Assembly: GCA_964016885.1 (NCBI GenBank)
Contig: OZ024747.1
Coordinates: 35,526,001-35,590,000 of the forward strand
DNA from: Eledone cirrhosa
Lineage: Eukaryota
Direction of reading: 5' to 3'
DNA: 64,000 nucleotides
Shown here one piece after another: positions 1-64,000 of this stretch. Within the stretch, counting starts at the first letter, position 1. The number at the start of each line of letters is the position of its first letter. The position numbers were made by a program, and so were the translations under genes. Under the pieces are notes generated by a model. It worked only from the letters and a program-made list of their open reading frames with translations. It did not search any database and was not told the origin of the DNA.

Positions 1-2750
1 GTGCAAAGTATAATGGTTTGTATGATGCTGTGGCTGAAGGAGATTCAGTAAATGCAGGCTGAAGGATTATTCTTCCTCCTTCAATCTATGGTTCCCCTCG
101 CCTCTACAGTGAGTGCTTCCAGAATTAAATAACTGTGGTTCGACACATAGGAAAGCCCTATTATTTCATCACACTAACAACTAACCCTAACTGGGATGAA
201 ATAAAAAAAAGTCTGCACCCTGGTGAAGAACCTGCGCACCGTCACGATATTTGTACAAGATCAAGTATGACAGCCGCATGGATGACATACTGAAAACAAA
301 TGTCCTAGGAAAAGTTGTGGCGCATTTTGCTACAATAGATTGGCAGAAACGAGGCCTCACTCATGCTCATATTCTGCTGATAATGGATGAAGATAGCAAA
401 CCCAAAACTGCTGATGCTATTGATCAGGTAGCGTACTGTGAGATTCCTGATAAAGAGACCAATCCAATTCTGCATAAGATCATCACATCCTGCAACATTC
501 ATAGCCCTTGTGGACAAGCTAATATGATTTGCTCATGTATAGAAAGGCTAGGACAACAGCGTCATTGCTCAAAAGGTTATCTTAAGGTATTCAGGCAAAT
601 CACATTTGTTGCCGAAAATTCCTTTCCTGAGTACGGAAGGGGGATGAACAGCATGGTGGTCACATCCATAAAATCCAACTTGAAGGTCAAGAATTTACTG
701 TTGATAATCTTTGGATTGTTCCATACAACCCTTTCCTCTTATTGACACATCAGTGCCACATCAATTGTGAGGTTGTCCACTGTCAAGGCTGTTAAGTACT
801 TAGAGAAGTACGTTACAAAAGGATCAGACAAGATCACTTTCACTATTAAGGATGATCAAGGAAATTGTGTCCATGCCGAAAATGAGATTGAGACCTATAT
901 CAAAGCACGGTACATCTCAGCCAGTGAAGCGTTCTGGAGAATCCATAAATTTACATTACATCATCGAAAACAGCCAGTTGAAAAGTTGCCTTGACATTTA
1001 CCTGGGGAACAAATCGTCGTGTATGAGTGAGGGCAGGAAGAAAATGTTGTTTCTGAGGGACAGCCAAAGACTAAGTTGACGGAATATTTACAACTGAATA
1101 TTAGAGACCCACTGGTACAAAACATATTATATATTAATATTCCTAAATATTTCACTTGTACAAGCAAAAAGTGGCAAAGAAGAAAAAAGGGACATCTGGA
1201 TGATGATCAACAATTTATGAGTGAATCTCTTGGACGCATTCCAACAGTATCTCTCAGTAGACTTCAATCTGAATTATATTATCCTAGGATGATCCAACAT
1301 CACAAGGTTTGGTCAACTTCATACAAAGATTTGAGGACAATTGAAGGTGTTGAATTTCCAACACCCCAAGAAGCATGCAGGAAACCTGATCTGTTGGATG
1401 AAAATGAAGAAAAAGACAAAGTTATGGAAGAGGTCCACAGCTGCGAGAGATCTTCTGCACCATTTTACTATACTTCATGCCAAATGACCCTCTCTAGTTC
1501 TTGCAGAGGATATTATACATGAACGTCAAGAGCAAGTCATGCCCATGCAAACCATGCAGATTGTTCTACAGAAGAGCCACCAAAGACTTCAAAATGATGG
1601 CTTGGACATTCATGCCAACTATGGACTTCCTCAGCCAGACCTAACTATTGTTGCCATAACATAAATCAACAGGGATCTTATGACAGTAACTGATTTCAAG
1701 CAAACATAAATGAACTTCTGCCAAAACTTAATCCTGAGCAACTGGTTATATTTCACAAAGGAATCACCTCTGTAAATGAACGTAGAACTTTCTGCTTGAA
1801 TGCAAGTGCAGGCACAGGAAGGATTTATGTCATCAACATCATATTGGATTACCTCCGATCTAAAAAAAAACATTGACTTGCCACTACCATATCTGGATAG
1901 CAGCCAATATTCTTCACAAAGGTAGAACGCTTCATTCCAAGTTCAAGATTTCTCTCATTGTGACTGCTGAATAAACTTGCTTCTTCACAAAGCGGGATGT
2001 CACGTGTAAAGCCATGCAGCATGCTGAACTTCTAATCATTGATGAGATAGGTATGGGACATATGTTCGAATGCCTTCACAGGAGCTTCAAATGATGTTCG
2101 AGTTTGCAAAAAGCCATTTGGTGTTCTAACAGTTTTACTATCTGATGACTAGAAGCAAATTCTTCCAGTTGTACGCCATAGTGCTAGACCACAAATAGTA
2201 GAGGCAACCATCAAGAGATCTTATCTCTGGGACCAACCATGGAGATGACAACCAATCACCGGATACTTAATTCAGAGGATTCTGTTGAAAGACAGTTTGC
2301 AAACTACTAACTTGATGTGGGAAATGGTAACATTCCAACTGTTCCAACTGTAGGTGCATTCACAATTCCTCTGCCAAATAAACTTTGTTTGGATTATAGA
2401 AATGTTTCTGGACTGTCTGATTTTGTGTATGTAAAAATTCCAGGAAACTACAAGGAACATACTATGGCTTGCAAATAGAGCCATTATCATTCCAAGAAAT
2501 GATGCAGCAAAATTGGTGAATGAGTTCATGATCAACAAGTTCCCTGGTAATGAAATAATCTACAGAAGCTCCGGTACAGTAGATAATGAACTGCAATATC
2601 CAATTGAGTTCATCAACAAACTTACCCCATCAGGCTTACCAACACAATACTTAAACTGAAGAAAAGCAAATGCTACTGAGAAATCTGTATCCTCAAAACG
2701 GGCATTGCAATGGTACAAGTTACATCATCTTCAGTTTACATAATCATGTA
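1..2750 (+). pseudogene. Helitron Rep-Helicase pseudogene (5' part outside the window)
   Basis: HUH Rep motif WQKRGLTHAHILL, KYLEKYVTKGSDK and RYISASEAFWRI. PIF1-like helicase remnants (ASAGTGR, DEIGM, QILPVV, GHCNGT). Many stops and frameshifts. Confidence 0.93.
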
Positions 2751-3275
2751 AACTCACGAGTTACAAAAAAATAAAATATAATAATATTAAATGTCTCTAC
2801 AAAGAAATGTTACAGAGATGTGAATCAGCTATCATTCTTTTTTAATTGAAATGCATTTCAGTTTCTTTTTAATTGCTGGAAAAGGGACATTACAACAATT
2901 TAAGACGTCTATATGTGAATACAGTAAAACCACAATATAGCGAAGGTAAACTCTTTATATTCGTAAATGTAATTCATTCATTGACACCAGCAGCATCTAT
3001 TTTCAAATTCATTGATTGAAGCTTCCCATCGACATTCTCAAATGAAGATTCATGAATATTTTCCGTCAACAGTTTCAGCAATTTTCCATGTTCATTATCA
3101 CCTTTTTTTTTTAAAAATGTATCATGGATTTCTTTACTAATTACAGAAGTAAGTGTAACACAGTCATTGTTCAATGTATGTGCATATTGTCAATTTACTT
3201 TTCAGTTTACGTATCATATCTATATACATATATATTTGTTTATATCAATATACACACTATATAAGCTAGCAGAAA

Positions 3276-3303
3276 ACCGGTGGGAGGGCGGGTGTTCTAC
3301 TAG
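3276..3303 (+). mobile_element. Probable Helitron 3' terminus (degenerate hairpin plus CTAG|T)
   Basis: ACCGGTGGGAGGGCGGGT-GTTCTA-CTAG-T lies downstream of the Rep-Hel relic. Confidence 0.55.
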
Positions 3304-3369
3304 TAACTATAAGGTAGCGTCTTATAATGTTGAAATCAAAAATGTTACACACATGCACACACACGGTCC

Positions 3370-4358
<989 letters not shown>

Positions 4359-5199
4359 TTCAAGAGTAACCAATCTTAAAGAGAGAGATGGAGATAGTAG
4401 AGGAGATATGAGAGGAGAAATTGGTGAGTTAGTTAGAAGCCAAAGCGTAAAGGCGTGTGCTCAATGTGCAATATGCAGTAGAATGCAGCTAGGTGGCTGG
4501 GTTCATGCAGATGTTAGGTGCGCAGAGCTGGAAATATACATTAGTTAAGAAAAAAAAGACCACAAACTTCACAAGGAAGACATTATATAAAGATTGTCAA
4601 CATATTTTAGTTTGATGTAAGGAATGTAGAGAATAATAATAATAATATTAATAATAATTGTTTCTACTTTATAATATTAATAATATTAATAATAATAATG
4701 TCCGTTTACAATTGTTTCGCTACTCCATATAGTATTTCTGGATCAGATGATTATATACCATAATTGATCTGGTTCAGTTGAAAATAATTAACATATTTAA
4801 AAAACAGAGTGGCTCATCGGAACTTCAAAGGAATATAAATTAAAATAATGGGATGATGTTACATAATATAGTATTCCATATATTGGTTTTTACTATGGTG
4901 TCTTGGCTGCATCAGTTGTCAGCCATAATCAAGCAGTATTCATCTGTCGAGGCTGCATTGTGTGAGATCTGCCTATGGGTAACAATATGGCTGCCAAAGG
5001 CCATATTTACCTTACTAATTAGAGGGTGGTTTCAGGGGAAGTAACTTCTCGAGAGATTAGAAATTTTGAGTGTTTATATTTAAGTGCTAATTTTTAAATG
5101 TTTTAATTGAGAGACAATGTAGGGGAGGTAACTTATAATTATCGAGTAGTTCATAGCAATTTAACTTATTAGCTACAAGTAAAAATGGGGCTACATGAC

Positions 5200-7500
5200 T
5201 AAGTTGGGTCAAAAATTCTATTGGCGAAGGAATTATCCCTTCAATGTTGACAGCTAATGGTTACCTCCGTTCTATCGTTAATCGGTAGAGGTCGTGATAG
5301 AGTTATGTAATATGCTTCCGTAACACAGAGATCACAAGATTTTCTCCGTCCATTGAACGGTTGGGCCCTAGCCACGATATCCCAATTTAGTGACTGTTGA
5401 ACGTTGTTTAATTTAAGGTTTTTAATGAGCCTAGCTAGCGATGTCGAACATCTGTTGCTAGGGTCTCGGAAGGATAAAGAGTGCGCATTATAGCGTACCT
5501 TAAAAGCGTTAGAGGTAGACTCGATATAAGAGCTGGTATTCGAAGCAGTCTCAACCGTGCACCTATAGACTATGTTGGGTGTCAGGCAGTGTCCATTTAA
5601 TGGGCATGCATTGGGGTAACGGCAGTTGAAGTTTCTTCTGCGGTTAGGAGAGTAGGGTTGTTTAACCTCAGCGGTAGGTCCTTGCTAGAAGGATTAGATG
5701 GGGGAGGTGTGCTACTAGAGTAATTATTGGTGTAATGGCGTGGTGTATTTGATAGGGGTGGTGGTACCGCGGTGTGGAAGTTATACTGTCTTAGCTTTTG
5801 ATGGTTACAGAACGCGATGTGGCTAGCTAGGTTAGGTGTTGTGGAGAATGAGATTTTAAAATTATTTTTATTAAAGGGTTTGTAATATCTATGGTTGGGG
5901 GGGGGGGTATTTGGATAGGATACAGAAGAAGCGTTTGGGGATATTAGTGGCTTGATTAGATGAAAATGGGGGGTTGAGCCAGGTGATATTTCTAGTTCTA
6001 TTCCTTCTAGGGGTTTAGGTGGAGTTGGTATGGGCCTTCCTAGGGTTATTATTACCTGGGGATTTGTTATTTGTCATCCCATTTCTCATTCCTATTCTAG
6101 GGTTGATTTTTAGTTTGCTACTTGGAGTGGGGAGCAGGCCGCTGCCACCATTAAAGTTCCCTGTATAGGTGCTGTTACTGCTAAAATTCCGGCGAATCTG
6201 GCTATATGCTAAGGTATTTCTAGGTCTAGTGTTAAGTCTATTATGGTGTGTTGCTGTGTTATGGCATTTAGGTATGTAGGTATGTAATAAATTGATTGTT
6301 TATAACCAGATTCAGAGAGAGCCTTATTATAATATTGTGCGTGGTTTATAAATATCTCCTCATTTGCTGATAGCATTGAGATCCTATAGGAGATAGATTT
6401 GATTACTGCTCTGATGACTGCCAGTGGGTGGTTAGAGTTTGGGCTAATATATGTGAGTATTTCACCTGGTTTATGGTAAGGGTTATACAGGTTATTGTTG
6501 AGATTAAGAGTGACGTCTAGGAAGGTTACTAATTTATGTTTTATCTGATGGTGATAGAGAGACCGTTATTTTTGAAGAATCTATGTAATTTTTTCTTTAG
6601 CAAATCGATTCCCCGAGTAGTGCAATTGTGGACAGCAAAAAGGGCGTTGTCCCTGTATATTCCGCCTTGCATGGGTTGGATTTCGGCTCTGATGTTATGT
6701 AATAGGTAAATCCCAACTAAATCGGTGATTTGCGCGGAGTCACTTGAGCCCATCGTAATGTCAAAGTAGTCTGTTCTATCTTTTCTAGTCCAGAGTGCTC
6801 CGTTGAATTCAATGAAAGTCTGCCTAGCCATAGGTATGATGTTAATCTCATTATTGGTTATGTCCGAGTTAGTGGTGGCTAGGGATAGTGCTTTTTTGAG
6901 CAGTTCCGGGGTTATTGACGCATAATAGCTGTCTATATCAAATTGGATGAACCTCATAGATTTCTTGGAACTTAGATCGGAGAACCATCTGATGACTTAG
7001 CCGGTGTTGGACCACACCTTGTAGGTGGGATCATCCCGTAGCCCGGGGATTATCCTATCAAGGATGTTCTTACTGATGCGGCCCAGGTCAGATGTGGTTG
7101 GGCTTATTAGTCTAATGGATGAGTTCACTATAAAGTTTGGCTTGTGATCCTTGAGAGAGAACCTTGGGGTTGTTGGTACATAAGGGTTAGAAAATCTATC
7201 CAGATGCAAGTCCTTAACCAAAGCGTGGGCTTTTCGGTTAAGTACGTTTACACTGTAGGGTGTAGTTTTTTTATAGTTTTTATTGAGATATTTAAGAAGG
7301 AAAGAGTCGTAAGTTTCAGGAGTCATGGTGTATATATTTTTGGTTTTGTCAGACATAACATGTAAGAGGTTGCTATCTTTAAATTTGTTCATAGTTGTTG
7401 CTAATGTAGTGAGGAAGTTATTCCTTTGTCTATAATGTTTTTTGAACTTAATGCTCCTGACGAAGTTGAATAGATCTTTCTCAAAAGGGTGCAGCAGGAT
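5200..7500 (-). pseudogene. Penelope-like element (Naiad-like) RT plus GIY-YIG pseudogene
   Basis: SDKTKNIY, LKDHK, QFDIDSYYASI, FDITMGSSDSAQITDLVG, GGIYRDN, and C-terminal NCRYPNACPLNGHCL..IVYRC..FKVRYNAH. Frameshifted. Confidence 0.9.
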
Positions 7501-7525
7501 GTTGTGTGGGGGGGGGGGGGGTTCT

Positions 7526-7564
<39 letters not shown>

Positions 7565-7701
7565 AGTCTAATTTACTACACAAAACGAAGGTTATAGAGA
7601 AAATTGAGGTTGGTAATGCACATGGAATATATAAGAGACAGAATACTTTTTTGTGAAAAAACATATAATTTTATAAGGTAAGGAAATAATAAAGGGTATA
7701 A

Positions 7702-7749
7702 AAAATGACCGGTTTCGATGGGTCTACAAAAGCCATCTTTTCAAATGTT
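7702..7749 (-). ncRNA. Minimal hammerhead-like motif (U3-A8 core), stem I decayed
   Basis: Minus strand: TTGAAAA-GATGG..CCATC-GAAA-CCGG-TC, upstream of the PLE ORF in the same sense. Confidence 0.55.
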
Positions 7750-8284
7750 GATTAATATTAAGAAAAATTAATAATACGAAGAGTTAAAATTTGAGATTTG
7801 AAAATTCAAGTATAAAATTCATTGTGGGATTTCATAGTAGTTTTCATCTTGGTAGCAACAAGTTGACTGCTGTGTGCCTTTCTGGTAGTGAATGAGAAGT
7901 TATTTGGGGGTGTGGGTTATTTTATTAAAGGTCAGATTTAGCAATGGCCAGCTGGCCAGCTGCTGGTCAGTGAGGGGGTGGAAGCAATATACATACATAT
8001 ATCTTCCTGTGGTGGGTAGGAGAGGGGAGCGTGATAGAAAGGGATTTAGTGCACTTACACCTATATATACACACATACCTTCATCCACACATATACATAT
8101 ACATACACACATACACACACATATATACACATATACACATGACAATCCCTTTCCGCTTGATGGCACTGTGAGATTTCTCATTGTGATACTGCTGGAATTT
8201 GGGGGTGATTCTAGCACGGAAGTGTACTATCGCTGAACATTAATATCGGTAAGGTTTTTTTTTTTATATCGATATTGGTCGGGC

Positions 8285-8408
8285 TTCCACTGATGCTTTA
8301 TAAGTGCCCACCTCCATATATTCCCACGGACTATGTGTAGGCTTCTACATAACCTGGACATTATTTTCCCAATTTGTAGAAAACTTATAATGAAACGATC
8401 GTTTGGAA
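8285..8408 (+). ncRNA. Hammerhead with 79-nt stem II insertion (core mutated to CTGATGC)
   Basis: TTCCA-CTGATGC-TTTATAAG..CTTATAAT-GAAA-CGATCG-TT-TGGAA. Confidence 0.6.
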
Positions 8409-8621
8409 AGAGAGATGTATTTTAATTATGTTTCATATAAAATAATACAACTGACTCTCCGCAAAATACGTATAGTTACCACCCCAAACGTATAATTGGG
8501 ATTATCCTATGATATATCCTAATGTTTGTTGAGTGAGACGGAAGCCGGTCGGAGTATTGCTTAAATCTTTCTCTGTTAATGTATTACATATATGTATATA
8601 TATATATGTGTGTATATATAT

Positions 8622-8710
<89 letters not shown>

Positions 8711-8766
8711 TACATATATACATATATATATATACATATATATACATATATATATATACATATATA

Positions 8767-8850
<84 letters not shown>

Positions 8851-9044
8851 TATATATACATATATTTAATACATTAACAGAGAAAGCTTTAAGCAATACT
8901 CCGACCGGCTTCCGTCTCACTCAACAAACATTAGGATATATCACTGTATAATCACAATTATACGTTTGGGGTGCTAACTATACGTATTTTGCGGATAGCC
9001 TGTTGTATTATTTTATATGAGACATAATTAAAATACATCTCTCT

Positions 9045-9168
9045 TTCCAAACGATCGTTTCATTATAAGTTTTCTACAAATTGAGAAAATAATGTCCAGG
9101 TTATGTAGAAGACTACACATAGTCCGTAGGAATATATGTAGGTGGGCACTTATAAATCATCAGTGGAT
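9045..9168 (-). ncRNA. Hammerhead with extended stem II
   Basis: Minus strand: TCCA-CTGATGA-TTTATAAG..CTTATAAT-GAAA-CGATCG-TT-TGGA. Confidence 0.75.
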
Positions 9169-9620
9169 GCCCGACAAATATCGATATGAAAAATACCTTG
9201 CCGATATTAATGTTCAGTGATGGTACCCTTCCGTGCTAGAATGACCGCCAAATTTGAAATTCCAGCAGTCTCACAATGATAAATCTCAGTGCCATCAAGC
9301 GGAAAGGGGAGGTCATCGCAAAACATAAAATAATAAAATAATATGCACGCGAGTCAATTAATTTTTCAATAATTTTAACCATACGTGAAGAACTCAATTG
9401 GATATAAAAAAAAAATATATGCATGTATTATTTATACACGCATATAGGTATTTTCTTAGGCTAAAAACAGAGATAAGATACCGGAAGAACAATCAATATT
9501 TCATACAATGAATAAATACGGAAAGTCATACCTAAAAAGTATCTGGAAATATTCATCCCTGGCCAAATCAAGAGTATAATATTTAATACATTAACAGAGA
9601 AAGCTTTAAGCAATACTCCG

Positions 9621-10098
9621 TCAAGCAACACTTCCCTGTCCCTCATTATCGCTGCCATGTCCTGCGTCTCCAACAGAACAGTGTCCGTTCTTAGGGCATC
9701 AACATACGTTAACCTTGGTCTTCCACTTCCAGTGTCCATGTAGGGGCTCCCACAGGAGCACTGATTGCAATGTGAACTCTGGATGTCGGTGAGCATGTCC
9801 AGATAACCTCAGTCTCCTCTGTGTCACATTTCAGGTGACTTTTGGGAGGATCCCATACAGCTCTGAGTACGGAAGATGATGTGGTTGAGAGGAAGAGCAA
9901 AGCCTGGGCGGCGTGCCACAGCTTGAAATCGGTGTGGTAGTCGGACCTTCGTAAAGACTTGAAAATCCGCCTCTTCATTGCTGTAGTGGAGGCTGTGCTG
10001 CTGTACGCGTCTGAGACTTGGACACTGACCAAGAAACTCACTCAGATGCACGATGGGTGCTACACGAGAATGCTGAGGATGGCTCTGAACATTAATCA
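9621..10098. mobile_element. RTE-clade LINE 3' fragment with an internal inversion
   Basis: Plus 9770-10095 encodes KIRLFIAVVEAVLLYASETWTLTK..DGCYTRMLRMALNI. Minus 9621-9760 encodes the C-terminal GRPRLTYVDAL..IMRDREV. Confidence 0.8.
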
Positions 10099-10101
10099 GT
10101 A

Positions 10102-10132
<31 letters not shown>

Positions 10133-10167
10133 TTATAAGAATCAAAGAACTGTTCAAAACATTTTTA

Positions 10168-10214
10168 TGCTTACAACTGTTTCCTCCAAACCGAGGTTTG
10201 ATTTCTTCGGAGCA
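10168..10214 (-). ncRNA. Minimal hammerhead variant (CCGAAGA core) in the inverted pLTR
   Basis: Reverse complement of 13318-13364. Confidence 0.6.
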
Positions 10215-13200
10215 ATTTATTATTGAATGAACACTTATATGACCTCCTTTTCACCCAAGAGACGTACAGATACATATGCAAATGTTGTGGGTCAACATTT
10301 ATTATAGCATATAGAGTGGCAGTACACACTTAGAGATTACATTCATAAAAAGAAAAAAAAAATTATTAAAAAAAAAAAAATTATTCAATTTGATATCAAT
10401 TCATACTACACCTCTATTTCCCCTATCCTATTAAATAAGGCACTAATCATAACCATGAACAATAGTGACCTGACTAGAGCCCAGATTGATGTCATCCTTG
10501 CGCCCCGTAAAACCATAATCACCTTCGAGGACCAACTATGGACACGCAAGGATACGCACAACAACTTCGACATAACCATGGGATCTAGTGACTCGGCGCA
10601 GGTCACTGATTTGGTCGGCCTATACCTACTTAATGAAATCCATAAGGACCTCCCTTACCTCAACGGTGGTTTGTACCGCGATGAAGCACTTCTACTTATA
10701 GAATATAAAAAAATTCAATATAGAAAGAACTAGAAAACTATTGCACAAGACATTCAAAAACTTTAACCTTAGTATCACCATGGACAAAAACACTAAAAAT
10801 GTTAACTTCCTAGACGCCACACTATACCGAGACTAAAAAATATATACACCTTTCCATAAGCCTAACGAAAAACTCCTTTACGTAGATATCAAGTCCATTC
10901 ACCTTAGATCAATATTAAACTCTATCTCTAAGCGGGTATCCAATAGAGTCTCTAATCTATCCTATGCCGCAAACATATTTAGCAAAAACGCACAATATTA
11001 TAATCAAGCATTAGCTAGATCCGGCCATAATATAGAAATTGAGTTCCTACCTAAGAAAACGCATAGCTACAACATCATCTCGCACAACATGTCCATGACG
11101 AAACCTAATAATATGAATAGCAACCACACGTACACTAAAGCGGAGGGTGCCACCGGAAGTAACCATTACCACGGAAACTACCGTAGTACCTTAGGAAGAA
11201 ACAACACACCAGACACTAAAAACAAAAATAGAAGAAGAAATAATACATTTTTCAACCCTCCTTTCAACCTAAATGTCTCCACCAACATACCTAGGGCTTT
11301 CTTCTCACTACTAGATAAAAACTTCCCTCTAGGACACAAGTACCACAACCTTTTAAACAAAAAACACTATTAAAATCTCATACTCTACGACGCCTATCTT
11401 AGCATACCACATAGCTAGCAGCAATAAAAGTAAAATTAATTCACACACAGGATAATTGTAACTGTATAGCTAATAGAACCTGCCCTTTAGATAAAAAATG
11501 CCTAACCAAGGATATCATATACTCATGCACCGTCACAACTAGCAACTCTTCAGAAACCTATGTAGGCTCCACTTCTAACTGCTTCAAAATCACATATAAT
11601 TCGCACATCCACTCGTTCAAAAAGCACAGTCTAGCCAACTCCACCTCACTATCTAGCTACATACACTATCTAAAAACTAAAAATAAACCTTACACACTCA
11701 AATGGGAAGTGATAGTTAGCGCGAATTCGTACAAACCACCTAATAAATTTTGTAACCTCTGTATACTAGAGACCCACAATATTATCTTCTCTAACCGTAA
11801 CCTACTTAACAAAAAAATCTGAGGTGTTTGCAACTTGCCAGCACCGCTACAGACATTCCTTCCAAAACTTTAAGCCCAATATATAGCAATGTCGGACCTG
11901 AACCAAACACCACCTCTAGCATCAAACACCAGGGGCACACCTTATACCACATACCCAACACTCACTGATCTAATATAACACAAACCGCGACATCCCTCTA
12001 GAACCCTTCACAGGGGGAATACCCATTTGTACCTCTACTTTAGGTGTGACAACATCCACCTGCTTGAACTGCACTACACCACTTTATAGTTAATTTAAGC
12101 ATTGAATTGATTGTCTTGTTGGTGCTGTGCGGAGGAAGTGCCATCGTTGGACAAATGAAAAACGGATTAATCTAGTAACGCTGATGAGCAGTATGACCCG
12201 TACGGTGATTGCAGTGAATGAAAGTATTGCAAGTAGCGTATGGGTTGTACATATATGGATGATTTGATGGTCAGATTGGAGTCATGAGGACTGTAGATTG
12301 AACTCTGGTCGGCCCTAGTGATGATTATCTTTCGACATCCAATGTAGCAAGCATAACCCAGAACTTACCAGAGATCATTGTGTGTTGAAGTGATGCTGCA
12401 ATCACCGTGCCTGGTTCTTTGAGTAGACTGCAACCACAGACATCATTAATTTAGAATTCTCGCTCGTCGTGTATAATATTCATTTGTGGCACTCTACGAT
12501 GGGGGTTAATCACCATAATAAGAACACCTTCAGCACAACTTAATAGACTACTCTATAGTTAAAACACTTTAAATTTTAGAATTTTTTTAGAAATTGCGCA
12601 TAACCATATAAGTTAGGGTCTATTTTGAGGCACATTTTAATAGTTAGTAATAGAAACCACGGAGTTACCTCCCCTCATGCATTAACTCCCCTTAGCCACA
12701 CACACACTTCCGGGTAGTATTTCGATGTCGATTCTCGAAACGTAACATCCTCCTGTATTGAGCTAAAGAACATCAGACTACGATTCTCTAAATGGATTGT
12801 CAAACGCCCAATATCGAATCGTCGTGGATTATGTGAGGGGCATATAATCTGAAAAATACGCGCCCCAGACTATGAAAATGTCGAAGTGCATGAAATCCAT
12901 ATCATCGCTTCGCCGCGCATTTCCAATATTTTTAATGCTTACACTATTTGTAATACTTATATTATTTCTCCACACACAGACTATAACAGTCATATAAAGA
13001 ATTCGTCACCAGATCAACCACCCTAACACTCTCGATTACCTGCTTAAGTGCTTCTACTACACGTAACTCTCTGCCACACTATATAAACAAGACGCGCGTG
13101 CTTGCCACACATATAACCTTTGCACTATATAACCGCTTAATTTCATGTTGTATTTTAACCTGTATTTTTGATTGTATCTTTTAATATGAATGTAATCTCT

Positions 13201-13317
13201 TAGTGTGTACTGCCACTCTAAATGCTATAATAAATGTTGACCCACAATATTTGCATATGTATCTGTATGTCTCTTGGGTGAAAAGGAGGTCATATAAGTG
13301 TTCATTCAATAATAAAT

Positions 13318-13364
13318 TGCTCCGAAGAAATCAAACCTCGGTTTGGAGGAAACAGTTGTAAGCA
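13318..13364 (+). ncRNA. Minimal hammerhead variant (CCGAAGA core)
   Basis: TGCT-CCGAAGA-..CAAACC/GGTTTG..-GAAA-CAGTTG-TA-AGCA. Confidence 0.6.
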
Positions 13365-15324
13365 TAAAAATGTTTTGAACATTTCTTTGATTCTTATAAT
13401 TCACATAACTGCTCTGTAAATCATCTGATGTTTTTACATTGAGCTATTTAACTTACTGGTAATAAGGTAGTAATTTATTACTGCCTACCACTATTTAGGG
13501 TTTATATAAAAATATATATATCTGCAAAAGTTTTTTGTACATACATAATCATAAATAGTATAATTAATACTATATATATATATATATATATATATACGAT
13601 ATTAAACAAATGGAAATTATATTTATAAAACCATATTTATTTCATTATACATATTTCAGGGATACCATATTAAAAATATAGCATGCTTTCGTCAGATAAA
13701 ATACATTATATAACCAGTTTTATAAATAATTTTGACGTACCATAAATATAGCGACCATTAAGGTAGGAGTCTGGCTTGGTAGTGAAGTGTTTATAAATAT
13801 TTAGTGTTAATTACAGTTACAAATAAAGACGGAGAAAAAGAAGAAATGTATGTAAAGAAAAACAGAGAGAAATAGAGAGAAATAGGGGAGTGAGAAAGAG
13901 GGAGGAGGTAAAAAAGAGAGGCAACCGAAGGCAACAGATGAATAATAATAATTCATCATACAAATTGAGAGATTTAAGAGGGAGGGAGTACGGTAATTAT
14001 TTAGTTATAGTGTTAAGCACAGTTAGAGAAGAGACAGACTGAAAAGAAAGAGGGAGAAAAAAAAAATTATATAGGGGTAGGTGAAAATCAAGAGAGAAGT
14101 AAGAGAGAAACATGAGAGGCAAAGTCAAAACGACAGATACATAAACTTCATCATATATAAAGAGAGAGGGGAAGAAAGAGCTATATCTAGAGAGAGGGAT
14201 GATAGAGTTACATCTTTACGTCATGTCCTATCAATTTGAATTATCAATTCATAGGAACTGGGTAATATAATGTAAATATCAATATTCATGAATGAGACAT
14301 AGATATATAATGTGTGAAAATAATTTTGCTCAATAATGACCATATGTTTTGTTTAAAACTCTGAGGTCAATGTACCAAAAACTGAGATAAATCTTCAAAA
14401 AAATGAGATAAATCTTCAAAAGAAATTACTCTATTTATAAAAATACGGAGATATATACATACACATGCATATGCACTTTCTGGAAAAAGAAAAGAAAAAG
14501 AGAAAGAGAAAGTCATGTTAAACTCTAGTTGATAATATAGACATACACATTACTTTACGTGATCAACTCTTTAATTTCTTGTTTCACAAAAAAAATGGAT
14601 CTTGTGTTATGAAAGATTTCAATATATATATATACATAAAAAATAAACGATTAGTATTCATGCCCTCACACAAATGATCATCGTTCATGTATATAATATT
14701 ATGCATATCTGTAACATATACAGAACTATACCTACACATATATATACATATATATGTATATATAAGACATCTGCGTGAGTGTTCTAGCATCTCTATGCAC
14801 ACATACAGGCACATGAACAGATAAAATATACTCTGTAATCATTCCATATGCATATTAATACATATGGTCTTTGCACAGAGACAACCAGATATCAATATAT
14901 CAGCACATAAACATCAAAACGTTAAAATATGTTCAACACTCCCTAGGGCATCTCAAGCCACAAAAAACCCAGTATGCTTCATATATTTACCACAGAAATC
15001 TATCCTTCCAATTTTCCAGACAATATATTGCCAAGTTCTTTAGAAGCAATCAGAATAAAAAAGCAAATAAAAACCAAAAATTATTTAACAAAAATCATTT
15101 AAAGGATTTAGAAGACCCTGTGGTTCTACGGATGCTCTTATATTTAGTATAGAATTTTATCTTGCGTAAAATGTATTTAATACATTGGGAGCATCTACAT
15201 TTTAGAGTAGTTTAATTACATCATTTGTTTATATTTATGAAGAAGGTTTAAAAGAAAAAGTTGAAGGAATCGAAAGATTTATCGTCAGGTTTCATACATT
15301 AATTGAATTTCTTAATTAATTATA

Positions 15325-15630
15325 CTACATTTTGAATTTATATTTATATTTAAACGTTGAGTTCAATCTATGTCTGCAGCAACTGAATAAATTGCTCCTT
15401 AGATTAAGGGAATTTTTGGATTTTAATATAAAGAATATCTCCTCCACACAGAGATCACATGTCTCAGATGAGGAATAAAAAGGAATCCCTCTTGAGACAA
15501 TATTCCAAAACATCGAATACCCAACGTTATCACGTTTAAGTTGCCAGAGTAAGCTTGATAGTGAGGTTGAAGATTTTTTGTTTGGATCTATGAAAGAATT
15601 CTTATGATTATTGAAGCGAAGTTTCAATAT
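15325..15630 (-). pseudogene. Naiad-like GIY-YIG endonuclease C-terminal fragment
   Basis: LRFNNHKNSF..TSLSSLLWQLK..WNI..CDLCVEE..CCRHR. Confidence 0.85.
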
Positions 15631-16129
15631 ATATATATGAGAACCCCATATATATATATGAATACAAATAGACAAGGGTTAAAATGTCCTCTTAAGTATT
15701 CTGCTGATTTATCGTTGGTATTTCGACGCATTAAAAACTAGATACCTAAACTCAGTGCGAGCGATAACTCAATCAAGTTATCGGGACAGTGGGAAAACGG
15801 AGGGAAGGAAACAAACACATGGTGGTATGCAACGAAAAGAGAGGAAAAATTGAGACAAGTCAATGAATCATGTGGGCATAAGCCCGACATATCAAATTGA
15901 CGAGGAGAAAAAGACAAGTCCGAGCTGCGAGAAGATTGAGAGAGGACAGAAATTCAAGCAGGTCAGACGGGAGGAAGTGAGAGGGGGGAGAAGCAGAGAG
16001 CGAGTGAGTGAAAGTGGGAGGAAGGACCAGCGGAGAGAGATTTACCAGCAGTAGAAATTGAGGAAGTCAAGTGGTGAAGGAGAGAGAAAGGGTGATAGCA
16101 ATAATGTAACAGAAAATATACGAACCACA

Positions 16130-18520
16130 GCGAAGGGAAAAATTATGTGAATGAAAAATGGCGTGTTGCGTTGTTGCGAACAGTCAGACCCATCTACCTC
16201 TCCCATTTTACCACAACCCCCTCCCCTCCTTCAAACATGCTCACAACTCCACAACCTCCTCGTCCGAGATCCCTACCATCAACCCCTGTTCCTCAAACGA
16301 ATATCTTCCCTACTCCCGACCCCGCTGCCATACATCATCAACACTACCATCTTCCAGGGACCCTATGGCCACTGTCCGGCATTCCTTTCGCTGCACCTCC
16401 TCCAGCCTTGTCCAGTTACTCCTATGAACGGAGTGCGTCGCAACCTATGTCGGGCAGACCGGACGCCGCCTGGCCGACCGAGCACCTCCCTGACATCCGC
16501 CTCGGCTTGCTCCCCCATCGCTCGACACTTCTGCTCAGCTGGACACTCCGCTTGCAACTTGACCGTCTGCGGCCTAATTGCGTACCCTGGAACACCCGAT
16601 GCCCGACTTAGAGTTGAACAACGTACCATCTTCCAATTACAGATATCAATCACCCCAGGTTTGAACTCCCCACCCCTCTTCCGTTACTCCCCAACTGACT
16701 CCCCCTACCTACCACTAACTTTACTAACCTCCCACCACCCACATCTACCACCCGCATCCTCACTGAACAACATACACACACACTCACACGCACCCATTGC
16801 CGCCACATTACCGCCTACTATCTGACGCCCCCCCCCCCCATTAACGCACTAACATTTCCCCCTCACCAACCACCTACACGCACCTTCCTCTCCCACATCA
16901 CCTCCCCCTACTTTCACCACTAACCTCTACCCACATAATCTCACACCTCAAAACTAACCCCTTCGCTCAACTAGCCATTCCTTCACCCTTACCACCCTGA
17001 TACCACAAAATCTGACACGAACTTACACTCTAAACCAGGGGTTCTCAACCTCTTTTTCTCTGTGGACCACCGACATAAGTAATTTTTTCCTGTGGACCAC
17101 CTAAACTTTTAAATCTAATAGAACTGTACTTATAAGCATCAGTAGATGTTTTGTTCAATGAATTAGAAAATGCTATTATCATGTCGCAGTGCCTAAAAAT
17201 CTACGTAAATAAACAGCTGAAATCTTACTTATACGGAGAATAAGAACAGCGCTTTAAGTCAAATGCATGGATCAAAAAAGAATTTGCTATCGAGAATTTT
17301 CTGTGGACCACCTGAATTTTCCTGTGGACCAGGTTCCACATGGACCAGTTTCAGAACCCCTGCTCTAAACACATACATACACCATTATATGCACTCACTC
17401 ACACACCGACAATACCTCTTCGCATGTCCACTACGCTTTCTACACACACACATTCACATAACTCCATACACACATACATACACACATGCCACTCTCAGCC
17501 ACCTCCTCCCCCACACTTGCCTGTCTACACAGCTACTACCCTTCATGTAGTAGTACTATTATCATTCTCACTCTGACTCTTTCGACTTGACCCCTCCCGG
17601 TTGCGTACGTCACACTACCATTTCACTGCCTCATCACCATTTTCTTCTACTTGAAATTGGAATTTACCTCACATTGAAATACACCTGGTTAACCTTCGGA
17701 TCTTTACCCTCCACACACACACACACACACACACACACCAACATCCAATCATAAACATAGACTCAAACACACACACTTGCACCATTTCCGCACACACGCA
17801 ACTACACATATTACATGAACCCACATCACCTGCAGACACACCACGCAACCCCTTCTTGTAATCAGACAAACACACACGCACTTGCACACGTACACATACA
17901 CCCACCTTTCACCTCACACCGCCTCCGGATTTGACATGACCTCATCTCATCCCATCCGGCCCCCTCCATCACCACACACATACATACACACCTACACCCA
18001 TACAGAGGCTATACACACACAATGGTGTTTCAAAACCCATATTCACATACAGTCGCTTCGTTCCAGACTCTCACACTTACATACACACATACACACATCT
18101 ATACACACACCTTACATTCCGGCATCCGCGCACAAACTATAATTTTATTCCTTTGCCACAACCCCTTCCCTCAAACTCTCTCACCTCTTTCTACCCCTTA
18201 CACACTACTACACTCTTGCCATCCCGGACACGTACATCCTCCCCGCTCCCTGGCCGTCTTCTTAATTTTGACATTTAAAAAAAATAATTTTTTAGATATC
18301 TATTTAATTCTGTTTTTATTTATTTTGATTTTAATATTTTTTCATTTCGGTTTTCCCTGTCCTTACATGTTCTTCCTGTTAACTTCCATCCGTACTACCC
18401 TCCTCACTCACGCTCGGAGTTCCTCCCTACATTCCTGATGAAAGACTTATGTCCGAAACTTCGTAACCTCCACCACTATCACCAAGCGTGAAGCTAATAA
18501 CACTATGTACTATTGACACC
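16130..18520 (+). mobile_element. PLE 3' fragment of a second clade (GIY-YIG relic 16150-16670 plus long C/A-rich tail)
   Basis: SPIARHFCSAGHS..LTVCGL..RLRVEQRTIFQL..PGLN. HHR-like CTGATGA..GAC TTAT GTC..GAAAC at 18435-18460, without a clear stem I. Confidence 0.7.
17036..17362. mobile_element. hAT-type MITE
   Basis: TIRs CAGGGGTTCT/AGAACCCCTG, perfect 8-bp TSD CTCTAAAC, and subterminal TGTGGACCA repeats. Confidence 0.92.
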
Positions 18521-18554
18521 TGCGTCTGTTTGTCTTTTTGAACTATATATATAT

Positions 18555-18774
18555 GCGCGTGGCTGAGTGGTAAAAGAATTGGATTCGCAATCGAGAGGTT
18601 GTGAGTTCGATTCCCGGACCGGGTGATGCGTTATGTCCTTGAGCAAGACACTTTATTTCACGTTGCTCCTTCTACCTGGAGTTGCGACCTATAGATAGTA
18701 TTAGCAATTGGAAAGACCCATAGAAACATTGTTTCCTCGGTCCGATTTTGGCGAAAGTCAATCGAGTGGCGATA

Positions 18775-18775
<1 letters not shown>
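18555..18775 (+). mobile_element. tRNA-derived SINE
   Basis: A-box TGGCTGAGTGG, B-box GAGTTCGATTCC, CORE-like GTCCTTGAGCAAGACACTT, and a microsatellite tail. Confidence 0.85.
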
Positions 18776-18842
<67 letters not shown>

Positions 18843-19023
18843 TACAATAACAGAGATAGTTTAAAGCTAATCTCTGACTGGTAACCATCTCACTCAACAA
18901 ACATTAGGTTATATTTTAATATAGACCCAATTTAAGTGTTTGGGGTGCTAACACTATGTATTATGTGGAAAAGCCAGTTGTATTATTTTATGAGATATAA
19001 TTAAAGTTAAAATATATCTCTCT

Positions 19024-19148
19024 TTCAAAACAATTGTTTCATTATAAGTTTTCTACAAATTCGGAGAATATTTCCAGTTTATGTAGAAGCCTAATATACA
19101 TTCATGTAAGAATATATTTAGGTAGGCGCTTATAAATCATCAGTGGAA
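19024..19148 (-). ncRNA. Hammerhead with extended stem II
   Basis: Minus strand: TTCCA-CTGATGA-TTTATAAG..CTTATAAT-GAAA-CAATTG-TT-TTGAA (one stem I mismatch). Confidence 0.7.
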
Positions 19149-20004
19149 GCCCATTAAACTTTGATATAAGAAAACCATTTCTTACCAAGGTTAAAAATCG
19201 TGTCCGTTAAGTAGCTCCCTCCCGCATCGAATGACCGGCAAATTTGAAATTCCAGCAGTTTTTGACTGAGGAAGTGTTATAGCGTCACTAAGCGGGAAGG
19301 GGAGACAACCACGATCCACGAAAGGAGGAAAAAAAATAATATACACGCGGGTTAATCAGTTTAATCGAAAACATTATCAATCCAACGTGTTAAGAACTCA
19401 ATTGAAATTAAAAAAATGATATATGCGTGTATAAATTACACACGCATATAGATATTTTCTTAGGCTAAAATCAGAGGTTGTACCTGAATAAGAAACTGCA
19501 TCTCGTAACCGTTGTAAATACGGAAAGTTATGCTTTAAAGGGCAAATGGGAATGTAAATCTCCGGCCGAATTAAGAGTAAAATATAAAACACACACGGGT
19601 TAATTTGTTATTTCAAAACCAATATCAATTCCTCGTGTAAAGAACTCAATTAATTTAAAAAAATAAATGTATGCATGTAAATATATACATAGGCATATAT
19701 ATATTTTCTAAGGCTAAAAAACAGAGAAGTTACAACCAATAAAAACCACAATATCGCACAACAGTAATAAATACGGAAAGTCAAATTTATAAGGTACCTG
19801 GAAATAAACACCTCTGGCCTTAATACAATAACAGAGATAGTTTAAAGCTAATCTCTGACTGGTAACCATCTCACTCAACAAACATTAGGTTATATTTTAA
19901 TATAAAGCCAATTTAAGTGTTTGGGGTGCTAACAATATGTATTATGTGGAAAAGCCAGTTGTATTATTTTATGAGATATAATTAAAGTTAAAATATATCT
20001 CTCT

Positions 20005-20129
20005 TTCCAAACAATTGTTTCATTATAAGTTTTCTACAAATTCGGAGAATATTTCCAGTTTATGTAGAAGCCTAATATACATTCATGTAAGAATATATTG
20101 AGGTGGGCGCTTATAAATCATCAGTGGAA
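20005..20129 (-). ncRNA. Hammerhead with extended stem II (intact)
   Basis: Minus strand: TTCCA-CTGATGA-TTTATAAG..CTTATAAT-GAAA-CAATTG-TT-TGGAA. Confidence 0.8.
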
Positions 20130-20165
20130 GCCCATTAAACTTTGATATAAGAAAAACATATATAT

Positions 20166-20209
<44 letters not shown>

Positions 20210-21399
20210 GAACAAATAAAGCAAAACAGTCAAATGGATGCAAAAATACAAAGTGTTTATAGCATCACGCTTAGATGAAGTGGAGGAGGATTCTAAGTTT
20301 CGGATGGATGTCCTCACTCGTGAAATAGAGAGTTAGGATAAGGAGAGAACAGGTAGGTATATGAAAGTTTGGTAAATATTTTTGTATATAATATAAAAGA
20401 GAGATGTTTCTTGGTTGGTTGGTTCGCACGAAAATTACACACACACAAAGACACACACACACAGGCACACATCTAAAGAGAGAGACACACAGAGGGAGAG
20501 GCAGAAAAAGACAGTTAGGCCGTTTTACAGACAGATACAATTAAAGTGCTACATATTCTGATATGGTTTACACACACACACACACACGCACATATCTCTA
20601 TATATATTAGCAGGAGTCTGTGTATTTGTATGTCTGTGCATATTGCTAATGGGGGACAGAGAGGGGAGAGAATGAAACGGAGAGACAAAAAGCGGAAGTA
20701 GCTCTTTACTCTTCCCTCTCCTCAATATCCTCATTCGTCACAACGTCTTTCGATAGAGGGGAGCAAAGGAAATAGTGTGAGTGAGTGAGTTAGAAAGAGA
20801 GAGATAGGGGTGGGGGAGAAACAGACAAACTAAAAGAGAGGAAGTGCCACAGAGTGTGTGAGCGAGAGAAACACAGAATTTACAAAAAAAAAGAGAGAAG
20901 AGAGAAAGAAACACACAGAGAACAAATTTCTATAGAAGTTGAAAGAAAGTCGGCAGAAAAGGAGGGGGATAACGGGAGAGAGAGAGACAGGAAGTGTGAT
21001 AGAGAGGGAGAAAGCGAGAAAAACGTTGTGTTCGACACTGTATGTGGATGTGTCAGTGTACATACAGGTGTGTGTGATGTGCAAATAAGAGGGGAAGTAA
21101 AGCAATAACTATTATCATGTGTGCGCGTGTGTTTACGTGCGTGGGTGCATGTGTGTGTGTGTATGTGCAGCGTTCCACAGAAAGTAAAAACTATCAACAT
21201 GTGTGAGAGTTTGCGGGCGTGTATGCGGCGTTCCACAATCGCCATTTATTTCAGTCATTCTTGTGATGATATTCATGTAATTTTCACTCATTTTTTCATT
21301 TATTCCCCATTTTAAATTTCAAAAGAGTTTCCTAGAAAAATGTTCCCACTCTCTTCAAGAGGAAACGGGGTAAATGTAGACGTTCAGTATTCTACTCTG

Positions 21400-24159
21400 T
21401 AGCAAATACGAGTACAGCTAGGCAGAGCAAGATCACGAGAGTCCCCTGCACAACAACAGAAAACATGAACACGACCGAAGAAGAGTTGCTGCACACAAAG
21501 CCAATGAGTCACAAGAGGTAAGGGATATTCGTAAAAACAATTATGTCAACAAAATGTTAACCGCAGGAACCAGGAGTAAAAAAAAAAAGGAAAGAGAAAC
21601 ATGTTTAAAGGATGCAAGACAAAGACAACCTGCCAGAGTTGCCAACGAGATAATAGGTCAGAGAAAGATTAGAAAAACATAAAAAAACAGGAGACAACAG
21701 TTGCTGCAAGACTTCGCCAAACCTCGGAGAAAAGACGTAAGCGTCTTGATCAAGAAAGGCTGAATACGTTTGATGAAAGTGTTGCATCTTTCAAGGGAAC
21801 TTAGAAAAGATCAGCTTTCAACTATGATCCCAAACATAATTATTCTACAGAGAAATTGATTGATATTGGAGCAATGTGAAAAAGTGCTCAATATTTGTAA
21901 AGGAAGGTTGGGAAAGAGAAAGCACTATTATCTGTTGCGGTGGAGGAATGGTTGTTTTACCGACGTTTGGTGCACCCCCAGATAATTTGAAGGCATTGCT
22001 TTTGGGAAACACACCAAGGTGCATGCACTTTTTGAAAAACATTAGGAATTATAATTCTGCTTTCCAAATGACCTCCTTTGGTAACAATATTATGAGGGAA
22101 GGGAACATGAAGCCAACTTTTAAATTTCAAGGTGAACTATACCATCGTATTGGATTTTTGTTGTCAACTGAAGGCAAAGATCCTCAGTTTATTTCTGATA
22201 TAGTTTGTGGCAAATTACAAGGAGAGGCCTTTGCAACGGTTATTTAACCTCCCAAATGTGACAGAAGATTTAATCTTTGATCTGTAAGATATGTTGCATC
22301 CAAACAATAGCTACATCAGAAGCTTCAAGTGTGCATTAGAATCTGCACCACCCACTGAATACAAAACAGTTATTGATGCAGACAAATAGCTTGTTGCTGA
22401 AGACAGAGGCTGCAATAATGCCCATGCCGCAAATGAAGTAGCAGCAATTATTACAGGTGACGAGTATGGGAAGAGTGGTATTATTATTCAAGGAAGGGGA
22501 AATACGATGCAGCAGATAAATGCAACCCACCGATCATATGATGCACTCCAGTATCCATTAACGTGTGAATTTGGCTAGGAGGGATATCCCTTTGGTATAA
22601 AATAAAACTGATCTTAAAAGCAGAGCTCCTGCACTGGCAAAAACAGTAAGCTGCATGATATTCTATGTTTAACCTTTCATAGTAAGAGAGCAAGGCTTCA
22701 ATATTATTCATCGTTCACGTGAGCTCTTCCAGCAATTTGCAGTTAAAAATGTATGCAAAAATTGAAGGAGAAAGGCTTCTTTACATTAGAGGACATCAGA
22801 TAAACTCCATACATCAGATTACATTCACCTGAGAGTTGCAATCAGTAATGAAGGAGCGTTGGCTGCTGATAACATTGGACAGCTTTGTGTTATTCTTCTA
22901 TCAAGCTTTACAGGAAGTTCACGGTATATGCATGAGAGTACCTAAAATGCACTTACATATGTCAGACACTATGATCAACCAGGCGTCTTCATTATATTGA
23001 CATGTAACCCAACATTGCATGAACTTGTTTATCAATCAACCACCCAAAAATCGCCATGATATTTTCGCGAGGGTTTTCATACTTAAAGCTGTATAGCTGA
23101 TGAATCTCCTAAAAAGATGTGAAGTCTTTGGACCAGGCAAATGTGACATGTACACAATTGAATGGCAAAAACGAGGATTGCCACATCCCACATTTTGATT
23201 TGGTTACATGAAAAACTTCAGCCACATGATTTTTATCTATTTATGTCAGCTGAACTGCTTGATCCACAGCAAGATCCTTTCCTTCATAAACTTGTCAAGT
23301 CCCAGATTATTTATGGGCCCTGTGGTTCAATTAATCCATCCTCCCCATGTATGAGGGATAATAAGTGTACCAAGAACTACCCACGTCCCTTTGTACGAGA
23401 AACCCAAACTGGATAATATGGCTACCCCCTTTACAGTAGAAGAAAACCTGGGCATGGTGGATTCACTTCGAAAGAAAAAAATGAGAAATGGGCAATAATT
23501 CATCATTGACAATCAGTGGGTTGTACCCTACTGTCCTCTTACAAAACCTTTCAAAGTCCAAATCAATGTTGAATTCTGCAACTCTGTTAAGTCTGTTAAG
23601 TATGTTTGCAAATATATAAACAATTGTTTAGATGCTGCAACATACACTCCTATGTAGAATGGCAGTCAGCAGATAAATAAAAATGATGAGGTTACACAGT
23701 ATGAGAGAGGAAGATACATCAGTAGCAATGAGGCTTTTTGGCACAACTTCAATTTTCCCGTTCATGAGAGGCGACCAGCCCTCATTCATCTGAGTGTCCA
23801 TCTAGAGAATGGCCGAAGGGTTACCATTACAAAACAAACAGGCTTGCAGCAAGCACTTTCGCCAAAAGAAACTACCATTGCTTCATTTTTTTAAGTTGTG
23901 TCAAAAGACGAAGATGCAAGAAAACAACTTTACCTAGAATTACCCAAGTATAACACCTGGAGAAAAAAATAAATGGCACAAAAGGAAACATGAGGCTGAC
24001 AACATTTCAAGTTTACAGTGTCCAACCAAGCCAAGCAGAATGCTACTACTTACAGTTCCTTTTGTATGAAGTGCGTGGTCCCAAATCATTCCAGAATTTG
24101 AGGAGGGTAAATGGTCATGTGTGTGAAACTTATAAAAGCAAGTTTTTTTAAATAGAAAA
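21400..24159 (+). pseudogene. Second Helitron Rep-Hel pseudogene, N-terminal/Rep part
   Basis: CCGGGMVVLP, FLKNIRNYNSAFQMTSFG, FQGELYHRIG, EWQKRGLPH, YGPCGSINPSSPCM, KYVCKYI. Confidence 0.92.
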
Positions 24160-25068
24160 CTAGCAACAGTACCCAACGTTGCCTGGGGGGGGGGGGGTTA
24201 CGATAGTATCTGCTTTGATGAAAAGGTGTTGATCTTAGCGACTGCGAGTTTCTTGAAAATCGGTCGTAAGGTGTAGCAAATGGCAAAATGTTGAGTGAAA
24301 TGGTATGGATGTGGGAGGTGTTAAAAGGCTGCCACACCGTCCCTGAACAAAAATGCAAAATTTAAAGCTACTTTAAGATGTGCAATGATAGGTTCTATCG
24401 TAGTATAAAGCTTGCACCAAATAAATTGATTTATGTGTCAGGTGGAGCCGAAGCTTTGAATTTGAACGAAATCGGTTGAAAAATGTGGGGGCTAGAGCCG
24501 AAAAGGCGGAAATTTGAGCGAAAATATGGTATTTTCAAATATTTAAGTGACTGCTACGCCGTTCCTGAACAAAATATCCGAAATGTAAAAGTACTTTAAG
24601 ACGTGAAATAATCCGATCTAGCGTAGTGTACAATTTGAACAAAGTAGGTTGATTAATGTGGGAGTTAGAGCTGAAAAAGTGAGTATAAAAGAGGTATTTT
24701 TTTAATATTTAAGCGGCTGCCACGCCGTCCCTGAACAACAAATGCAAAATATAAAGGGATCAGAGGATGTGCGATGATAAATTATATTTTGCTTTAAAAT
24801 TTGAACGAAATCGGTTGCAAAATGAGGGAGCTATGGCTAAAAATCTTATTTTTCGATACCTATAATAAATAAGGTGCCCCCCTAGCGATTTTTATCTGCA
24901 GAATGACCCCAGAATAAAAAAGGATACGCTGATATATAGAAAACACTCCCCGATGATTAATATATGAGCCTGTAAAGTTTCATGAAAATCGGTCGTAAGA
25001 TGTAGTCCCCTGTAGGTAATACACAGACACACAGACACACACACACATATTTAATTTTATATATATAC

Positions 25069-25152
<84 letters not shown>

Positions 25153-25153
25153 G

Positions 25154-25185
<32 letters not shown>

Positions 25186-25192
25186 TACAGAT

Positions 25193-25195
<3 letters not shown>
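24160..25195 (-). mobile_element. Non-autonomous Helitron A
   Basis: Minus-strand 3' end CCCAGGCAACGTTGGG hairpin ..CTAG at an A|T site. Internal AAATCGGT repeats; 5' end (TA/CA)-rich and approximate. Confidence 0.75.
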
Positions 25196-25232
<37 letters not shown>

Positions 25233-25842
25233 ACTAGTACTGTTTCATTCAGATGAAATCTTCAGGAAACTGGGTGTCATATTAAGTTCTGGTATTTATA
25301 CATTTAGGTAGTGGTACGGGAGGGGTGGTGGAAGGGGGTATTTAGGTACTCAGGACCACTCATGGCACAGGCCGTTTTTTCTTTGGGGAGTGGTCAATTA
25401 GCCAGAGTGCTTCTTTGAAATAAATAAATAAGTAAATAAATAAATAAATGAATAAATAGATAAAAGAATAAATAAATAAAATAAATAAAATAGATTAAAA
25501 AATTAAATAATATAAAATAAGTAAATCAAAACCCCAAGAATAGTAATTCAACAGATATATAGTAGGGAAATTTAGGTGGGTTGGTAATAGAAATTAAACA
25601 TTTAACAAGACCGAATCATGGCACAGACTGGGGTGAGTGGTCAAGTTAACATACAAGCACAGGTGGACAGAGTGTTTTTGTAGGATGGAAAGAATAAAAT
25701 ATATTTACATACTCACAACCACATGCAAAAACACTTACACACACATATATATACACACACATAATTAAACACTTACACACACATATATACCTATATATAT
25801 ATATGTGTGTGTGTGTGTGTGCACACCTACACACCCACACAC

Positions 25843-25895
<53 letters not shown>

Positions 25896-26201
25896 TACAT
25901 ATACAAACACACACACATACATACATACACATATATACATATATACACAAGGAAAACCCAAACACACAAATATACACACACACACGCATACACATGCACA
26001 CACATATATATCTACACATACATATATATGTATACATATATATTACATATATATATATATATACATACCTACATGTACGTATGTCTCTCTCGTGTGAACT
26101 ATACTATACATACACATACATACATATGCACACACATACATACACATACATTCACACATATATATACAAATATACACATACACACACACATACATATAAA
26201 A

Positions 26202-26215
<14 letters not shown>
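25233..26215 (-). repeat. PLE tail plus pLTR, inverted duplicate of about 41500-42620
   Basis: Both the unique and the microsatellite sequence match the reverse complement of 41.5-42.6 kb. Truncated HHR at 25233-25271. Confidence 0.8.
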
Positions 26216-26244
<29 letters not shown>

Positions 26245-26281
26245 TACACACATATATACATATATATATATACCCATACAC

Positions 26282-26314
<33 letters not shown>

Positions 26315-26317
26315 AAT

Positions 26318-26378
<61 letters not shown>

Positions 26379-26419
26379 CACACATATATATATATATATA
26401 TATACATATGCATACATAT

Positions 26420-26460
<41 letters not shown>

Positions 26461-26641
26461 CGTTATTCCGGGTTGAATCGGAGGTAACCACAGTAAGTAA
26501 AGTACTCAATACATAGCAGAGTATAACAGTTTTAATATAGATGAGATTCTACAGGACTAGAACTGTTTCATTCATTAGAAATCATCAGGGATTCCTGATG
26601 ATTTCTAATGAATGAAACAGTTCTAGTCCTGTAGAATCTCA

Positions 26642-26648
<7 letters not shown>
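26461..26648. repeat. PLE pLTR end with a head-to-head HHR hairpin
   Basis: Arms 26535-26589 and 26594-26648. The plus-strand HHR at 26589-26639 is intact. Confidence 0.88.
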
Positions 26649-26713
<65 letters not shown>

Positions 26714-26971
26714 GATAAATCTACCAAGAGTTTACGGTAGTGAAAAATCACTTTCGGTGAAAGATAAACGGTATACAGAGTCAATATTGTTGAATATGCA
26801 TGCCAACTCTAACACATATATATCCTAGAAACGATCGTTAAATAATGAACTTTTTTTGTTTAATATAAGGAATTGTTTATTCATTATTTGTTTAATATTT
26901 TATATATATATATATATATATATGTGTGAAGAAAATCCTAGCTATCGGAGTATCGTTCTTTTTATTTACGT

Positions 26972-27073
26972 GTCCCAACGACTTTTTTTAGCCGTTGTTC
27001 GCACCAACCTGAGGTATATGGCCCTTAAAGCGATGAAATGCCTGGGACGGTTGGAGGGTCACTGATGAAGGAC
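26972..27073 (+). ncRNA. Hammerhead ribozyme with non-canonical (scrambled, pseudoknotted) segment order, copy 1
   Basis: GGTA-TA-TGGCCCT..GCGA-T-GAAA-TGCC..AGGGTCA-CTGATGA-A-GGAC. Helices covary with 41308 and 47119. Confidence 0.75.
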
Positions 27074-27154
27074 CCCCCCCCCCCCCTTTTTTATATGTAA
27101 CCCATTTGCAACGCCGCAGCTCCATTATTATCATATATATATATATATATATAT

Positions 27155-27990
27155 ACTCCGATAGCTAGGATTTTCTTCACTTTGCTGAAATTACACTTCC
27201 CCATACAACATAGGTACCACACCATCTTTAATAAAAACACATTAAGACTGTCTTACTCCACCACACCTAACCTAGCTAGGAATATAGCCAACCACAATTC
27301 TAAAAAATTAAATAAGCCAACCACCTCCGAACCCATTCCCCGGACTGGGGCTCTATGTAATTGCCTAAATAAGGAAGCATGCCCACTTGAAAACAAATGC
27401 CTCACAAATGATATCGTATACAAATGCGATGTCATCTCAGGCACCGAGGATTGCAAAAAAACTTACACCGGCATGACCTCCAACAACTTTAAGACCCGTT
27501 GGTATGCCCACACCCACTCCTTCAGAAGACTGGACAAATCAAATCAGACAACACTCGCCTCCTACGTTTGGGACCTCAAAAGTAACTCCACCCTCTTCAC
27601 GCTTAACTGGAAAATACTCCAGAGGCGTGCTCTTACAACGGAGGACATAAGGGCTGCGACCTTTGTATTTCAGAGAGCTACGAAATTTTATTCGCCAAGG
27701 GCCCGCTACTGAACAAACTCTCTGAACACTGCCCGAACTGCATGCACAAGAACTTTGCAACTTTCAAACACTTTAAGCCAGTGTTAAAGCCCGATGGCTA
27801 AAAACGACCTCCCCCTTTTGGCCCCTATACATCCTTCCCACCCTACCCCACCCCTCCTCAACCTGAAATACGGCCTCTATGGTTATGTGAGTACCTCTTT
27901 CCTATCTACATTTTCTGTCTGTAGAGGTGTTTTTATGTGCCTGCGTATATGCGTATATTTATTGAGTACTTATTTATTTGTATGTGTATA
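27155..27990 (+). pseudogene. Naiad-like PLE 3' fragment (linker, GIY-YIG and tail start), inverted relative to the 32505 ORF
   Basis: [33 protein letters not shown], near-identical to the reverse complement of 32340-32990. Frameshift at about 27625. Confidence 0.92.
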
Positions 27991-28109
27991 TATTTGTGTG
28001 TATGTGTGTATATGTATGTGTATGTATATGTATATATATGTATGTGTGTATATGTGTTTTATGTGTGTATATTTATGTATGTATGTATATGTATATATGT
28101 ATATATATG

Positions 28110-28140
<31 letters not shown>

Positions 28141-28275
28141 GTGTATATGTGTGTATGTATGTGTATGTGTATGTATGTATATATGTATATGTATGTATAT
28201 ATATATATATATATATATGTGTATGTGTGTATGTGTGTGTGTATATATATATATATGTGTGTGTGTGCAGGTGTG

Positions 28276-28312
<37 letters not shown>

Positions 28313-28555
28313 GTATATGTATATATATATGTATATATATATATATATATGTATATATATGTATATTTGTATATATGTGTATATGTATATATATATATAT
28401 GTGCGTGAGTGAGAGTGTGTGTATATATATTTGTGTGTGTGTGTGTATGTGTGTATGCGTGTATATATATGTATATATGTGTGTATATATGCGTATATAT
28501 GTTTGTATATATGTGTATATTTATGTATATGTCTGTGTATGTATGTGTATATATG

Positions 28556-28588
<33 letters not shown>

Positions 28589-28846
28589 GCATGTGTATGT
28601 GTGTGTGTGTATATATGTGTATATGTGTGTGTGTGTATATATGTGTGTGTATATGTATGTATGTGTATGTATGTGTTTGTGTGTATATATATATATATAT
28701 GTATATGTATATATGTATATATATTTGTATATGTATGTATGTATGTGTGTATGTGTGTACGTATGTGTGTGTGTGTGTGTATGCGTATATATGTGTATAT
28801 ATATTGTGTGTGTGTGTATGTGTATATGTATATTTGTATGTGTATG

Positions 28847-28877
<31 letters not shown>

Positions 28878-28880
28878 ATG

Positions 28881-28933
<53 letters not shown>

Positions 28934-29011
28934 ATATATGGGTATGTATTTGTGTATATATGTATGTGTGTGTGTGTGTATGTGTGTGTGTATATATATA
29001 TATATATATAG

Positions 29012-29045
<34 letters not shown>

Positions 29046-29097
29046 GATTATATGTATGAATGGTGAATCTCTCTCTCTATATATATTTATATGTGTG

Positions 29098-29149
<52 letters not shown>

Positions 29150-29263
29150 GTGCTTTTTCCTTATATATGTGTATATATGTGTGTGTGTGTGTTTATATAT
29201 ATGTATGTGTGTGTGTGTGTGTTTGTATATGTATATATTTGTTTGTATATGTATATATTTGTT

Positions 29264-29316
<53 letters not shown>

Positions 29317-29371
29317 TTGTGTGTATGTGTGTGTATATGTATGTATATGTATATATGTGTGTATATGTATG

Positions 29372-29405
<34 letters not shown>

Positions 29406-29532
29406 ATATATATATATGTATGTGTATATGTATGTATATGTATACACATGTATATTTGTATGTATGTATGTATGTGTGTGAGTGTATATATATGTGTATA
29501 TATATGTGTGTGTGTGTGTGTATATATACGTA

Positions 29533-29585
<53 letters not shown>
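27960..29585. repeat. Compound (TA)/(TG) microsatellite
   Basis: Seen directly. Confidence 0.97.
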
Positions 29586-29667
29586 GTTATTCCGGGTTGA
29601 ATCGGAGGTAACCACAGTAAGTAAGGTACTCAATACATAGCAGAGTATAACAGTTTTAATATAGATG

Positions 29668-29718
29668 AGATTCTACAGGACTAGAACTGTTTCATTCATT
29701 TGAAATCATCAGGAATCT
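29668..29718 (-). ncRNA. Type I hammerhead ribozyme (3' pLTR)
   Basis: Minus strand: AGATTC-CTGATGA-TTTCAAATGAAT-GAAA-CAG TTCTAGTC CTG-TA-GAATCT. Confidence 0.85.
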
Positions 29719-30393
29719 GGGTATCAAAAAATAAATATGGTATTTATAGGTCTCTACAAGTGGTAGGAGAGGGTGGGGAGTGGGATGGGTGCAGGTCATT
29801 GGTTGATAGAAAAGGGAATTCATTAAAAGCTAATTCTACAAAGCTATAGTTTATTTTTATTTTTATTTTTATTTATTTATGTTTTTAGAGTAACAAGGGC
29901 AGACAGAATTCTATAAACAGGTTCCGGATGGCCTACCATTCCTTGTCAATAAGTTTCTCTTAAGCTAACAGATGTCTATAAAATCAGTGGGGGGTCAGTC
30001 ATAGTCGATAGAGTTAAAGAAAAGGGAGATTCTTTAAAAGCTAAAGTCATTAAGGTTCTACTAAGTGACAAAGGTCTAGAGAATTCTGCAGACAGATTCA
30101 AAATACTGAGTGCATATCTTACTATTATCTTCGAACTTCTCTTAAACTAATCAACTATATGCCAAAAATCAACAGACACATTCACAAAAAAACAAAAAAA
30201 ACACATACTCACTCACACACTTACGCGCAACCATAAACACACACACAAACACATATACACTCATAAAAACACACACACATATATATAAAAATATATATAA
30301 ATATATATTCATGTACACACACACGTACATACAGACATACATACACACATACATATATAATACATATATATATATACACACATATATATACAC

Positions 30394-30456
<63 letters not shown>

Positions 30457-30469
30457 TATACACATATAT

Positions 30470-30524
<55 letters not shown>

Positions 30525-30703
30525 TACACACACACACATACACATACATACACACACACGCACATATACATATACACAAATAAATACACTCACACGCATA
30601 CATACAAACACGAATATACATGTATATACACACAAATACACATAGACATATATACATACACAAATATATATATATATATATATATACATACATATATATA
30701 TAT

Positions 30704-30754
<51 letters not shown>

Positions 30755-30931
30755 CATACATATATATATATACACACATACCCACATACATACATACACA
30801 TACATATATACACACACATACGTATACATATATATTTACATATACATATACACATATACATATATATATATATATATACATATATACACATATATACATA
30901 CACACACACACATGCACACACACACACACAC

Positions 30932-31001
<70 letters not shown>

Positions 31002-31138
31002 CCCATACACACACATATATATATACATATACACACACATACACACAAACACACACACACATATATATATACACAAATACATATATATATATATACACTC
31101 ATATATATAACCACATACATATTTACATACATACACAT

Positions 31139-31190
<52 letters not shown>

Positions 31191-31281
31191 AATATATATA
31201 TATATACACACACATAACCAAATATATACACATACATACACACACACACACACATACACATGCATATGTATAAACATCTAT

Positions 31282-31314
<33 letters not shown>

Positions 31315-31319
31315 CACAA

Positions 31320-31393
<74 letters not shown>

Positions 31394-31494
31394 ATATATA
31401 TATTTATACATATACAAATATACACATACATACACACACCTATACATAAATATACACATATATATACAGACATATAACGCATATATACACACAC

Positions 31495-31525
<31 letters not shown>

Positions 31526-31606
31526 CATACACACACATACATACATACACACATACACATACACAGACACATATATATACATATATATACACATATATAC
31601 ACACAT

Positions 31607-31637
<31 letters not shown>

Positions 31638-31656
31638 CACACATACATATACATAT

Positions 31657-31719
<63 letters not shown>

Positions 31720-31972
31720 TACATATATACATATATATATACACATATACACACATATATACACACACACATACATACACATACATATATATATATACAT
31801 ACAAATACACACACACACACTCATATATATATATATATATACACACCTGCCCACACAACTATATACATATATATATACATATATGCTCACACATATATAC
31901 ACACATACATACATATACATATATACATATATATATATATACATACACATATATACATATATATACACATAC

Positions 31973-32003
<31 letters not shown>

Positions 32004-32094
32004 TATACATACACACATACATATACACATACATATACATAAACATACATACATACATACACATACATACATACATACATACATACACATACAT

Positions 32095-32164
<70 letters not shown>

Positions 32165-32504
32165 GCATATACACAAGCATATACATACATATACATACAT
32201 AAATATACACACATAAAACACATATACACACAAACATATATATATACACATATATAAATATATATATATATATACACACACACACATACACATATACACA
32301 CATACAAACAAATATATACACATACAAGTAAATAGGTACTCAATAAATATACGCCTATACGCAGGCACATAAAGACACCTCTACAGGCAGAAAATGTAGA
32401 TACGAAAGAGGTACTCACATAACCATAGTGGCCGTATTTCAGGTTGAGGAGGGGTGGGGGTAGGGTGGGGAGGAGGTATAGGGGCCAATAGGGGGAGGTC
32501 GTTT

Positions 32505-34325
32505 TTAGCCATCGGGCTTTAACACTGGCTTAAAGTGTTTGAATGTTGCAAAGTTCTTGTGCATGCAGTTCGGGCAGTGTTCAGAGAGTTTGTTCAGTAG
32601 CGGGCCCTTGGCGAATAAAATTTCGTAGCTCTCTGAAATACAAAGGTCGCAGCCCTTGTGTCCTCCGTTGTAAGAGCGCGCTTTCTGGAGTATTTTCCAA
32701 TTAAGCGTGAAGGGGGTGGAGTTCCTTTTGAGGTCCCAAACGTAGGAGGCGAGTGTTGTCTGATTTGATTTGTCCGGTCTTCTGAAGGAGTGGGTATGGG
32801 CATACCAACGGGTCTTAAAGTTGTTGGAGGTCATGCCGATGTAAGTTTTTTTGCAATCCTCGGTGCCTGAGATGACATCGCATTTGTATACGATGTCATT
32901 TGTGAGGCATTTGTTTTCAAGTGGGCATGCTTCCTTATTTAGGCAATTACATAGAGCCCCAGTCCGGGGATTGGTTTCGGAGGTGTAATTGTTGGCGGAG
33001 AGGCCAGATATTCTAATAGAGACGCTTTTTACTAGGTTATCAGTGATGTTTTGGGGGTGGTTAGAATTAACATTAATATATTTAAGGGACTCGTTAGGTT
33101 TGTGGTACGGGTAATAGAGGGAAGTATCTAGGTCGAGAGTGACATCTAAGAAGTTGGCCCTAGTCAAATTAGAATCTATACTTATACTAAATCCTAGATT
33201 AGAGAAGAAAGAGCTTAAGTTTTTACGAAACCCATCGGTGGTTCTGGGGCTAACCTTATGCAGGGCGAAGAGGCCGTCGTCTCGGTATAAACCTCCAGTT
33301 AGGCCGGTAAAGAGGTTATTCAGGTTATGTAGGATGTACAGGCCCACAAGGTCGCTAATTTCAGCCGAGTCACTCGCCCCCATGCTAACGTCAAATGGGT
33401 TCTGAGATTTCTTGTTGATCCAGTAAGATCCATCGTGGTATAGAAAGTTCTTACGAGCGTGGAGGATAATAACTTGCTCAGCATCGGTAATGGTGGTAAA
33501 ATTCCTGGCAAAGTTAATTGCGTCCTTCAGGAGGGGCTCCGAGATAGAGGCATAGTAGTTTTCTATGTCAAGTTGCAGGAAGCGAGTGTGGTGTTTATCG
33601 GGTAATTCTTGGAACCATGATATTGCCTCAGATGTTCTACTCCAGAGTGGAAGTGGTGAGGCTGCCCGCAATGATGGTAGAACTCTATCCAGGATCTTCT
33701 TACTGATAGAGCCGATGTCAGAACGAGTGGGGTTGATAAGTCTGACTGATGGTTTGTTGAGGAAATTTCCCTTATGGTCCTTCAGGGTAAAGTGCGGGGT
33801 CTTTACCCTTAAAGGTTCGGTTCGGTCGTGTAATTTAAGGGACTTGGCGATTTCTTTTCCGGCCGCGTTTGTCTCAGTCAGTGCCCTCTCTATTACCTTT
33901 TTGTAGGTGGTCGTGATGGTATTTTTTGCCAGCTTATTGTAGGTCTGTGGGTCTACCTCATAAACTTTTTTGGTTTTATCGGAGGAGACATAAAGATTAG
34001 GGGATTTTTTTATATTCCGTAATTCGGCATTTAAGTAGGCCTGGAATGGTGTGGTGGCTCTACGGAATTTAATATCCTTGATCATCTTGAAGAGGTCTTC
34101 TTCAAATGGTTGGAGTAGGCTGTTGCTGGGTGGTGTCTTATTCGTTTTGAAGCCGAACTTCTCATCATTGGTAGATGCTACATCAGGTTTGTCGAGGAAG
34201 AAGGCCCTCCATCTAATTCGCTTGATGAACTCGTCGGTACGTCTGATGAGTGTTTTTAAGTATAGTTTCCTTGGAGGGATAGGGATGTTCTTCAAGGAAA
34301 TATCAAGGTCGAGTTTGGTCATCAT
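32505..34325 (-). CDS. Penelope-like RT plus GIY-YIG polyprotein, open frame with an internal in-frame deletion
   Basis: [56 protein letters not shown] and CDLCISE. Start is placed at the first ATG; the ORF track extends to a TTG at 34421. Confidence 0.93.
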
Positions 34326-34455
34326 GGTTTCTTGATGATGGTTATAAGGGGCACAGAGAGTGCTAAAATGTACGTTATTCCGGATTGAATCGGAGGTAAC
34401 CACAGTAAGTAAGGTACTCAATACATAGCAGAGTATAACAGTTTTAATATAGATG

Positions 34456-34506
34456 AGATTCTACAGGACTAGAACTGTTTCATTCATTTGAAATCATCAG
34501 GAATCT
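34456..34506 (-). ncRNA. Type I hammerhead ribozyme (5' pLTR)
   Basis: Identical to 29668-29718 and located just upstream of the ORF. Confidence 0.85.
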
Positions 34507-34742
34507 GGGTATCAAAAAATAAATATGGTATTTATAGGTCTCTACAAGTGGTAGGAGAGGGTGGGGAGTGGGATGGGTGCAGGTCATTGGTTGATAGAAA
34601 AGGGAATTCATTAAAAGCTAATTCTACAAAGCTATATATGTGTATATATATATGTATTTATATATGTGTATATATATATGTTTGTGTGTATATGTGTGTT
34701 TATATTTATGTATGTATATGTATGTATATGCTTGTGTATATG

Positions 34743-34801
<59 letters not shown>

Positions 34802-35061
34802 ATGTATGTATGTATGTATGTATGTGTATGTATGTATGTATGTTTATGTATATGTATGTGTATGTGTATGTGTGTATGTATATGTGTGTATATGTGTATA
34901 TATATATATGTATGTGTATATATATGTATATATGTGTATGTATATATATATATATGTATATATGTATATGTATGTATGTGTGTATATATGTGTGTGTATA
35001 TATGTATATATATATGTATATGTATGTGTGTGTGTATGTATGTATGTATGTGTGTGCGTGC

Positions 35062-35116
<55 letters not shown>

Positions 35117-35254
35117 GTTGTGTGGGCAGGTGTGTATATATATATATATATGAGTGTGTGTGTGTATTTGTATGTATATATATATATATATATATGTGTA
35201 TGTATGTGTGTGTGTATATGTGTGTATATGTGTATATATATATGTATATATGTA

Positions 35255-35337
<83 letters not shown>

Positions 35338-35347
35338 ATATGTATAT

Positions 35348-35391
<44 letters not shown>

Positions 35392-35472
35392 ATGTGTGTA
35401 TATATGTGTATATATATGTATATATATGTGTCTGTGTATGTGTATGTGTGTATGTATGTATGTGTGTGTATG

Positions 35473-35563
<91 letters not shown>

Positions 35564-35704
35564 ATATATATATATATATATGTGCGTGAGAGAGAGAGTG
35601 TGTATATACATTTGTGTGTGTGTGTGTGTGTGTATGTGTGTATGCGCGTGTGTGTGTGTATATATATATATATATATGTATGTGTGTATGTATATATATA
35701 TATA

Positions 35705-35758
<54 letters not shown>

Positions 35759-35774
35759 TATATATGTATTTGTG

Positions 35775-35807
<33 letters not shown>

Positions 35808-35930
35808 ATAGATGTTTATACATATGCATGTGTATGTGTGTGTGTGTGTATATATATATGTGTGTGTGTATATATATGTGTGTGCGTGTATATATATATA
35901 TATATATGTGTGTGTATATATATATATATA

Positions 35931-35977
<47 letters not shown>

Positions 35978-36050
35978 ATGTATGTATGTGTGTGTGTGTG
36001 TTTGTATGTGTATATATTTGTTTATGTGTGTGTATATATATATATATATT

Positions 36051-36106
<56 letters not shown>

Positions 36107-36244
36107 ATGTGTATGTATGTATATATGTATGTGGTTATATATATGAATGTATATATATATATATATGTATTTGTGTATATATATATGTGTGTGTGTGTTT
36201 GTGTGTATGTGTGTGTATATGTATATATATATGTGTGTGTATGG

Positions 36245-36335
<91 letters not shown>

Positions 36336-36629
36336 CATGTGTGTGTGTGTATGTATATATGTGTATATATGTATATATATATATATATGTATATGTGTAT
36401 ATGTATATGTATATATATATGTATACGTATGTGTGTGTGTATATATGTATGTGTATGTATGTATGTGTGTATGTGTGTATATATATATATATATATGTAT
36501 GTATATGTATATATATATATATATATAACAAACACGAATATACATGTATATACACACAAATACACATAGACATATATACATGCACAAATATATATATATA
36601 TATATATATACATACATATATATATATAT

Positions 36630-36675
<46 letters not shown>

Positions 36676-36852
36676 ATATATATATATGTATGTATATATA
36701 TATATATATATATTTGTGTATGTATATATGTCTATGTGTATTTGTGTGTATATACATGTATATTCGTGTTTGTATGTATGCGTGTGAGTGTATTTATTTG
36801 TGTATATATATATGTGCGTGTGTGTGTATGTATGTGTAGGTGTGTGTGTGTA

Positions 36853-36941
<89 letters not shown>

Positions 36942-36950
36942 ATATATTTA

Positions 36951-37613
36951 TTGGGTGCGGATGCATTCATGTATATATGTGTGTGTCCGCATGTATCTGT
37001 GTGTTTCTAAATATATTGTTAATAACTCCCTCTGGTCGAGCAATCTTTGAAGTCTGGGGACAGCTGGAAAGCTTCCATTACTCATACTTCTCGCCTTCTT
37101 CACTACCTCTTCTGCGGCCTCGATATAAATACCCCCTCCGCCTCCGTGGTATTTTCTTCGGGGTTATAAGAGGCTTAGCTCTGTTTCTCGACCGTTATAT
37201 CGCGTGACTGTCTCCCCCTCCGCCTTTTGGGATTCTTTCTCACGTCGTGTAGACGCGTTCTTGAGAATAGTAAAATGAGGTATCCTCTTGATAAGTCGGC
37301 AGACCTCGCAAGGACTCTATATCTTTATGATATATTGTTTTTGTTTATGCCACGAAACTACGTAGTCGAGGAATTTAGGAGCAGTTTAGGTATGATACAT
37401 TTTATTACTAATTATATCTAAATGTTTCTTCTCTCTTCATAATGTATTTTTAACTCTGATACTGGTTCAGTCTAGTTCAACTGAATTGGTCTGTCCCAGT
37501 CATTCATTGAGCAACATCGGTGAAGTTGGCACCCTTAACTCACAGTTGGGTGCGGATGCATTCATGTATATATGTGTGTGTCCGCATGTATCTGTGTGTT
37601 TCTAAATATATTG

Positions 37614-37615
<2 letters not shown>
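36951..37615 (+). mobile_element. Retrozyme-like insertion (595-bp unit, 70-bp direct repeat)
   Basis: 36951-37020 equals 37546-37615. Non-coding, with a central HHR. Confidence 0.78.
37283..37372 (+). ncRNA. Hammerhead ribozyme with U3-A8 core and palindromic stem III
   Basis: TCCTC-TTGATAA-GTCGGCA..TGCCAC-GAAA-CTACGTAG-TC-GAGGA. Confidence 0.85.
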
Positions 37616-37661
<46 letters not shown>

Positions 37662-39924
37662 GTGTATATATATGTGTATATATATATATGTATTATATAC
37701 GTATGTGTGTATGTATGTCTGTATGTACGTGTCTGTACATGAATATATATTTATATATATTTTTATATATATGTGTGTGTGTTTTTATGAGTGTATATGT
37801 GTTTGTGTGTGTGTTTATGGTTGCGCGTAAGTGTGTGAGTGAGTATGTGTTTTTTTGTTTTTTTGTGAATGTGTCTGTTGATTTTTGGCATATAGTTGAT
37901 TAGTTTAAGAGAAGTTCGAAGATAATAGTAAGATATGCACTCAGTATTTTGAATCTGTCTGCAGAATTCTCTAGACCTTTGTCACTTATTAGAACCTTAA
38001 TGACTTTAGCTTTTAAAGAATCTCCCTTTTCTTTAACTCTATCGACTATGACTGACCCCCCACTGATTTTATAGACATCTGTTAGCTTAAGAGAAACTTA
38101 TTGACAAGGAATGGTAGGCCATCCGGAACCTGTTTATAGAATTCTGTCTGCCCTTGTTACTCTAAAAACATAAATAAATAAAAATAAAAATAAAAATAAA
38201 CTATAGCTTTGTAGAATTAGCTTTTAATGAATTCCCTTTTCTATCAACCAATGACCTGCACCCATCCCACTCCCCACCCTCTCCTACCACTTGTAGAGAC
38301 CTATAAATACCATATTTATTTTTTGATACCCAGATTCCTGATGATTTCAAATGAATGAAACAGTTCTAGTCCTCTAGAATCTCATCTATATTAAAACTAT
38401 ATATATATATATATATATGTGTGTATATGTATGTATATAAATATATTTATATATGTGTGTGTGTTTTTATGAGTGTATATGTGTATGTGTATGTGTGTTA
38501 ATGGTTGCGCCCGAGTGTGTGAGTGAGTGTGTTTTTTTGTGAATGTGTCTGTTGATTTTTGGCATATAGTTGATTAATTTAAGAGAAGTTCGAAGATATT
38601 TGCAAGATATGCACTCAGTATTTTGAATCTGTCTACAGAATTCTCTACACCTTTGTCACTTAGTAGAACCTTAATGAATTTAACTTTTAAAGAATCTCCC
38701 TTTCCTTTAATTCTATCTACCATGACTGACCCCCCACTGATCTTATAGACATCTGTTAGCTTAAGAGAAACTTAATGACAAGGAATGGTATGCCATCCGG
38801 AACCTGTTTATAGAATTCTGTCTGCCTTTGTTACTCTAAAAACAAAAATTAATAAAAATAAACTATAGCTTTGTAGAATTACCTTTTAATGAATTCCCTT
38901 TTCTATCAACCAATGACCTACACCCATCCCACTCCCCACCCTCTCCTACCACTTGTAGAGACCTATAAATACCATGTTTACTTTTTGATACCCAGATTCC
39001 TGATGATTTCTAAAGAATGAAACAGTTCTAGTCCTGTAGAACCTCATCTATATTAAAACTTTTATACTCTGCAATGTATTGAGTACCTTACTTACTGTGG
39101 TTACCTCCGAATCAACCCGGAATAACGTACTTATATATATACATATATACATACACACACATACACATTTACAAGCAAACACCCATACATACACATACAT
39201 ACATACAAATAAGTACACATAAACGCATATGCACAAACACGCACTCGTTCACACTCATACATGTGTCTATAGTATAAAGGTAGTGGGACACATTTTAATT
39301 TTAAATTTTAAACTGGGCCTGATAGAGGATAAAATAATTAATGTCACTATTAAGTTATTAATATTATCATCAAGTAATTAATTACTATTTATTATTCATT
39401 ACTTACTATTTACCATTCACTATTCGTTACCTATCTTTTATCCCTTATCTATTCATTACCTAATCATTCACTCATAAATGGATAAATAAATGAATGAGTT
39501 AACTAACAAACAAACAAACAAACAAACAGATGAACAAATAAACCAGTAAATAAGTAAATAAATAAACAGATAAACAAATAAACCAGTAAATAAGTAAATA
39601 AATAAACAAATAAATAAATAAATGGATAAAAAAATAAATAAGTAAATAAAGTAACTAAATAAATAAATAAATAAATAAATAAATATACAGTTAAATAGAT
39701 AAATAAATCATGGACGTGTGCGTGCAGCAGTTCATAACTGTGCGTATGAAAACATGAGCAGGTATATACGTGTATTTGTGTGTGCGGCCACGGAACTTTA
39801 CTCAGAGGCATACAACACAATATATAAGACCTGGAGGGGAGGAAAGAGGGTAATAATGAGAGATAGAGGGGAGGAAAGAGGGTAATAATGAGAGATGGAG
39901 GGACGGAAATGGGATGGGGGGGGG

Positions 39925-40590
39925 TCAGTCGGGGGGCCGGGGGGGTCTGTAGTTTTTGTAATTTGCATAGTTCTTGTGCATGCAATTAGGGGAGTGTTCC
40001 GAGATCTTGTTGAGGAGAGGGCCTTTGGCGAATAGAATCTCATAGCTCTCGGAGATACAGAGGTCACAGCAATTATGGCCTCCCGTGTATGATCGCGCTC
40101 TCTGGAGTAGTCTCCATTGGGTCTTGAAGGGGAAGGAGCTCATTTTAGGTGCCAGATGTGGGCGGCGAGTGTAGTTTGGTTAGATTTGTCTGGGCGCCGG
40201 AACGAATGTGTGTGGGCGTACCAGCGAGTCTTAAAACTATTAGAAGTCATCTCGATGTACGAGTTTCTTTTTTCATTTTTCATCGGGGCCTGAGAATACA
40301 TCGCATATATACACGAGATCTTTTTTTAGACAGTTGTTGTTGAGAGGGCAGGTCGTCTTATCAGGGCAATTGCAGTTGCTATCGGTTGCTGGATGGGCTT
40401 CGGAAAAAGTAGACTTATTTAGCTTCTTGATGTTGTTGTTGGCTAAGTTTCTAGCTAGATTAGGTGTGGTAGAGTAAGAGAGTCTAATGGTATTCTTATT
40501 AAGGATAGTATAGTACCTATGTTGGGTGGGGAAGTGTTTTTGTAAGAGAGTGAAGAACATCTCTCTTACAAAAACCCACTTCCCCACTTG
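39925..40590 (-). pseudogene. Naiad-like linker plus GIY-YIG fragment
   Basis: VGKWVF..LSYSTTPNL..CNCPDKTTCPLNNNCL..CDLCISE..CMH. Frameshifted. Confidence 0.9.
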
Positions 40591-40658
40591 TAAATGTGTA
40601 TGTGTGTGTATGTATATATGTATATATATATATATGTATATGTATATATATATATGTG

Positions 40659-40719
<61 letters not shown>

Positions 40720-40792
40720 ATGGGTATATATATATATATATATATATGTGTGTATGGGTATATATATATATATGTATATATGTGTGTATGTG

Positions 40793-40827
<35 letters not shown>

Positions 40828-40850
40828 ATGTGTATATATATATATTTCAT

Positions 40851-41461
40851 GCAATGAAATATCTATGATCGTCGGCAAATAACTGATGAGGGACTTATTT
40901 TATTACATGTTATCCATGTGCTACTAGCAGTATTTTTCTCCCCATTTTATCACATATATTTACCTAAACTGCGATTCTGTTTTTTTCTCTCACTCTCTCT
41001 CTTACTGCTCCCTCATTATCTCTGTTTCTCCTACTTTCTTTCACCCCCTCTGTCATATCAGTTAACTCATCCTCACACTTCCACTCACTCACTCAGTGTT
41101 TCTCCTCTCCTCACTTCACCCCGTTCGCAACGAAAGCAATTTCTCTCTTTCTTACATTGCATTCGTTCGCGAAAGGTCTTTTTTCTAAACGCTCATATAT
41201 TCACCTAGTTTATGCTAACAGAATAACTATGAAGCTTGTTTCCTTCCTCTACGGTTAGCTCTACTCTTTGTTGTTTTCTTGTCTCAGTCGCTTTACGCGT
41301 TTTAGTTGTCCTAATAACTTAATTTAGTTATTATTGCACCGACGTGAGGTATATGATTGTTAGGCAATGAAATATCTATGATCGTCGGCAAATCACTGAT
41401 GAGGGACTTATTTTATTACATGTTATCCATGTGCTACCAGCAGTATTTTTCTCCCCATTTT

Positions 41462-41465
<4 letters not shown>
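40851..41465 (+). mobile_element. Tandem non-coding unit (513 bp) carrying the scrambled HHR
   Basis: 40851-40952 is repeated at 41364-41465. Confidence 0.75.
41308..41407 (+). ncRNA. Scrambled-order hammerhead, copy 2
   Basis: GTCC..TTGC-A-CCGACG-TGA-GGTA-TA-TGATTG-TTAG-GCAA-T-GAAA-TATC-TAT-GA-T-CGTCGG-CAAATCA-CTGATGA-G-GGAC. Confidence 0.72.
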
Positions 41466-41508
<43 letters not shown>

Positions 41509-41736
41509 TTTTATATGTATGTGTGTGTGTATGTGTATATATGTATATATATGTGTATGTGTATATACGTATATATATATGTGTGTGTGTGTGTGTGTAT
41601 ATGTATATATATATGTGTGAATGTATGTGTTTGTGTGTGTGTGTGTGTATGTATGTGTATGTATGTGTGTGCATATGTATGTATGTGTATGTATAGTATA
41701 GTTCACACGAGAGAGACATACGTACATGTAGGTATG

Positions 41737-41767
<31 letters not shown>

Positions 41768-41983
41768 GTATACATATATATGTATATATATATATATATA
41801 TGTATGTGTATGCGCACGTGTGTATGTGTAGATATATATGTGTGTGCATGTGTATGCGTGTGTATATATTTGTGTGTTTGGGTTTTCCTTGTGTATATAT
41901 GTATATATGTGTATGTATGTATGTTTGTGTGTGTATATGTATGTGTGTGTGTATGTGTATACACACATATATGTGTGTGTGTG

Positions 41984-42032
<49 letters not shown>

Positions 42033-42581
42033 GTGTGTGTGTGTGTGTAAGTGTTTAATTATGAGTGTGTATATATATGTGTGTGTAAGTGTTTTTGTAT
42101 GTGGTTGTGAGTATGTAAATATATTTTATTCTTTCCATCCTACAAAAACACTCTGTCCACCTGTGCTTGTATGTTAACTTGACCACTCACCCCAGTCTGT
42201 GCCATGATTCGGTCTTGTTAAATGTTTAATTTCTATTACCAACCCACCTAAATTTCCCTACTATATATCTGTTGAATTACTATTCTTGGTGTTTTGATTT
42301 ACTTATTTTATTTTATTTTATTTTTTTATTTATTTTATTTATTTTATTTATTTTATTTATTTTATTTATGTTATTTATGTATTCTTTTATCTATTTATTC
42401 ATTTATTTATTTATTTACTTATTTATTTATTTAAAAAAAGCACTCTGGCTAATTGACCACTCCCCAAAGAAAAAACGGCCTGTGCCATGAAGTGGTCCTG
42501 AGTACCTAAATACCCCTCCTTCCACCACCCCTCCCGTACCACTACCTAAATGTATAAATACCAGAACTTAATATGACACCC

Positions 42582-42632
42582 AGCTTCCTGAAGATTTCAT
42601 CAAAATGAAACAGTACTAGTCCTGTAGAAGCT
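42582..42632 (+). ncRNA. Type I hammerhead (sister pLTR subfamily)
   Basis: AGCTTC-CTGAAGA-..-GAAA-CAG..CTG-TA-GAAGCT. Stem I covaries with the AGATTC/GAATCT copies. Confidence 0.85.
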
Positions 42633-42737
42633 CCTTCTATAAAATAAAAAACGTTACTCTGCCATGTATTGAGTACCTTACTTACTGTGGTTATCCCCGA
42701 CTCAACCCGGGGCCTACGTATATATATTATATATATA

Positions 42738-43210
42738 TATTGTTATACTTTGGGAGGGTCATGTTGCCAATAAAAAACACACGCACCAGTAGTTTTCACT
42801 TCAATTTATTGTAATACATTTATAAATTTAGGAATTTATAAATTTCCGGTTGGTTGGTTGGTTCCACAAACAGATGATTGTTTTTGAGTGTGAACACACA
42901 CAAAAACTAAATGGCGTAGGACCGAACAAAGGGGAAGGACAATAACAAAGAAAATAATCCCCAGTCACTGAAGAGGTTACATAATGTGTGACGAAAGAAC
43001 TTTGACAATATATAAACAATCACCTGGTTGTGGAACCAACCAAACAACCGGAAATTTATAAATTCCTAAATTTATAAATTTATTATAATAAATTGAAGTG
43101 TAAACAGCTGGTGCGTGTGTTTCTTATTGGGAACATGACGCTCCTAAAGTATAACAATATCGGTTTCAACACACGTTTTCAGATAAAGAATCTTGCTAAA
43201 CAAATTCAGA

Positions 43211-43215
<5 letters not shown>
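42738..43215 (+). repeat. pLTR of the 44-46 kb PLE family with an inverted 5' piece and an HHR at 42964-43006
   Basis: 42738-42870 is the reverse complement of about 43027-43160. HHR: GTCA-CTGAAGA-G-GTTAC..GTGAC-GAAA-GAAC-TT-TGAC. Confidence 0.75.
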
Positions 43216-43269
<54 letters not shown>

Positions 43270-43271
43270 TA

Positions 43272-43321
<50 letters not shown>

Positions 43322-43322
<1 letters not shown>

Positions 43323-44010
43323 AATATAAATTAGCAAGAATAGTATTTTAGCTCAGGAATTAACGAAAATCAACGTCCGATATGTGTGGCAAGCGCTCGA
43401 TGATTCATGTGAATCAGAGCTACAACATACGTTAAGGGCCAAACACACTGAGATGATGGTTAAACAGATCATCCGCATAGCCAAAACAAACGACCAAGTA
43501 ATTCGGGTCAAACAATAAAAATATATGTGTTGATAATTTACCCGGCCCTGGACTGGTGGTAAAATCCAGTATTTGGTTTCTGCGACTACAAAATCAGGTA
43601 CTATCCGCCTACATAAAGAATGTTGTGCTTCTGATAAGATGATTGAACAAGGAAGCCGTGTTATCAACGGGTTTTTGCTCCAAGATGCTATACATAATTG
43701 TGGCTATTACTGATCCCACGTGGAGTTCAGCAAGGGAGGCAACACCTATCTTAGGCGAATGAATTCAGTTGTGTATAATATTGCGTGAATGGAAAATATC
43801 ACAAATCGAATAAAGCTCTCGACAGAATGGTTAAATATAACAGAGCTATTCAACAGTCAATAGAAGCGACTAAAAAAATCAATAAAATTAACTGCTCAAT
43901 AGCTAGACTCTGGAGATTAATACAAATATAAATTAGCGAGAATCGTATTTCAGCTCAGGAATTAACGAAAATCAACGTCCGATATGTGTGGCAAACGCTC
44001 GATGATTCAT
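43322..44010. repeat. Structured non-coding tandem unit (602 bp, about 88-bp terminal repeat)
   Basis: Position 43322 recurs at 43924. A decayed HHR-like motif lies on the minus strand at 43563-43674. Confidence 0.7.
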
Positions 44011-44018
44011 ATGTATGT

Positions 44019-44073
<55 letters not shown>

Positions 44074-44089
44074 ATATATATATATTTCG

Positions 44090-46197
44090 TTTCTGAATTT
44101 GTTTAGCAAGATTCTTTATCTGAAATCGTGTGTTGAAACCGATATTGTTATACTTTGGGAGGGTCATGTTGCCAATAAGAAACACACGCACCAGTTGTTT
44201 CACTTCAATTTATTATATATTTATAAATTTATAAATTTACAAATCTACAAACTTATATATTTCTGGTTGGTTGGTTGGTTCCACAACCAGATAGTTGTTT
44301 ATATATAGTCATAGTCCTTTCGTCACACACTCTGTGACCTCTTGAGTGACTGGGGATTCCTTCCTTTGTTTCTGTGCCTTTCCTTTCTTCTATCCTACGC
44401 CATTTTGTTTCTGTGTGTGTGTTGTGTGCTCAGTTTGCGCATGCGCCACATCCGGGTGTCTGTGTGTGTTTGTGTTCATTTATCTATTTGTTTATTTATT
44501 TATTTATTTATTGTTGGTTGGTTGTTTGTTCTATGTGTGTGTGTATTTTCATTCTGTCCTGTGTGTGTTTTCATTTTGTCCTTAATTGTAAGTTGTGATG
44601 TTGCTGTTCCACTCATATTTTCTATTTAATTTTGGTTGTAATTCTTTTATGCTTACTGCCTCTGTAATTTGCCTAAACATTGCATCTTTTCTGTGTGTGG
44701 ATTCTATTTTTATTTCTATGTTCTCTAATCTACCCCTGTGTTCTATCTTAGCATGTTGGTAGAGCACAGATGATTCTTTATTATCTTGAAGGTCTCGCCA
44801 GTGTTCATTTATTCGTTCCCCTATACTACGAGCTGTCTCACCTATGTACACTATATTTTTGTTTCTACATTGTCCTTCAGTACATCTAATGCTATACACT
44901 ACATTTCTAGTTTTACAGTTAATATGGGGGCTTATTTTACAGGTTATACATTTCTTATCTATACATGATGGTCTTTGGAACGGGTATGTCTTGCTAATAA
45001 GTGTTTTTACGGAGGTACCTGGTCATTCTACTATCTTAATATTGAGTTTATGTTTATTTAGGGCCCTTCTAAATTTGTAGGCTAGTTCGCCTCTAGGGGT
45101 TGTATTGATAAACATTACACTCTGGTATTTATTGCTATCATACCATGAGTTTATTCTATTGGCCTTGTTCCTAGTTCTTTCTATTCTATTTCAAAATTTG
45201 CTCCTATACAAGGGGAAGGTCCCATTTATGTCATTATTTACCATTTTTTCCCATTTGGTTCTGGCTCCTCTATACACTCTGATTCTATCTCTCTGATTGT
45301 AGCCAGAGAACTGCATACGGTGGATGAAGTGTTGTATGTGTCTCTCTAGTTCTTCGGGGTTGCCCATGCGGGACACATTTCTCATCACCCGTACCAAATC
45401 CGCAATCAGTATGTTGATTTTGGTATGGTCCGAAATGGCCGAGTTTCGGTGGATCAGATGTTTGGAAGTCATGGGTTTGGCATAATGGGAATGGAGGATT
45501 TGTTTTTGGTTGTTAATGGTATCTAACCGATTACCTGTACTAGACACAGAGCTTTGGTTAGATACCATGACTTCCAACATGTGCTCTACCAACATGCTAA
45601 GATAGAACACAGGGGTAGATTAGAGAACATAGAAATAAAAATAGAATCCACACACAGAAAAGATGCAATGTTTAGGCAAATTACAGAGGCAGTAAGCATA
45701 AAAGAATTACAACCAAAATTAAATAGAAAATATGAGTGGAACAGCAACATCACAACTTACAATTAAGGACAAAATGAAAACACACACAGGACAGAATGAA
45801 AATACACACACACATAGAACAAACAACCAACCAACAATAAATAAATAAATAAATAAACAAATAGATAAATGAACACAAACACACACAGACACCCGGATGT
45901 GGCGCATGCGCAAACTGAGCACACAACACACACACAGAAACAAAATGGCGTAGGATAGAAGAAAGGAAAGGCACAGAAACAAAGGAAGGAATCCCCAGTC
46001 ACTCAAGAGGTCACAGAGTGTGTGACGAAAGGACTATGACTATATATAAACAACTATCTGGTTGTGGAACCAACCAACCAACCAGAAATATATAAGTTTG
46101 TAGATTTGTAAATTTATAAATTTATAAATATATAATAAATTGAAGTGAAACAACTGGTGCGTGTGTTTCTTATTGGCAACATGACCCTCCCAAAGTA

Positions 46198-46201
<4 letters not shown>
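44090..46201 (-). mobile_element. 5'-truncated PLE of a third clade with about 620-bp inverted arms
   Basis: HYAKPM..SAISDHTKINIL..MQFSGY and YSIRC..C..YIGETARSIGERINEH..RQITEAV. 44147-44768 is the reverse complement of 45581-46201. HHRs at 44307-44351 (-) and 45997-46041 (+) have a CTCAAGA core. Confidence 0.88.
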
Positions 46202-46252
<51 letters not shown>

Positions 46253-46626
46253 CGAAGGAAATGTGGTAAGGAACCAGGTGGTTTATCTAGCCTAACAATA
46301 CCTACAGACTTAGGTCGTAGAACTTGCTTTACTTTTTTTCTTTACACTTATTCGCCTTTCATCACTCTCAGTATTTTTTCTTTCATATATATATTTTTAC
46401 CCCTCATTGTTCTACCTACCGTTCCGACTTCCTCCCCCTCCCCCTCCCCAGTATCTTCTTTGACCTCATGCCCAGCTCTGGCTGGCACTACCAACGCATG
46501 TTTGGGTCTACTCCACCCCCTCCCCTTTTTCTCCTACTGGCAGGTTTAGCCACCATCTCCCCTACTAATTTGCAATCACAGAATTACTACTGACTTTGGA
46601 CAATCACTTTGACCATATATGGAATT

Positions 46627-46720
46627 AACCCTTGAGAAGCTCGGCTATTTAAATACCAGAATAAATTTTTTTTAGTCCAGAATTAGCCGTCGAAACGGCT
46701 TGAGCTCAGCCGTCGGGGTC
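46627..46720 (+). ncRNA. Hammerhead with U3-A8 core and long stem II loop
   Basis: CCC-TTGAGAA-G..CGGCTA..TAGCCG.C-GAAA-CGGCT TGAGCTC AGCCG-TC-GGG. Confidence 0.7.
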
Positions 46721-46782
46721 TTACTGGTTCCTATATATATATATATATATATATATAAGAGAGGAAATGAGGGACAAGTCAA

Positions 46783-46816
<34 letters not shown>

Positions 46817-47118
46817 TTGTACCACTTGCTTTCATTCATCCCTCTGCTTGTCACACTCTCTCGGCTCGCTTCTTCCTCACACATTCGCTCACTGACTCTC
46901 TGCAGCTCCTCCTCTCTCACCTCCCCCCGTCAGTCCTGTGTGAAATCCTTTTGTTGCTCACATTTCACAGAGTTTGGACGCTTCTGCCGCTTTCTCATCG
47001 TTGATTTGGTCGAACTTAAGTTCACATATATCGTTGACTTGTCCCTCATTTCCTCTCTTTACGTTGCCTTACTATTTTCGTTTGTTTACTATCCCTCTTT
47101 CTCCACCCAATTCACTCT

Positions 47119-47221
47119 GTCCCAATAACTTATTTTAGTCATTGCTCGCACTGATTTTGAGGAATCTGGTCTTTAATGCGAAGAAATATCGATGATAGTC
47201 AGAAGATCACTCATGATGGAC
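47119..47221 (+). ncRNA. Scrambled-order hammerhead, copy 3 (core mutated to CTCATGA)
   Basis: GTCC..TCGC-A-CTGATT-TTGA-GGAA-TC-TGGTCTT-TAAT-GCGA-A-GAAA-TATC-GAT-GA-T-AGTCAG-AAGATCA-CTCATGA-T-GGAC. Confidence 0.68.
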
Positions 47222-47246
47222 AGTTCTGTTTCTCGCTCTATTTTAA

Positions 47247-47588
<342 letters not shown>

Positions 47589-47755
47589 ATGTATATATAT
47601 ATGTATATATATATATGTATACTAACCCATACAATCACTAATACTCTTTTATTCCTAATTAAACCATTTTTCAACTGTGAACAATTTGTCAGCATTTTCT
47701 ATTCCGTTTACCAATATATAATAACTTGTGTGTTACACCTCTATTATTTTAACTA

Positions 47756-47821
<66 letters not shown>

Positions 47822-48201
47822 GTGTAAGGAATTCTTTTACAATGGAATTAGCTCGAAAGGAAATATTCCTGAGCCGTGTATAAAAGTAATATTCTTCAGC
47901 CTGGCTAACTTTCTTTTGCAATATAAATACAGATATGTTGGTATCTGTTTCATCATATATATTACTCATATATATTACTTTTATACACGGCTCAGGAATA
48001 TTTCCTTTCGAGCTAATTCCATTGTAAAAGAATTCCTTACACTTAATATAACGGCTCTTCGTCGAGCTAAAATTCGCCTCATATATACGACTGTTATTTC
48101 TAGCAGTACGGTTATGAGACTAGCCTGAATCTGTGAACCCATGTGCGTCACACAGTCTTTTAAATTATTTAGAAGTGAAGCTTATCAATTGTCTCTGGAT
48201 G

Positions 48202-48270
48202 TTTACTGAGGAGAGCAGTGGCAAGATATTCCTACACTTATACACTTATCCATCTCGAAACATGTTTGGA
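48202..48270 (+). ncRNA. Minimal hammerhead (unit 1)
   Basis: TTTA-CTGAGGA-GAG..CTC-GAAA-CATG-TT-TGGA. Confidence 0.72.
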
Positions 48271-48735
48271 TTTTGAGGTTTAAACTTATCTACTGAACAG
48301 GTTTGATTTTGAAATTTAAATATGTATAAACATCATAGCCATTTGGCAGCACAGCTAGTTTTTGTCGATTTATTATTATTATTATTTTAAATCGATGTGG
48401 ACGAACTGTGGTAAAATACTTAATATTCTTCAGTCTGGCTAACTTTCTTTTGCAATATAAATACATATATGTTGGTATCTGTTTCATCATATATATTACG
48501 CATATATATTACTTTTATACACGGCTCAGGAATATTTCCTTTCGAGCTAATTCCATTGTAAAAGAATTCCTTACACTTAATATAACGGCTCTTCGTCGAG
48601 CTAAAATTCGCCTCATATATACGACTGTTATTTCTAGCAGTACGGTTATGAGACTAGCCTGAATCTGTGAACCCATGTGCGTCACACAGTCTTTTAAATT
48701 ATTTAGCAGTGAAGCTTATCAATTGTCTCTGGATG

Positions 48736-48804
48736 TTTACTGAGGAGAGCAGTGGCAAGATATTCCTACACTTATACACTTATCCATCTCGAAACATGTT
48801 TGGA
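48736..48804 (+). ncRNA. Minimal hammerhead (unit 2)
   Basis: Identical motif 534 bp downstream. Confidence 0.72.
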
Positions 48805-49045
48805 TTTTGAGGTTTAAACTTATCTACTGAACAGGTTTGACTTTGAAATTTAAATATGTATAAACATCATAGCCATTTGGCAGCACAGCTAGTTTTTGTC
48901 GATTTATTATTATTATTATTTTAAATCGATGTAGACGAACTGTGGTAAAATAATTAATATTCTTCAGTCTGGCTAACTTTCTTTTGCAATATAAATACAG
49001 ATATGTTGGTATCTGTTTCATCATATATATTACTCATATATATTA

Positions 49046-49087
<42 letters not shown>

Positions 49088-49101
49088 AGGTCAGGCCAGC
49101 C

Positions 49102-49205
49102 TGTTACTGGTACCATGTAACCCAGTATGTTACTGGTACCATGTAACACAGTTTATTACTGGTACCATGTAAACCACTATGTTACTGGTACCATGTAACC
49201 CAGTA
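49102..49205. repeat. 26-bp minisatellite, 4 copies
   Basis: TGTTACTGGTACCATGTAACCCAGTA and variants. Confidence 0.9.
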
Positions 49206-49228
49206 CAAACCTATTTCAAGGTTGAGTG

Positions 49229-49269
<41 letters not shown>

Positions 49270-49345
49270 CGAAGGAAAAGTGGTAAGGAACCAGGTGGAC
49301 CATAACGCACCAAAGTACTCAATACTTGAGGTAGTAGAGTGGGTA

Positions 49346-49495
49346 ATAGGAACCAGTAAGACCCCGACAGCTGAGCTCAAGCCGTTTCGACGGCTAATTC
49401 TGGACTCGGCTAATTCTGGACTCGGCTAATTCTGAGTCCAGAATTAGCCGTCGAAACGGCTTGAGCTCAGCTGTCGGGGTCTTACTGGTTCCTAT
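49346..49495. repeat. Palindrome of an HHR 3' half with a 16-bp tandem repeat at the apex
   Basis: The arms match 46674-46735. The loop contains repeated GGCTAATTCTGGACTC. Confidence 0.88.
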
Positions 49496-49614
49496 ATATA
49501 TATATATATATATATATAAATATATATATAAATAAATATGTGTGTGTGTGCGTGTGAGTGTGTGTGTGTGTGCGTGTGTGTGCGTGTGTGTGAGTGTCTA
49601 AGTGTGCGTGTGTG

Positions 49615-49817
49615 AGTCCCGGGTTTGATCGGGGGTAACCACAGTTATTAAGGTACTCAATACATTAGTAAAGTGTAAATATCATGTTTAATATATAATT
49701 GACTTCTACAGGACTAGAACTGTTTCATTCAAAAGAAATCACCAGGAAAGCCTTTCCTGGCGATTTCTTTTGAATGAGACAGTTCTAGTTCTGTAGAAGC
49801 CATTTCAATATTAAACA
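49615..49817. repeat. Diverged Naiad pLTR end with a head-to-head decayed HHR hairpin
   Basis: Homologous to 26461-26648. Apex CCAGGAAAG-C-CTTTCCTGG; cores CTGGTGA and CTGGCGA. Confidence 0.8.
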
Positions 49818-50799
49818 CTAGCAGCGGTACCCGGCGTTGCACTGGATAAGGTATTTTGTAACGCGGGCCGCCAACAGACCTAATCGTGGAAAAACTGCAT
49901 GCCTGGAAAATATGTAAAAAAAATTAACCGAATAATTTGATGGCTGGATAATCTTCCAGATTTTCCTCGATGAAGAAGGCAAAATGCAGGTTTTCTCCTA
50001 ATGCCTAGGGGATTAAGAAAATGATTTTTTTTTACGTGCCTAATATGCCTTGAAATTTCCGGAAAATCTGCTAGACGTATCGCCTGAAAAAACCCTAAAA
50101 AGATGAAAAAATGAAGTTTTTCACCGAATGCGGGCCCTAGACCATAAAAAAGTTGGATTTTCTTTGCTCACGGTATGAGGAAGAGACTGAGTAATACATA
50201 GTTACAATTTCAAGGAAATCAGTCTGATGTAACGACTAGAAAAAAACCCTAAAAACCAGAAAAAACGCAGGATCGACAAGTTGAATTTTTTTTATGTGCA
50301 CATCACTCCCCGAAACATAAGTGATACACATGTAAAGTTTGAAAAAGTCGGTTGGGTACTTCTCGGGTTTTATGGATTCAAACTCACACACACACACAGA
50401 CATCCTCAAGGAAGTGACGTAATGCAGACATCAGACATACATACAGATAATATAAGGGGCCAACCCGAGGTTCACTTTGCCTTTCATCCTTACAGGATCG
50501 ATAAAATAGAGTACCAGTAATGTACTGGGTAATTGCTGGCCTTGTGACAAAAGTAGAAACAGTTATATGTATGTATCTATCTAAAAAGAGAAAGACTAAG
50601 AATTATAGAGAGAGATCGCTAAATCGCCTAATGCAGTCCCTAGGGCATTGACAATTCGAAATTTGTTTTGCTTAGAACACTCCCTGAAACATAAGTATTG
50701 CATGTGTAAAGTTTGAAAACGGTCGGTGGGGTGCTTCTTTAGATTTATGGATTCAAACTCACACACACAGACAGAGATCCTCAGTTTTATGTATATAGA
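49818..50799 (-). mobile_element. Non-autonomous Helitron B
   Basis: Minus strand: 5' TC.. and 3' CCAGTGCAACGCCGGG hairpin ..CTAG, flanked by A|T. Confidence 0.82.
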
Positions 50800-52103
50800 T
50801 GATGAGGATTAGGACGTTGCATTGACTGAAACAAAACTGTCAGATTCTCCAACGAAACTCCTTAGCCTTTTTACAATTATGCTCAACATGTGTCAACTTG
50901 GCAGTCCTCTACAGCTTTGGATTATACAACGTGAGGACATGGCTGAAGATTTAAAATGTGCAGTTCAACAGGCAAAACGAAAGCCATATATCAATATTCA
51001 GTTCTTTGAAAACAGTTTTTTTAACTGATTGAAATTGACGATCAAGTTTTGGCCATGGGAGGTAAAAGTTTGCAAGAGTCTCGCTATGGACTGCCAAAAA
51101 CAAACCGTCAAATTAGTGGTTTAACTTCAAGAGACATAGCAAGCGAGAGAAATTATGAAATGACAGATTTGGCTGCATTTGTGAATGATCATGAACCTGA
51201 ACTTCTTCCGAACAACGCTGTATATATGATAAAATTATTTCGTAAGTCAGAGAAAAAAATGGAGGAATATTCTTTCTTGAGACACTGGTAAACCATTTGT
51301 AACAACATTGCTTCTCTCCAACGAAAATAATTTCAGTTGTTGTAGCATCGTCTCCCAGGAGGACGAACAGCTCATTCTGCTTTTAAATTACCGCTAAACC
51401 TTGTCACAATGACAGTCCAATTTGTAACATAAGCAAAGGTTCAGGAGAAGTGTTGCGCCAATGCCATCTGATCACTTGGGATGAATGCACCATGTCACAT
51501 AGAGGTGCAACAGAAGCTCTTGATAAAACTTTACAGGACATATAAGCCAACAATATATCTATGGGAGGAGTTACTTTAGTTTTCTCAGGAGACTTCAGGC
51601 AGACATTACCAGTCATTCCTTTGGAATAAAGTATAGACATTCTCCTTCAATACTAACATGCGAGCTTTATTACATTGGGACCAAAGTGCAGAACAGTTTT
51701 TAACCCGGCTCCTAAAATTAGGAAAAGGGAAGATACCAATTGATGGGTATGGTGATATCAATTTGCTCTCTTGGTGAATTCCCCAGCTGAATTGAAGAAC
51801 AGTGTATTTCCAGATAATAATTATAATTCACATAAATGGTTGTAAAAGCGCAAATTCTGCTCCGAAAAAATGAGACAGTACCAAGGATTAACCATGAATT
51901 AATGAATAAGATTCCAACAGTCATTAAGGAGTACAAATCAGTTGATTCAGTTCTTGATGAAAAACAAGCTGTCCACTACCCAACATAGTTCCTTAATTTT
52001 TTGAGCCACATGGAACTCCTCCAAATAAATCTTTTCTGAAGTTAGGAGTCACAATAATGCTTCTAAAGAATTTAAATCTTCCTAAATTATGAAATGGGAC
52101 AAG
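50800..52103 (+). pseudogene. Second Helitron Rep-Hel pseudogene, helicase part
   Basis: GGRTAHSAFKLP, WDECTMSHR, SGDFRQTLPV, MLLKNLNLPKL*NGTR. Continues the frame broken at 24159. Confidence 0.9.
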
Positions 52104-53657
52104 ATGTGGACATGGACATACCGCATCGTATCTAGATAGAGTATTTTGTAACGAAATAGATAGTTCTAGCATACGTTGTCCACATTTCAAAATAGTTGAC
52201 TACACAGACCATAAATTCGTGACTTGTGTGATCGACATACATAGGCTTCATAGACAGAGACCCGGATACTGGAAGCTATAGCCGTCATTGACAGCGCGCA
52301 AAGCCTACATAGACCGGATTAGCAAACTAGTTAAGCGGGCGTTAACGGGGCCAATCGTAAACAATCGAGAACATTAGGTTTAGTAAGGCATTAGCAATAG
52401 AGCAAAATAGATCAGAGGGAGAACTAGTTCGAAAATTAGACGAGACGCTTAGTAAAGGCATCACAACCGACGTGCTTGCGGCGAAGGCTGCGTTGTCGGA
52501 CCCAGAGCGCGTGCTCTCGGAAACGAGAGGACAAAAGCCGTTCGATGGGACCGAGTGGCGGAGGCGCGTTGTGGCAACAAAGCAACGATCTGGTCTTTGG
52601 AGGATCATGGCGAGCGCATGCTACTCGAACCCGAGCAAACGTGTGCGGGTTTTCAGCGGCACTTCGCTCGGCTGTTCAGGAGCAACGGTGGGTCGGATTA
52701 CACGATGGATTTTAGCGCCTACCTCGATGGACTGCCGCGGCTCTCGGCCACTGAGGCGGTGTGTTACGAAATGCCGATAACAACTGCTGAAATACGGGTA
52801 GCAATGATTCTGCTGAACACAGAGTTCAATATTTTAGCCAAGGTGCTAGCAAAGAAGTTGGTCTGGTGGGAGAGGTGCAGACATGCGCCATTCCAGACAG
52901 ACCCATCCACAACCTCCACCTCATGCGATAAATCGTCGAGAGGCTATCTAACGAACTTGGCACGGGAGGGAACCTGATGAATTTAGATCAGTCGAAAGCT
53001 TTCGATAGGGTCGACCACCGTTATATACCGGGGGTCCTGAGGGAGGCAGTCTTTGGGCTCATCTTCAGAGGCTGGATCGCTGCCATGCACAGCGACATCT
53101 GCTCTGTGGTGAGATTGAACGGTCACCTTTTGAACTGGCCATGGCGAACGAAATCGTTTGGTGGACGCGTCTGAGAGGGTTGCAGACGAACACCTATCTC
53201 TTCTTGAATGCCCTGATGAACTTTTCCTAATTTCATTTGAAACGGAAAATCAGGGTGGAGAGGGAAGTGCTCTTTTCTCAGCAATTTCTTGGAACATGGG
53301 TGAGAGAAGCAAGTATGGCCCGAGCGAATGGGCCTATTCTGATTATATGTCTGTAAATTATGTCTGTAAATTAAAGGTGGAAAACTGGGAGAGGGCACTT
53401 GCCCTGGTGGTCAGGGTCACTGTGGCCTTTTAATGGGCTTTCTCCACAAATGTCCCTCGGAAGTCTCCCCCCTATTGGGGAATTTTTCATTGTTATTTTT
53501 TTGTAACATCCTCTGTTTTTGTTTTGTTTTTACACGCAGAAATGCCGATTTACACCGTCCTGTATGTCCTGTACTGTCCTTAATGTCTAGTTTATGTAAA
53601 CCCTTGCGGTTAATAAAGAAAGCATTCATCATCTTCTTCTTCTTCTTCTTCTTCTTC

Positions 53658-53710
<53 letters not shown>
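52104..53710 (+). mobile_element. Decayed, internally deleted L1/Tx1 LINE (ORF2 pieces, 3' UTR and (TTC)/(TTA) tail)
   Basis: Collinear fragments of 56620-59780 (NLDQSKAFDRVDH). Confidence 0.9.
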
Positions 53711-53885
53711 GAATGCTATGGTTGACGGAGGCTCGGCTCTGTAAGGTATTGTAAATTTTGAACGCTATAACAATTGTAAATTGTTTAAAACTTTTACCAA
53801 CTTGTAGACAAAAACACCCTCCTCCTCGTGAGAGGGGTCTTTCTGTCCGTTATTTGGCCCTTCGGGGTTAAATAAATGCTTATTG
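53711..53885 (+). mobile_element. Possible 3' UTR fragment of another LINE
   Basis: Two GC hairpins (CCTC..GAGG and CCCTTCGGGG) followed by AATAAA. Confidence 0.4.
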
Positions 53886-54038
53886 GGGTTTTGTGCCCAA
53901 TATTTATTTTAAACAAAAAAAAAACAACATGGCTACGAAAAAGAATTTTCATAGGTCACTCCCACTCATTCCGTCTTCTTCTTCCTCAATCGTCACTACA
54001 GCAGAGAGAAGATTGTCTCTCTCCCCCCTTCTTTAAAT

Positions 54039-55640
54039 GTGTCTCTCTCCCTCCCTTCTCTTTCGCAAGCGACGACAGAAAAGAAAAGTCTCGTGCAAAG
54101 CGTGCAATATTTCACAACGACGACGACGAAACAGGTGTGCGGGAAATACGAAAACCCATTTCATTCGTCTGACGTCAGGAATAATAGCAGTAGCAGCCGT
54201 AATAACAACAGCAACAGTGACAATGAAAACAAAAGTAGCAGCCGCAACAGCATCAGCAGCAGCATAAACAACAACAGCATTAGCAGCAGCAGCAACAACA
54301 ACAACCACAGCAACAGCGGCGGCGGCAGTAGTCGTAGTACCTGGAGCAACAACAAAAGTAACAGCAGCTCTGACGACAACAACAACAACAACAACAACAG
54401 CAAAGAAAAACCAATCTCGTTTGCAGGTATCGCGAAGAACCTGGAAACAATCCTCATAACAAATGAGGAATTAGAGGAAGCGAAGAAGATGGTGACAAAA
54501 ACTGCACACCGAGCAATCTGCAAGGCAGCGGAAAACTTTTTCGAAACCCAACAGCACTGTACGGTCACGTACCGTACAGTAAGTACAAAATCCCGTAGGG
54601 TGGAAAGAGCTACAGAGGCTCAAATACAAAAAGCCTTGGGGTCTGTGTGGCAGCGGATAACGCACATCACTCGAGGCAAGAAATAAGCCACCGTAGACAT
54701 ACATTTTGCCACACCCCAGGAGGCAAAGGCTCAATCCGTAGTGACCCTAAGGAGCGAGGAAATAGTGTTGGTTCCCTCCTACTGCAGGCAAAAAATTGTG
54801 AAGGTCAAACTGACCCACGTCCCCACCAGGATGGCCCCTTCTTGGCTGGCCGCGTCTGTCCTCGTCGGAATCGAGGACAAAACAACTGTACTGCAAGTAC
54901 AGAAAAAAGTAAGAGAAGATTGGGTCGGCACCTCATTTGAGATGTTAATGCAAACCAACCAGGAGTGCATCGAAGCTATCCCGGGTGTGATAGACTTCGA
55001 TAACGGCACTCAACTGCCCATAAGTGTTGAGGGCAAACGCCCGAAATGCTTTCGCTGTGGATCGAAGACTCACCTCAGGGCCTTCTGCAACGAGAAAACA
55101 CTGAGAAAGGAGAAAACGCCCCTCCTTCCGAAACCGGCTCCACGGCTACCAGCAACAGGACAAGCGGCAACGATAGGTCCATGGCACCCATAACCACGCC
55201 ACGGAAATCAAAAACAGCAGCAGCAGTGGAAGTATTAACAACAACAACAACAGCAATACCAAATTCAGCTGCAACAGAGACTCCAGTGCAAACATCACCA
55301 ACAACAACAAGTGAAAGAGTGGAACTGGTACCCCTCCCCGACCTCACAGAATCAGACATGGAGTGTGAGGTGGGAGAGGGATGGCAAAAGGTCGTAAGAA
55401 GGCACAAACGCAGAAGCAGCGCATCGTCGTCTTTGAAAAGGGAGGAAAGAAATGAAAAAAGGGTAAAGTCTACTGCAAAGAGACTCACAGCAGCAACACT
55501 ATCAACACCATCACCACCCACACTAGCACCACCATCACCACCGGCGACAACCCCAGCGCCAACAACAACAACACCTTCAACACCACCACCACAAGCACCA
55601 ACATCGCAAACACAACAACAAAACGCACACACCCAGTAAA
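54039..55640 (+). pseudogene. LINE ORF1 (gag-like, CCHC knuckle)
   Basis: CFRCGSKTHLRAFC. Premature stop at 54684-54686 and frameshift at about 55100. Confidence 0.8.
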
Positions 55641-56063
55641 AACGACGAGAAAATAGCAGAACCACACCCCACCCCCAGAAAAACAAATGCACGGCAATAA
55701 ATACACACAACAAGAAACTAATGACTTACATAATTGAACACACAGACACTACACAACACGACACATAATACCAGCACCAATAAAAACGCCAACTAACATA
55801 AGACTGCTAAAAACAGCACAGAAACTATACACAAACATTAAAACGAAATTCCACAACGCAGTTGGTGATTTCAGAGACCTAGGAGGAACTATCAACCGAA
55901 GAGTATATTCGGACATACTCATAGAAGAGCCGATGACCAGCCGAAGGGACGATTCAACGGTCCCTTCACCAGACGATCAAGTGAAAAGGGATGTAAAAAC
56001 CATCCCTCCTCTACGAAAAGTACGGCAAGTGGTCTTTCCCATCTTTTCCACTCTATTTTAAAC

Positions 56064-59000
56064 ATGACCTCACTCAGAATAGGCAGCATAAATGCGCTTG
56101 GCTTGGGGTCGTCATGGAAGGAGGGTCACCTGCACAACGACCTCAGGTCACTAAACATAGATGTAGCGGCCATCAGCGAGACCAGAATCTCCGAAGCACG
56201 GGACTTCGCACCTATCTTCGGAGTCTACGATGTGTACGCATCTCCCAGCCGTCCTGGATCGGGGGGAGGAGTTGCTGTGCTTTTTCGGAGAGGTTTGGAT
56301 CTCGCCATACGGGCCATCTTCCTGGACCCAGAGGGTAAGTTGGTGGTGCTGGACGTGACCAGCGATGACAGGCAAGCTTTCAGGCTAGTGGCCGTCTATG
56401 CCCCGCCAGGAGCAGGGCGGCCTGATTTCTTCCGGCGTCTGGAGACCTTTCTTGGAACGTCCCGCTCTTTAGTGTTAGTGGGCGACTAGAACGGGATCTT
56501 AGATGCACGCTGGGACTGTGTGGGATTAGCGGATAGGGGTGGAGGGTGCAAGAGCCTCACCAACCTGCTCAGTCGTTTTGAACTGTCTGACAGGTACCGA
56601 TTGGATTTCCCGAATGTGCCAATGTGGACTTGGACAAATCGCATAGAGTCATCCAGATCATATCTAGATAGAGTATTTTGTAGGGAAATAGATAGGTCTA
56701 GCATAGGCTTTCCACATTCAAGATAGTCAGCTACACGGACCACAAATTCGTGATCTGTGTGCTTGACTTAGATAGGCTTCATAGACGAGGACCCGGCTAC
56801 TGGAAGCTAAACGCGTCCTTACCAGCGCGCAAGGCCTACAGAGACCGGATTAGCGAACTACTTAAGCGGGCGTTGACGGGGGCCATCGTCAACAACAAGT
56901 GGTGGTTTGCTGTGAAAAGAGCGATTAGAATAGAATCCATTAGGTTTAGTAAGGCTTTAGCAATAGAGAAAAATAGAGCAGAGTGAGAAATAGTTAGAAA
57001 ATTAGACGAGGCGCTTAGCAAAGGCATTGCAACCGACGTGCTTGCGGCGAAATTGGCCCTTGACCAATTCTTCAATGCAAAACACGAAGGCTGCGTTGTC
57101 AGAGCAAGGCTGCGTTCTCTCAGACACGAGGGGACGAAAGCATTTCAATGGACCCAAGTGGCGGAGGCGCGTCGTGGCAACAAAGCCACGATCCGGTCTT
57201 TGGTGGACCACGACGGGCGCATGCTACTCGATCCCGGGCAAATGTGTGAAGCTTTTCAGCGACACTTCGCTCAGCTGTTCGGGGGCAGTGGTGGGCCGGG
57301 TCGAGGGATGGACTTTAGTGTCTACCTCGACGGACTGCCACGGCTCTCGGCCACTGAGGCGAAGTGTTGCGAAAAGCCGATAACAGCCGCTGAAGTAAGG
57401 GAGGCAATGATTGGCTGCACAAGGGGTAAATCGCCTGGTTTGGATGGTCTGCCCTATGAATTTTACGTACAGATGCCAGACTTGTTCGGAGCCCTCTTGG
57501 CGGACGTCTACAGCAGCTGGCAACAGAACGGGAGAATTCCCAGTTCTGTGAGCCGAGGAGCGGTGGCACTGCTGAGAAAGGATCCGAACAAGGGGGATAA
57601 CATAGATAATTTCCGGCCCATAACTCTGCTAAACACAGAGTTCAAGATTTTGGCCAAGGTGCTAGCAAAGAGGTTGGCGCTTGTCGTTGGTGGTCTGGTG
57701 GGAGAGGCGCAGACATGCGCCATTCCCGACAGATCCATCTACGACGACACTTCCACCTCATGCGATACATCGTAGAGAGGGTAGCTAGGGAACCTGGCAC
57801 GGGTGGGTCCTTGATCAATTTAGATCAGTCGAAAGCTTTCGATAGGGTCGACCATCGTTACCTAGCGGCAGTCCTGAGGGCGGCTGGCTTTGGGCCCGTC
57901 TTCAGAGGCTGAATCACTGCCATGCACAGCGACATCTGTTCTGTGGTGAGAGTGAACGGTCACCTGTCGGAACCATTCAACATCATGCGCTCGGTCCGCC
58001 AAGGATGTCCCCTCTCGCCCCTCTTCTACGTATTGACTCTCGAGCCATTACTGCACAAACTGGAGACTTTAAGGGGCATACGGCGCGAACTAGGATGCGG
58101 AAGATCTGTGTCAGCATATGCGGACGATGTCACTGTAGTGGTGTCGAACCCCAAACACATCGAGGCGATCGGCACTACACTAAGAGAATACGAAGCGGTG
58201 ACAGGAGTAATGATCAACCAGGAAAAGTCAGTGGGCCTGCAGCTCGGCACCTGGAGAGGCAGGTCCATGCCGTCCAACAGCGTCGTCAGACGCTGGACGG
58301 ACGGACCGGTTAAATTGCTAGGGGTCTGGTTCGGTCCGGACCTCCAGACGTACACAAACTGGGACGAGGTGACGAGCAGGGTGGCTTCTCTCACCCAGAA
58401 ATGGGCGGTGAGGAAGCTATCCCTGAAAGGTCGAGCGGAGGTGGATAACGTGTACATCGCGTCTGTCATCTGCTACCGCCTGACCGTCGTACCTTGTCCT
58501 AAGCCTCGCCTGACTGCGCTGGAGCGTTTGCTCTTTCGCTTTTTGTGGAAGGGACGCGCTCCGATGGTCAGGCGGTCCATCTGTTGTCAACACCCGCTAC
58601 GTTGAGGGCTGGGCATGCCGTGGCTGATGATGCGCAGGCACGCGCTCAGGCTACGACATCTCCACCTCTTCCTCGACGGTAGTCAGGTGTGGTCGCCGTT
58701 TACTAGACATGTATTTCCCCAGCTCGTTTCCTTGACGGAGCTGCAGTCCTGGGTCAAGCGAAGACCGAGAGGGAGCGCCTGGAGACTGGAATGTCTTCAG
58801 GCGCTCACAGCCCTCGACCAATCGGGCAATTTTATCGGTGGAAACTCCTCCTCGGCGTTCTATAGAGGATTAGTGGAGGGGAAGAGCGACGGCGTACTTG
58901 GGGAAACTCTAGGCGTCGACGAATATCAACTAGCCAATCTCTTCGGAAGAACTTTCGGGCCAGGGCCTATGGACAACTTCCAGAAATCTCTGGCCTGGAA

Positions 59001-59484
59001 GTGCTACCGAGGAGCCTTGCCAGTTCGGGATAAACTCTACAGGCATGGAGGTGCCGTCAGTCGGGCATGTCCGAGATGCGCGCAGGGCGACGAAACCGTC
59101 CTGCACGCACTCGTCCAGTGTCCGAAAATTGCTGACTTGTGGGTTTATGTCGAACACCTGCTGTCGCGTTTAGGACGGATCCGGCTATCATCTGAGTCCA
59201 TGGTGAGGATTGCCCCGCCCTCCTCCTTTAGCCGGGAAGGGCAGGCAGTTTTTATCTGTCTGGTGGCCATGGCGAAAGAGATAGTATGGTGGACACGTTT
59301 GAAAGGGCTGAAGACGAGCACTTACCTCTTTGGTGATGCTCTGATTGACTTTTTCAAATTTCATTTGAAACGGAAAATCAGAGTAGAGAGGGAAGTGCTC
59401 TCTTCCCAGCATTTTGTTGAAAGATGGGTGAGAGAAGCAAGAATGGCCCGAGTGAATGGGCCTACTCTGAGTATATATCTGTAA
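56064..59484 (+). pseudogene. LINE ORF2 (APE endonuclease, RT and C-terminal zinc finger)
   Basis: AISET, VYAP, LVGD*N, SYLDR, TDH, WKLN, KSPGLDG, FRPITLLN, KAFDRV, RQGCPLSP, YADD and CPRC..HALVQC. Four stops and two frameshifts. Confidence 0.95.
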
Positions 59485-59744
59485 ATTAAAGGTGGAAAAC
59501 TGGGAGAGGGCACATGCCTTGGTGGTCAGGGTCATTGTGGACTTTTACTGGGCTTTCTCCACAAATGTCCCTCCGAAGTCTCCCCCCTATTGGGGAATTT
59601 TTCATTGTTATTTTTTGTTACATTCTCTGTTTTTGTTTTTTACACGCAGAAATGCCCATTTGTACCGTCCTGTGTTGTCCTGCACTGTCCTTAATGTCTA
59701 CTTTATGTAAACCCTTGTGGTTAATAAAGAAATCATTATTATTA

Positions 59745-59780
<36 letters not shown>

Positions 59781-59781
<1 letters not shown>

Positions 59782-62700
59782 ATTTGCATTTATCTTGCTT
59801 TATGTTCATACGAGTTATCACCAAGTCACAACTAGTAAATCGAGAGACAACAATGTCCGCCATGTTCAAGAATGTACATATATACAGATACATGCATCTT
59901 TAGGTGTTTAGAGCTGTGATGTACTTATATTGACAGAATCTTCCTTAGTATATGGGCAGTTCTCATTAGAAACTATCTTATGTATTTCTCCTATACGCGG
60001 GTTTCCTGGGATTTGCGATAAGTAATCATTCCTAGAGCGCCTACAAACAGTTGTATTGTTTTAGTTCTCAATTTCCACATTTTTCTAATTTCTATCTCTA
60101 GGTCCTTATACCTGTTCATGTTTTCAAATGTTTTTATAGATACATTCTTGTCTATTGGTACGGACACATCAATTAGCAGGCATACCCTCTTTTTAAAGTC
60201 CTTCAGTATTATATCAAGCATATTTGCATCTATTTTTCGGTCTGTTTGTATGCTAAAGTTCCACAAGATTGAGATGTGATCTTTTTCAAGTATGGGTGGT
60301 GGTTGATGCTCCCACCAATTCTTTTGATGGGGCAGGTCAAAATGCTTACACATTATCCAATGTATGTATTGTGCAGCTCTGTCATGCCTGTTTAGGTATT
60401 CGGTTGGTGCTATAGGACTGCACATTGAAATTATATGATCAATGGTCTCTGGTTGTTTTTTACATACACGGCATAATGGGTTGCATCCATTTTTTTATTA
60501 TGTTGGCTTGGAAATCTTTTTTTGGCAGACACTGATCTTGTGCCGATATAATTAGTCCTTCAGTCTCCGATTTCAGTCCAGAGGGTGCCAACCACTGATG
60601 GATTAAAGTTTTGTTAACATCTGGATTGTTAGCTCTTTCTGGGTATTTTCCATACAGAGACTGCCCTTAGCCAGTTCTTAGCCAGTTTCTGTAGCAGTTA
60701 CTTTGCGGTTATTTTTACCTGCTTTGCCTTTTCTGTATTTTCATTTCAGCAGTAAATGGAACTTCTGAAATTTGTTGTTCATTATTGTATCTTTGTGCAT
60801 CCTTTGTAATGGAGTATGATCTTTTAATGCTTTCGTATTTCAAAACGAGTTTGATCAGCCAATCATGTGATTCCCTTAGATATGTAGATAATCCAATTGT
60901 TGGAGTTTTCAACGCAATATCTAACTGAATTAACCCATGTCCTCCTTCTTTCCTAGCGAGATATATTCTATCTGCATCTGCCTTAGGGTGAGGCATTCTG
61001 TGCATGGCTAAGAATTTTCGAATTTTTGTATCGAGCCTACGGATCTCTGTGCTTGACGAGTTGATGACATTGTAACTTTAGGTTACTACTGGTATGGCAA
61101 GCGTGTTTATGGCATTGATCCTATTCCTTGCATTCAATTCCGTTCTTAAGATTGCTTTTACTCTACGGTAACATTCCTTCCTCATCCTATCCCTCATTAT
61201 CGCGTGCCTGATTCCGTTTCCTTCACAAACACCTAGATATTTGTAAGTTTCCTCTTGATCAAGTTATTTTATCACATTTCCCCGATCAAGATTAATGTCT
61301 GAACTCTTCAGCAGCTTTCCTCTGGTGAACGTTGCTTTGGCGCATTTATCTAGTCCAAACAACATTTTAATGTCATCACTGAACTGCTTCACTTGCCATC
61401 GCTCATCATTTTTTGCAAATAGTTTCAGGTCATCCATGTAGAACAAGTGATTAATGGTTTTGTCATAGACTTTATATCCATGTTTTGTTTCATTGAGCAT
61501 TTTACTTAATGGTGTAAGAGCGATTCAGAATAAAACCGGTGATAAAGAGTCACCCTGAACAATTCCAAAATTGATATTAACTTCTCCAGCTTCCAGTGAT
61601 TTTTTTTACTATTCAAAAGTAGTGTCGTTCTCCATGTCTTCATACTGAATCACAGGAACTTCCAGACATCAGGACATATTTTGAAAATCTCTAAACATTT
61701 TTCAATCCAACTGTGGGGCAAACTATCGAATGCTTTTATGTAATCTATCCAAGCAATTGATAGATTTTGTGTCTATTATGACAATTTCCAGTAACATTTT
61801 GTGAACCAAAAGCTGATCTTTACAGCCATATGAGCCTCATTTACACCCTTTCTGCTCATTGGGAAATAGATCATTTGCTATCAGGTTGTCATATGTATAT
61901 TCAGTTAGGACTGATGTTAAAATGTTATACATTCTGGTCAAGCAAGTTATCGGTCTGTAATTTTTAGGATTATTTGTCTCATCATTCTTCGGAAGCAGGA
62001 ATGTAATGCCGTTACCTAGCCATGATGGTATCTTTTCCGGCTCCTTAACCATTTCATTGTAAAGTTGGGCTAACAGCTCCTGAGACTATGTGAAGGCATT
62101 TATACAAAATTTGATATTTTGTCTTTTCCTGGGGATTACCATTTGCTGGTTTTTCTAAGAGCCAAACGCAACTGTTCAACTATTATATTTTACCTTGTTT
62201 GTTCTTCAAGGTGAGCTGTATCTTTCATTTGTCTGTCTATCCATGGGGTATGTATATTATGGACATTTTCTTCGGCCCAGATCTTTTCCCAGAATTCTTG
62301 CACTTCGAAGTTCCTCCATGTCACATTCTTTCATTTTTCATCCATTCGATCATAATTTCATTCTTCAAGTTGGCAAGTTCATTCTCATTCATTTCTTTAT
62401 CATTGTTTTCATTTTGAGTTTCATCTTGAGCATGCACTCTTTCCACTTTTTCGATCCTTTCATTAATTTGTTCTGCTGTCAGTGATTCCGTCCCAATCCT
62501 GGGCTTTGAAGTGTTACTATTTACCTCGTTTTCACTGACACATGTTTCTTTTTCCCTTCGCTGATTTTGTGCTAATTGCTTGATCTGATCAATTTCTATA
62601 TCAGTTTGTAACTTTTTCTTAACAATATTTGTTCGTATATTGGCTAGTTTGTTACTGTCAATATATTCTCTGTTTTCAGGATGTTTCTTTTTTTCAGTTG

Positions 62701-63170
62701 ATATATGGATGTTCTGTATTCCATCTATTTGATGGGTAGTACATGGCAGTGTAGAAAGCCTCAAGGACTTATTTAGTCTCTTCACTTGACCATTTTTCTC
62801 TCTTTTTCTTTGGATTTCTTGGTGGTGAGCATGGAGAGCCAACAGTAGGAGTATTCCGGTTATGGGAGGTCTCCAGCTCCGAATTGATGGAAAGGTTTGA
62901 ACCATTAGCTGATTTTTCGCCCCAGTCTGGTTCCTCTCTGAGGAACGCAGCCCTTTTTGACCCGGGTGACGGGCGATCCGGTATGAGATGTTATCATTTG
63001 ACATTGGCTTTATTTTGTTGCGTTTTATCCTTAACCGCCAAGGGGTAATAATTTCGTGTTACCACTCCTAGGACGAGTGTCAACCAAGATTAGAGGTGTC
63101 GTCCTCCCCTAGAGTCACCGCTATTCCCCACCGGCCGCTATCCCGGTATTTCTTGGCAACGGGGTTTTCT
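59781..63170 (-). mobile_element. R4/Dong-clade LINE (RT plus restriction-like endonuclease), decayed
   Basis: NYRPITCL, HLFYMDDLKLFA, YLNRHD..HW and QTDRKIDAN..LIDVSVP. The 3' end abuts (TAA)n. Confidence 0.9.
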
Positions 63171-63264
63171 TTTTTTTTTTTTTAAATTGTTATTATCATG
63201 AGTGGTTCCTTAATGTGAGCACTGCGTGGCTTACGAACGAAATTATTATTATTAATAATAATGT

Positions 63265-63295
<31 letters not shown>

Positions 63296-63569
63296 TTCTG
63301 TCATTATTGTTTCTGAGATATATGCCGAGTGTCTTCCTGACACCTAGGGCAAATAACTTCACAGTGTGCATTGGTAAGCCAGTTAATACATCACATTGAT
63401 TATAATAAAGAAAAACACAGAAAAACCCTATGCATATATACACTTGTGCATATGCATATGTAAATACAAGGAGGTATATCAATCTTACATAGATAGTGCT
63501 CTTCTCAATACGTGTGCAGTAACAGTCAAAACTATTTTGCACCTCGTACAGAGAGTGTAAACCAGGAAT

Positions 63570-64000
63570 CGCAATGCTGAGGTTGAAACAGTGGATCAAT
63601 TAGTCTCTGGATGTAAAGTTTTAGCACCAGTAGAATACAAATATAGACATGACAGAGTTGGCCAATATCTACACTGGGTAATATGTCGGCATTACAAAAT
63701 CAAAGCTAAAGACAAGTGGTACAATCATCACCCTGAGGCTGTAACTGAAGGAGAAAAAGTTATTATCTGGAACTTTCTCTGTACATACTGACAGGACCAT
63801 AAAAGCAAATAGACCTGACACCATTGTAAAAGTTGAACATAACAAGGTCTGTTTATTGATAGATATGAGCATCCCATGCGATCACAATATCGCGGCAAAA
63901 GAATTTGACAAGCTACGAAAATATAAAGATCTGCTTATTGAAATTGAGAAAATGTTGCACCTCAAGGCGGTTATAATACCAGTGTTTGTGTGAGGACTGG
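63570..64000 (+). pseudogene. Second R4/Dong RLE-domain fragment
   Basis: ETVDQLVSGC..YKYRHDRVGQYLHW..TDRTIKANRPD..LIDMSIP..KYKDL. Confidence 0.88.

Follow-up and report, generated by a model that had tools for sequence, protein, structure and literature searches.

A type-SGC hammerhead-like RNA with a split stem II and a k-turn signature in an abundant tandem repeat of the Eledone cirrhosa genome

What is a hammerhead with scrambled core blocks doing in an animal genome, and what kind of element carries it? The question is raised by positions 26972-27073 of a 64,000-nucleotide stretch of the Eledone cirrhosa genome (contig OZ024747.1), referred to as the window, in which an initial annotation, made from the letters alone, had recognised a hammerhead ribozyme with a non-circularly permuted order of its parts. 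We re-examined this motif in the window and in its relatives throughout the 3.0-Gb genome, and compared it with the hammerheads and mobile elements described in the literature.

Block order and fold of the motif

All the core parts were found on the + strand in the order that had been named, i.e. stem III' with UH and stem I, then the GAAA block, then CUGAUGA: GTCC (26972-75), a hairpin (26976-97), TCGC (26999-27002), CCAACC (27004-09), GGTA-T-A (27013-18), TGGCCCT (27019-25), GCGA-T-GAAA-TGCC (27030-42), GGTTGG (27049-54) and AGGGTCA-CTGATGA-A-GGAC (27055-73). When the hammerhead is divided into blocks C, G and S, as done by Eckert et al. 2023 (PMC10085705), the order at 26972-27073 (+) is S-G-C, with block S at 27013-24, block G at 27030-42 and block C at 27056-69. 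The initial annotation knew of no description of this topology; in fact, it has already been named type SGC in that work, where it cleaves in vitro. The same paper lists 583 type-SGC sequences, from metatranscriptomes and none from the genome of a known organism, and reports five validated natural examples, with four stems tested by disruption and rescue, whose rates span 0.007-0.19 per min; in vitro, cleavage of monomeric SGC RNAs takes place in cis, at a site matching the one predicted here, between A27018 and U27019.

To describe the fold we used 234 distinct full motifs from 213 loci and the window, 230 of which were kept, the other 4 having large deletions; 209 rows were anchored in 19 sequence groups of 1-33 rows, leaving out the 21 of the 230 with core-spacing indels, and 6 of the 19 groups rest on 1-3 copies. 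In the predicted fold, block S (27013..27024, +), which carries the stem III strand GGUA, U16.1 (27017), A17 (27018), the predicted cut and the stem I strand UGGCCC, would pair through stem III with block G (27030..27042, +: GCGA, 11.1 at U27034, G12-A15.1 at 27035-38, stem III UGCC) and through stem I with block C (27056..27069, +: stem I GGGUCA, CUGAUGA at 27062-68, 10.1 at A27069). A near-invariant UAA linker (27026..27028, +; 98-100% of rows) leads from stem I to stem II, much like the UUC/UUA linkers in the alignments of PMC10085705. Stem II itself would be reduced to the single core pair 10.1-11.1, opening into a four-way junction with P2a, P2b and P2c: only 10.1 follows CUGAUGA, and the remaining strand, UCGC, lies 5' of block S, with P2a and P2b in between. 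P2a closes the motif through GUCC (26972..26975, +) and the covarying GGAC (27070..27073, +), its outer pair being G-C, A-U or U-A across the groups. P2b (26976..26997, +) is an 8-bp hairpin, with one A.C in the focal copy and 5 doubly changed pairs. P2c, the displaced distal part of stem II, joins UCGC (26999..27002, +) to 27030-27033, with U-A/A-U and C-G/U-A changes. Finally, a covarying helix, which we call helix X, between 27004..27009 (+) and 27049..27054 (+), would bridge stems I and II at their distal ends, and a predicted k-turn would fold stem III onto it, giving a closed cage. The whole motif (26972..27073, +) scores 107 bits with our own model R1, which was built from it. RNAalifold by itself recovers P2b, helix X and stem III; nested folding of the focal sequence, a model outside which pseudoknots fall, gives stem I and P2c a probability of about 1%, and the fold z-score is -1.4.

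Like the SGC ribozymes of Eckert et al. (PMC10085705), the motif has its blocks in the order S-G-C and keeps every core base, together with stems I and III; a short, conserved linker leads from stem I into stem II, and a helix, equivalent to helix X, connects stems I and II at their distal ends and is linked to stem II by 1 nt. By contrast, the published SGC motifs have a contiguous stem II, with G10.1-C11.1, then one purine and then the I-II helix, and their chain is open at stem III and at that helix, whereas the chain described here is open within the C-side strand of stem II, and its helix X is connected with stem III by way of the k-turn signature. Moreover, they are motifs of ~65-104 nt from metatranscriptomes, linked to viroid-like circles, while the present one is found in genomic DNA in ~20,000 copies. 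The pair 10.1-11.1, too, is variable here instead of G10.1-C11.1. The initial annotation had noted that it varies, and it does, as A-U, U-A, G-U and G-C, pairing in 14 of 19 groups and 187 of 209 rows, with a mismatch in the other 5 groups; G10.1-C11.1, highly conserved in other hammerheads (PMC4209133), occurs in only two groups (F18 and F37), each with a 1-nt deletion and on separate branches of the tree. In all, only one stem II pair abuts the core. Similarly, the proposed stem I stands as a helix of 6 bp; the seventh pair of TGGCCCT/AGGGTCA is formed in only 8 of 19 groups.

Since stem II is split around the four-way junction, the published SGC descriptor, which we re-implemented, recovers 0 of the 234 copies; 1 of 234 is recovered with 10.1/11.1 freed, and 94 of 234 only when stem II is dropped. 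We therefore assign the motif to type SGC by block order, outside the two motifs of Eckert et al. (HRIMA-1 and the type-SGC variant). The latter are described as residing in RNA-only replicons, often opposite a hairpin ribozyme (PMC10085705); here the copies are chromosomal, and a search of both strands in five tandem loci at E 0.5 found no Rfam ribozyme. The expectation that the motif is invisible to standard models was confirmed: in the window there are 0 matches above the Rfam gathering thresholds, and the Rfam hammerhead models find nothing over 26972-27073 even at E 10, and nothing in the five tandem loci.

A different repeat, dispersed at 9163, 19143 and 20124 (-), was considered as a hammerhead and rejected by inspection, its CUGAUGA lying in a GGGC/GCCC-like stem without the conserved GAAA.

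Covariation, core conservation and the k-turn signature

The covariation of the helices across diverged copies, first noticed in three copies, turned out to be far above chance. Among 33 distinct natural copies, 94.5% of the cells pair and 20 of 34 pairs are doubly changed; in none of 500 shuffles is the share of pairing, the number of double changes or the covariation score as high, and slid controls pair at 26-47%, while a "further pair types" statistic was not above the shuffles (332/500). On a tree of the 19 groups, 21 double-sided compensatory changes fall on the 34 pairs, against a mean of 1.05 and a maximum of 7 in a re-pairing null, and none of the 4,246 other column pairs shows more than one double change, the tree being built from the same columns. 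In an unsupervised MI-APC scan of 5,671 column pairs, 27007-27051 (helix X, in which 5 of 6 pairs are doubly changed) ranked first and 27020-27060 (stem I) second; other predicted pairs ranked 6, 7, 8 and 11, amid lineage noise. Stem III has one doubly changed pair only.

Conservation of the core nucleotides among many copies had been posed as a test of the ribozyme. Many of the groups were gathered by core patterns, so that core conservation in those groups is built in; in nine groups (116 rows) found by similarity and not by core pattern, 11 of 11 core positions are invariant, as compared to 32 of 85 other columns, and N7 is the sole variable core base. In the same 116 copies, H17 is A in 69, C in 46, U in 1 and G in 0. 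A change of G12 to A was seen in the majority of one 2-copy group. Sequence and covariation together thus demonstrate the predicted fold, pseudoknotted, non-circularly permuted and with its arms joined at a second distal junction as had been proposed, and they argue that 26972-27073 is a real, strongly covarying type-SGC hammerhead-like RNA of a known permutation class.

Covariation is blind to whether strands pair in cis or in trans, and animal and PLE hammerheads are able to act as dimers (PMC4209133, PMC7229834); a hammerhead of ordinary order might then be assembled from blocks of different units or molecules, and the scrambling would be apparent only. We consider this extremely unlikely, as the S-G-C order persists even on a circle, where the standard order would need blocks of three units, 210 of 230 rows keep exactly the same block spacing, and monomeric SGC RNAs cleave in cis (PMC10085705).

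The fold itself was read correctly by the initial annotation, which overlooked the element hosting it, discussed below, and a k-turn signature on stem III. In the focal copy the non-bulged strand would be 27010..27013 (+; 3n U, 2n G, 1n A, -1n G) and the bulged strand 27042..27048 (+; -1b C, a 3-nt bulge at 27043-45, 1b G, 2b A, 3b C). The signature, namely a C-G pair, a variable 3-nt bulge with a middle purine and then GA opposite A, is found in all 19 groups: 1n A, -1n G, 1b G, 2b A, -1b C and the purine at L2 are each present in 19/19, and 2n is G in 15/19 and U in 4/19. The 3b.3n position takes nine forms, non-Watson-Crick in 18/19 groups; U.U is the commonest (8/19) and the focal copy has C.U. 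A standard k-turn consists of a 3-nt bulge, G.A and A.G pairs and a C-G pair at -1b/-1n, with 2n = U as the commonest Kt-23 variant (Huang and Lilley 2016, PMC5061560); a Watson-Crick 3b.3n pair blocks ion-induced folding, and 3b = C or 3n = G permits it (PMC4382518). The elements predicted here, from sequence and on the stem III of a hammerhead, are the same as in standard and Kt-23 k-turns, with G or U at 2n and a non-Watson-Crick 3b.3n.

Eckert et al. (PMC10085705) observed a large distance between stem III and the I-II helix in the crystal structure; a k-turn kink is a plausible way to bring them together. From the signature we infer both the kink and the possibility that a protein binds it. 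This signature, together with the words UGAUGA and CUGA, could also belong to a box C/D-like or other k-turn RNA that is not a ribozyme, in which CUGAUGA would be a box C look-alike. We attach practically no weight to such an explanation: stems I, III and 10.1-11.1 covary exactly around CUGANGA, GAAA and UH, N7 varies, and the best snoRNA model reaches only E 9.1 against the motif.

The tandem unit and its insertions

A genome-wide search with a three-core S-G-C pattern gave 20,221 matches (10,184 + 10,037), compared to 63 (28 + 35) for a reversed control, and two subtype patterns gave 1,096 and 798 matches, against 0 in the control for each. Of the first 100 matches listed, 91 had full S-G-C cores, 7 matched through a TA run replacing block S and 2 belonged to another repeat, so that ~18,000 full cores is a fair estimate; the genome holds roughly 18,000-20,000 copies. 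These are carried by tandem units, with one ribozyme each, spaced by 445-739 nt (74 natural spacings, some from overlapping loci), homologous end to end, with 40-45% GC and ~68-70% pyrimidine on the ribozyme strand. The units are non-coding, the longest ATG frames in doubled units being of 32-167 aa and differing between groups, and the bodies of distant groups are only ~46-65% identical. An internal duplication of ~110-130 nt in the unit body was observed in group A, F18 and F19 (L028-L030 and others), which accounts for units of 620-640 nt versus 500-570 nt in the other groups. Divergence is lower within than between arrays (1.0% vs 5.8% in group A, 3.7% vs 6.6% in F22), a homogeneity that recombination at the DNA level can also produce. 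Circular folding of four units paired 34-47% of nucleotides, and three of the four folded no better than shuffles, group A being ~5 SD better; a viroid-like rod was therefore rejected.

Instead of the three diverged copies initially noticed, the window holds four full copies and a partial one. The focal copy, as aligned to natural units, is a 5'-truncated insertion of a ~630-nt tandem unit of group A (26951..27132, +), comprising a bit of the unit body, the ribozyme and a 3' tail, and 41 of 41 scored genome matches of the focal sequence are 100% identical to it over 109-111 nt. Alignment of the tails and junction microhomology delimit the 3' tail (27074..27132, +), with a conserved AUAUGU...GCAAC..GCAG block, which may be the site of internal initiation of reverse transcription; it abuts an (AT)11 target microsatellite (27133..27154). 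The 28 nt at 26926..26953 (-) are a 100% identical inverted copy of the 3' flank 27153-27180. Beyond the microsatellite, and outside the repeat unit, a separate PLE fragment (27155..27712, +), C-terminal and endonuclease-like, has an open frame with 81% aa identity to the PLE frame at 32505-34460. The other copies are of group F22 (40837..41475, +; a partial ribozyme at 40847-40894, body, a full ribozyme with intact core at 41308-41407, and tail, at 515-nt spacing), of group F39 (46814..47251, +; ribozyme 47119-47221, with a short inverted piece at 46757-46787) and of group F37 (15654..16182, -; ribozyme 15787-15686), the last two with G5 mutated.

The insertions follow a common pattern. Out of 280 distinct 3' contexts, 72 run into the next unit, 183 reach (AT)5+ within 110 nt and 25 do neither, against an (AT)5+ background of 16-20% in random windows. 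An ATAT microhomology of at least 4 nt is present at 52 of the 87 mappable junctions (96 of the 183 are unmappable), where ~2% would be expected. Head-to-head inverted 5' pieces accompany 34 of 160 central copies, and there are 0 at 3' ends; the element carries neither a poly(A) nor a repeat tail. A pattern for copies in which (TA)5 directly precedes GAAA (793 reverse-strand matches, the forward matches being multiply counted) had no matched control and was for this reason set aside as evidence. Truncation, 5' inversion, tails and (TA)n targets are hallmarks of PLEs (PMC8557442), and a PLE protein has been reported to start reverse transcription inside its own RNA at AT-rich cuts (PMC11167929). 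With PLEs and their minimal hammerheads (PMC4209133, PMC8557442, PMC11167929) the SGC repeat shares truncated and inverted 5' ends, insertion at (TA)n and 3' ends that are internal and may carry a tail, as well as the base between A9 and GGAC, an unpaired base before stem II being typical of PLE hammerheads (PMC4209133). On the other hand, the SGC unit has no RT/GIY-YIG frame and no detected homology to PLE ribozyme flanks, its block order is reversed, and its junctions show microhomology, whereas the start site in PMC11167929 is not homologous to the cut DNA.

An autonomous partner was sought in the 213 loci. PLE-like protein matches were present in 32, in random orientation (same strand 16, opposite strand 15) and for the most part separated from the copy by an (AT)n run, and no ribozyme copy continued into a PLE frame. 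The unit body compared with PLE ribozyme flanks gave a best E of 0.083, with only CUGAUGA-A-GGAC...GUCC in common; a tail profile search returned more units only, and a pattern combining a standard hammerhead with the SGC tail had 10 matches, with no PLE in the three loci inspected. One could still suppose that an unsampled autonomous PLE bears an SGC ribozyme and that the unit is its pLTR or derives from it by deletion, or that the unit is mobilised by a LINE. In fact, retrozymes have been proposed to be PLE derivatives (bioRxiv 10.64898/2026.07.22.740005), Naiad PLEs target (TA)n and lack canonical hammerheads (PMC8557442), and the copies inspected are ~230 of ~20,000. Yet the total lack, in 213 loci, of copies running into a PLE frame speaks against this origin, and the absence of a poly(A) or repeat tail, along with internal 3' ends and 5' inversions, fits PLEs better than LINEs; we regard it as very unlikely.

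A number of other elements were seen in the same searches. The window contains a 651-aa open frame (32505-34460, -), which we take to be a PLE from its motifs, a pLTR hammerhead and ~700-aa relatives; it seems to lack part of its middle, the coverage by relatives of ~700 aa being 73%, and Pfam gave no name for this frame or four relatives. Its standard-order minimal hammerhead lies in the pLTR at 34500 (-), and the element ends in (AT)n. Further copies are at 29712 (-), 38338 (+) and 39000 (+) and in a fold-back pair at 26543-26640, and a related form is at 25265 (-) and 42588 (+). A standard-order PLE-type hammerhead, CUGAUGA-A-RGAC-N4-GUCC-GAAA, occurs at 18435 (+) and also in loci L228-L239. 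Another frequent standard-order hammerhead, with a 7-bp stem II, is at 42968 (+) and in L185, L197, L052 and L208, in a repeat end where fold-back inversions are frequent. In L226:1450-1800 (contig C27, ~9.145 Mb), about seven 50-nt tandem units each contain a minimal hammerhead of standard order and, after it, GCAACCACACAGC, similar to the tail block of the SGC repeat; this tandem is possibly a minimal retrozyme, or the likeness is due to chance. At 47950-49120 (-) there is, flanked by TA runs and accompanied by an inverted end piece, a 534-nt tandem of ~2.2 units whose units carry GAAA-hairpin-UA and later CUGAAGA (G-S-C order) with unconvincing stems I and II; possibly it is another PLE-type tandem repeat. 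A 627-nt perfect inverted repeat (44142-44768 / 45580-46206) surrounds a PLE-like fragment with a GIY-YIG domain, and near-identical copies are found beside several ribozyme loci. Lastly, 227-745 (+) is a Helitron helicase-like fragment (PF14214).

Outside the genome, a fixed-spacing pattern, which reaches close relatives only, had 4 metagenome and 0 viral matches. The 4 were taken as chance since their stems do not pair and their best model score is 21 bits, as compared to 88-107 for true copies. Many variants of the stretch occur in contigs from two unclassified runs of one study; these runs may be the source sample and so are not independent evidence. A look for the sequence among RNA runs listed none that contained it, a result that speaks neither for nor against expression.

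Mode of spread, origin and significance

Non-LTR retrozymes are tandem non-coding units with a type I hammerhead, proposed to be mobilised by PLEs (Cervera and de la Pena 2020, PMC7229834; Li et al. 2026, bioRxiv 10.64898/2026.07.22.740005). Like them, the SGC repeat has one hammerhead per unit, a GC content of ~40-45%, arrays from monomers to multimers, an unstructured body that leaves the ribozyme free, and PLEs coexisting in the genome; they differ in that retrozyme hammerheads are of type I, often with a weak stem III working as dimers, in units of ~300 nt (51-972 nt in the preprint), while the ribozyme described here is of type SGC with a full stem III. We are fairly confident that the type-SGC hammerhead, one per unit, belongs to a tandem retroelement that is non-coding and non-autonomous and behaves in the manner of a non-LTR retrozyme. 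In such a cycle, tandem arrays would be transcribed and each ribozyme would cut after H17 (A27018 in the focal copy), giving RNAs of unit length whose ends would be re-ligated into circles; a resident PLE protein would nick an (AT)n tract, and the nicked end would pair with the AUAU of the tail, 10-80 nt past the ribozyme, and prime reverse transcription; copying round the circle or along a multimer would then lead to truncated, inverted or tandem insertions. Here we infer cleavage, expression, circularisation and PLE-driven priming at the tail AUAU.

Alternatively, the fold might be real and derived from a hammerhead but barely self-cleave alone, either requiring a PLE protein or host 15.5K/Snu13, or being kept mainly for recognition by the PLE reverse transcriptase, with uncleaved multimers as templates. 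For instance, the PLE hammerhead of the anole needs protein to cleave, and insertion in vitro does not require that cleavage (PMC11167929). Along the same line, the 5' ends of the copies are spread over the unit with no stack at the cut (14 of 185 in the following 20 nt vs 1-16 in other bins), arrays with intact ribozymes are common, U.U is the most frequent 3b.3n pair, and the words AUGAUG/CUGA in several groups resemble box C/D. Nevertheless, the catalytic bases and the rule that H17 is not G are kept across deeply diverged groups, and the full stem III and I-II helix are like those of self-sufficient SGC ribozymes, unlike the minimal PLE forms. Weak self-cleavage thus appears to us quite unlikely, and we favour the retrozyme-like cycle.

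As to the origin of the permutation, the genome has 14,297 matches (0 in the control) to the standard-order motif CUGANGA-A-RGRC-N4-GYCY-GAAA, one of which lies on the same strand and downstream of an RT-like frame (locus L229). When the SGC repeat unit is read as a circle, CUGAUGA-N-GGAC, the body and GUCC resemble the stem II of a PLE hammerhead with the body as its loop, the match being short. The permutation could have arisen in the animal lineage from a resident PLE hammerhead, with GGAC/GUCC kept as P2a, the body as loop and the GAAA block shifted through a duplication and a loss, and the caged form, closed by the k-turn, could be bound by host 15.5K/Snu13, which would decide between cut, ligation and stable circle. 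We propose this history tentatively and consider it rather unlikely; if true, it would offer a traceable origin for a non-circular RNA permutation and a natural hammerhead gated by a host protein. Alternatively, the form may have come from a viroid-like SGC RNA by capture, or may be due to convergence.

In the literature searched, thin on subscription papers, we found no earlier account of a genomic or retrozyme form of type SGC, nor any work joining hammerhead, kink-turn and retrozyme; there, neither the occurrence of this motif as a highly abundant retrozyme-like repeat of an animal genome, nor the division of stem II, nor the closure by a k-turn seems to have been reported. The SGC count in this one genome is about thirty times that of the 583 environmental RNAs of unknown host, in at least a dozen diverged groups, which makes it possible to study the permutation in an actual organism and to date it on a tree. 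This motif goes against the idea that none of the three hammerhead blocks can be interrupted, and the predicted k-turn offers a concrete answer to a question left open by Eckert et al., namely by what path stem III comes to the stem I-II helix. A long-standing puzzle of retrozymes is what stops their circles from cutting themselves in vivo, and here, too, the k-turn suggests a mechanism that could be tested. Since published descriptors miss this motif, further repeats with ribozymes may lie unnoticed in animal genomes, also in PLE clades described as lacking hammerheads.

Follow-up and report, generated by a model that had tools for sequence, protein, structure and literature searches.

Hammerhead ribozymes whose conserved blocks follow the order S-G-C (type SGC) were described in 2023 from metatranscriptomic data (Eckert et al. 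2023, PMC10085705). [quoted passage not shown] The question arises again in a repeat of Eledone cirrhosa, which occurs several times in the 64,000-nt stretch of contig OZ024747.1 analysed here (the window; positions 35,526,001 to 35,590,000). In copy 1 (26972-27073), the arm that extends stem III carries a loop resembling a kink-turn (k-turn). We consider it likely that a kink in this arm turns it back so that the scrambled ribozyme closes as a monomer, the k-turn being one of several solutions.

Architecture of the predicted ribozyme

Copy 1 lies on the forward strand. Its upstream scaffold strand (26972-27003) starts with the 5' strand of helix a (26972-26975), whose partner follows CUGAUGA-N. 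A hairpin (26976-26997) comes next, then the 5' strand of helix b (26999-27002), whose partner precedes GAAA; after a 1-nt linker the strand enters the NC helix. The non-bulged strand of the NC helix (27004-27009; partner 27049-27054) is followed by U3n, G2n and A1n of the k-turn (27010-27012), then by the C helix, which is the 3' strand of hammerhead stem III, and A17 (27013-27018). By analogy with other hammerheads, the cut is predicted between 27018 and 27019. The 5' strand of stem I (27019-27024; partner 27056-27061) leads to a segment (27025-27034) made up of the UUAAA linker, the 3' strand of helix b (27030-27033, paired with 26999-27002) and nucleotide 11.1 (27034). The GAAA core block and the 5' strand of stem III, that is, the other strand of the C helix ending at C-1b (27042), occupy 27035-27042; the bulged strand of the k-turn comes next (27043-27048; bulge UGG, G1b, A2b, C3b). 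The bulged strand of the NC helix and a 1-nt linker to stem I (27049-27055) precede the last segment (27056-27073), which contains the 3' strand of stem I, the CUGAUGA core (27062-27068), nucleotide 10.1 (27069) and the 3' strand of helix a, GGAC.

The blocks are in the order S (stem III 3' strand, UH, stem I), G (GAAA) and C (CUGAUGA), which is type SGC in its non-circularly permuted form. Copies 1 and 2 of the window have this order together with CUGAnGA, GAAA and UH; the cores of copies 3 and 5 are mutated. Stem II is a single base pair followed by a four-way junction; 10.1 and 11.1 pair in 14 of the 17 lineages described below and are not fixed as G-C. A second junction joins stem I, helix b and the NC helix through linkers of 0-1, 4-5 and 1 nt. 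Sequence and covariation place the far end of the arm 0-1 nt from the tip of stem I and 1 nt from helix b, which replaces stem II. An Rfam scan of the 64-kb window at gathering thresholds gave no matches.

Stem I and helix b are joined by a UUA(A) linker (27025-27028; A2 columns 61-64) that is almost invariant. It is seen again in an old lineage of the family and in some published Naiad ends (PMC8557442), and may make a tertiary contact.

HRIMA-1 and the other SGC variants of Eckert et al. share with this fold the S-G-C order, CUGAUGA, GAAA, UH and a short linker between stems I and II (PMC10085705). In those hammerheads the strand after stem III pairs downstream as helix 'I', whereas here it pairs upstream, as the presumably kinked extension of stem III; where HRIMA-1 has helix 'I', the present fold has the NC helix, made when the strand that precedes stem I finds its partner upstream. 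Stem II also differs: the published descriptor calls for two or more base pairs closed by G10.1-C11.1, and here one variable pair is followed by the four-way junction that splits the stem (PMC10085705). Identity with HRIMA-1 is ruled out by this different wiring. The words 'kink' and 'k-turn' do not occur in the text and supplement of PMC10085705.

Identity of the loop in stem III

Read directly, the bulged strand of copy 1 is ATGCC-TGG-GA-C-GGTTGG (27038-27054) and the non-bulged strand CCAACC-T-GA-GGTAT (27004-27017). Along the extended stem III at 27004-27054, the 5-bp C helix gives way to a bulge of 3 nt, the pairs G.A/A.G and a C.U mismatch, after which a helix of 6 bp follows. Standard k-turns (Kt-7, SAM-I, the U4 5' stem-loop, box C/D) have in common with this loop a C helix ending in C:G, the 3-nt bulge, G1b.A1n and A2b.G2n, a non-canonical 3b:3n and an NC helix (PMC5061560, PMC4382518, PMC5689011). 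Unlike them, the present loop is known from sequence, sits in a predicted self-cleaving ribozyme of a mobile repeat, and has a C helix that doubles as catalytic stem III.

The sequence-only reading had described this motif in all three copies that it recognised. Copies 1-3 indeed have the bulge and GA/GA, with TGG in copy 1 and GAT in copy 3 as described, and the two strands given for copy 2 agree with the window letter for letter (41339-41352 and 41372-41388); two further copies, 4 and 5, had been overlooked. Copy 2 (41308-41407, +) is a complete motif. Copy 3 (47118-47222, +; k-turn 47151-47165 with 47186-47202) is decayed: bulge GAT and GA/GA are accompanied by one additional U in the non-bulged strand, by an A.A mismatch within the C helix and by the core CTCATGA. 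The extra U is a lineage-wide trait; the A.A mismatch and the mutated core are private to this copy. Copy 4 (about 40851-40900, +) is 5'-truncated; all that is left is the bulged strand of the k-turn together with blocks G and C of the core. Copy 5 (about 15686-15790, -) has a decayed core (CTTAAGA) and a non-standard k-turn with U at 2n, its non-bulged strand reading UA where GA is expected.

The genome was searched with a pattern that specifies no k-turn base, and with a control pattern for comparison. The pattern has 16,734 matches and the control none; a chance origin of the motif is ruled out by these counts. GA stands directly after the 5-bp helix and 3 nt in 16,199 of the 16,734 (96.8%). 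Both GA bases are altered in 69 matches, which by eye are mostly single indels. Since the copies share ancestry, counts at the level of lineages carry the weight. The 17 lineages used here are each represented by one hand-picked copy, from loci L001-L173 and the window, after clustering of 159 distinct copies.

On the tree of these lineages, G1b, A2b, A1n and C-1b do not change at all. Their neighbours do: L1 changes 6 times, L3, 3b, 3n and 4b 5 times each, and 4n 4 times. A canonical C helix and a 3-nt bulge are present, with G1b, A2b and A1n in 17/17 lineages and C:G at -1b:-1n in 16/17. G2n accompanies A2b in window copies 1-3 and in 12/17 lineages; the other five have U at 2n. L2 is a purine in 17/17 and L3 is U in 11/17. 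The G.A pairs are followed by an NC helix in which 94.1% of cells are paired.

Over the 33 named pairs of the fold, 94.8% of 555 cells pair in the 17 lineages. Changes on both sides are found in 20 of the 33, against 11.5 in shuffles, a comparison inflated by kinship, and at most 6 in slid controls. The pairs concerned are 5 of 6 in the NC helix, 5 of 6 in stem I, 1 of 5 in stem III, 5 of 7 in the hairpin, 2 of 4 in helix b and 1 of 4 in helix a; stems I and III of the hammerhead both show covariation. Invariant flank columns number 2 of 131 and 2 of 102, and as several flanks are truncated these were not taken as background. Pseudoknot-free folding, a method that cannot show the whole fold, gives both arm helices a mean pair probability of at least 0.5 in 9 of 17 rows only.

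The agreement with the k-turn consensus that had been claimed for these copies is thus borne out, at the level of sequence, by four unchanged bases in 17 lineages and a covarying NC helix. The identity of the loop at 27004-27054 as a putative k-turn is well supported.

Departures from the standard k-turn

U at 2n, the commonest departure, goes back to a single change from G to U on the tree of the 17 lineages, which are all related to one another; it covers five lineages, one of which is represented in the window. A pattern for bases other than G at 2n, which does not require the core, has 2,163 matches (control 2); among the 100 of these listed, about two thirds are by eye true copies with U at 2n. 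One of the five lineages also has C:G at 3b:3n, which leaves a single G.A pair.

Position 2n is where natural k-turns depart most often from the consensus (PMC5061560). Kt-23, with U at 2n, folds (PMC2790904, PMC5061560); in Kt-7, G2nU blocks ion-induced folding (PMC5061560). The five lineages resemble Kt-23 in this base, and four of them also have a mismatch at 3b:3n. Kt-23 has two non-Watson-Crick pairs after A.U, whereas these lineages have one or none; their folding is therefore less certain than that of Kt-23.

A further lineage, which we call old, was reached from 4 of the 69 exceptions; it has 274 first-look candidates, of which 40 were scored. Nineteen of 20 loci (L174-L193) were aligned, with a mean identity of 80%; L182 was left out as mis-anchored. 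Stems I and III are present here, as are helix b, the NC helix and the 1-nt linkers, with sequences that differ. This lineage lacks the hairpin, which makes the junction at stem II three-way, and CUGAUGA is retained in 10 of 19 copies. At the place of the k-turn, all 19 copies have a 4x3 loop, with 4 nt (AUAU in 10, GUAU in 8, GCAU in 1) opposite 3 nt (CCA in 15, others in 4). A1n and an A at the 2b-like place are retained, and there is neither a bulge nor G1b in any of the 19; this loop is not a k-turn. In a tree that includes it, built on 74 columns with F2 and F3 out of register and with an unreliable root, the old lineage groups with the lineages that have U at 2n (bootstrap 86), and the ten GA/GA rows form one group (bootstrap 91).

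GA/GA and bulge length had been expected to be conserved across copies, and a failure of this had been named in advance as an argument against the k-turn. Twelve of the 17 lineages do have GA/GA; with U at 2n in five and no k-turn in the old lineage (19/19), the argument applies in part. These departures are counter-evidence that the present analysis adds.

Related folds in Naiad elements

Naiads are Penelope-like elements that favour TA repeats and are reported without canonical hammerheads (Craig et al. 2021, PMC8557442); some are marked HHR_half_core there. Within the supplement of that paper, 45 of 62 CTGATGA and 15 of 23 CTGACGA places were examined by eye; one CTGACGA opens on place 37. 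At least eight places read, by eye and neither aligned nor scored, as the same SGC fold. A standard k-turn, with bulge AAU and different helices, is seen by eye in at least two 3' ends: those of Naiad_Ovul and of the preceding record, which by its order is Naiad_Obim. At least three related places have a one-sided bulge of 7 nt and at least one a 5x2 loop, in each case by eye with short linkers and on the same strand. By eye, at least one place has its loop on the opposite strand, and at least one end, place 37, has a 2x1 loop in an arm that is nearly straight; such an arm could hardly close as a monomer. A decayed Naiad-type copy in the Eledone genome, L194, has GA/GA and a 3-nt bulge between helices of different sequence.

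Naiads and the present repeats share TA-repeat targets, tandem and inverted copies and, in Naiad_Ovul-type elements, the fold with a k-turn; unlike Naiads, the repeats encode no protein (PMC8557442).

These relatives bear on whether the loop is a k-turn in geometry at all. It could be a flexible or moderately bent hinge, with G and A kept for sheared pairs or some other tertiary contact. Lineages with U at 2n can form an A-U Watson-Crick pair at 2b:2n, the change G2nU stops ion-induced folding of Kt-7 (PMC5061560), and the old lineage retains its two A residues where the bulge is absent. A fixed 3-nt bulge, G1b, A2b, A1n and C:G at -1 are however together the signature of a k-turn, and this signature recurs with different helices in the Naiad ends examined and in L194. 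We regard a mere hinge as very unlikely.

Proposed turning back of the stem III arm

Stem III of the hammerhead stacks coaxially on stem II (PMC10085705). It points away from the tips of stems I and II, so that the arm that extends it would have to reverse. A stick model was built with stem I at 20-65 degrees; all angles in the model are assumed. In this model the distance from the tip of the NC helix to the tip of stem I is 60-69 Å with a straight arm, 28-44 Å with a bend of 90 degrees and 8-24 Å at 50 degrees. With linkers of 0-1 nt, nothing but a sharp bend would close a monomer.

The proposed mechanism begins with the k-turn at 27004-27054, which would bend the stem III arm back toward stems I and II. 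A k-turn of 50 degrees would reverse the arm, mostly through Mg2+ and the surrounding helices and with no protein required. The bend-back of stem III had already been put forward in the sequence-only reading; it fits the short linkers and the rough model, and we infer it on that footing. As varied loops occupy the place of the hinge, it is the bend that looks required, with the k-turn as one solution. Because the kink is weakened or lost in some relatives, its role is probably that of a structural hinge and not of a protein switch that the ribozyme requires.

The arm could also be straight or loosely bent if neighbouring units formed a strand-swapped dimer, in which it would reach stem I and helix b of the partner unit, with the k-turn just favouring the monomer. 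The repeat units are in tandem, a twofold swap would close by symmetry, and dimeric hammerheads occur in animal retrozymes (PMC7229834) and, by the title of one paper, in Penelope-like elements. The old lineage and one of the Naiads examined have no sharp-bend motif, and near-straight arms of this kind may act as swapped dimers. On the other hand, strict retention of the k-turn bases in the young, abundant lineages speaks for a kinked arm, and a single unit has all partner strands within about 105 nt, the units being 516-632 nt apart. A dimer as the general form seems quite unlikely, and a monomer closed by a kinked arm is preferred.

Possible control by 15.5K/Snu13

A k-turn may also be a binding site for proteins of the L7Ae family. 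The host 15.5K/Snu13 could bind here and gate folding and cleavage in vivo, a reading that we hold to be unlikely. Equally doubtful is its extension, that 15.5K/Snu13 snaps stem III back, converts an extended or dimeric form into the active monomer, and so times the processing of a Naiad-type retroelement and its parasitic repeat. L7Ae favours U at L3 and a purine at L2. The base counts given above agree with these preferences, but L3 changes repeatedly on the tree.

Binding of L7Ae folds every 3b:3n variant of Kt-7 tested (PMC5061560). Natural k-turns differ in whether they need such help: the U4 k-turn, with a Watson-Crick 3b:3n, is protein-dependent, C at 3b or G at 3n leads to folding in ions (the Lilley rules), and U:U at 3b:3n with G:C at 4b:4n folds very poorly in ions alone (PMC5061560, PMC4382518, PMC5689011). 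In the 17 lineages, 3b:3n is U:U in 9, C:U in 2, U:G in 2 and C:A, A:G, A:A and C:G in 1 each. The family falls outside the U4 class (Watson-Crick or G.U at 3b:3n): 3b:3n is non-Watson-Crick in 16 of 17 lineages and Watson-Crick in one, which speaks against gating. So does the ion-folding rule, which is obeyed by six lineages, copy 1 among them; nine are intermediate and one is non-folding. U:U, frequent as it is, favours gating; the poorly folding combination of U:U and G:C, characteristic of the box C/D class, is found in 2/17 and in none of window copies 1-3. Copy 1 itself has C:U at 3b:3n, favourable for ion folding, and G:C at 4b:4n, unfavourable.

Also against gating, lineages without a k-turn have been amplified, and other Naiads among those examined have plain bulges; binding in vitro is moreover to be expected of nearly any k-turn and would be no proof of regulation. 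With C:G at -1b:-1n and a non-Watson-Crick 3b:3n in 16 of 17 lineages each, the sequence mostly fits k-turns that fold in ions, and the case for control by 15.5K is accordingly weak. The closed frame of helices should help the k-turn to fold. 15.5K may well bind it; gating of the ribozyme is unsupported. A natural ribozyme responsive to L7Ae would, if true, be a useful switch, and this is the weakest link of the proposal.

Predicted cleavage and the mobile repeat

The hammerhead-type RNA in the repeat is probably self-cutting, because its core is conserved and by analogy with other hammerheads. An alternative is that the fold serves as a 3' recognition signal for the reverse transcriptase of the element and is not an active ribozyme. 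The altered stem II and the variable 10.1-11.1 would suit such a signal, as would the 5' ends of truncated copies, which have no clear tie to the cut site. A TA run joins at the predicted cut in at least 10 of 22 distinct loci (by eye, among 100 matches listed of 3,098 overlapping), but all ten belong to A17 lineages with TATAT microhomology across the site, which confounds the signal. Rows of the C17 type among the matches listed join, by eye, 1-5 nt before or about 2 nt after the predicted cut. In the fetched loci, the 0-19 bin contains 8 breakpoints and each of the other bins 1-9; one breakpoint falls exactly at the cut. Against a recognition signal, CUGAUGA, GAAA and UH are retained across lineages, stems I and III covary, and type-SGC RNAs cleave in vitro (PMC10085705). 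We judge a mere signal extremely improbable and take the RNA to be a predicted ribozyme in what follows.

The copies sit in tandem units of about 632, 516 and 567 nt, which by eye are rich in pyrimidines, with inverted and truncated neighbours around them and TA runs often adjoining. First-look candidates for three families number 804, 1,939 and 1,547. Metazoan non-LTR retrozymes are similar in their tandem non-coding units, the single hammerhead in each and the link to Penelope-like elements (PMC7229834; bioRxiv 10.64898/2026.07.22.740005). Unlike the retrozymes described in these sources, whose units of about 150-450 bp contain a type I hammerhead, the present repeat has type SGC in units of 516-632 nt. 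The predicted ribozyme would cut tandem transcripts into unit-length RNAs, and the reverse transcriptase of a Penelope-like element, probably a Naiad, would reinsert these at TA repeats. Mobilisation of the repeat by a Penelope-like element is what we infer from these features.

A Penelope-like fragment makes up a short inverted repeat (26926-26953 and 27155-27180). Copy 1 is at its centre, as would be expected had it inserted into the TA where the orientation switches. At the ends of Penelope-like elements with a C-terminal endonuclease, the window also contains minimal hammerhead-like motifs whose blocks follow the canonical order: at 26519-26647 (cores 26595 + and 26588 -), 25265 -, 29712 -, 34500 -, 38338 +, 39000 + and 42588 +. 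Two of them lie head to head at 26590 in a perfect palindrome. An open frame of 651 aa (32505-34460, -), apparently with an internal deletion, presumably carries the reverse transcriptase and GIY-YIG-like motifs of a Penelope-like element. Another fragment of such an element (44540-45900) has a Cys-rich linker and a GIY-YIG-like motif, and its 3' end is present again as an inverted copy. CTGATGA also occurs in three related stretches of another repeat (9163, 19143 and 20124, - strand; CCACTGATGATTT..AAG.GCCCACC). We take 54000-59500 to be a LINE-like element whose endonuclease and reverse transcriptase frames are broken up.

Significance

A natural hammerhead with a built-in k-turn was not found in the literature searched (subscription papers and bioRxiv supplements lay outside its scope). 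Hammerhead and k-turn are each known already; that literature did not show the two combined in mobile repeats of animals. Naiad elements, reported without canonical hammerheads in the sources consulted, gain a candidate ribozyme. For hammerheads that are not circularly permuted, the family shows a concrete answer to how stem III may reach stems I and II, and its GA/GA, GA/UA and k-turn-less forms make up a natural allelic series within one genome.

Follow-up and report, generated by a model that had tools for sequence, protein, structure and literature searches.

The 64,000-nucleotide stretch of Eledone cirrhosa DNA analyzed here, in the following referred to as the window, contains a short non-coding insertion that probably represents a non-autonomous, retrozyme-like PLE family. 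Its units combine a type-SGC hammerhead ribozyme with a 3' tail of the kind that ends Naiad PLEs, and reverse transcriptase (RT) would be supplied in trans. The fold is supported by covariation among genomic copies. Throughout the sampled part of the host genome (3.0 Gb, microsatellite-rich, 1796 contigs), the family consists of tandem non-coding units whose 3' ends are fixed at (AT)n and which show 5' truncations and inversions. Among the observations that count against this explanation, stem II comprises a single pair, unlike in validated SGC ribozymes, and the host genome, as far as searched, is without a coding element bearing an SGC ribozyme.

A complete permuted hammerhead in a partially repeated unit

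An initial annotation of the locus, made from the sequence alone, had described a full scrambled hammerhead at 41308-41407, the 3' half of which recurs 513 bp upstream in a unit that lacks an ORF. Closer analysis bears this out. All core bases are found, and the blocks stand in the order S-G-C, i.e., the hammerhead is of type SGC (Eckert 2023). Positions 40851-40952 and 41364-41465 are 98% identical over 102 nt, and the doubled unit contains no ATG-started frame of more than 30 codons. A stop-free frame of 116 aa in the window unit did not match any entry in Pfam. The features of the locus and of related elements in the window are compiled in Table 1.

The window locus holds only about 1.2 units and one complete motif. 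The 5' partial repeat is devoid of block S and of helices a, h, b and c, and its stem I carries one change. The window copy is 96% like its family, for which pairwise identity amounts to 98.3%. In its full motif, an altered linker (41359-41363) permits a competing hairpin in the minimum-energy fold. Because the changed linker favours this hairpin, the window copy may be a poor cleaver. At gathering scores, Rfam yielded no matches in the window and missed its type I hammerheads as well. To the left of the insertion, and separated from it by (TA)n, a PLE fragment resides on the opposite strand (39951-40561).

Table 1 Features of the insertion and of related elements in the window
Position	Strand	Feature	Details
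26969..27140	+	3' end of a copy from another subfamily	same ribozyme with compensatory changes
29580-34667	-	young Penelope-type PLE: pLTR-ORF-long microsatellite-rich 3' UTR-pLTR	minimal type I hammerheads, cuts near 34462 and 29674
37710-39060	+	tandem units of ~662-674 bp from the pLTR of the young PLE	type I core in each (38338, 39000); classical retrozyme-like derivative
40849..41465	+	whole insertion, ~1.2 x 513-bp non-coding unit	5'-truncated, flanked by (TA)n tracts
40849..40952	+	5' partial repeat, pLTR-like	blocks G and C and 3' tail of the preceding unit
40953..41307	+	pyrimidine-rich body, no ORF	family units 67% C+T on the + strand
41308..41337	+	upstream arm in place of most of stem II	a 41308-41311 (with 41404-41407), hairpin h 41312-41333, b 41334-41337 (with 41364-41367)
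41339..41344	+	helix c, 5' strand	partner 41383-41388; 5/6 pairs with two-sided change
41348..41358	+	block S	stem III 3' strand, AUA triplet, predicted cut 41353/41354, stem I 5' strand
41364..41376	+	block G	b', N11.1 (41368), GAAA (41369-41372), stem III 5' strand
41391..41407	+	block C	stem I 3' strand, CUGAUGA (41396-41402), N10.1 (41403), a'
41408..41465	+	3' tail to the fixed 3' end of the family, then (TA)n	putative RT start site
47116..47224	+	third-subfamily ribozyme (U10.1-A11.1)	core damaged in this copy

Architecture and covariation of the ribozyme

A descriptor for the S-G-C order recognized two sites in the window, with cuts at 41353 and 27018, as opposed to none in 20 two-strand shuffles, and was positive in 60 of 75 genomic loci. 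A pattern scan of metagenomes gave 44 matches; none of these (0/44) exhibits SGC pairing, and they are taken as chance.

For covariation analysis, 36 of 46 distinct full motifs were aligned to a pseudoknotted model of 33 pairs. Pairing is maintained in 96.3% of the cells, compared with 90.1% in shuffles and 24-45% when partners are slid, and 15 of the 33 pairs show two-sided change; note that the 36 rows represent about 8-10 related subfamilies, such that the number of independent changes is lower than the cell counts imply. Stem I is paired in 99.4% and stem III in 97.2% of cases, each with two-sided change in two of five pairs, and four of the seven pairs of hairpin h have changed on both sides. 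The positions of the core and of a' were fixed by the pattern with which most of the aligned motifs had been retrieved; core and stems are kept in nine of the 11 copies that were retrieved by DNA search rather than by pattern. The cleavage triplet is AUA in 36, AUC in eight and different in two of the 46 motifs.

Block order, an intact core (CUGANGA/GAAA/UH) and covarying stems I and III are thus as in type SGC. A helical stem II is not formed. Between blocks G and C it consists of one covarying pair (U-A in 20, U-G in 11 and A-U in four copies, one mismatch; n = 36), and the flanking strands pair upstream: the strand 3' of this pair with one tetramer (helix a) and the strand 5' of GAAA with another (helix b), hairpin h being placed between the two. 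Helix c prolongs stem III. Judged against the figure legend in PMC10085705, a helix connecting stems I and II at their far sides was not seen in that form in our motif, and helices b and c may stand in for it.

A high-copy family with the insertion pattern of PLEs

A pattern for blocks G and C gave 8251 + 8472 = 16,723 matches in the genome and nine in the control. Inspection by eye assigned about 15 of the 100 matches listed to the type found in the window, in agreement with 2213 first-look candidates. Loci were sampled from the matches listed, in the first 42 Mb of contig C1 (75 loci, one duplicate omitted), and 85 of 88 elements were retained at an identity of at least 80%. Tandem arrangement, for which the initial annotation had asked the genome to be searched, was apparent from 23 tandem periods of 497-706 bp. 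They fall into seven clusters, i.e., at least seven subfamilies that are 69-91% alike, and what repeats is the unit itself.

The retained elements end at a limited set of positions. The tail following the motif measures 6-13 nt in 22, 27-39 nt in three and 50-72 nt in 51 of them; one has another length and eight have no end within 200 nt (n = 85). Their 5' ends vary. At least 0.8 unit is present in 27/85 elements and at least 1.5 units in 4/85; the largest array comprises about four units (L023). An inverted copy lies directly upstream in 12 of the 85 elements, and TA-like sequence flanks 46 of 86 5' ends. The insertion features described for PLEs and Naiads (PMC8557442) are present, namely 5' truncation, partial tandems (pLTR), inverted 5' copies and (TA)n sites. 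Together with the number of matches, the fixed 3' and variable 5' ends support PLE-type insertion, as implied by the mobilization by PLE RT that the annotation had suggested. Spreading of a satellite-like repeat through recombination of DNA within microsatellites, the resemblance to a ribozyme being a relic, might be considered given that the copies are located in unstable (TA)n tracts and that one segmental duplicate was encountered (L021/L022). Such a repeat would hardly account for the fixed 3' and variable 5' ends, the inversions, the predominance of copies with fewer than two units and the compensatory changes, and we regard this origin as scarcely credible.

No ORF is attached in any of the 88 sampled elements. 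Within this sample, this speaks against the possibility, named in the annotation, that the unit is always the pLTR of a coding PLE. A PLE protein match occurred in three of 20 long loci and was in no case continuous with a unit; for loci beyond these 20, coding attachment was judged from the mapped 5' ends. When eight open-ended copies were extended, further units followed in seven, the eighth broke off inside a unit, and an ORF was reached in none. An ORF with N-terminal GIY-YIG and C-terminal RT, as in PLEs and Naiads, is thus neither contained in the units nor continuous with them. Non-LTR retrozymes are resembled insofar as each tandem non-coding unit has its hammerhead, which is however not of type I. 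Two spacings of 2.9 kb were evaluated as coding PLEs and rejected; they stem from a duplicated segment that carries unrelated insertions.

The window also contains copies from additional SGC subfamilies, which are older and damaged, at 15682-16075 (-) and 46821-47225 (+). At L141 (G000:C1:78379814-78379909), two head-to-head copies both start from the same TA, 7 nt past the cut, and are separated by a (TA)n spacer.

The same fold, as judged by eye, at the ends of some published Naiad elements

Naiad PLEs have been described as lacking a canonical hammerhead, with eight of them labelled 'half core', and as preferring (TA)n; cephalopod Naiads are considered long inactive (accessible text of PMC8557442). 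We inspected 21 of the 54 published Naiad consensus 3' ends by eye, mostly the last 400-600 nt, with names assigned by file order. The S-G-C order together with the a-h-b arms was recognized in five (Obim, Ovul, Esco, Amil and 2_Movir). Helix c is visible in four of these and absent in Amil. Positions 10.1 and 11.1 of the SGC Naiads seem, by eye, to be paired within a and b and not to each other. Four further 3' ends (Hcon, Hpol, Smim and 3_Nbra) show the order C-S-G by the same inspection, and SGC and CSG differ only by rotation within a single cyclic order. In the remaining 12, neither order was seen within the part inspected. The two octopus Naiads place the motif about 120 nt before an (AT)n 3' end, as does the unit, and share hairpin loop and bulge letters with it, again by eye.

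The annotation had assumed that the unusual ribozyme defines a retrozyme family of its own. This needs correction, as by eye the same fold is seen at the ends of published coding Naiad PLEs. For the same reason, the unit is most plausibly a non-autonomous element derived from a 3' end of the Naiad type, and a Naiad origin of the ribozyme family appears probable from the sequences compared.

In the host genome, Naiads are represented by decayed remnants. Naiad-like RT sequences are 69-88% alike at the DNA level (55 matches), and protein searches returned 115 and 56 stop-riddled Naiad-like matches (150/165 and 54/3519 candidates scored). The exact coding pattern MG.NC.P had no match. The pattern YDFSTLYT had three, the same number as in the control, and all three translate as decayed Naiad-like RT. 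A profile of the unit-type motif (A1) applied to 33 Naiad loci found nothing at their shared 3' ends; its one strong match, in L172, is taken as a separate insertion. Of two patterns derived from octopus Naiad ribozymes, one gave no match in the genome and the other two unrelated-looking ones. Decayed Naiad 3' ends with a doubtful S-G-C candidate and a deviant core were noted at L161, L165, L169, L177 and L182.

These data bear on a further explanation, according to which a young coding Naiad is still present but has escaped detection, the units being its pLTRs or 3' fragments. The SGC fold at the ends of coding Naiads in other animals (by eye) would fit, and just the fractions of candidates given above were scored in the protein searches. 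On the other hand, the top-scoring Naiad matches are stop-riddled and 72-80% alike, while an intact copy should rank first; the repeat period equals the unit, and no ORF continues from a unit in the 88 elements and eight extensions. We therefore deem surviving coding parents quite improbable and retain the assignment to a non-autonomous family.

In metagenomic data, Naiad-like elements occur in a bacterial MAG (L252, L254-L257), where they probably represent host DNA. Their common 3' UTR looks strongly base-paired and has no hammerhead core, and a permuted hammerhead was detected in none of seven 3' ends of Naiad-like MAG loci. No Naiad protein was found in viral contigs.

A candidate source of reverse transcriptase

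Since the Naiads found in the host genome are decayed, the RT is probably not of Naiad origin and would stem from a young PLE also sited in (TA)n. The Penelope-type PLE in the window is a candidate donor by age and target. Its region 32505-34460 (minus strand) gave 40 scored matches at 98-100%, and it likewise resides in (TA)n. The family members are 98-99% alike; RT frames of 651-783 codons were present in 12/12 of its loci and a type I hammerhead in 9/12, while the SGC motif was found in 0/12.

Several other elements were noted in this context. A type I hammerhead located by eye in the pLTR region of another PLE (9000-9320, minus strand; cores also at 19143 and 20124, minus strand) carries an insertion of about 70 nt in stem II, and its stem III is palindromic. 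A 534-bp tandem pair at 47887-49053 matches a descriptor for the type I order with long insertions (cuts 48326 and 48860). L251 contains a 5'-truncated Neptune-type PLE in (TA)n (4030-6040, minus strand) with an open frame of 670 codons; neither a hammerhead core nor an SGC motif was found nearby.

Position of element ends relative to the predicted cut, and proposed mechanism

The annotation had noted that the insertion begins about 10 nt past the predicted cut. This is true for the window copy, whose 5' end (40849-40851) is found 9-11 nt past the position 40840 where the upstream half-copy would be cut. As a rule for the family it had to be rejected, because 5' ends are spread over the entire unit. 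Within -17..+18 of a cut, 13/86 5' ends were counted versus about five expected if uniform, with a p value of 0.002 that is inflated by length decay and by TA microhomology at +7. Head-to-head inversions near the ribozyme (15, all from the exact pattern) have 11/30 arm ends at most 1 nt from the predicted cut (null 0.157, p 0.004). Counted per place, an arm lies at the cut in 8/15 inversions (p 0.047), most junctions being blurred by short microhomologies. In one inversion, both arms stop exactly at the predicted cut, with 14 other bases between them. Taken together, these figures provide weak-to-moderate, indirect indications that RNA ends exist at the predicted cut site. Note that a circle joined at the AUA site and tandem DNA share the same junction sequence.

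We propose that transcripts through tandem units would be cut after the AUA or AUC triplet. The cut-to-cut monomer would begin with blocks G and C on the 5' side and finish with a, h, b, c and the strand of stem III on the 3' side, such that helices a, b, c and III would clamp both ends in the active site. As about 19 bp would hold the monomer ends, ligation to a circle should be favoured; in type I retrozymes, by contrast, the ends are held by stem I alone and thus by fewer base pairs. This end-clamping geometry predicts efficient ligation. A PLE RT-endonuclease acting in trans would nick (TA)n, and reverse transcription would begin internally, about 60-125 nt past the cut, at one of the two tail sites. 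It would proceed backwards across the cut site and stop at variable positions, leaving 0.1 to about four units. Internal RT start and AT-rich targets have been described for a Poseidon PLE in vitro (accessible text of PMC11167929).

According to the same text, insertion by this PLE in vitro did not need hammerhead cleavage and unprocessed RNA was the main substrate, which is why uncleaved tandem RNA remains a rival template. The element would be the same but form no circle, the fold would mainly offer the PLE protein a handle, and copies with several units would arise from uncleaved read-through of tandem sources or from template jumps. The cut site is intact and crossed by more than 17 nt in 77/85 elements, as expected from uncleaved RNA too, and the minimal stem II points in the same direction. 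This model is opposed by a catalytic core and triplet that are kept across the diverged subfamilies and, by eye, in published Naiads, and by the modest pile-up of inversion arms and 5' ends at the predicted cut. We consider it rather unlikely, and continue to favour a retrozyme-like element whose RNA is processed.

Relation to known systems and implications

The unit is a variant of two known kinds, the SGC hammerhead and the non-LTR retrozyme, and a real feature of the genome; it is not a canonical member of either, because it has neither the helical stem II of the former nor the type I hammerhead of the latter. Type-SGC hammerheads (HRIMA-1 and variants) comprise 583 sequences, all from metatranscriptomes and none from genomes of known organisms (PMC10085705). 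They agree with our motif in block order, full core, stems I and III and a short linker that connects stem I with block G. In contrast to them, our motif is chromosomal and present at more than 16,000 places, its stem II is one pair supplemented by a, h and b, for which sequence 5' of block S is used, stem III is lengthened by helix c, and the linker measures 5-6 nt as opposed to typically 3.

Animal retrozymes are described as carrying type I hammerheads and as derived from pLTRs (accessible text of PMC7229834 and bioRxiv 10.64898/2026.07.22.740005). Like the unit, they are low-GC, PLE-linked tandems of non-coding sequence with one hammerhead each. They differ in hammerhead type and size (type I, about 150-450 bp, searched with type I models, versus SGC and 497-706 bp); furthermore, copies of our unit are mostly dispersed partial tandems in (TA)n, with a predicted circular RNA. 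With Naiad PLEs, as far as described in the accessible text of PMC8557442, the unit shares (TA)n preference, 5' truncation and partial tandem and inverted copies. It differs in being without an EN-RT ORF, in a body that is unrelated as far as seen, and in its youth (98%) as compared with the decayed Naiads of the host. Chlamys elements such as MRC1 from green algae are likewise non-coding PLE dependants with pLTRs, head-to-tail arrangement and 3' ends in common with coding families; in contrast to the unit, no permuted hammerhead is reported for MRC1-type elements in the accessible text of PMC8557442. PMC13725137, in its accessible part, merely cites hammerhead permutations. A literature search, with subscription papers largely outside it, revealed no paper that describes SGC hammerheads from an animal genome, nor any that reports permuted hammerheads for Naiads.

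A more far-reaching scenario seems to us about as probable as its opposite. SGC and CSG hammerheads would be native to a large part of the Naiad clade (cnidarians, molluscs, nematodes and spiders). In the genome analyzed, one SGC form, its stem II remodelled into a junction of several helices by which the cut ends are clamped, would have persisted beyond its Naiad parent. It would now be a circular-RNA parasite with more than 16,000 copies and use the enzyme of another PLE.

Within the literature searched, the replacement of stem II constitutes a hammerhead architecture without precedent. The S-G-C order, previously described only from environmental RNA, is encountered here in a young, high-copy non-coding element and, by eye, at the ends of related coding elements. 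Non-circularly permuted hammerheads thereby gain a chromosomal home in an animal, together with thousands of natural variants. The apparent lack of hammerheads in Naiads would find its explanation in searches that used descriptors for the circular order, with 'half cores' resolving as SGC or CSG. By the same token, retrozyme screens limited to type I would overlook whole families of the SGC kind.
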